28,735 bases of DNA from a virus. Taxonomy: Duplodnaviria > Caudoviricetes. The notes beneath the pieces are model-generated. The model did not search any database. It saw nothing but the letters and a program-made list of their open reading frames with translations, and was not told where the DNA came from. Both the position numbers and the translations under genes were made by a program. Of the stretch, positions 1 through 28,735 are shown piece after piece; position 1 is the stretch's first letter, and each line of letters begins with the position of its first letter. The stretch is taken from positions 1 through 28,735 of IMG/VR virus record IMGVR_UViG_3300037088_000669; one strand, given 5' to 3'.

Positions 1-1523
1 AGTTTTTGCTTTGAAGACGGTTGTATAGAAGCCGATACCTTGTTTTCAAAACTTTCTGTGAGTGTTTTCTTACCTACTTTCATTTCTGTCATAAGGTTCT
101 TGTACACATTCACTGATGATGTAATACCATCAACTTTTTTAAATTCGTTGATAATTTTTACTTTGTCTTCCTGTGTTAATGCCAATTCTTCATTTACCAA
201 TAAATTGTTAACATGAGATAAATTGGTGTTGAACACAGCCATTTCTTTTAACTGACTGCGATATTTGCCGATAACTGTTTGATAGCCTTCGACCAACTTG
301 CTTTTAGTTTCTTTATCTTTTTTAGCTTCGTTTAACTTCTTAGTCAATTTCTTGTTCTCTTCAATTAAACTACTAATCTTTTTCTCTGTTTCTGTTTGCA
401 GTCCTGAACGCATTTTGTTAACTGCTGCAGTGCTCTTATAAGGAACACCGGGGATGTTTGAAGAAGGAACTTTTTTCATATTTCCTAAAGTCTGTGTAAG
501 ACTTTCTTCAACTGGTGCTTCATTTGCACCTAATACTGCATTAATATCTTCTTCGGTGATTTCACTAAGTTCATCGATCATTGCTGTGGTCGGTCCGCCA
601 GCATTTACTTTGTTAGCTCCCTGTCCACCATTATTTTTTTGTTCTTCCATGCCGAATTCATCGATCATAGGTTGAGTAGGTCCGCCCGGATTTACTTTGT
701 TTGCACCTAATCCACCATGTTGTTTTTGTTCGCCAATGCCAGCCTCACCAATCATTTTATTAAGTTTATCTCTCATTTCAACGAGTTCATTATAAGCAAT
801 ACCGCCTTCTTGTCCACCCTGATTTGGAGCAACATTTGCTGCAGAAACTCCTTGGAGTTCTTCAGCCATATTGCCCATATTTGCAATTTCTTCTTCGATC
901 TGTTCCATTGTAAGAAGTTCATCCATCGGTTGTGCTCCATCTAATGACTGGTTAGCACCAGTTTGATCAAGTTCTGATAAGTTAAAATTTTCTGAAACGT
1001 CCTTTTTTGTGTTTGCTATTGGTTTGCCAGAAGTCGGACCTACAAGTTTTTCATTATAGATTTTTCCTTTTTCAGCTTCGCCTTTACCTTGATTTGGTGT
1101 TGCACTTTCAACATCGCCCATGAAATCTTTTTCACGTTCTTCGTCAATTTTCTTAGCACCCTTTGCTTTTTCATCAAATGGGTCACCCTTACCAACAGTA
1201 TCAGTGATTTTTACATCTTCAGCTACTTTTTGTACACCTTTTGGTTTTTCAGCAAATGGTTTACCACTGCCAACAGTTTCCTTAACAACCTTAACAGGTT
1301 CTTTAGTTAAATTTTTCATATCAGATTCTTTATTTGTTTCAGCACTATCTACATTAGATTCTTTTGCCGATTTATTTTTATTTAATTCTTCTTTCAAAAT
1401 ATTGCCGAATTCCCTTGGGAAATCTTCAGCCAATCTTTTTTTAGCATTAGCATCAGCAGCCTGTTGGATATCTTTCATATCAATTAAGGCTTCCTTGATT
1501 ATCGATTTTCTTTCCTCTTTCAT
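1..1523 (-). CDS. Prohead core scaffolding protein (T4 gp22-like position), 3'-truncated by the window edge
   Basis: Not in the ORF track because it runs off the window. ATG at 1523 reads MKEERKSIIKEALIDMKDIQQAADANAKKRLAEDFPREF... to ...VFNTNLSHVNNLLVNEELALTQEDKVKIINEFKKVD...KTLTESFENK. Acidic and coiled-coil-like with many xxE motifs; lies directly downstream of the prohead protease. Confidence 0.75.
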   Translation of the reverse strand, partial: MKEERKSIIKEALIDMKDIQQAADANAKKRLAEDFPREFGNILKEELNKNKSAKESNVDSAETNKESDMKNLTKEPVKVVKETVGSGKPFAEKPKGVQKVAEDVKITDTVGKGDPFDEKAKGAKKIDEEREKDFMGDVESATPNQGKGEAEKGKIYNEKLVGPTSGKPIANTKKDVSENFNLSELDQTGANQSLDGAQPMDELLTMEQIEEEIANMGNMAEELQGVSAANVAPNQGGQEGGIAYNELVEMRDKLNKMIGEAGIGEQKQHGGLGANKVNPGGPTQPMIDEFGMEEQKNNGGQGANKVNAGGPTTAMIDELSEITEEDINAVLGANEAPVEESLTQTLGNMKKVPSSNIPGVPYKSTAAVNKMRSGLQTETEKKISSLIEENKKLTKKLNEAKKDKETKSKLVEGYQTVIGKYRSQLKEMAVFNTNLSHVNNLLVNEELALTQEDKVKIINEFKKVDGITSSVNVYKNLMTEMKVGKKTLTESFENKVSASIQPSSKQK

Positions 1524-1666
1524 ATTATTTTATGTCGTGTGTCTAATACTATAATTTTTATATAAATACATTATTTTTATCAAAAAGCATAAATTTTAAT
1601 TAAAACATCTTTATTTTTCTTGCTTTTCTCGAAATAAATACTTACATTAAGCCGTTTTAAAATCCA

Positions 1667-2386
1667 TTATAACAAGAACTTATTAACAGCAGTCAATATT
1701 TTATTATCTTCTTCCTTAAGATAAATACCATTTTTCTTCACATATTGCTCACCAAACTTAACACCAGATTTTTCTGGAAAAAGATACCCACCCGGAGTGC
1801 TTGGTGTCGCAACTAAGTCAAAACCAATAAGTTCAAAGTCATTCTGAACAAGGTTTTCACCGCTTATTTCTTTAAGTGTACCAACTCCACGAGAAGATAT
1901 GCCTAATTTTATTTTATTTTGCAGATAAAGAACGATCTTATCACCAACCACGGAAACAACACCATAACGAATGTAACCCGGAGATACGATGATTTTTAAT
2001 TTTCCATATAATACATTTGCTTGTTCTCCTTCACCCCACCACATTTTCACAATCATATGTGAGATATTCTGTAAGGAAATAATGCTACTATCTGGATGGT
2101 CAGCTTCTGAAACTGCACTGTTAGTTCTTACTAATTCTTCATATGCTTGAACCTGTGGTACTAAAACATCCTTTGGATAGATACGTCCATTCTTATTTTT
2201 AACTCCCCACTTCTGTAAAATACAGTTGATTAAAACAGGTTCGTTTGGCTTAAGTTCAAAATTTTCATTGAGGATGTCCTTATTGATCTCCGAATTAATA
2301 AAACCAGCATCATGCTCAATTAAAATTCCAAATCCCGTTTCGCCTCTCTGTAATATTTTACTTTCTTGTAACAATATCCTATTCAT
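1667..2386 (-). CDS. Prohead core protein protease (T4 gp21-like)
   Basis: Motifs KNKNGRIYP, EADHP, ISHM, KLGISSRGVG, DFELIGFDLVATPSTPG are typical of T4 gp21-type prohead proteases. Confidence 0.92.
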   Translation of the reverse strand: MNRILLQESKILQRGETGFGILIEHDAGFINSEINKDILNENFELKPNEPVLINCILQKWGVKNKNGRIYPKDVLVPQVQAYEELVRTNSAVSEADHPDSSIISLQNISHMIVKMWWGEGEQANVLYGKLKIIVSPGYIRYGVVSVVGDKIVLYLQNKIKLGISSRGVGTLKEISGENLVQNDFELIGFDLVATPSTPGGYLFPEKSGVKFGEQYVKKNGIYLKEEDNKILTAVNKFLL

Positions 2387-2420
2387 GTTAAATATCTTTA
2401 TATATAAATAGTTATGATAA

Positions 2421-2576
2421 CTATTTTAGCTCAACGGCTACATTAGGTTTTTCTGGTTGCATTACTTTTTCTCGAACATCTTCAATGTTTTCGATGAATA
2501 TGCGAATTTCTATTTCTTTTATTATGTTGTTAATTTGCATATTAACCTCTTTAAGTTTATCCAGTTTGTTGTTCAT
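2421..2576 (-). CDS. Small hypothetical protein (51 aa)
   Basis: ATG at 2576 to TAG at 2421, MNNKLDKLKEVNMQINNIIKEIEIRIFIENIEDVREKVMQPEKPNVAVELK. Fills the gap right after the upstream gene; below the ORF-track cutoff. Confidence 0.6.
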   Translation of the reverse strand: MNNKLDKLKEVNMQINNIIKEIEIRIFIENIEDVREKVMQPEKPNVAVELK

Positions 2577-2587
2577 AATAAATAAGA

Positions 2588-3004
2588 TTATTCTTTTATT
2601 GTTAATTTTTCTACTTTTTCTTGGATTACACCAAGTATTTTCAGTATCTTTTCCGAATTAGATTTATCGAGTTTATCGCTTAAATCCAATAAAGTAGAAA
2701 CACCATTCAAAACATGTAAGGTTTCTTTCTCAGATTCCATCCACTGACGTGTTCTTTCTTCTTCACGTTTTAACATATCCAGTCTTATTTTTTCAATTGC
2801 GTCTGAATGCTCTTTTCTGAGCATGTCAATTTTTGCAATATGTTGCTGTTGCATTAATTTTATTTCAGCATTTCTATTTCTTAATATCTTCATAAGAGCA
2901 TATGTCATGTATATAAAAAATGCAATACATAAGCCAATCATGCCTATTATTATATATTGGTGTAAGAGTGTTGCTGACGAATTTGCTATTTGTAACAGTA
3001 CCAT
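2588..3004 (-). CDS. Single-pass membrane protein with coiled-coil C-terminus
   Basis: Hydrophobic helix YIIIGMIGLCIAFFIYMTYALM followed by a charged coiled coil; TATTTATA motif upstream (3018-3025). Confidence 0.75.
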   Translation of the reverse strand: MVLLQIANSSATLLHQYIIIGMIGLCIAFFIYMTYALMKILRNRNAEIKLMQQQHIAKIDMLRKEHSDAIEKIRLDMLKREEERTRQWMESEKETLHVLNGVSTLLDLSDKLDKSNSEKILKILGVIQEKVEKLTIKE

Positions 3005-3097
3005 TTAATAGTTTTTATATAAATAGTCCAGATAACTTGTTTGATACTTTAAATTGTATGTTTTTTATCGGCACGTATTTATAGTAAAATCAGAAGA

Positions 3098-6000
3098 ATG
3101 GCAATTGTAAATAACGGAAATATCATATTACTTGACCCTAACGATGTGAATACTAATCCAAGTATGGTTAATAGCATCCCACAATATCAGGATATGTTCA
3201 TATATGCAGAATTAAGAGCAGTAAGAAAAGGCAGAACAGTATTGGAAACATCAAGCGAACAAGGCAACGGTGGCAACATACTGAAAACTGGAATGGAAGA
3301 CTTTACTGAAGTTAACTTTCTTGGCACAGATCAAAATAAAACCAGCCCAAATTACAATAGCTTTACTACGAGATATTATGACGGCAGTAACGGTAACAAC
3401 ATCCAGTATGAAGGATTTGGTATGAGCAACATTAAGGTTATTATTAATTCATCATTTATACCACAGGTGAGTATTCAATTTATTGACGTAAGAGGTCTGG
3501 CATTCTTCAATCGCACAAATTCTCCTTATAGAATATTGTTTGATTTTCCACCACCAATCTTTTATCTTACAATTAAAGGATATTATGGTAAATCATTGAA
3601 ATATAAATTACATCTTGTTAAATATACTTCTGAATTTAAAGCAGAAAATGGTAATTTTATTATTGATGCTCAATTCGTTGCAGTCACTTATGCTCCACTA
3701 ACAGACATTTTGTTCAGATATGTTGTTAACTTTCCGTTGATATCTCCAACAAATACTGGTATATCATTAAATGCAAATCCAAATACACGTCCAGAAAATA
3801 CATATGCTTTAATATTAAAGTTAAAAAATTTATATGATGAAATTTCGAAAGAATTAAAATCGCTTCCACAAACACAGAAATACGACACTACATTAAATCA
3901 ACTTGCAAAAAATGCGTCAACACAAGCAGTAATTGGCGACTATAATAGTAAATTGGCAGAAAACGGTAATTCATATTTATTAATGGTAGACGTTGCACCG
4001 TCAGATAATAAACAACATGAATTTTCATTGAATGATTTGGTTTATAATAGTAGTAATCAGCAAGTACCTATTGCAGAAAAAAACGTAATTACCATCACGA
4101 CATTTAATGATTATAATGCTTATATTAAGTCATTAGCAATACCTGCACAATCATTAGATGTAAGCAAAAGATTATACGTGGTATATGCAACAGGTAAAAT
4201 AGATCAAATACCATACACAGGAGTTGAAGATAAATCTACAATTGCTAAATTATACATGGATGGTTATAAAAATGAATTATTGAATAGTTATAAAGAAACT
4301 GGCGTTGCAAACAGCAATATTGGCATAGACAGCGTGAAATTCAGTAATCAATATGATGTAACAACATTCAGTAATAATAAGCCATCTACCATATATACTG
4401 GTATTGACATTACTAATCTTTATGTGAAATTATATAAAGAAAAAGATTCTTTAACTAAATCAAAAGCTACTCTTAGTAACACTATCAATGGCATTATCAA
4501 CAATATGATAATGAAAAATCTTGGTATGATGCCAACAATTTACAATATTTTTGAAATACTTCTTAATGACGTTGATACATTCTTTCAAAAAGTTAGAGAC
4601 GTATCAGCCGAAGCAGAAAGACATCATAACAACCCAGATTTTAATAAAACAATACTTGGCACTGCACCAAATCAATATGTAGATATAAATTCACAAGCAA
4701 CTTCAAATCATATTTATTCATTTCCATTGGTAATTGACAAACAAAACGTTACTGGTGGTCAGAGAGAAGTAAGAGTTGCACCAACTAATTTAAGTAAACT
4801 ATTACCAAAACCATTTCCTGAACTTACATTAATAAGTGATTTTATTGATACGTTCAATAAACAGAAAGAATTTAGTGAGATCATGAATGCAAAAAATCAA
4901 ATGAATGATGATGGTACATACAAATGGATACCAGTTTCACCGCTTGATTCAAAACTTGGCAGTGACGATACCAAATCCGCATATACAGGTCCGTATTACG
5001 GTGTGGACACCACTGACGGTGGCACTGCTATGCCAATTAATGTGAGTAATGATAATAGACTGCAACAAGTAATTAAAATAATGCTTGATAGATTTTATAT
5101 TTTATCACAAAGTTCATATCCTTCAAGTTTTTATGATACTGACAAAAAAATCAGTAAAGCATATGTTGAATTTTTTGCAAAATCTGAAGCAGCTAACTTG
5201 GCAAACTCAATGACTGAAACAAAATATGCAAGCAACATAAAAGACAATGCTAATAAATTTAGAAATAGCGTAGATAGTTTCTATACCTTTTTGAATACTC
5301 CAGCAATGAAAGATCACTATGCATTCACTCCTATCGAAAGAGAATCATTTCCATTAGCTGGTGATGATCTTCAAGGAACTGTCGCATATACCAATAAAAA
5401 TAATTCAAACTATCAAGGCAGCATCGTAAAAGACGAAAAGATTGAATTACAAACATTTAGTGACGATAAATCATCAACAAAACCTGTCGATAAATTTCAA
5501 AACGGAGTTTTAAGAGGTCTATTTGGAAACATATTTTTAGGTAGAGAACATCAAAGTTTCTATAATTTTACAAATGAAAATTTACTATATGTTGCTGATC
5601 AATACAGTAAAGACGGAAAGATTGACACAGACAAAGTAATTACAGATAATCAAGGTGTTAATATTAATACAAGATTCTTGGATTCAAATGCGTTTGGTAC
5701 AGGATATTCGAGTTTAAATCCATATGGTCAATCAACAGAAGACATGAAAATTCAACCGAGTACCAAATATATTGCACCTTTATTGGCAAGCGGAAACACA
5801 TATTTTTATCAAATTGGTGGATATGTTAAAAGTGATGCTGCAAGTTTAAGAAATTTTGATAATATCATTAATCCTTGGATATCACAATTATCAGAACATG
5901 ATGATCAAATTTATAACACAATAATTAGTGGTACTAATCCGTTATACAACCAGAAATTAAGTGCCTTGATGTTTTTATCTAATTATGGTTATACTCTAAG

Positions 6001-8479
6001 TCCGTTTAATCAATATCCAAATAGATTAAATCCATTGCTATTCACCATTGCAGGGGTTTTAGAAACACCAAAATACTTACCCGCATATATTGGCGCATTA
6101 TTAACGGCAATTGAAGGTAGCGATACAACATTTACAACACAAACAATAACTGATTTTTTCACCACTGGCGAAGGAAAGGTTTTAGACAGTTTAGGACTGT
6201 TTATCTTTGCTGATATTCATGACATAAATCATTATTTATCAGCAAACGATAAAGCAATATATAAAGCTCAGTTTGATACATTCATGAGTCAACAATACAC
6301 TTCAATATTAAGTGGTGTTCAGGGATTATATTCTGACGTAAAGGACAGATTAATTAATCAAAAGATCGTAAAATTTCTTTCATATAAATATTATTTAGAC
6401 CCAAAATCAACAGAAAATGGTTCTGGCTTCAGGTATTATGAAATTCTTTCACCTATGATCACCAGAACAAATATTGTAAATTATAGCGAATCAACATTTA
6501 GTACAGGCGCAACAAAGGTCGGTTATACATCACTTCAAACACTAAATGCTAATACTGGAAATACAAAAATAAAAACAATTAATGATTCTTTCTTTAAGAT
6601 ATTTTTTGCTGAACTATTGGCAAATATAAACACAAAACAAGATGATCTTAAAAAAGAAGAAGTGGCACAACAAAAACTAAAAGGTGATGAGGACATTATA
6701 ACACAAACATATTATTCATTTAAAAACATTAACGACAAATGGCTTACAAATCCTGATGGAGCTAACACTAAGGGTTATCCATCAAATGAAAATAATAAAA
6801 GACTAATCGATTCATTTGCATTTGTTGACAGAGCAATGAATCCAATTGGTAATACTATATTGAATTGTGAAATTCTTTCACAAATGCTTGAAGACCCGAA
6901 CATTTCAATATTTAGTGTGATATCACAATTATTATCATTGAATGGATTTGAATTCTTTCCGTTACAAAACTTTATGTCATATACTCAGCAAAACTGGATT
7001 GAATCATTTAAGATCAGCACAGATGTACATTCAACACCACAACCAGCTTTTGTTTGTATGTACATAGGTGGTTCATCAAGTTATCCAACTGGTGTTGCAA
7101 ACGGTTTTACTGATGACGGTATTACTGACTTAGGTGGAAGTCAGGCTACAATTGATTTTAAAACAAAACCGCCAACAATTGATATTAATTCAGAAGACGG
7201 TAAACAAGAAACAAAAAATATGGGATTTCCTTGGAGGCAAGTAAGGGCATTCAGGGTTAGATTTGGCGAACAAAATCAGTCAATGTTTAATGACATTAAG
7301 ATTGATAGTAAAGAATACCCAGAAACAAACGAAAGTATTCAAATATTGGCAAGATTAGCTGGTGATAATAAAATACAATCACCAGTACCTAAAGGACAAA
7401 ACTTATATAGTCTTTATGAAAATAGAGCATATAGAGCCACCATTACTGGTTTGGGTAATGCCATGATACAACCAACACAATATTTTCAATTAGAAAATGT
7501 GCCTTTATTTAGTGGAGCATATATTATTCTAACTGTTGAACATAATATTGAACCCAATAAAATGACAACAAATTTTTCTGGTACAAAAATACTTAGATAT
7601 CCCGTACCAAGAGTATTAAATGCAGCAGCAATCTTAGGATATGACGGTGGAGATTCTGATCAAACAAATCCATATACACAAGGTGCTGGCGAAGCTACAA
7701 AAGCATTGGCACAATCCATATCACAGGCAAGATTAGATGCATTTAACTCTGTTTATGGTGTTGATGTGTCATATGCCCAAGGAAACTTTAACTGGAATCT
7801 TGCCGTTAATAGCAGCAAAATGAATACTGACCCAAGTAATAACAATCCAAAAATTGAATTTGCATTAATGAAAACAAGTCAGGGTACTTTTAAAGATAGT
7901 CAGGTAGTAGCAAATTCTATTGGTGCAAAAGCAGCAGGACTTAAAATTGGTTACTATCACTATGCAGAACAATATAGAGGCGCAAGTGTTAATGCTGATA
8001 TTATTGCAGATGCAACCAAACAGGCAAACTTTTTTGTAAGCACCGTAAATAACTTACCAAATAAACCCGACTTTCCTCTTATATTGGATATTGAAGATGA
8101 TGATGAAAGAAATAAAAAATGGTCACTAATTAAACCAAATAATAATTTGTGGATTAATACTTTTATTTCAGTAGTAAAAGCTGCGAAATATAATATGATT
8201 CTTTATAGTGGTAAGCCTTGGCTTGATGACCACACAACTGGAAACTTTAATAATATTACTTTATGGCATGCTCAATATCCATATACTCCAGAAGTAACTC
8301 CCCCTTCAATTGCAACTGCATGGGCAAAACCTAATTCTGACCCAAAAAAGGGAAATGAGGGATGGACTGTATGGCAATTTAGTCCACAAGGTAAAGTTAA
8401 AGGAAACCAAAATTCTAAAAATGAAATTGATTTGAATATGATGAAAAGAGATTTTTTTAATTCGCCAAATAAAGCATAA
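3098..8479 (+). CDS. Large virion (baseplate hub/tail-associated) protein with C-terminal GH25 muramidase domain
   Basis: 1793 aa. C-terminus GVDVSYAQG...KIGYYHYA...ILDIE...LWHAQY...WQFS...EIDLN matches GH25 lysozymes. The preceding ITGLGNAMIQPTQYFQL..VPLFSGAYIILTVEHNI resembles phage hub proteins. GTATTTATA at 3075-3083. Confidence 0.8.
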   Translation: MAIVNNGNIILLDPNDVNTNPSMVNSIPQYQDMFIYAELRAVRKGRTVLETSSEQGNGGNILKTGMEDFTEVNFLGTDQNKTSPNYNSFTTRYYDGSNGNNIQYEGFGMSNIKVIINSSFIPQVSIQFIDVRGLAFFNRTNSPYRILFDFPPPIFYLTIKGYYGKSLKYKLHLVKYTSEFKAENGNFIIDAQFVAVTYAPLTDILFRYVVNFPLISPTNTGISLNANPNTRPENTYALILKLKNLYDEISKELKSLPQTQKYDTTLNQLAKNASTQAVIGDYNSKLAENGNSYLLMVDVAPSDNKQHEFSLNDLVYNSSNQQVPIAEKNVITITTFNDYNAYIKSLAIPAQSLDVSKRLYVVYATGKIDQIPYTGVEDKSTIAKLYMDGYKNELLNSYKETGVANSNIGIDSVKFSNQYDVTTFSNNKPSTIYTGIDITNLYVKLYKEKDSLTKSKATLSNTINGIINNMIMKNLGMMPTIYNIFEILLNDVDTFFQKVRDVSAEAERHHNNPDFNKTILGTAPNQYVDINSQATSNHIYSFPLVIDKQNVTGGQREVRVAPTNLSKLLPKPFPELTLISDFIDTFNKQKEFSEIMNAKNQMNDDGTYKWIPVSPLDSKLGSDDTKSAYTGPYYGVDTTDGGTAMPINVSNDNRLQQVIKIMLDRFYILSQSSYPSSFYDTDKKISKAYVEFFAKSEAANLANSMTETKYASNIKDNANKFRNSVDSFYTFLNTPAMKDHYAFTPIERESFPLAGDDLQGTVAYTNKNNSNYQGSIVKDEKIELQTFSDDKSSTKPVDKFQNGVLRGLFGNIFLGREHQSFYNFTNENLLYVADQYSKDGKIDTDKVITDNQGVNINTRFLDSNAFGTGYSSLNPYGQSTEDMKIQPSTKYIAPLLASGNTYFYQIGGYVKSDAASLRNFDNIINPWISQLSEHDDQIYNTIISGTNPLYNQKLSALMFLSNYGYTLSPFNQYPNRLNPLLFTIAGVLETPKYLPAYIGALLTAIEGSDTTFTTQTITDFFTTGEGKVLDSLGLFIFADIHDINHYLSANDKAIYKAQFDTFMSQQYTSILSGVQGLYSDVKDRLINQKIVKFLSYKYYLDPKSTENGSGFRYYEILSPMITRTNIVNYSESTFSTGATKVGYTSLQTLNANTGNTKIKTINDSFFKIFFAELLANINTKQDDLKKEEVAQQKLKGDEDIITQTYYSFKNINDKWLTNPDGANTKGYPSNENNKRLIDSFAFVDRAMNPIGNTILNCEILSQMLEDPNISIFSVISQLLSLNGFEFFPLQNFMSYTQQNWIESFKISTDVHSTPQPAFVCMYIGGSSSYPTGVANGFTDDGITDLGGSQATIDFKTKPPTIDINSEDGKQETKNMGFPWRQVRAFRVRFGEQNQSMFNDIKIDSKEYPETNESIQILARLAGDNKIQSPVPKGQNLYSLYENRAYRATITGLGNAMIQPTQYFQLENVPLFSGAYIILTVEHNIEPNKMTTNFSGTKILRYPVPRVLNAAAILGYDGGDSDQTNPYTQGAGEATKALAQSISQARLDAFNSVYGVDVSYAQGNFNWNLAVNSSKMNTDPSNNNPKIEFALMKTSQGTFKDSQVVANSIGAKAAGLKIGYYHYAEQYRGASVNADIIADATKQANFFVSTVNNLPNKPDFPLILDIEDDDERNKKWSLIKPNNNLWINTFISVVKAAKYNMILYSGKPWLDDHTTGNFNNITLWHAQYPYTPEVTPPSIATAWAKPNSDPKKGNEGWTVWQFSPQGKVKGNQNSKNEIDLNMMKRDFFNSPNKA

Positions 8480-8480
8480 A

Positions 8481-9266
8481 TTATAACAAGTCTTTTTTAA
8501 GTTCATGAAGTCTAATGATATCATCATCCACAGATTCTGGACTGAATTTCATTTCCTTTAATGTCTTAACAGTACTTGCTACTCTATCTTTAACAACAGC
8601 ATTTTCTTCATGAACGCTTTCCAATATAGAAATGTCTTCGTTCTTATAGCTTTCAAGAAGATTTTCTTTTGCCTTATCGTCTGATCTTATAAGTTTCTGA
8701 AGCAAAGTCCTATCGTCTTCAGATAAGGATTCATATTTAGCATTAAACTTATCGATTGCAATTTCAATAACGTCTTCATTTATAAGCTCAGTAGGTTCAA
8801 CTACTTCTGTAATTGTTTGCTTGGTACATTTAACGTGATTTAACACAGTTTCGAATGATTCATGAATGTTATCAACATCTACTATATCATAATTGCTGAG
8901 TGATTCTTTAATTAAATTACCAACAGCAATATATAGTCCTACTTTATTGTCGTCAACCTGAATATCTTCAGTAAGAAATGGTTTTAGTTTCAAATGTTCT
9001 TTTTCAAGTTCATCAAGTGTATAAACTTCAAACAATTTAATATTATTGTCAATATAACGAGTTGCAACCAAATCATTTTCAATATGTTTATTTTCAATGT
9101 TGCTAAACACTTTAAATTCCAACTGTAAGATTGGAGAATTTTTTATCACATTGAAAAAGCTATTGGTTAATTGTTTCGATTCTTCAATTAAAGTATTACT
9201 AAAGTAAGCGTCCTTTAATTTCTTGGAAACTACTAAATTAACGATTCCTATATTGATGCTTTTCAT
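8481..9266 (-). CDS. Hypothetical acidic head-region protein downstream of portal
   Basis: 261-aa ORF with an upstream motif at 9286-9294; helical and acidic. Confidence 0.8.
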   Translation of the reverse strand: MKSINIGIVNLVVSKKLKDAYFSNTLIEESKQLTNSFFNVIKNSPILQLEFKVFSNIENKHIENDLVATRYIDNNIKLFEVYTLDELEKEHLKLKPFLTEDIQVDDNKVGLYIAVGNLIKESLSNYDIVDVDNIHESFETVLNHVKCTKQTITEVVEPTELINEDVIEIAIDKFNAKYESLSEDDRTLLQKLIRSDDKAKENLLESYKNEDISILESVHEENAVVKDRVASTVKTLKEMKFSPESVDDDIIRLHELKKDLL

Positions 9267-9318
9267 ACGATCTTATTCGATTTATTATAAATACTGTAAT
9301 TAGTTATAAACGATTATT

Positions 9319-11334
9319 TTATTCTTCATTTAATTCGATGTTCTCAATGTTTTCAAAATCAATATCTTCTGATTCGTTGACTTTTTGTTGTTCATTAATG
9401 CTTTCAGTATTCTTAAGTAAAATGTTGATTTCATTAATCATGTCTTCAGCGTTTTTATTTAATTTAGTATTGATCATATCATTTTCTTTAATGATCTCTC
9501 TATGTCTGTTTTCCTGTTTCTGTTCTGGCTGTTTAGTTGTACCGAACACTAATTTTTCAAGATGATCATTATATTGCTGTTCAGTCATTCTTGATTCAGC
9601 TAAAGGTGGCATACCGCCACCAGCAGCACCACCAGCAGGAGCACCACCAGCACCAGCAGGTGGCATACCGCCACCAGCACCACCAGCAGGTGGCATTCCA
9701 CCACCGCCAGCAGGAGGCATACCAGCAGGAGCACCACCAGCAGGTGGAGCACCTTCAGTACCACCAGTTGTAGGAGCACCAATTAATGCAGCTTCTGGTT
9801 CACCGAATCTTTTATCTATGTCTGTAAATAAACCTGATTTCTTAATTGTAACAGGAGAATCCATAAGTTCTTGCATAACAACTTTTTCCATTTTTTGTTG
9901 TTTCAAGTCTTCAACAATTTCTCTATCACTCATATTGAATAACATACGTTTTGCACCAGTATGTGACATTGCAGCAATACCAGCTTCAGCACGTGTTAAT
10001 TCAGTATATGTTTGAGCTTTTTCACGTAACAATTCTGACTTAAGCAATTCTTGTTGTGTACTTGGATTGGTAAGTGTCAATGTAAAGTCGCTTAAATCTT
10101 CACCGCTATAACCCAACAGATACAAATGTATCATTGCCATTTTATTGAGTTCTTGAATCATTGCCTGTTGAATACGATTGATCTTTTTAGAGAATCTTAT
10201 ATCATATTGTGCCATGTTTTTACCAGCACCAGCAGCATCTTGAAATGATAAGAATGGTTTTGGTATACCAAGACCAATAAATAAGTTATCACGAAGATAC
10301 TCAATGTCTTGTATTGCGTCTAAGTTCGTTGCTCCGGGGAGTGTATCAATACCTGTTTGTGTATTTGCGTTTCTTACTGGAAGGAAATAATCTTCATCGT
10401 TACCAAGTATATTGAAACGATAATCGATCTGTCCGTCATTCGGAGCTACCTGTGCAGTTTTTTTAAACTTGGTGGCAACCTTGTAGATATATTCTTCAAT
10501 ATCGTCTTCATCTATGTTACCAACGTCAATTTTGAATACTTTCTTTTCACCTGCACGAATAATACGATAAGTTAACATAGCATCTTCAGCCATAACTAAC
10601 TGTCTGAAAACTCTACGTACCTTATTAAGTACTGATGAACCATAAGGAAGATATTTATCATCACCAAGAAGTCTAAAGTGAGCAATTTCAAATACATTGA
10701 ATTCGTCACCTGTCATTCTTTCTTTAAATTTCACACTTGGCTTACCATTCTGGATTCTTTCATATCTTTCAATCTCATAATTAACCAATTGTTTTACGTG
10801 AGTAATACCTTTCTTTCTTTCACCATATAATAATACAAAGTTGTCACCATATTTAACCGTATTTCTTACCCAGAAAGGTAAGTTAACATTCACATTTACA
10901 GTATCATAAAAGAACTCTTCCAAAAGCATTTTAATACGTTCTTTATTGCTATAAACATTAAGCATCTTACCATTCAAACCAATGGTAGTTGCTTCTTCCA
11001 TGAATAAATCCAATGCACTTGAAATGATTGGGTAATACTCCATACCTTCATAGTCAATATATGCTGGAAGTCTGGCTGCTTCATATTGAAGTGCTTTCTG
11101 AAAACCTCTGTCTGTGGTACGGAAGAACTTATTTTGAAGTTCTTGTTTCTGTTGTAACTCTAATCCTTTTCTATGTATTTCTTCGGGTGAAGTACCCTTG
11201 ATAATAATTTTACTTTCTTTAGGTGGAGTGCTTGCAGATACCGTTGGTTGTGCAGTTTGTAAATCCATGCCACCAACATTCAAAAACTGAGTAAGTTGTT
11301 GATATATTGTTCCGCCTTTTTTTTCGTCAGCCAT
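9319..11334 (-). CDS. Portal protein (T4 gp20-like)
   Basis: Motifs ISSALD, YGDNF, AEDAMLTYRIIRAGEKKVFKIDVGN, EDYFLPVR, IDTLPG, DIEYL, DIRFSKKINRIQ are typical of T4 gp20 portals. Confidence 0.95.
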   Translation of the reverse strand: MADEKKGGTIYQQLTQFLNVGGMDLQTAQPTVSASTPPKESKIIIKGTSPEEIHRKGLELQQKQELQNKFFRTTDRGFQKALQYEAARLPAYIDYEGMEYYPIISSALDLFMEEATTIGLNGKMLNVYSNKERIKMLLEEFFYDTVNVNVNLPFWVRNTVKYGDNFVLLYGERKKGITHVKQLVNYEIERYERIQNGKPSVKFKERMTGDEFNVFEIAHFRLLGDDKYLPYGSSVLNKVRRVFRQLVMAEDAMLTYRIIRAGEKKVFKIDVGNIDEDDIEEYIYKVATKFKKTAQVAPNDGQIDYRFNILGNDEDYFLPVRNANTQTGIDTLPGATNLDAIQDIEYLRDNLFIGLGIPKPFLSFQDAAGAGKNMAQYDIRFSKKINRIQQAMIQELNKMAMIHLYLLGYSGEDLSDFTLTLTNPSTQQELLKSELLREKAQTYTELTRAEAGIAAMSHTGAKRMLFNMSDREIVEDLKQQKMEKVVMQELMDSPVTIKKSGLFTDIDKRFGEPEAALIGAPTTGGTEGAPPAGGAPAGMPPAGGGGMPPAGGAGGGMPPAGAGGAPAGGAAGGGMPPLAESRMTEQQYNDHLEKLVFGTTKQPEQKQENRHREIIKENDMINTKLNKNAEDMINEINILLKNTESINEQQKVNESEDIDFENIENIELNEE
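9600..9780 (-). repeat. Low-complexity Gly/Ala/Pro tract (GG..MPPAGG repeats) within the portal C-terminus
   Basis: Imperfect tandem accaccagcag/ggcataccg units encoding GGAPAGMPPAGGGGMPPAGGAGGGMPPAG. Confidence 0.85.
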
Positions 11335-11406
11335 TTTTTATAATTTTTTATACTTTTTTATAAATACTATGATTTCCGTGAAAAGTCATGTGAATATAAA
11401 TACATA

Positions 11407-13527
11407 TTAATTTTTCTTTTTCTCTTTCAAACCATTAAATAACCACGCATTTGCTCCATAGGGATTTAATGGTGATGTGCTATTGGGTGAAATCATTGGC
11501 TTATTCTTAACATTGGTATCCCTAATGGTTTGTGTATTACCAGTTCTACTATTTAATCTCTTTCCAATCTCATTCATTTCATTGACAGTGATAATAGCAT
11601 TAAGCATTTTTTCTGTAATACCTTTACTTTGTTTGTAACGAGCCATATCAAAATTAAGTACATACAAACCAAGAGATAGTCCCATAATTGAATCATCATG
11701 AAATGAACGTTTATGATCTGCAACACGATTACCGGGGACGGTAACAAAAGTTTTTAACTCGTTTAATAATCTAATTGAGTGAATTATAACGTCTTTTAAG
11801 TGAATTGATCTTTGTAATTCAAGAACTACTGAAGCACGGTTAGTGCCGATGAAGAATCCGGGTATCAAGTCTACGTTTATAACTGTTCCATCAGCCATAG
11901 TTTTCTGACCTTTTTTAATATAGCCTTGTAATCTGTCTCTACTTGGTTTATGTGTTACTTCTGCATGATGAACATTTTCATATCCATATTCAAGTAATTT
12001 TTCAACTGTTTGTACACCATAACCACCAGTGATATCAACTACAGCATAAGCATTATTATATGCTTTACCATATTGAAGTGCAATTTCAGCAAGCATTTGT
12101 GGAGTAACTTTACCATAATATTCAGCAACCTGTTCAACCCTGTGTCTTTTTATTTTATACTTTTTGGTTTTACCGTTTTTTGTAATAATTTTTTCTTCTA
12201 TAACTTCCTTTGTTTTAAGCATATTCATAGTAGAATTATCTTCTCCGTGTCCGGGTGAGGCATCCAGTGCCATGATGTAATCTTCACCCACAATTGGGTC
12301 TTCCCAAATCCATACATTTTTATCAGTATATTCCTGACGAATTGGTGGTAACACTTCTTCGTCTTCAATACGTTTCAAATATTCTTCTGCAATGAAGTTG
12401 TCACCAGAACCAAGGAAAGAACATAAAAGTTCCTGTGCAATTTTACGCATATCTCCATTTGAACCATCAATTTGTTCTTGAAACCAAGGAGAACTTGCTT
12501 CCCAGCCATCATCCATCATTTGGATTCTCTTTTTATTGTCCCAACCTTCATCAACTATTTTAATTTCATTTTCTTTGCCTTTATTCTTTAACCACACAAG
12601 ACCTTTATTATATCTTGGGTCGTTATACCACCAAATTTCAACTGCAGTAAAACCATTTTTACCTTTTCCTTCCTCATTTAATTCTCGTGCACCCATAAAA
12701 TGTTTGTAGAATACTGCATCAAGACCTGAAGGAGTTGAAACCATGATTGCACCACCACCAGTACCCAGAGTAGGTCTTGCAGCAGTCCAGAACTTATCAC
12801 CTTTTTCTGTCCATGCAGTTTCATCCCAAAAAATCAATGTTGGTGTCATACCACGAAGACCTTTAGAAGAGAAAGCACCTATTCTTGAATTATTGTCATA
12901 AATTTTATCTTTCTGAGTGTCTTTAAGATTTTTTATACTCTCTCTACCAGTTTTTGGTCTTAACCATTTAGGACAACCTTCTATGAATAAAACAACATCA
13001 CTCATGATTTCATCACGTGCTGTTTCAAGTTTGTCAGCAACAATAGCAACTTGCCTGTTTGAATTGAACATTACATACCATGCAATATAAGCACAAGTGG
13101 TTGTTGAAACACCTGCCTGACGATATTTGTTAGCCACAACAAAACGATTCTCCATATAGGTATGTATCAATTCTTTCTGAAAATCAAACAACTTAAAGGG
13201 CACTATCAAACCAGCAGTACCTTGTGTTAAGTCGAAGACCGTAAGATATGTTTCAATAAAATAAAATGGACTCATACCACAACGAACAACTTCCTCTTCT
13301 TGTTCTACTTTAGTTAATTCAGATGCTTTCTTAACAACGCCAGATTTTGTAACAATAATTGGTTCAGCAGTACCGCCTTTCTTTCTAAGGTCAGCAGCAA
13401 ATTTTCTGATTTCTTCTTTTTGTTTTTCTCGATTTAAGTCAAGAGGGATTAACGGTACGTGTTCGGGAAACAGATCGTCATTATCATTTTGAATAATATT
13501 ATCGGGATTGATATCTTTAACACTCAT
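11407..13527 (-). CDS. Terminase large subunit (T4 gp17-like)
   Basis: Q-motif FDFQKE, Walker A-like KYRQAGVST, Walker B LIFWDE, coupling motif VSTPSG, nuclease ALDASPG...HDDSIM; adjacent to portal. Confidence 0.95.
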   Translation of the reverse strand: MSVKDINPDNIIQNDNDDLFPEHVPLIPLDLNREKQKEEIRKFAADLRKKGGTAEPIIVTKSGVVKKASELTKVEQEEEVVRCGMSPFYFIETYLTVFDLTQGTAGLIVPFKLFDFQKELIHTYMENRFVVANKYRQAGVSTTTCAYIAWYVMFNSNRQVAIVADKLETARDEIMSDVVLFIEGCPKWLRPKTGRESIKNLKDTQKDKIYDNNSRIGAFSSKGLRGMTPTLIFWDETAWTEKGDKFWTAARPTLGTGGGAIMVSTPSGLDAVFYKHFMGARELNEEGKGKNGFTAVEIWWYNDPRYNKGLVWLKNKGKENEIKIVDEGWDNKKRIQMMDDGWEASSPWFQEQIDGSNGDMRKIAQELLCSFLGSGDNFIAEEYLKRIEDEEVLPPIRQEYTDKNVWIWEDPIVGEDYIMALDASPGHGEDNSTMNMLKTKEVIEEKIITKNGKTKKYKIKRHRVEQVAEYYGKVTPQMLAEIALQYGKAYNNAYAVVDITGGYGVQTVEKLLEYGYENVHHAEVTHKPSRDRLQGYIKKGQKTMADGTVINVDLIPGFFIGTNRASVVLELQRSIHLKDVIIHSIRLLNELKTFVTVPGNRVADHKRSFHDDSIMGLSLGLYVLNFDMARYKQSKGITEKMLNAIITVNEMNEIGKRLNSRTGNTQTIRDTNVKNKPMISPNSTSPLNPYGANAWLFNGLKEKKKN

Positions 13528-13560
13528 TATAAATTTTTATAATAAATACTCTCCCAGCAT

Positions 13561-13717
13561 AAAATCGCAAAACCCAATAGCAATCTGGTGCTATCGGGTT
13601 TCGATTTCCTTCTTCCACATGGTAAGATGAACTCTTTTATTTAAAAACCGCAGGGCAAGGCAATAATCTTGTACTGTCGTGCCCCGAAACCCCTTCTTCC
13701 GAATCTGGTAAGATGGG
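13561..13717 (-). ncRNA. Candidate tandem structured ncRNA (two related units) upstream of the terminase
   Basis: GTATTTATA motif at 13722-13730 with no ORF behind it. Two units each begin CATCTTACC-loop-GGAAGAAGG and continue into a long GC-rich hairpin ending in TGCG(G/A)TTTT. Confidence 0.55.
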
Positions 13718-13731
13718 CAATTATAAATACG

Positions 13732-14217
13732 TTAAAACTTTATAGAAGACGTTTCTATAAATTCATTATTTTTTAAAATGATTTTTCTTGAATTAAGTAA
13801 ATCTTTCACTTTAGCTAATGTCATGCCATAATGAAACACCAATAAAGGTACGTCAGCATTTTCTTCAGTGAACATATTGTCGTAATCACTTGAAGGATTA
13901 CCATCAGCGTCTTTCTTTTCAACTTCATACGCAAGCGCATGTATTGTGTGATAACCATGCATGTATGGTCTTGTTGTATCTTCATGCAAACAGAATAAAT
14001 CAAATGATTTAGTCTTTAAATTAAAAACAGCATTTATATAATCTTCTGTTGGTGGCATTGCATTATTACAAGCTGGCTCTAAATCCCAACACCAACTCTC
14101 CATGTCAATGTTTGTTTCATCAATGGAAAATATAAATTCATATAAGCCTTCATCTTTCGAATTGTACCCAATCTTAAGTACATAAATCAACCTCAACTTG
14201 CTATCTTCATATTCCAT
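13732..14217 (-). CDS. Hypothetical protein
   Basis: 161-aa ORF, upstream motif at 14232-14240. Confidence 0.8.
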   Translation of the reverse strand: MEYEDSKLRLIYVLKIGYNSKDEGLYEFIFSIDETNIDMESWCWDLEPACNNAMPPTEDYINAVFNLKTKSFDLFCLHEDTTRPYMHGYHTIHALAYEVEKKDADGNPSSDYDNMFTEENADVPLLVFHYGMTLAKVKDLLNSRKIILKNNEFIETSSIKF

Positions 14218-14271
14218 GATCAGATGTTTTTTATAAATACACCCCTGAAAAAAAAAGCCACTTTATGTAGC

Positions 14272-14694
14272 TTAAAATTTATCGAGATTTAATCCAGTAA
14301 CTTTTTTTATTTCTTCATGTAGTATGGTTATACACATATCGAATTGTCTTAATTTTTTATTTTCTTTATTTTTAATAATTAAATATGCAATTTGAAACAA
14401 AACTCCCAGACCAATTGAAACGTAAACCAAAGTACTGTATTTCATCCAAAGTAATGCCATGAATAACATGATATAACTTTCATAATGAAGAGTTTGTTTC
14501 CAAGAACCCATTACAAGCAACACATCGTCTTTGTACGTTTTTAAAAGTCTTCTGTATTCAATCCAGTCGCAATCAGAATTATCTTCTTTCGTGCCCTGCA
14601 CCTTAAGAAAGATTTCATCTTCTTTTTTCTTTGACCCGCCTATATATGTTCTGCGGTATTTGTTTTCGACTATCTCTACTTCTATATCAAACAT
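14272..14694 (-). CDS. Hypothetical membrane protein (2 TM)
   Basis: Hydrophobic segments YIMLFMALLWM and LVYVSIGLGVLFQIAYLII. Confidence 0.7.
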   Translation of the reverse strand: MFDIEVEIVENKYRRTYIGGSKKKEDEIFLKVQGTKEDNSDCDWIEYRRLLKTYKDDVLLVMGSWKQTLHYESYIMLFMALLWMKYSTLVYVSIGLGVLFQIAYLIIKNKENKKLRQFDMCITILHEEIKKVTGLNLDKF

Positions 14695-14710
14695 AATTAA
14701 TATTTTGTTA

Positions 14711-14741
14711 CTTATACGGAAATTATTTTATAAAGGTTACA
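14711..14741 (-). promoter_or_regulatory. ECF-sigma-like promoter (TGTAAC-N17-CGTA)
   Basis: Minus strand reads TGTAACctttataaaataatttcCGTATAAG just upstream of the 14694 start; matches the AAC/CGT ECF consensus. Confidence 0.45.
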
Positions 14742-14770
14742 AAAAAAACCCGAATTTCTTCGGGTTCTTT
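14741..14770 (-). terminator. Intrinsic terminator (possibly bidirectional)
   Basis: AACCCGAA-tttc-TTCGGGTT hairpin with a T8 tail on the minus strand, after the 905-aa gene. Confidence 0.8.
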
Positions 14771-14795
14771 ATATTAATCTTATTTGTGTCATTTA

Positions 14796-17513
14796 TTAAA
14801 CTCCACCCATTGCTGTGTGTCCCATCGTGCCACCACTTCCAAAACTACTCTTGGTTGCTGCACTCTTAAGTGTTTCTGGTGCAAATAACAATGTTCCATC
14901 AGGATTTGTTCTTAAAGTACCACCATTATTTTCAACATATTGCTTAAGAAGATCATATTTTACATTTATTGGTGCTTTTTGTGCTGCTCTTGCAATTGCT
15001 CCCATTTGTGGGTTAGTTAAAATCAATCTGAACGCTTCATTAAAAAGATCGAAAACTCCTTTTTGATCATTTGGGTCTAATTTAGTGAATTTTTCTTTTA
15101 CACTAAACCCAAATATTTCATTTAGATTTTCCTTTTTTTTTAAAGCAACGGCTTCAAACAATTTAAACTGGTTGTCAATAACTGCGTCAAGTTTTACTAA
15201 TGTAGGAGATTTTTTACCTTCATTCAAACTTGGTTTTCTTATGCCAGCATGTTCTTCAAGACGTGCACGAATATACTTTCTGAGTTTCTGTTCTGATTCA
15301 CTCATTTGTACACTTTCGTTTTCAATACCTTTTTTGAAACGTTTTGCAAGTGCTTTTTTTGCAGGAGTACAACTTGGTTTTGTCATTGGAGTGCAATCAC
15401 CTTTATGTTCAGGATTAACTGCTTTCTGAATCCATTTGTCGTCACCTTCTTTAAGATATGCATTAACGCCTTCAGCTATTTGTTTGATTAATCTTTTTTT
15501 AGCTTCATTCATGTTAAGCGTAACAGTCTTATCTGGTTCAATTTTAATTTCAACGCCAGCACCTTCAGGTTTAACAACGCCACCGCCCAATGTTTGAGCA
15601 TCTGGAGCAAAACTAAAACTTGGTTTTGCTTCTGGTTCTGGAGCTACATTATCAGCACCTACTTCTGGAGTTTCTTCACCAGTTTCAATTGCAGGAGTTT
15701 CTTCACCAGTTTCTGGTGTAGCTACTTCTGTATTATCTGTTTCGGGTTCGTCAGTTTCTGGTTCATCTTCTTCCTTTAATATATTTGGTTGTGCCTGAAC
15801 TTGATCAACTGGCATTGTACCTTCTGATTTAAATTTACTTAAGTCAAGAGCACCCTTAGAACCTCTAAGTTGATTTGACATTATTTGTGCAAGACTTCTT
15901 ACATCAATTGCAGGTTGACCAGCTTTTGCAGCACCAGCATTTGCAGCAGCGATTTGCTTACCTAAGTCAGCAGCCATTGCTTCAAGTTTACCTAATGCAG
16001 CATTTTTACCTTTTATACCTGATCTAACATCCTGTGCCTGACTACCTGCCTGATATGCTTGTTTAGCAGTATCAACAGCATTTCCAACGCCAGTCTTAAC
16101 TGCGTTATAAGCACCACTTGCAGCATTACCAATACCTTGTGCAGCACTCTTAACACCACCAGCAACACCTTTAGCAGCACCAGCAATACCTTTGCCAATT
16201 CCACCAAGAGCAGCTTTACCTAAACCAGCTAAACCACCGCCCCATGATTCTTTAAGCTGAGTCATTGCATCTTCTTCACTTGATTCATTCATTGAATCAA
16301 CCTGTGGTTGCATTTTTTCAGCATAGTCATCACGACCATAATCTGATTTCAATTTATCAAGAACTTCAGGAGCTAATTTTATAATTAAACTAATTGTTTT
16401 TTCGTCACCATCATTCATACCTTCTTCACCTGCACCAACATAACCGTTTACAACATTTGCTTGTTCTTCACTTCCGCATTCCATGAATGCTTCTGGACTT
16501 GAATAACCACGTGATTCAGCATATTTACCAAAACCACCGCATTCTGCGCACTGATCTTCTTCGATTCCAGCTTCTGGTTCTGCTTTTGGCTCACCCTGAT
16601 CTACACTTTGAGCCAAATCTTCAACTTCATCATCACCCACAACTTTAAGAATACCGTCAGCAATTTCTTTTCTGTCTTCGATATCCATATTTTTTAGTTT
16701 AGGTTTGTATGCTGCAATAATTGATTTCAAATTACCTGCAACAATATTATCTTCCATGTCAGTTTTTCTAACTTTTTCACCTAACTTACCGATCAATTTA
16801 TCAACTTCTTCGTCACCAACAGGTACTTCTTCACCAGTTGCATCACCAGCAGGAGCAGCATCATCAGCAGGTGGGAGTTCTTCACTACCAGTTCCGTCAC
16901 CTTCAGGTGCAGGAGTTTCGTCACCAGTAGTAACATCAGTTTCTTCTCCACCAGCAGGAATAGGTTCTGCATTATCTGCAGGAGGTTCACCACCAGCATC
17001 AGCAACAGGTTCTGCAGGAGCGTCCAAAGGAGCACCTGCTGTTTCAGGACTTTCAGGACCTATTTCTGGAGCAGCTTCTGCACTTGTAGCAGCTTCTAAA
17101 TCACCCAATTTGCTTTCCGCATTGTCAATTTCTGCACCAGCTTTGTCTTCATTAAGTCTTTTCTTTTTACTACCGTTTTTGTCTACTTTTGTAAGACCTT
17201 CATTAATAGTACCAAAAATCATATTTCTTTGCTTTTCAGCTTCAGATAATTTAGAATATTGGAATTCTTTAATGTTTGACAAGCCACCAATATATGCAAA
17301 ATCAGCAATGTTAGGGTCTTGTTTAATACCAGCTTTCTTAATATAGTAATTATGATTTTCTTTTACGATGCCATATGCTATACCGTCTGCTGCTCTTTTG
17401 TAGTCTATCAAAGTACCTAAATTACGGGTGTTATCCTTTAAGATTGGTTTATTTACTTCTGCCAATTCTTTTAGTCTTTGGTAAAATGCTTCTTCTGATG
17501 CATGTCTTTTCAT
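14796..17513 (-). CDS. Large acidic, low-complexity head/internal virion protein
   Basis: 905 aa with E/P/A-rich tracts, a G/A-rich helix and many L/I/M-x-E sites (RLNE, MNES, LKES, SLNE); upstream motif at 17558-17566. Confidence 0.8.
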   Translation of the reverse strand: MKRHASEEAFYQRLKELAEVNKPILKDNTRNLGTLIDYKRAADGIAYGIVKENHNYYIKKAGIKQDPNIADFAYIGGLSNIKEFQYSKLSEAEKQRNMIFGTINEGLTKVDKNGSKKKRLNEDKAGAEIDNAESKLGDLEAATSAEAAPEIGPESPETAGAPLDAPAEPVADAGGEPPADNAEPIPAGGEETDVTTGDETPAPEGDGTGSEELPPADDAAPAGDATGEEVPVGDEEVDKLIGKLGEKVRKTDMEDNIVAGNLKSIIAAYKPKLKNMDIEDRKEIADGILKVVGDDEVEDLAQSVDQGEPKAEPEAGIEEDQCAECGGFGKYAESRGYSSPEAFMECGSEEQANVVNGYVGAGEEGMNDGDEKTISLIIKLAPEVLDKLKSDYGRDDYAEKMQPQVDSMNESSEEDAMTQLKESWGGGLAGLGKAALGGIGKGIAGAAKGVAGGVKSAAQGIGNAASGAYNAVKTGVGNAVDTAKQAYQAGSQAQDVRSGIKGKNAALGKLEAMAADLGKQIAAANAGAAKAGQPAIDVRSLAQIMSNQLRGSKGALDLSKFKSEGTMPVDQVQAQPNILKEEDEPETDEPETDNTEVATPETGEETPAIETGEETPEVGADNVAPEPEAKPSFSFAPDAQTLGGGVVKPEGAGVEIKIEPDKTVTLNMNEAKKRLIKQIAEGVNAYLKEGDDKWIQKAVNPEHKGDCTPMTKPSCTPAKKALAKRFKKGIENESVQMSESEQKLRKYIRARLEEHAGIRKPSLNEGKKSPTLVKLDAVIDNQFKLFEAVALKKKENLNEIFGFSVKEKFTKLDPNDQKGVFDLFNEAFRLILTNPQMGAIARAAQKAPINVKYDLLKQYVENNGGTLRTNPDGTLLFAPETLKSAATKSSFGSGGTMGHTAMGGV

Positions 17514-17590
17514 GTGAATATTTTTAAAATGTGTATTATTTAACTTTATATTTTTTTTATAAATACTTTATTATGACCAAAAAAATACTA

Positions 17591-17842
17591 TTAGAGTATT
17601 AATTCGTGCTTTTCGTTGATTATTTTGTTCTTAATTAGCATTTCTATAACTCTGGGAGTTAGTAGGTTTTTTCTACGATAATTCTCAATAATTGATAGAT
17701 TTGCTTTTTCACGGGAAATGTTTTCATTTAAAAACCTCACGTTTTTATGCAAATCTTCCACAATGTCGTAAAAAATCTTTTCGGATTTTTTCATTTCGAC
17801 ATACTCAAGTAACTGCGCTTCTGTTAAAATATATCTGCTCAT
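17591..17842 (-). CDS. Small hypothetical protein
   Basis: 83 aa; overlaps the upstream stop by 4 nt (translational coupling). Confidence 0.75.
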   Translation of the reverse strand: MSRYILTEAQLLEYVEMKKSEKIFYDIVEDLHKNVRFLNENISREKANLSIIENYRRKNLLTPRVIEMLIKNKIINEKHELIL

Positions 17843-18651
17843 GCTAAAAATTCATTTAAACTTAATTCCTTAGTTAAATAGTCGTTTTTAAATTCAACCA
17901 TTTTTTCAAGATAGCCAGTGTTTCTTAATACTTTAAATACAAGATTTTCAGTTGAAAATTCACCACTGCTATCAAGTCCAGATTGTCTGTATTTTTTTAT
18001 TTTGTTTTTTAACTGTTCATGTTTCTTTAAGAAGTCATTCTTATTTTTATTAGTTTCAAGATCATCAATTGCATTCATAATGTCTGCAGATTTCAATTGA
18101 ACATTAGCAGTATCAACGTTTACAATTTTTTTGGTTGGTTTTCTAATCCATTCGTCTTTAACCAACGAATATGTGCCAGATGAATGATGTGGTTCATTTG
18201 CGTCTTGGAAATACGTTTCAATATCATGACCCTTTACCTGTATTGGAAGATGATCTGCCCAAAGCTGTTTCTTCAACTTAAAAAAGTCGCCAACAAATTC
18301 TTTATTTTCAGAAATCTGATTAAAATCCAATATGATATGTACATCCAAATCAGATTCATCATTATAATTATAGTTAGCCATACTGCCTGTCAACATAATG
18401 TCATTGAATTTCAAATTTTCAACATCACTGAACTGAATAAACCTTTTTGCATTCAATAACAATATCTTTCTTACGTCTGGTTTCATTTTTTCTTCAGACT
18501 CCCAAATAAGCGAACTAAGTGTATCATTAAATTTTATTGATGATACATCAACTGTGTCAGGTTCAACAACTTCTTTCAGTACATCTGAAATATTATTTCT
18601 TGACCAATATCTGCTTGACCAAAATCTTGGTTTCTTTTCTTCTTCAAACAT
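17839..18651 (-). CDS. Pol-beta superfamily nucleotidyltransferase
   Basis: LTGSMANYNYNDESDLDVHII (GS...DxD motif) and a downstream acidic residue in HDIETY. Confidence 0.8.
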   Translation of the reverse strand: MFEEEKKPRFWSSRYWSRNNISDVLKEVVEPDTVDVSSIKFNDTLSSLIWESEEKMKPDVRKILLLNAKRFIQFSDVENLKFNDIMLTGSMANYNYNDESDLDVHIILDFNQISENKEFVGDFFKLKKQLWADHLPIQVKGHDIETYFQDANEPHHSSGTYSLVKDEWIRKPTKKIVNVDTANVQLKSADIMNAIDDLETNKNKNDFLKKHEQLKNKIKKYRQSGLDSSGEFSTENLVFKVLRNTGYLEKMVEFKNDYLTKELSLNEFLA

Positions 18652-18652
18652 A

Positions 18653-18940
18653 TTATTCTCTATCTAACATTTCGCTTATTTGCTTAATGGCTTGAGTAAA
18701 CTTCGGTTTTCTTTCTACCATTAATCTATATAATGTGTCAATCACATCATAATCTTGTTCATCAAACAACTGATCAATAACCGCTTTTAGTTTTTCCGCC
18801 TTTATTGCATAATCAGGATTGTTTTCTCCAAACTTATTAATATCATAACCCTTATCAAAGTCTTCTCTTAACTTAAACTTAGGGTCTAACTTTGCAACCA
18901 TTTCAAAGAGTTGTTTTTTTGTATTTTTAGAATTTGCCAT
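18653..18940 (-). CDS. Hypothetical protein with shared N-terminal motif
   Basis: 95 aa; N-terminus KNTKKQLFEMVAKLDPKFKLRE. Confidence 0.75.
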   Translation of the reverse strand: MANSKNTKKQLFEMVAKLDPKFKLREDFDKGYDINKFGENNPDYAIKAEKLKAVIDQLFDEQDYDVIDTLYRLMVERKPKFTQAIKQISEMLDRE

Positions 18941-19955
18941 GCTTTATGTCTTTTATTGTCTTTCTATTTTTATATGATTGCTTTGCTTTTTCACCAGCTT
19001 GTTGTGCGCCATGCAATAATAATGCAAAATTACCATCATGTTTATATGCCATAGTATCATCAATATCAATTGGCAATCTTAAATTTATTGCTTCTTCAGG
19101 TGAATTAACAATAACTGAATGTTTTAAATCATGTTTACTAATCAATTCATCTTTTGTTCCGCCAACACTTGCAATTAATTTAAAATTCTCTGGTATTTCT
19201 TTCATTCTTTTAATCCAAAACGGCAATGACTTTGTGTATGCATAAAAAAGAATATCAGGTCTTTGTCTTGCAACTTCAAGCCAAGCATCAAAATACTCCA
19301 GTTTATAAAAATCACCAGATTCATGTACTCTAAATACATCAATCTTGCCATGTCCTTGTTCAAAATATTTCAATGACCTTAAAATGAGATCAATTTTACC
19401 CTGCATATCAAACTTATTTAAAAGGTCTAAGTTAGTCCAGCGCATCTTTTGTGCGTGAGGATACATTGCTTCTTCACTTGCACCATAACATCTTATATCT
19501 CCAAAGTCCTGTACCATTAGTCCAGTTTCAGGGTCACGTTCTCTGTTTCTTGGAACTTTTGTTTTACAAATATTTGCAAAAGGACAAGTGTAACCAGCAG
19601 GTAATGATAAATATGGATGATCTAATTTGTCATTAAACGGACTAATCGTCAAAACACAATCTTCTTTTTCGTTGATCTTTTCTGTATTTCTAAGATGTGC
19701 ATATGGGTCAAAGTCTTCTTTTTCACTTAATGCAATAAATTCCTTTAAATAATTAGCATCGTTTTCAATATTGCCTGAAAGTTTATTGTGTTCATTAAAC
19801 ACTGCCGACAACTCTTCAAATAAACAATTTCCAGCCTGTTCATTTAACTTCATAAGGTAGAACTTTTTATCATCAGATTCTCTTAAAGGAAAACGAAAAG
19901 AAGAATCCAAGTGATTAAATCGCTCATATAATAATTGCTTATTATTTTTTACCAT
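18927..19955 (-). CDS. GP88-like protein (radical-SAM-like, Cys cluster)
   Basis: SLPAGYTCPFANIC...RCYG...FRVHESGDFY...FYAYTKS resembles the phage gene-product-88 family. Confidence 0.7.
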   Translation of the reverse strand: MVKNNKQLLYERFNHLDSSFRFPLRESDDKKFYLMKLNEQAGNCLFEELSAVFNEHNKLSGNIENDANYLKEFIALSEKEDFDPYAHLRNTEKINEKEDCVLTISPFNDKLDHPYLSLPAGYTCPFANICKTKVPRNRERDPETGLMVQDFGDIRCYGASEEAMYPHAQKMRWTNLDLLNKFDMQGKIDLILRSLKYFEQGHGKIDVFRVHESGDFYKLEYFDAWLEVARQRPDILFYAYTKSLPFWIKRMKEIPENFKLIASVGGTKDELISKHDLKHSVIVNSPEEAINLRLPIDIDDTMAYKHDGNFALLLHGAQQAGEKAKQSYKNRKTIKDIKHGKF

Positions 19956-20028
19956 CAGATAACATTTTCTATAAATACAAAACTATTAATTAAAATGCCG
20001 TAGTATTTATTATAAATTCTTGTACGAA

Positions 20029-22143
20029 ATGAATTTAGAATGTTTAAAAGGCATAATTACCGATAACTTAGCAATACAGATTGACTTAACACAGTTGAAG
20101 TCATGGGATTTAAACTCAGGTTTCACTTCAATTAGTTTAACTAAATGGGCAGGTGCGGTTTCCAATAACATTAATCTCATGGATTTTGGTTTAACTGGAT
20201 TTGATAACGGTAGAACTAATCTTATGTGGAGTGGTATTACGCTTACACCTGCAGATACATTATTTCATATGTATAGAATAGGTTATAATGAGGTTATTAA
20301 CCCAAGCACAAGCAATACAAGCGGATATACCGCAACAACAGTACTTACTGGTTATAATATAAGTGGTATAACAAGTGGTTTAACTGGTAATTATTTTATA
20401 CTTGATGGTGGATATTTACAAGGATTTTTTAAGTTGGATGGATATGATTTTGAGTTATTACCTAAAAGATTCGGAAGAGGCATTACTATTGAAACGCTTG
20501 TATATCTTTATCCAGACTCTCACGGCATATTCTATATGATGGGTGCACGTGCAGAAGACAAATACAATCAATATTTTAGTGGTGAAACAATAACAGGACT
20601 TACAACAGTTACCACTGGTTTTACTCCCTCAATAAGACAAGTTTTTACTGGTATTACTACAAGTTTTGACGACTATTTTAATAGTTTCGAAAAAGTAGAA
20701 AAAATGAATAGAGGTTTCAGAGACGAAACCTTAATATATCGTACAGAATACGTTCAACCATCAGCAACTGCCAATACGACAAATAATGTAATTGCTTTCG
20801 AATTAACAGATGAAAGGCACATTGCGTATAAATATATTGATGCTGACGGAAACATTATAACCAACACATCGGTGGCAACAGTTACTGCAACTGGCTTCAC
20901 AATGATTGACATTGTGTTTTCACCAAGGATTGACGAAATTCTTACAACACCATATGAATTAGAATGCACACCACAAAGAATAGGTAAAATGATATTCTAT
21001 ATTAATGGTCGTGCAATGTGGATTATTCACGATTTTCCAGAATTTTATTTTCATGGATTTAATACCGATAAAGAATTACAAATGGGTGAACCTTATTCAA
21101 TTAGCTGGGGCGGTGGTTCATTTGGTTTGAAACATTCATGGCACTATGATTACCAAACATATACATTATATAATGGTCAAGACACAAACTATATTAACAA
21201 TAATTTCTTTGTAGAACCAGACCCAATAGCAACAGAGTGTTACACTCCACCAACAGGCGATACCTATTTAAGTGGATTGACATTAAGTGCAGATAGCACA
21301 ACATTTATTATAACGGATAAATGTACTGGTGTTCAAAATCCCGTTACTGTAATGCGTGTCGAATATACAGGCGAAACAGGTACAACAGGTACTTCAGCAC
21401 ACTCATATTTCATTAAATTCAATCATCCAATCACAGTATTGTCAAATAGAGAATATGAAATTAATTTACCTATGTTTAATGATGGTTTCTTTAAACAAGT
21501 TGATAGCAGTGGCAATACCATTAATAATAGAGTGAGCATTTTAGTTTATGGCGATGTTGATGTTAATATTCATCAAGAAACACAATACGTGCTGCCAATG
21601 ACACAAGCATATATGGCAAAACTATTAAGTCTTGGATTACACCCATTTCCTGATCAACAAGAATATGAATATATGTTGAATGGTATTATGTATTTCGGTG
21701 TAAGTGGTTTACCAGTAGCATTACAATATATGTTATTACAAGGCTTAAACGTAATGGGTGTTCCAGTAGAATCATTTATAACAGGCAAAGATGTTTGGTT
21801 ACCAATAAAAACCGTATTCAGTACAAAAGATAATACTGGTAAGAAGCAAGTAAATATTGGTATATTAATTGAATCAGATCACGATTTCAATTCTAATGCA
21901 CCATTATTCTTCGGTGACTTTACATACAAGGGTGCTGATATATTGGTACAAGATCATAGAAAAGACAACCTATTAATTCAAGAAAATTTTGATTCATCAT
22001 TTATTGGTGGTATTCAAAAATTAAGAGTTTATAATAATGCATTAACTTCACCAGAAGTATTACATAATGCATTGGTAGAAGCAAAATTGAATCCGAATTT
22101 AAACATAGTTGTTAATAAAGGCGGAAGAATTATTCATAGATAA
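20029..22143 (+). CDS. Virion structural protein, Thr/Gly-rich, LamG/concanavalin-like C-terminus
   Basis: Repeated SG/TG motifs and C-terminal FIGGIQKLRVYNNALTSPEV. ATG at 20029 preferred over TTG at 20020; GTATTTATT at 20003-20011. Confidence 0.7.
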   Translation: MNLECLKGIITDNLAIQIDLTQLKSWDLNSGFTSISLTKWAGAVSNNINLMDFGLTGFDNGRTNLMWSGITLTPADTLFHMYRIGYNEVINPSTSNTSGYTATTVLTGYNISGITSGLTGNYFILDGGYLQGFFKLDGYDFELLPKRFGRGITIETLVYLYPDSHGIFYMMGARAEDKYNQYFSGETITGLTTVTTGFTPSIRQVFTGITTSFDDYFNSFEKVEKMNRGFRDETLIYRTEYVQPSATANTTNNVIAFELTDERHIAYKYIDADGNIITNTSVATVTATGFTMIDIVFSPRIDEILTTPYELECTPQRIGKMIFYINGRAMWIIHDFPEFYFHGFNTDKELQMGEPYSISWGGGSFGLKHSWHYDYQTYTLYNGQDTNYINNNFFVEPDPIATECYTPPTGDTYLSGLTLSADSTTFIITDKCTGVQNPVTVMRVEYTGETGTTGTSAHSYFIKFNHPITVLSNREYEINLPMFNDGFFKQVDSSGNTINNRVSILVYGDVDVNIHQETQYVLPMTQAYMAKLLSLGLHPFPDQQEYEYMLNGIMYFGVSGLPVALQYMLLQGLNVMGVPVESFITGKDVWLPIKTVFSTKDNTGKKQVNIGILIESDHDFNSNAPLFFGDFTYKGADILVQDHRKDNLLIQENFDSSFIGGIQKLRVYNNALTSPEVLHNALVEAKLNPNLNIVVNKGGRIIHR

Positions 22144-22208
22144 TTAATATCTGCCTATATGCTGTTTATATACAATACGAAGATAATAAATAACCATTTG
22201 AGCCAATT

Positions 22209-22418
22209 ATGAGCCGATTATCAGAAATTTATGAAGGATGGAAAAATTACGTGTTTCCAAATCCAAAAGTAGAAGAAGAAGCAAAAAGAAGAATGGCAAT
22301 TTGTATTGAAAATAAATGCAAAAAACTAAATGCCAGAAATTATTGTAGTGTGTGTGGTTGTTATATGCCAGCGAAAGTTAGAAGTCCAAAGTCTCGTTGT
22401 GCGCTAAAAATTTGGTAG
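22209..22418 (+). CDS. Small Cys-rich protein (DUF6171-like)
   Basis: RMAIC...C...CSVCGCYMPAKVRSPKSRCALKIW pattern. Confidence 0.65.
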   Translation: MSRLSEIYEGWKNYVFPNPKVEEEAKRRMAICIENKCKKLNARNYCSVCGCYMPAKVRSPKSRCALKIW

Positions 22419-22829
22419 TTATGCTCTGTTTGTTGTGAGAACGTATGTGTCTTCAAGAGCAACACCTTGAAATTCGTCAGAATCAAAACAAAATTTCTTA
22501 AAACCAGTAAGACATATAACCTTATTATTTATTATAAGTTCAAGTTTACCGCTTAAACATGAAATACAACGAATATAGTCTCTTTTTTTAAGTTCAATTA
22601 TTGCTCCTTTGGGTAGAAAATAAAAAATAACAATATCTTCAGGTTTAGTATCATCAATTATTTTCTTATATTTAATATTGTTAACACAATTGTCCCAATC
22701 AGTGAAAAAACGAATTATAATACCATCATCAATCTCATGTATAGAAGGAAATTGATCGAGTAATTCCTTTTTTCTTTTGTCAATTAACTCGTTTACTTTA
22801 TCTAATATTGCTCTTCTTTCGGGTGTCAT
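22419..22829 (-). CDS. Hypothetical protein with degenerate cupin-like C-terminus
   Basis: ATG at 22829 (MTPERR). LPKGAII...CLSGKLELII...VALEDTYVL resembles a cupin barrel lacking metal-binding His residues. Confidence 0.6.
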   Translation of the reverse strand: MTPERRAILDKVNELIDKRKKELLDQFPSIHEIDDGIIIRFFTDWDNCVNNIKYKKIIDDTKPEDIVIFYFLPKGAIIELKKRDYIRCISCLSGKLELIINNKVICLTGFKKFCFDSDEFQGVALEDTYVLTTNRA

Positions 22830-22840
22830 TGATAATTGAA

Positions 22841-23464
22841 TTAACAATACGGTACATTCTGAACCTTATCCTTCATTTCAGGAGTACTAATGTCCATTCC
22901 AGTATAGTTTCCAATATAATCTTCCACAAATTGTCTTATGAATAAAACCTGTATTCTTGGCGGTGCATGTTTAAATGCCAAGAAATCGATTTCATCACCT
23001 TCAGTCGTATTTAAATCTACATTAATGTCGTTCCAATTAAAACCATTAAACAAAGCCTCACCAGATGGTTCAATGTCAGTATCAGGTGTGCCACCAAGTC
23101 TTCCCTTATCATACCAACCACTTTTGCTTATCGAAATATTATCACTATAAAAACTAAGATCAAACATAATTGGTTCTTTGGTCTGATCATATTTATATTC
23201 TACTTTAAGAAAATAATCAAGTGTCAATTTATTTGCATCTTCAAAGTTATCTTCTTCCCAATCACCACCAATTCTTGAGTCAAAAACTGAAGTTTTTATT
23301 TTATTCTTTCTCTCCAAAAGTGAATCACAAATGAATTGCTTTTGAAATTCTTCATTTTGCAATAACTCTATGATTTCCTGTTCTTTTAAATAGCTTTCAT
23401 TCCCCAAGAAATCGAACTTTCCAACCTCTTCATTGATGACTTTAATCAAATCTTTACTAAACAT
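22841..23464 (-). CDS. Hypothetical acidic protein
   Basis: ATG at 23464 (MFSKDLIKVINEEV); GTATTTATG upstream at 23479-23487. Confidence 0.75.
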   Translation of the reverse strand: MFSKDLIKVINEEVGKFDFLGNESYLKEQEIIELLQNEEFQKQFICDSLLERKNKIKTSVFDSRIGGDWEEDNFEDANKLTLDYFLKVEYKYDQTKEPIMFDLSFYSDNISISKSGWYDKGRLGGTPDTDIEPSGEALFNGFNWNDINVDLNTTEGDEIDFLAFKHAPPRIQVLFIRQFVEDYIGNYTGMDISTPEMKDKVQNVPYC

Positions 23465-23537
23465 GAATAATATTTTCACATAAATACTGAATACTTCATA
23501 TAAATGCTAACCAAACCATACCATTAAAGTATTTATA

Positions 23538-23691
23538 GGATGAAAGTCATTGCTTAACCATAGCGTTAAGTTAGGTCTGTAAAAACAGGAATGCCTTTAA
23601 AATTTATTGCCAAATAGTGGTTATGTAAAATTTAAAGACTTACTGAGAAATAACAGGAATTGCACCGCACAAAAAACGGTGCAATTTTTTT
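23538..23691 (+). ncRNA. Candidate ~150-nt structured small RNA
   Basis: Bounded by GTATTTATA (23529-23537) and a strong terminator. Internal stems GCTTAAC/GTTAAGT, CTGT/ACAG, AAAGTCATT/AATGCCTTT. No ORF longer than a few codons seen. Confidence 0.5.
23658..23691 (+). terminator. Intrinsic terminator
   Basis: AATTGCACCG-cacaaaaaa-CGGTGCAATT followed by a T run. Confidence 0.85.
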
Positions 23692-23727
23692 ATATGTTAA
23701 TATAGTATTTATTAGAAATCAATTATT

Positions 23728-24252
23728 ATGAAGAATAATAGCACAAAAGAAAGACTTTTTGAAGTTACTGGCAGACTTGATAAAACATTTAATCCAAATC
23801 CATTTGATAGATTTACTATACAAGTAAATAGACCAGATTATCAAGGAACTATTAAAAGAAATCGTGATGGATGGATGTTATACGATGTAACTAATAGTCC
23901 AGAAGAGGCAGGACCGTTTGGTACACTTGAAAGTCTGATAGATTATTATGATATTGACAAATCTCAAATGACTGGTGATTATGTTAAAAATTTACCTGAA
24001 GCAGTAACTGCTGCTGCACAAACTACAAATGTACAACAAACAGATATGTCCTCACCACAAACAACATATGTAGATAGCACATATAAAATGATTGCACCTG
24101 CACTTAAAAGAATAAGGACTGTAGATCAATTTCCAATGGCATTTAAAGGGTGGTTTAGTGCATTGGGATATAAGCCACAATCATCGCCACTTACAATAGC
24201 ACAAGTGAGATTAGATATAGAACAAGTAATGAGAGAATTGGGATATAAATAA
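23728..24252 (+). CDS. Hypothetical protein with shared N-terminal motif
   Basis: 174 aa; N-terminus KNNSTKERLFEVTGRLDKTF; GTATTTATT at 23705-23713. Confidence 0.8.
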   Translation: MKNNSTKERLFEVTGRLDKTFNPNPFDRFTIQVNRPDYQGTIKRNRDGWMLYDVTNSPEEAGPFGTLESLIDYYDIDKSQMTGDYVKNLPEAVTAAAQTTNVQQTDMSSPQTTYVDSTYKMIAPALKRIRTVDQFPMAFKGWFSALGYKPQSSPLTIAQVRLDIEQVMRELGYK

Positions 24253-24289
24253 AAAAAATTCATTTTTTTTAAAAATAATTACGATTTTG

Positions 24290-24320
24290 TTTGTATTTAT
24301 CATTTTAATGTATATCTTTG
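24290..24320 (+). promoter_or_regulatory. Bacteroidota housekeeping-sigma promoter (-33/-7)
   Basis: TTTG (24290-24293), 19-nt spacer, TATCTTTG (24313-24320). Confidence 0.8.
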
Positions 24321-24351
24321 CGAAGAGTTTTTAATAAATGTTATTTGAGAA

Positions 24352-24426
24352 ATGAAAAATTTAGTTAACATAGTTCCGCAACCCCAACAGCATCCACAAA
24401 TTTTGGAATGGGGAAACTATGCTTAA
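24352..24426 (+). CDS. Attenuator leader peptide MKNLVNIVPQPQQHPQILEWGNYA
   Basis: ATG 24352, TAA 24424-24426. Contains eight consecutive codons CCG CAA CCC CAA CAG CAT CCA CAA (Pro/Gln/His) matching the downstream tRNAs. Confidence 0.8.
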   Translation: MKNLVNIVPQPQQHPQILEWGNYA

Positions 24427-24495
24427 ATTTTTCTAAGAATTTTTTAGGTTAGACAGAAAAACCCCATTCATATCGAGTGGGGTTTTTCATTTTTT
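24369..24495 (+). promoter_or_regulatory. Ribosome-dependent transcription attenuator (1:2, 2:3, 3:4)
   Basis: 1:2 = CATAGTT(24369-75)/AACTATG(24415-21) plus CCCCA(24382-86)/TGGGG(24409-13). 2:3 = GAATGGGG(24406-13)/CCCCATTC(24462-69). 3:4 = terminator. Confidence 0.78.
24456..24495 (+). terminator. Attenuator intrinsic terminator
   Basis: GAAAAACCCCATTC-ATATC-GAGTGGGGTTTTTC followed by ATTTTTT. Confidence 0.88.
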
Positions 24496-24515
24496 GTTCT
24501 TTGATGTATTTTTAT

Positions 24516-24590
24516 CTGGGTGTTCCGCAGACGGCTATACGGGCGTGCTTTGGAGGCACGTGTTCACTGGTTCGAATCCAGTTACCCAGA
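24516..24590 (+). tRNA. tRNA-Pro(UGG), divergent, A37
   Basis: Acceptor CTGGGTG/TACCCAG+A; anticodon arm CGTGC-TTTGGAG-GCACG; T arm ACTGG-TTCGAAT-CCAGT. No encoded CCA. Confidence 0.85.
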
Positions 24591-24596
24591 CAACAA

Positions 24597-24691
24597 CAGG
24601 GAGTGAGCGAGTTGGTTGAAGCTGCTGGTCTTGGAAACCAGTGACGGCACAAAGGCGTTGTCGTCCGTGGGTTCGAACCCCACCTTCCTGA
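24597..24691 (+). tRNA. tRNA with Pro(UGG) anticodon and long variable arm
   Basis: Acceptor CAGGGAG/CTTCCTG+A; anticodon arm CTGGT-CTTGGAA-ACCAG; variable stem GACGGCA/TGTCGTC; T arm GTGGG-TTCGAAC-CCCAC. Confidence 0.82.
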
Positions 24692-24758
24692 CGGTGAGAC
24701 TGTTTTAGAATTTTACATAGACGTTAGAGTAATAGCGAAGCGTAGAAAAATTCAACAT

Positions 24759-24833
24759 GGTAGGCGTAGCTCAATTGGTTAGAGTGCCAGATTGTGGTTC
24801 TGGTCGTTGCAGGTTCGAGTCCTGTCGCCTACC
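24759..24833 (+). tRNA. tRNA-His(GUG)
   Basis: G-1 plus GTAGGCG/CGCCTAC+C73; anticodon arm CCAGA-TTGTGGT-TCTGG; T arm GCAGG-TTCGAGT-CCTGT. Confidence 0.93.
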
Positions 24834-24881
24834 CGAAAAGCGTGATAAAAGCGTTTATCACGTATTTGAGTGATATATTTT

Positions 24882-24954
24882 CGGGATGTGGTGTAGTTGG
24901 TAACATGCGTGCTTTGGGAGCATGAGACCGTGGGTTCGAGTCCCGCCATCCCGA
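24882..24954 (+). tRNA. tRNA-Pro(UGG), canonical
   Basis: CGGGATG/CATCCCG+A; anticodon arm CGTGC-TTTGGGA-GCATG (G37); T arm GTGGG-TTCGAGT-CCCGC. Confidence 0.93.
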
Positions 24955-24960
24955 CTACAT

Positions 24961-25036
24961 GGTGATTGTAGAGGAATTGGTAAACTCACCTGACTGTGAA
25001 TCAGGAATCTTGCGGGTTCGAGTCCCGTCTTTCACC
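24961..25036 (+). tRNA. tRNA-His(GUG), A37, two U.U mismatches in acceptor stem
   Basis: G-1 plus GTGATTG/CTTTCAC+C; anticodon arm CCTGA-CTGTGAA-TCAGG; T arm GCGGG-TTCGAGT-CCCGT. Confidence 0.85.
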
Positions 25037-25143
25037 CAAAAACGCCAAGGGGGGTGCGCAAAATAAATCTTGCAACTCCTTGAACGTTAAAAAGTTCTTT
25101 GAAAATCTTGTCGCAAATTAAGCAAATAAGTACGACAAAATAT

Positions 25144-25216
25144 TGTCTCATAGTGTAATGGCTAACATGCCTGACTCTGAATCAGTAGATTGCAGGTTCG
25201 ACTCCTGCTGAGACAG
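25144..25216 (+). tRNA. tRNA-Gln(CUG)
   Basis: TGTCTCA/TGAGACA+G; anticodon loop CTCTGAA; T arm GCAGG-TTCGACT-CCTGC. Confidence 0.9.
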
Positions 25217-25266
25217 CAAAGTAAATTTATGCAATAAGTACCGAAAAACGGCACTTTATGCAAAAA

Positions 25267-25327
25267 TATACCCGAACAGGTATAAATATACTCAAAATAG
25301 TGTACTTTATACCCGAACAGGTATAAA
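25267..25327 (+). repeat. Two identical 20-bp hairpin-forming direct repeats TATACCCGAACAGGTATAAA
   Basis: Copies at 25267-25286 and 25308-25327; each folds TATACC-CGAACA-GGTATA. Confidence 0.85.
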
Positions 25328-25329
25328 AC

Positions 25330-25412
25330 TGTCCTTTGGCAGAATGGCGATTGCATCGGTCTTTGAAGCCGACACCCCAACGGGTTTGTAGGTCCGAATC
25401 CTACAGGGACAA
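25330..25412 (+). tRNA. tRNA with Gln(UUG) anticodon and long variable arm
   Basis: TGTCCTT/AGGGACA+A; anticodon arm TCGGT-CTTTGAA-GCCGA; variable stem ACCC-CAAC-GGGT; T loop TCCGAAT. Confidence 0.8.
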
Positions 25413-25423
25413 CAAAAAAGTTC

Positions 25424-25453
25424 TTTGATATCTCATAATTAATATTACCTTTG
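25424..25453 (+). promoter_or_regulatory. Possible internal Bacteroidota promoter
   Basis: TTTG (25424-25427), 18-nt spacer, TACCTTTG (25446-25453), 4 nt before the ATG at 25458. Confidence 0.5.
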
Positions 25454-25457
25454 TAAA

Positions 25458-26234
25458 ATGTTTTACGTAGTACAAGAAAATGTGTTCAATGAAGCAAACT
25501 ATGACAACTTAGTATTGGCATTGGATAAATTATCATTGCCTTATGAGATAGTAAAAGTTAAAGCATTTCTTAAAACATTCAGAGTAAAAACCAAAAGAAA
25601 AGATGTGTTTCCTTTCGGCTCATTGAAGATGGCAAGATTGTCAACAAAGCGTGGCTGGCGACCCGGTTCTCAAATGAATGCTAATCATGACTACTTGATT
25701 TATCGTGACCATTATAAGGAAAATCTTTTGAATTATGATTCACGAATACAGAAATTCGGTGATGATTTTTTCAGCAAAGAAATATTCTTTGCCAGACCAA
25801 CACAGGATACAAAAGTATTTACTGGTAAAGTATTTGATATGGAGCAGTGGCGAGACTTTGTTGCTTATTCATTAACTAATGGTCACACAACATTACTGAA
25901 TATTGATACGGAAATTCAAATATGTTCAGTTAAGAAAATTCAACAAGAAATCAGGTTTTGGATTGTCAAAGGCGAAATCGTCACAGCAAGCCAGTACAGA
26001 CTTGGAAACAGATTGGTGCTTAATGAAAATATTGATCAGGCAGCTTATGAGTATTGTAAAAAAATGGTTGACATATTTCAACTGAATGATGCTTTTGTAA
26101 TGGACTTGGCATTAACTGAGAATGGATATAAGATAGTTGAATGTGGTTGCATTAATTGTGCTGGATTTTACAAAGCAGATATGCAAAAACTTTTAATGAA
26201 ACTTGAAGATAGTTTTAATTGTCCTATGGTGTAA
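25458..26234 (+). CDS. ATP-grasp protein (R2K clade / DUF4343-like)
   Basis: FFARPTQDTKVFTGKV, EIRFWIVKGEIVTASQYR, AFVMDLA...KIVECGCINCAGFY. Confidence 0.8.
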   Translation: MFYVVQENVFNEANYDNLVLALDKLSLPYEIVKVKAFLKTFRVKTKRKDVFPFGSLKMARLSTKRGWRPGSQMNANHDYLIYRDHYKENLLNYDSRIQKFGDDFFSKEIFFARPTQDTKVFTGKVFDMEQWRDFVAYSLTNGHTTLLNIDTEIQICSVKKIQQEIRFWIVKGEIVTASQYRLGNRLVLNENIDQAAYEYCKKMVDIFQLNDAFVMDLALTENGYKIVECGCINCAGFYKADMQKLLMKLEDSFNCPMV

Positions 26235-26293
26235 TTGGCTAACACGTCAGATTTTGATTCTGAAGAGTCGGGGTTCGAACCCCTGTAGGACAA
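26220..26293 (+). tRNA. tRNA-Gln(UUG)
   Basis: TGTCCTA/TAGGACA+A; anticodon arm TCAGA-TTTTGAT-TCTGA; T arm CGGGG-TTCGAAC-CCCTG. Overlaps the last 15 nt of the ATP-grasp ORF. Confidence 0.9.
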
Positions 26294-26307
26294 CAAACTT
26301 TATAATT

Positions 26308-26460
26308 ATGAGCAAATTAAGAAAAGGTAATAAATCAAATGCATTACTGAATGGCGAATGGGGAGCACACATGCGCAAGTGGGGAAAATTCTTCACCGCC
26401 AAAGTACGTAGAAACGTAGACAAAAAAATAATCAGAAACGAAATTAAAAATGAATTGTAA
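26308..26460 (+). CDS. Small basic hypothetical protein (50 aa)
   Basis: ATG at 26308 after TATAATT: MSKLRKGNKSNALLNGEWGAHMRKWGKFF... Confidence 0.65.
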   Translation: MSKLRKGNKSNALLNGEWGAHMRKWGKFFTAKVRRNVDKKIIRNEIKNEL

Positions 26461-26462
26461 TT

Positions 26463-26669
26463 ATGACAGCAGAAGAATTTTTAAAATTAATAAAAGAATT
26501 TCAAGAAAGCAATCCAAATATTGTAGTATCAAAAAGTTTTTTTACGAAATACGACCCTCTGGTATCAGAAAGTAAATCATCGTTTGTCTTTTTTGAAAAA
26601 AATCAAATTGGCATTTTAAAGAAATTTAAAATAATTATCGAAGAAAGCATACCACCAACAAACTCATAA
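26463..26669 (+). CDS. Hypothetical protein
   Basis: 68 aa, tightly packed in the operon. Confidence 0.65.
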   Translation: MTAEEFLKLIKEFQESNPNIVVSKSFFTKYDPLVSESKSSFVFFEKNQIGILKKFKIIIEESIPPTNS

Positions 26670-26673
26670 AATT

Positions 26674-27132
26674 ATGGAAGCAGAAGAAATATTAAAATAC
26701 CTTAAAAAATGTGTCGAAGAATTGGTTGGCGATAATGCAGAAGTACTTATAAGTCCGACCATGTATGACCCAACCAAAATGCAATATGATGTTTCATTTA
26801 TTATAATGGAAAAGGTTGAAGGTGGTACAATACCAAGATTTACTGTAAATGTAAAAGATAGATTAAAAAGAAATTTTACAAACATGGAACGTGTTACTCG
26901 CAACAATTTGTTCAAAGGAATGAATGTACAAGACAGTGAAGGCAAAAAAGGCATTGTTAGAAATTGTGAAGATTTACATAATGTTCATATAACTTTTGAA
27001 GGTGAAGGCATTGAAATAGATTATTACGAAATACCTTTTGAGTGCGGTGGAAGTGGTTTATATTGTTTTGCAGAAAACTGTGAAGATAACTGTGAAAATG
27101 AAGACCCGTTGTATTATTACAAAACAAAATAA
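26674..27132 (+). CDS. Hypothetical protein
   Basis: 152 aa, tightly packed; Cys-containing acidic C-terminus. Confidence 0.7.
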   Translation: MEAEEILKYLKKCVEELVGDNAEVLISPTMYDPTKMQYDVSFIIMEKVEGGTIPRFTVNVKDRLKRNFTNMERVTRNNLFKGMNVQDSEGKKGIVRNCEDLHNVHITFEGEGIEIDYYEIPFECGGSGLYCFAENCEDNCENEDPLYYYKTK

Positions 27133-27135
27133 ATA

Positions 27136-27510
27136 ATGAGCTATAATTTATTCCTTGACGATTTTCGTGAACCAGAAGACGCATTTAATCACACAAATAA
27201 CCAATTATATTTACTTGGCTGGGTTGTTGTTCGTAATTACGATGAATTTGTAAAAACAATCGAAGAAAAGGGCATTCCTGAAATGATTTCATTTGATCAT
27301 GATCTTGCTGACGAGCATTACGAATCACGTCAAGAATATGATGATTATAAAGAAAAGACTGGTTTTCATTGTGCCAAATGGTTTATTAATTATTGTATTG
27401 ACAACAAAAAAGAACTTCCAGCAACGATTCTTATACATTCAATGAATCCTGCTGGAAGTGCTAATATTAAATCTCTGTTCGATACTTATTATAAGTATTT
27501 CAGAACTTAA
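27136..27510 (+). CDS. Cyclic-phosphate-processing receiver (REC)-like domain protein
   Basis: LFLDDFREP...WVVVRNYDEF...ISFDHDL...KTGFHCAKW...IHSMNPAG matches the divergent REC family predicted to act in RNA end healing. Confidence 0.8.
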   Translation: MSYNLFLDDFREPEDAFNHTNNQLYLLGWVVVRNYDEFVKTIEEKGIPEMISFDHDLADEHYESRQEYDDYKEKTGFHCAKWFINYCIDNKKELPATILIHSMNPAGSANIKSLFDTYYKYFRT

Positions 27511-28575
27511 TTATCTTCTACCTGAACTACCACCACCTGAACTCCTGCCACCGCTTGAATTTGAGCTACTTGAGCCAGATGAAAAGTTTGAACTACCTGA
27601 ACTTCTTGAAGAACTTCCAGAATTAAAATTAAATGTTCTACCAAAACCTTGTGGTTCAGAACTTCTGTTTGCTGGCGGAGAATAGCTTCTTGAAGGCACA
27701 CTATAATTTTGAGTACGTGATTGTGTACGCACCTGAGTATTTGGTGTACGATTAAAAACATTTGTTTGAGTACGTGATTGTGTACTTATTTGTGTTCTCC
27801 TGTTTGATACTTCACCAACTCTGCTATTATTATATACAGGTCTGGTGCTCATACGTGGATTGTTGTAAGAAGGTGTATATGTTCTTCTGGTTTGTTGATA
27901 TGTTGATCTGTTTTGTGGAACAACATTATGATTTGTTGGCGGTGCAATTCTACGATTTGATAATGCTGAACCAGTTTCTCTATGACCATATTCAGGTCTC
28001 TGATTAAAATTACCGTGTCCACCGTTCCATTTATGATTATTACTATACCAGTTATGATTATTACCGTACCAATTGTGACCCCAGCCATAATTAAATCTCC
28101 AAGGATTCCAATAATTAAAACCAAAACCGAAATTATTATAATATGGATAGCTCCAATAAGGATAACCAGAAAATCTCATGTCCCAATAAAAATCATATGG
28201 GTCATACATCCAATTTGAATAATACCAAGGACTGCTGTACATCCAGTAATTAAATCCACCATGATAAAATCTACCAATATTATATGAATAATAGAACGGG
28301 TCATCATTATAATAATAATTAACCTGTATGTCTGGATTATCATTTACAAGAGTATCAACAATCTGATCTACATCAATTCTTTTATTCTTTTTAACCTTTT
28401 TAGCATCTTTGCTTGGCTGGTAGTATAAATCATCATACTCTGGCTTTGCAGTAGCGGTAGTTTTATTTAAAGAGTCTTCTTTTGCTTGCCAATACTTTTC
28501 GTAATTGGACTTTTTTTGTGCTGATAGAATCAATCCCATGAACACAAGTGACATAATTAATAATAGTTTTTTCAT
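27511..28575 (-). CDS. Secreted Bacteroidota-like protein with Y/W/N-rich middle and R/S/G-rich disordered tail
   Basis: Signal peptide MKKLLLIMSLVFMGLILSAQ, EYDDLYYQP motif, aromatic low-complexity region, SSGGRSSGGG tail. Confidence 0.75.
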   Translation of the reverse strand: MKKLLLIMSLVFMGLILSAQKKSNYEKYWQAKEDSLNKTTATAKPEYDDLYYQPSKDAKKVKKNKRIDVDQIVDTLVNDNPDIQVNYYYNDDPFYYSYNIGRFYHGGFNYWMYSSPWYYSNWMYDPYDFYWDMRFSGYPYWSYPYYNNFGFGFNYWNPWRFNYGWGHNWYGNNHNWYSNNHKWNGGHGNFNQRPEYGHRETGSALSNRRIAPPTNHNVVPQNRSTYQQTRRTYTPSYNNPRMSTRPVYNNSRVGEVSNRRTQISTQSRTQTNVFNRTPNTQVRTQSRTQNYSVPSRSYSPPANRSSEPQGFGRTFNFNSGSSSRSSGSSNFSSGSSSSNSSGGRSSGGGSSGRR

Positions 28576-28601
28576 ATACATATAAATTATATAATATAAA
28601 T

Positions 28602-28618
28602 AGCAATATCTGTACCAA
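28602..28618 (-). promoter_or_regulatory. Sigma54-like promoter (-24/-12)
   Basis: Minus strand TTGGTACAGATATTGCT matches TGGCACG-N4-TTGC spacing. Confidence 0.5.
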
Positions 28619-28661
28619 AGTTTTTTTAACTTTGCTGTGTATTTATTATAAATTTCAGATT

Positions 28662-28735
28662 ATGAGCAAAAATGCCACCAAAGAAAGACTTTTCGAAGTA
28701 ACAGGCAGACTTGATAAAACCTTCAGACCCAAATT
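28662..28735 (+). CDS. Start of a gene with the shared N-terminal motif (truncated by window edge)
   Basis: MSKNATKERLFEVTGRLDKTFRP; GTATTTATT at 28639-28647. Confidence 0.75.
   Translation, partial: MSKNATKERLFEVTGRLDKTFRPK

Follow-up and report, generated by a model that had tools for sequence, protein, structure and literature searches.

Leader peptides spelled in the codons of downstream tRNAs: a probable attenuator of phage tRNA arrays

Introduction

Transcription attenuation of the trp/his type normally controls genes for amino-acid biosynthesis, transport or tRNA synthetases. The leader peptides of amino-acid operons include trpL, hisL, pheL and the multivalent thrL and ilvL, while in Escherichia coli pheM-pheST a leader attenuator lies over a synthetase. 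T-box riboswitches bind uncharged tRNA directly and have no ORF.

Work on the his leader has presented it as a speed sensor (PMC4046918). Regulation of tRNA genes themselves has been described for the Anabaena trn operon, which is repressed by TrcR (PMC8421152, PMC10272220). Phage tRNAs have been found to rescue phages from tRNA-cleaving defences, as for T5 tRNA-Tyr against retron-Eco7 and T1/T7 tRNA-Lys against PrrC (PMC11555353), T6 tRNA-Tyr amplification against Septu (PMC13096335), and PARIS, another tRNA-cleaving defence countered by a phage tRNA (PMC11464382).

The window analyzed here is a 28,735-nt stretch of viral DNA, taken as a whole. It carries eight tRNA genes at 24516-26294, three for Pro, two for His and three for Gln. 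The region upstream shares several features with the attenuators of amino-acid operons: a short ORF with a cognate codon run, alternative 1:2, 2:3 and 3:4 pairings, an intrinsic terminator, a stop codon over segment 2, and control codons that match what the regulated genes encode. It differs from them in that the phage unit would regulate tRNA genes and one inserted ATP-grasp gene, with no enzymes of biosynthesis, transport or charging. The phage leaders are also viral, cover up to nine amino acids each, span the whole code in sets of three to four, and track tRNAs at the isoacceptor level. As in pheM-pheST, a component of the tRNA-charging supply would be governed by a leader attenuator, but that system is cellular and controls a synthetase for one amino acid. 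Anti-termination would be tied to tRNA status as in T-boxes; Stem I, the specifier loop and the T-box anti-terminator were sought with Rfam, and no T-box match was found in a scan to E 1.

The likeness to the Anabaena trn operon lies in a spare tRNA array that is turned on under translational stress. There, however, a repressor acts at the promoter on the whole array together and without codon specificity, and the terms "attenuat" and "leader" do not occur in PMC8421152. Phages that rescue themselves from defences likewise provide a replacement tRNA whose dose matters, but gene amplification or the strength of a promoter sets the dose; a sensing leader is not described for any of them, and "attenuat" does not occur in PMC11555353. 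A search of PMC open-licence full texts and bioRxiv, with subscription papers and supplements outside its scope, found no attenuator of tRNA genes.

Results

Promoter, leader ORF and tRNA array

The promoter, the 24-codon ORF encoding PQPQQHPQ, the alternative helix, the terminator and the eight Pro/His/Gln tRNAs were all found where the earlier note had placed them (Table 1). The promoter matches what we take to be the Bacteroidota consensus, and its sequence predicts a transcription start near 24327. The full motif lies 5' of 74 of the 81 family leaders, compared with 0.65% of random 100-nt windows. GTATTTA precedes 76 of the 81, and RTATTTAT also occurs a short way 5' of many genes in the window, portal and terminase among them; judged from its sequence, the GTATTTAT motif is a candidate phage late promoter.

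Table 1. Positions of the features of the leader region and tRNA array in the window
Feature	Position	Strand	Details
Bacteroidota-type host promoter (predicted)	24290..24320	+	-33 TTTG 24290-93, 19-nt spacer, -7 TATCTTTG 24313-20
GTATTTAT motif, candidate phage late promoter	24293..24300	+	overlaps -33 element
1:2 hairpin (predicted)	24339..24455	+	-25.2 kcal/mol; hides segment 2 in untranslated leader
Leader ORF	24352..24426	+	24 codons; translation MKNLVNIVPQPQQHPQILEWGNYA*
Sensor codons PQPQQHPQ	24376..24399	+	CCG CAA CCC CAA CAG CAT CCA CAA
Segment 2, anti-terminator strand	24406..24413	+	GAATGGGG; predicted duplex -12.3 kcal/mol
Intrinsic terminator (sequence and folding)	24456..24495	+	stem 24456-24488, -22.1 kcal/mol
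GTTCTTTG motif, boxA-like	24496..24503	+	repeats at 25094 and 25420
tRNA-Pro(UGG)	24516..24591	+	A37, irregular D arm
tRNA-Pro(UGG)	24597..24692	+	96 nt, long variable arm, A37, C1-G72/A73 acceptor
tRNA-His(GUG)	24760..24834	+	G37
tRNA-Pro(UGG)	24882..24955	+	G37
tRNA-His(GUG)	24962..25037	+	A37
tRNA-Gln(CUG)	25144..25217	+	A37
tRNA-Gln(UUG)	25330..25413	+	84 nt, long variable arm, A37
Promoter-like site and R2K ATP-grasp gene	25424..26234	+	site 25424-53; gene 25458-26234 (258 aa)
tRNA-Gln(UUG)	26220..26294	+	A37; eighth tRNA

The start, frame and stop of the leader ORF are kept in related loci. None of the remaining 15 codons after the start specifies Pro, Gln or His, and these residues make up only 9.6% of the 6,907 codons in 13 window genes, so that eight in succession would be expected with a probability of about 1e-7 for such an ORF. 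CCC is present in 27 of 28 distinct sensors, compared with 6% of Pro codons in phage genes.

In the array, the acceptor stems fit anticodon identity (Pro C1-G72/A73, His G-1/C73, Gln U1-A72) by the tRNA identity rules that we presume to apply. Mis-charging by the long-arm tRNAs was considered, and the acceptor stems gave it no support. A37 was found in 128 of 199 distinct Pro/His/Gln tRNA genes and long arms in 44, with several bodies per anticodon. The R2K ATP-grasp gene, absent from the earlier note, is inserted in 3 of 36 related operons. Because this gene with its own promoter-like site precedes the eighth tRNA, that tRNA may be driven by the internal promoter and escape the attenuator. 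Three RNA runs from the same study, available as contigs, gave short pieces, mostly over tRNAs and none on the leader, and have no bearing either way.

Terminator and alternative helices

The leader was predicted to fold into a long 1:2 hairpin followed by the terminator (z = -4.7; 0 of 200 shuffles). The terminator 5' arm holds CCCCATTC (24462-69), the 3' arm spans 24475-88 and T tracts extend to 24495. Mutually exclusive 1:2, 2:3 and 3:4 pairings were all present as predicted states. Helix 2:3, formed by segment 2, was 98% paired and invariant in 35 sequences; within-family covariation was not significant, helix 2:3 being invariant. For helix 1:2, pairing was conserved in 81% of cells, with covariation no higher than in shuffles, and covariation in a fourth leader family was borderline (45/500).

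Folding with the ribosome placed at different positions predicted three states and a permissive window that closes at the end of the sensor run. In the model of the window leader, the anti-terminator probability was 0.00 without a ribosome, 0 with a ribosome at the stop codon and ~0.9 for stalls up to H14. The proposal that a ribosome stalled on the Pro/Gln/His codons frees segment 2 agrees with the no-ribosome, stop and 3'-edge states. It does not account for the early non-cognate codons, where stalls at codons 2/3-8 are also permissive in the equilibrium model, nor for the long leaders (DEVLAW, TCNISFGR, G006-A), to which the accessibility model gives no support and in which the modelled anti-terminator forms without a ribosome (0.83-0.92). 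Of the 147 positions at which a stall freed segment 2 in the accessibility model across the family, 88% were P/Q/H, compared with 26% elsewhere; the window leader is weaker, with segment 2 only 0.3-0.5 free for stalls at P9-Q13. The codon run ends ~4 codons 5' of the anti-terminator segment in each leader. Even with a stalled ribosome the full terminator is favoured over the anti-terminator at equilibrium (-32.7 vs -24.6 kcal/mol), and therefore the switch must be kinetic.

The GTTCTTTG motif, which we take to be boxA-like, lies within 120 nt past 40 of 81 family terminators and its density immediately before tRNAs is ~5-fold higher (12 in 23.9 kb vs 18 in 170 kb). An Rfam scan of the window region to E 1 returned the tRNAs and two sub-threshold matches, with no cis-regulatory family at threshold.

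Leaders and arrays in related phages

Of the 85 distinct related leaders that have 300 nt or more of sequence behind them, 84 precede tRNAs. Pro, Gln and His accounted for 427 of the 442 tRNAs behind related leaders, a count in which one operon (L062) is only partly included. In a non-circular check, loci were located by sensor-only patterns with a tRNA within 1 kb, and a terminator and an anti-terminator duplex were present at 43 of 43 distinct loci (22, 14 and 7). Control terminators reached a duplex of -11 kcal/mol in 11 of 170 cases, five of which were missed leader terminators. For each of nine different switch sequences, its own terminator arm was the best or near-best partner. A loose switch pattern gave 103 loci, many of them unrelated.

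Three complete relatives of 350-365 kb carry nearly the whole tRNA set in four operons (PHQ; DEVLAW(M); KY; TCNISFGR), each with its own leader, terminator and anti-terminator segment, and with the leader spelled in the operon's codons. Four leader-operon pairs were found in G001, G002, G003, G008 and G005, and a locus 99.3% identical to the window's end (L079) bears the second pair. A 165 kb phage and the cultured Cellulophaga phage phi4:1, the latter found via an unrelated structural protein, show two other tRNA partitions, and their leaders match them (0 of 100,000 permutations). Counted from codon 2, the codon-level match was 0.67 in G002, 0.74 in G006 and 0.82 in phi4:1, against 0.29-0.35 when permuted (0 of 100,000 each). 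The expected co-variation of leader codons with anticodons was thereby borne out: homologous arrays retain the ORF, and its codons shift with the anticodons in the four operons and the two other partitions.

Arginine codons were followed at the level of isoacceptors. In G006 and phi4:1, a CGT leader precedes the Arg-ACG operon and an AGA leader the Arg-UCU operon. An Arg tRNA lies behind 7 of 12 family leaders with CGN and 0 of 74 others, for which the Fisher p of 1.5e-7 overstates the significance because related loci are not independent.

The claim that leaders sense exactly the downstream tRNAs goes too far: some leaders hold codons for tRNAs that were not called and a few arrays include a tRNA of another class. 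Of 53 His-bearing leaders for which 2 kb of downstream sequence exists, 5 lack a called His tRNA. No Arg tRNA accompanies two CGN leaders whose flanks are complete, stray tRNAs of other classes occur in L088, L056 and G005, and in the Lys/Tyr leader only 53-73% of the codon window is cognate. A grouping purely by TrmD (G37) was rejected; it partly fits the first operon of phi4:1 but does not fit the family, in which Leu(CUN) and usually Arg(CGN) are placed elsewhere.

No cultured phage proved closely related to the window; the best portal identity was 37% and DNA matches were tRNA-sized only. Flavobacterium phage immuto 2-6A ranked next by portal; four tRNAs were called in the 3 kb examined there, and their cluster is not preceded by a leader or terminator. 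The one switch pattern tried on cellular genomes had five matches, of which two hold the genuine unit and resemble phage contigs in metagenome bins; the other three were rejected as GC-rich chance matches.

Discussion

We consider it likely that the unit is a ribosome-operated transcription attenuator of the trp/his type whose output is the phage's own Pro/His/Gln tRNAs. If the sensor codons were decoded slowly, segment 2 would become available for pairing with the terminator 5' arm, letting polymerase enter the array; with the ribosome at the stop codon, or with none, the terminator would remain intact. The leader would have to be translated, with coupling, and the unit would probably exert negative feedback, on the speed of decoding as well as on the supply of working tRNA. 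What the leader senses is likely the supply of tRNA and not the amino acid, because each Arg isoacceptor is followed on its own and extra tRNA is no cure for amino-acid starvation.

The same wiring would respond to amino-acid starvation as a side effect, given that classical attenuators respond to uncharged tRNA, and the long-arm bodies had prompted the thought that mis-charged tRNAs might serve for rescue. A leader that senses starvation in the classical way, inducing tRNAs for scarce amino acids, is nevertheless unlikely: Arg codons follow isoacceptors rather than the amino acid, and the acceptor stems match anticodon identity, so the extra tRNAs would need the same scarce amino acid. It is very unlikely that no regulated switch operates in vivo. 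In that case an anti-termination factor of phage or host would override the terminator, or the ORF would set a fixed read-through, work in trans or serve as a processing signal. The equilibrium preference for the terminator, the boxA-like motifs adjoining many terminators and the weak models for long leaders would fit such a situation. It leaves unexplained, however, why leader codons follow three tRNA partitions and Arg isoacceptors and why each run ends ~4 codons before the anti-terminator segment, and the boxA-like motif comes only after the terminator.

Within the attenuator reading, loss of host tRNA during infection, by defence nucleases or general decay, would be the most likely trigger; the selection for the unit might come from either of these or from high late demand. 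The earlier note had named tRNA-targeting defence specifically. No result here supports that trigger, and the Pro/Gln/His unit, as one of four modules covering all 20 amino acids, is not a dedicated answer to a defence that targets Pro/Gln/His. Selection of the same switch specifically against host defences that cleave or disable tRNA is a serious possibility, though short of probable. Lys and Tyr, the targets of PrrC and retron-Eco7 (PMC11555353) and of Septu (PMC13096335), have their own operon. The several bodies per anticodon, many with A37 or long arms, agree with the evasion idea put forward in PMC10264068. A putative cREC gene follows 28 of 36 related operons, and cREC has been proposed to remove cyclic phosphate ends for RNA repair (PMC7824862). 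Against this, the coverage extends to all 20 amino acids and lineages divide the tRNAs differently, which would fit a general homeostat just as well. We suggest only tentatively that, in large Bacteroidota phages, splitting the code among three or four attenuators makes a codon-resolved alarm, in which nuclease loss of a host tRNA would induce only the matching operon of diversified, nuclease-evading replacements, and which would close when decoding recovers.

What large tRNA sets do for phages, and at what point they are used, has long been an open question. Since the test codons match each tRNA block behind the stop signal, such phages likely make a tRNA set mainly when its codons are read slowly. 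If leaders gate each block, phage tRNAs would be an inducible feedback system and not a constitutive supplement, and each leader would be a ready-made reporter of the tRNAs that fail in infection. Because a cultured pair, Cellulophaga phage phi4:1 and C. baltica, has the design, the codon-compensation, host-decay and anti-defence hypotheses can be tested directly. With such a switch, attenuation would reach beyond the supply of amino acids to that of tRNA.

Phage and promoter context

Judged by its sequence, the window is a piece of a large T4-like phage; it carries a T4-type portal and terminase, its GC content is about 32%, and its relatives have genomes of 330-365 kb. The closest cultured portals, 34-37% identical, belong to Flavobacterium phage immuto and to one deposited under the name Microcystis phage, and no leader was seen before the immuto tRNA cluster in the region examined. 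A promoter motif, which we take to be the Bacteroidota consensus, was found 5' of 74 of the 81 family leaders vs 0.65% of random windows, and we therefore infer a Bacteroidota host. A second promoter candidate at the window leader, GTATTTAT, which the earlier note had not mentioned, also lies 5' of many virion genes.

Conservation of the Pro/His/Gln leader

Inspection of the sequence, the tRNAs and the terminator located every element that the earlier note had claimed for the window locus. A peptide-only pattern for the leader matched 41 viral loci, comprising 29 short ORFs with Pro/His/Gln tRNAs behind them, one such ORF that lies where its contig stops, and 11 unrelated loci. Scans with the switch pattern gave 103 loci in viral and 113 in metagenome contigs. 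The 89 distinct leaders were required to match the switch pattern and to contain four or more P/Q/H codons, blind to downstream content. With at least 300 nt of 3' sequence, 84 of 85 preceded tRNAs (Pro 170, Gln 154, His 103, Arg 9, Leu 1, undetermined 5). Related arrays keep the short ORF. Start, frame and stop were retained while sensor length differed by whole codons; a one-base slip 3' of the sensor occurred in two leaders. At one locus (L296) the sensor also includes TTA and the array a Leu-UAA gene. No His tRNA was called behind 5 of 53 His-bearing leaders, indicating that leaders can outlast tRNAs. Leaders were likewise present at locus L064 and in the related genome G008, yet the former lacks Val, Glu and Ala genes and the latter a called Pro gene. 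Stray tRNAs of another class occur in some arrays, and isolated tRNAs elsewhere in these genomes have no leader. Two phage contigs with the leader system (L228, L229) sit in metagenome bins assigned to unrelated bacteria and are probably mis-binned.

Partition of tRNAs among leader-led operons

In three large relatives (G001, G002, G003), a single region of 30-45 kb holds nearly all the tRNAs; it falls into four blocks, and ahead of each block stand an ORF, an anti-terminator segment and a terminator of its own. The same four leader-operon pairs were found in the related genomes G005 and G008, the Lys/Tyr leader of G005 differing in sequence and switch. Scans for leaders 2, 3 and 4 met the expected arrays at 26/28, 19/19 and 13/13 loci. 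Contig L079, 99.3% identical to the last 8.7 kb of the window, runs on into the second module. At locus L104, leader 4 occurs in two copies ~880 nt apart, the upstream one truncated and without a switch. In four large relatives, the last tRNA of the tRNA region has the anticodon CUA and may be an amber suppressor.

Different partitions were found in G006 (165 kb), first met through the switch pattern rather than the peptide, and in Cellulophaga phage phi4:1, to which (with phi17:2) a search with a G006 structural protein led. A matching leader stands ahead of each phi4:1 block; one, with a GTG start chosen by eye, lies inside annotated gp075.

Leader-led tRNA operons
Genome	Block	Leader	tRNAs
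G001-G003	1	PQPQQHPQ	Pro/His/Gln
G001-G003	2	rich in D, E, V, L, A, W, M	Asp/Glu/Val/Leu/Ala/Trp + distant Leu/Met genes
G001-G003	3	YYYGKKSYKK	Lys/Tyr
G001-G003	4	rich in T, S, I, N, R, G, F, C	Thr/Cys/Asn/Ile/Ser/Phe/Gly/Arg
G006			Pro/Cys/Thr/Phe/Trp/Gln/His/Arg-ACG
G006			Lys/Val/Arg-UCU/Asn/Met/Gly/Glu/Asp/Ile
G006			Leu/Ser/Tyr
phi4:1			Pro/Glu/Gln/His/Leu/Arg-ACG
phi4:1			Ala/Lys/Ile/Gly/Met/Asp/Thr/Val/Arg-UCU
phi4:1			Tyr/Ser/Asn/Trp/Phe/Cys

Leader codons co-vary with the anticodons behind them, a relation that the earlier note had proposed to check, in the four family operons and in both other partitions. When amino acids were permuted among operons, none of 200,000 permutations reached the observed cognate fraction (0.685 from codon 2); the codon range was set by geometry and stops at the point from which a stalled ribosome would mask the anti-terminator segment. 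Codon-level matches in G002, G006 and phi4:1 were 0.67, 0.74 and 0.82 from codon 2 and 0.82, 0.97 and 0.96 from codon 6 (0/100,000 permutations in each), allowing four-box superwobble and with a single Cys anticodon assigned manually.

In both G006 and phi4:1, a leader with CGT heads the Arg-ACG block and one with AGA the Arg-UCU block. In the family to which the window belongs, whose loci share ancestry, leaders containing a CGN codon had an Arg tRNA in their block in 7 of 12 cases and leaders lacking one in 0 of 74; three of the five exceptions have <370 nt of flank and two are real. Because leader codons track Arg isoacceptors, the comparison argues that tRNA supply, not the amino acid, would be the sensed quantity.

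Folding of the leader and chance pairing

Compared with shuffled sequences, the window leader region has a far more stable fold (z -4.7), in which the 1:2 hairpin and the terminator are separate structures. The three switch states were computed on the transcript from the predicted start. In the folding model, 1:2 beat the forced anti-terminator by 5.7 kcal/mol without a ribosome; a ribosome with its A site on codon 12 let the anti-terminator form in a transcript lacking the 3' arm; and a ribosome at the stop covered segment 2 (the anti-terminator strand), so that the terminator formed. The terminator was favoured in every full-length case modelled, so any switch must be kinetic.

In every family, the permissive range of the equilibrium model closed where the cognate run stops (Q13 to P15 in the window leader, depending on footprint) and stayed open on its 5' side. 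In an accessibility model, 88% of the 147 segment-2-freeing positions in the Pro/His/Gln family were P/Q/H vs 26% elsewhere, and 61% were cognate in Lys/Tyr leaders vs 19%; the window's own leader was only partly opened before H14. For long leaders, this model gave no support for stall-dependent freeing of segment 2.

Since some leaders had been picked by pairing, which might arise by chance, loci found by sensor pattern only were re-tested. A tRNA lay within 1 kb at 22/30, 14/14 and 7/8 distinct loci. A terminator with an upstream duplex at -11 kcal/mol or better was present in all 43 tRNA-bearing loci and, among the nine others, only in the contig-end case. Of 170 other terminators in these phages, 11 reached this value, and five of the 11 turned out to be leader terminators that had been overlooked. 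In each of the nine switch types, segment 2 paired best or near-best with its own terminator arm; within-family covariation added nothing significant.

tRNA bodies and neighbouring genes

Pro/His/Gln blocks hold several bodies per anticodon (199 distinct genes, 128 with A37 and 71 with G37; 44 of at least 82 nt). A37 occurs in six of the eight window tRNAs; bacterial tRNA-Pro usually carries G37. Acceptor ends of the window tRNAs agree with anticodon identity, so these tRNAs are probably cognate. In the tRNA regions of G001-G003 and G005 (L042-L051), many tRNAs whose type normally has a short arm (Pro, Gln, Glu, Val, Trp, Lys, Cys, Asn, Thr, Ile, Met) measure 82-97 nt, frequently with a short copy next to them.

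An R2K ATP-grasp gene, likewise absent from the earlier note, is inserted before the last window tRNA and in 3/36 related operons; its promoter-like site ends 4 nt before the ATG, making it nearly leaderless. A cREC gene, for which a role in RNA-end repair has been proposed (PMC7824862), follows the array in 28/36 related loci. The boxA-like motif GTTCTTTG is enriched before tRNAs in relatives.

Coordinates of features
Feature	Sequence	Position	Remark
Leader ORF	window	24352-24426
Segment 2	window	24406-24413
RTATTTAT	window	24293-24300	candidate phage late promoter; overlaps -33 element at tRNA leaders
RTATTTAT, examples	window	3075, 9294, 11367, 13549, 14240, 17566, 19978, 20003, 23487, 23705, 28639	shortly upstream of many virion/late-type genes
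GTTCTTTG	window	24496, 25094, 25420	just after terminator and between tRNAs
R2K ATP-grasp gene + promoter-like site	window	25424-26234
cREC gene	window	27136-27510
Genes flanking array	window	23728-24252, 28662-28735	share N-terminal motif KERLFEVTGRLDK, also in related loci
CUA-anticodon tRNA	G001	268386
CUA-anticodon tRNA	G002	237313
CUA-anticodon tRNA	G003	148036
CUA-anticodon tRNA	G009	72476
tRNA-Ser(UGA), called by ARAGORN	L238 (phi4:1)	4113-4196	overlapped by gp076 annotation; gp075 is an over-extended leader ORF

Comparison with known systems

The working logic and sequence-level features resemble those of trp/his-type multivalent attenuators, but these govern amino-acid genes whereas the phage leaders precede and would govern tRNA genes. 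The nearest functional precedent is the Anabaena trn operon, which is controlled by a repressor (PMC8421152, PMC10272220). A full-text search of open-licence PMC papers and bioRxiv turned up no article describing attenuators of tRNA genes. Neither phage nor tRNA genes are mentioned in a survey of attenuators (PMC2965389), and neither attenuation nor leaders in a jumbo-phage review (PMC7824862); PMC3082878 proved not relevant.

The earlier note had proposed that tRNA-targeting anti-phage defence is what slows decoding. The diversified tRNA bodies would be consistent with escape from nucleases or from a need for modification; we hold defence as the specific trigger to be somewhat doubtful. The attenuator reading itself passed the comparative test on leader codons. 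The leader-tRNA arrangement is real and strongly conserved, and it is quite probable that the decoding speed of the sensor codons would attenuate these phage tRNA arrays.
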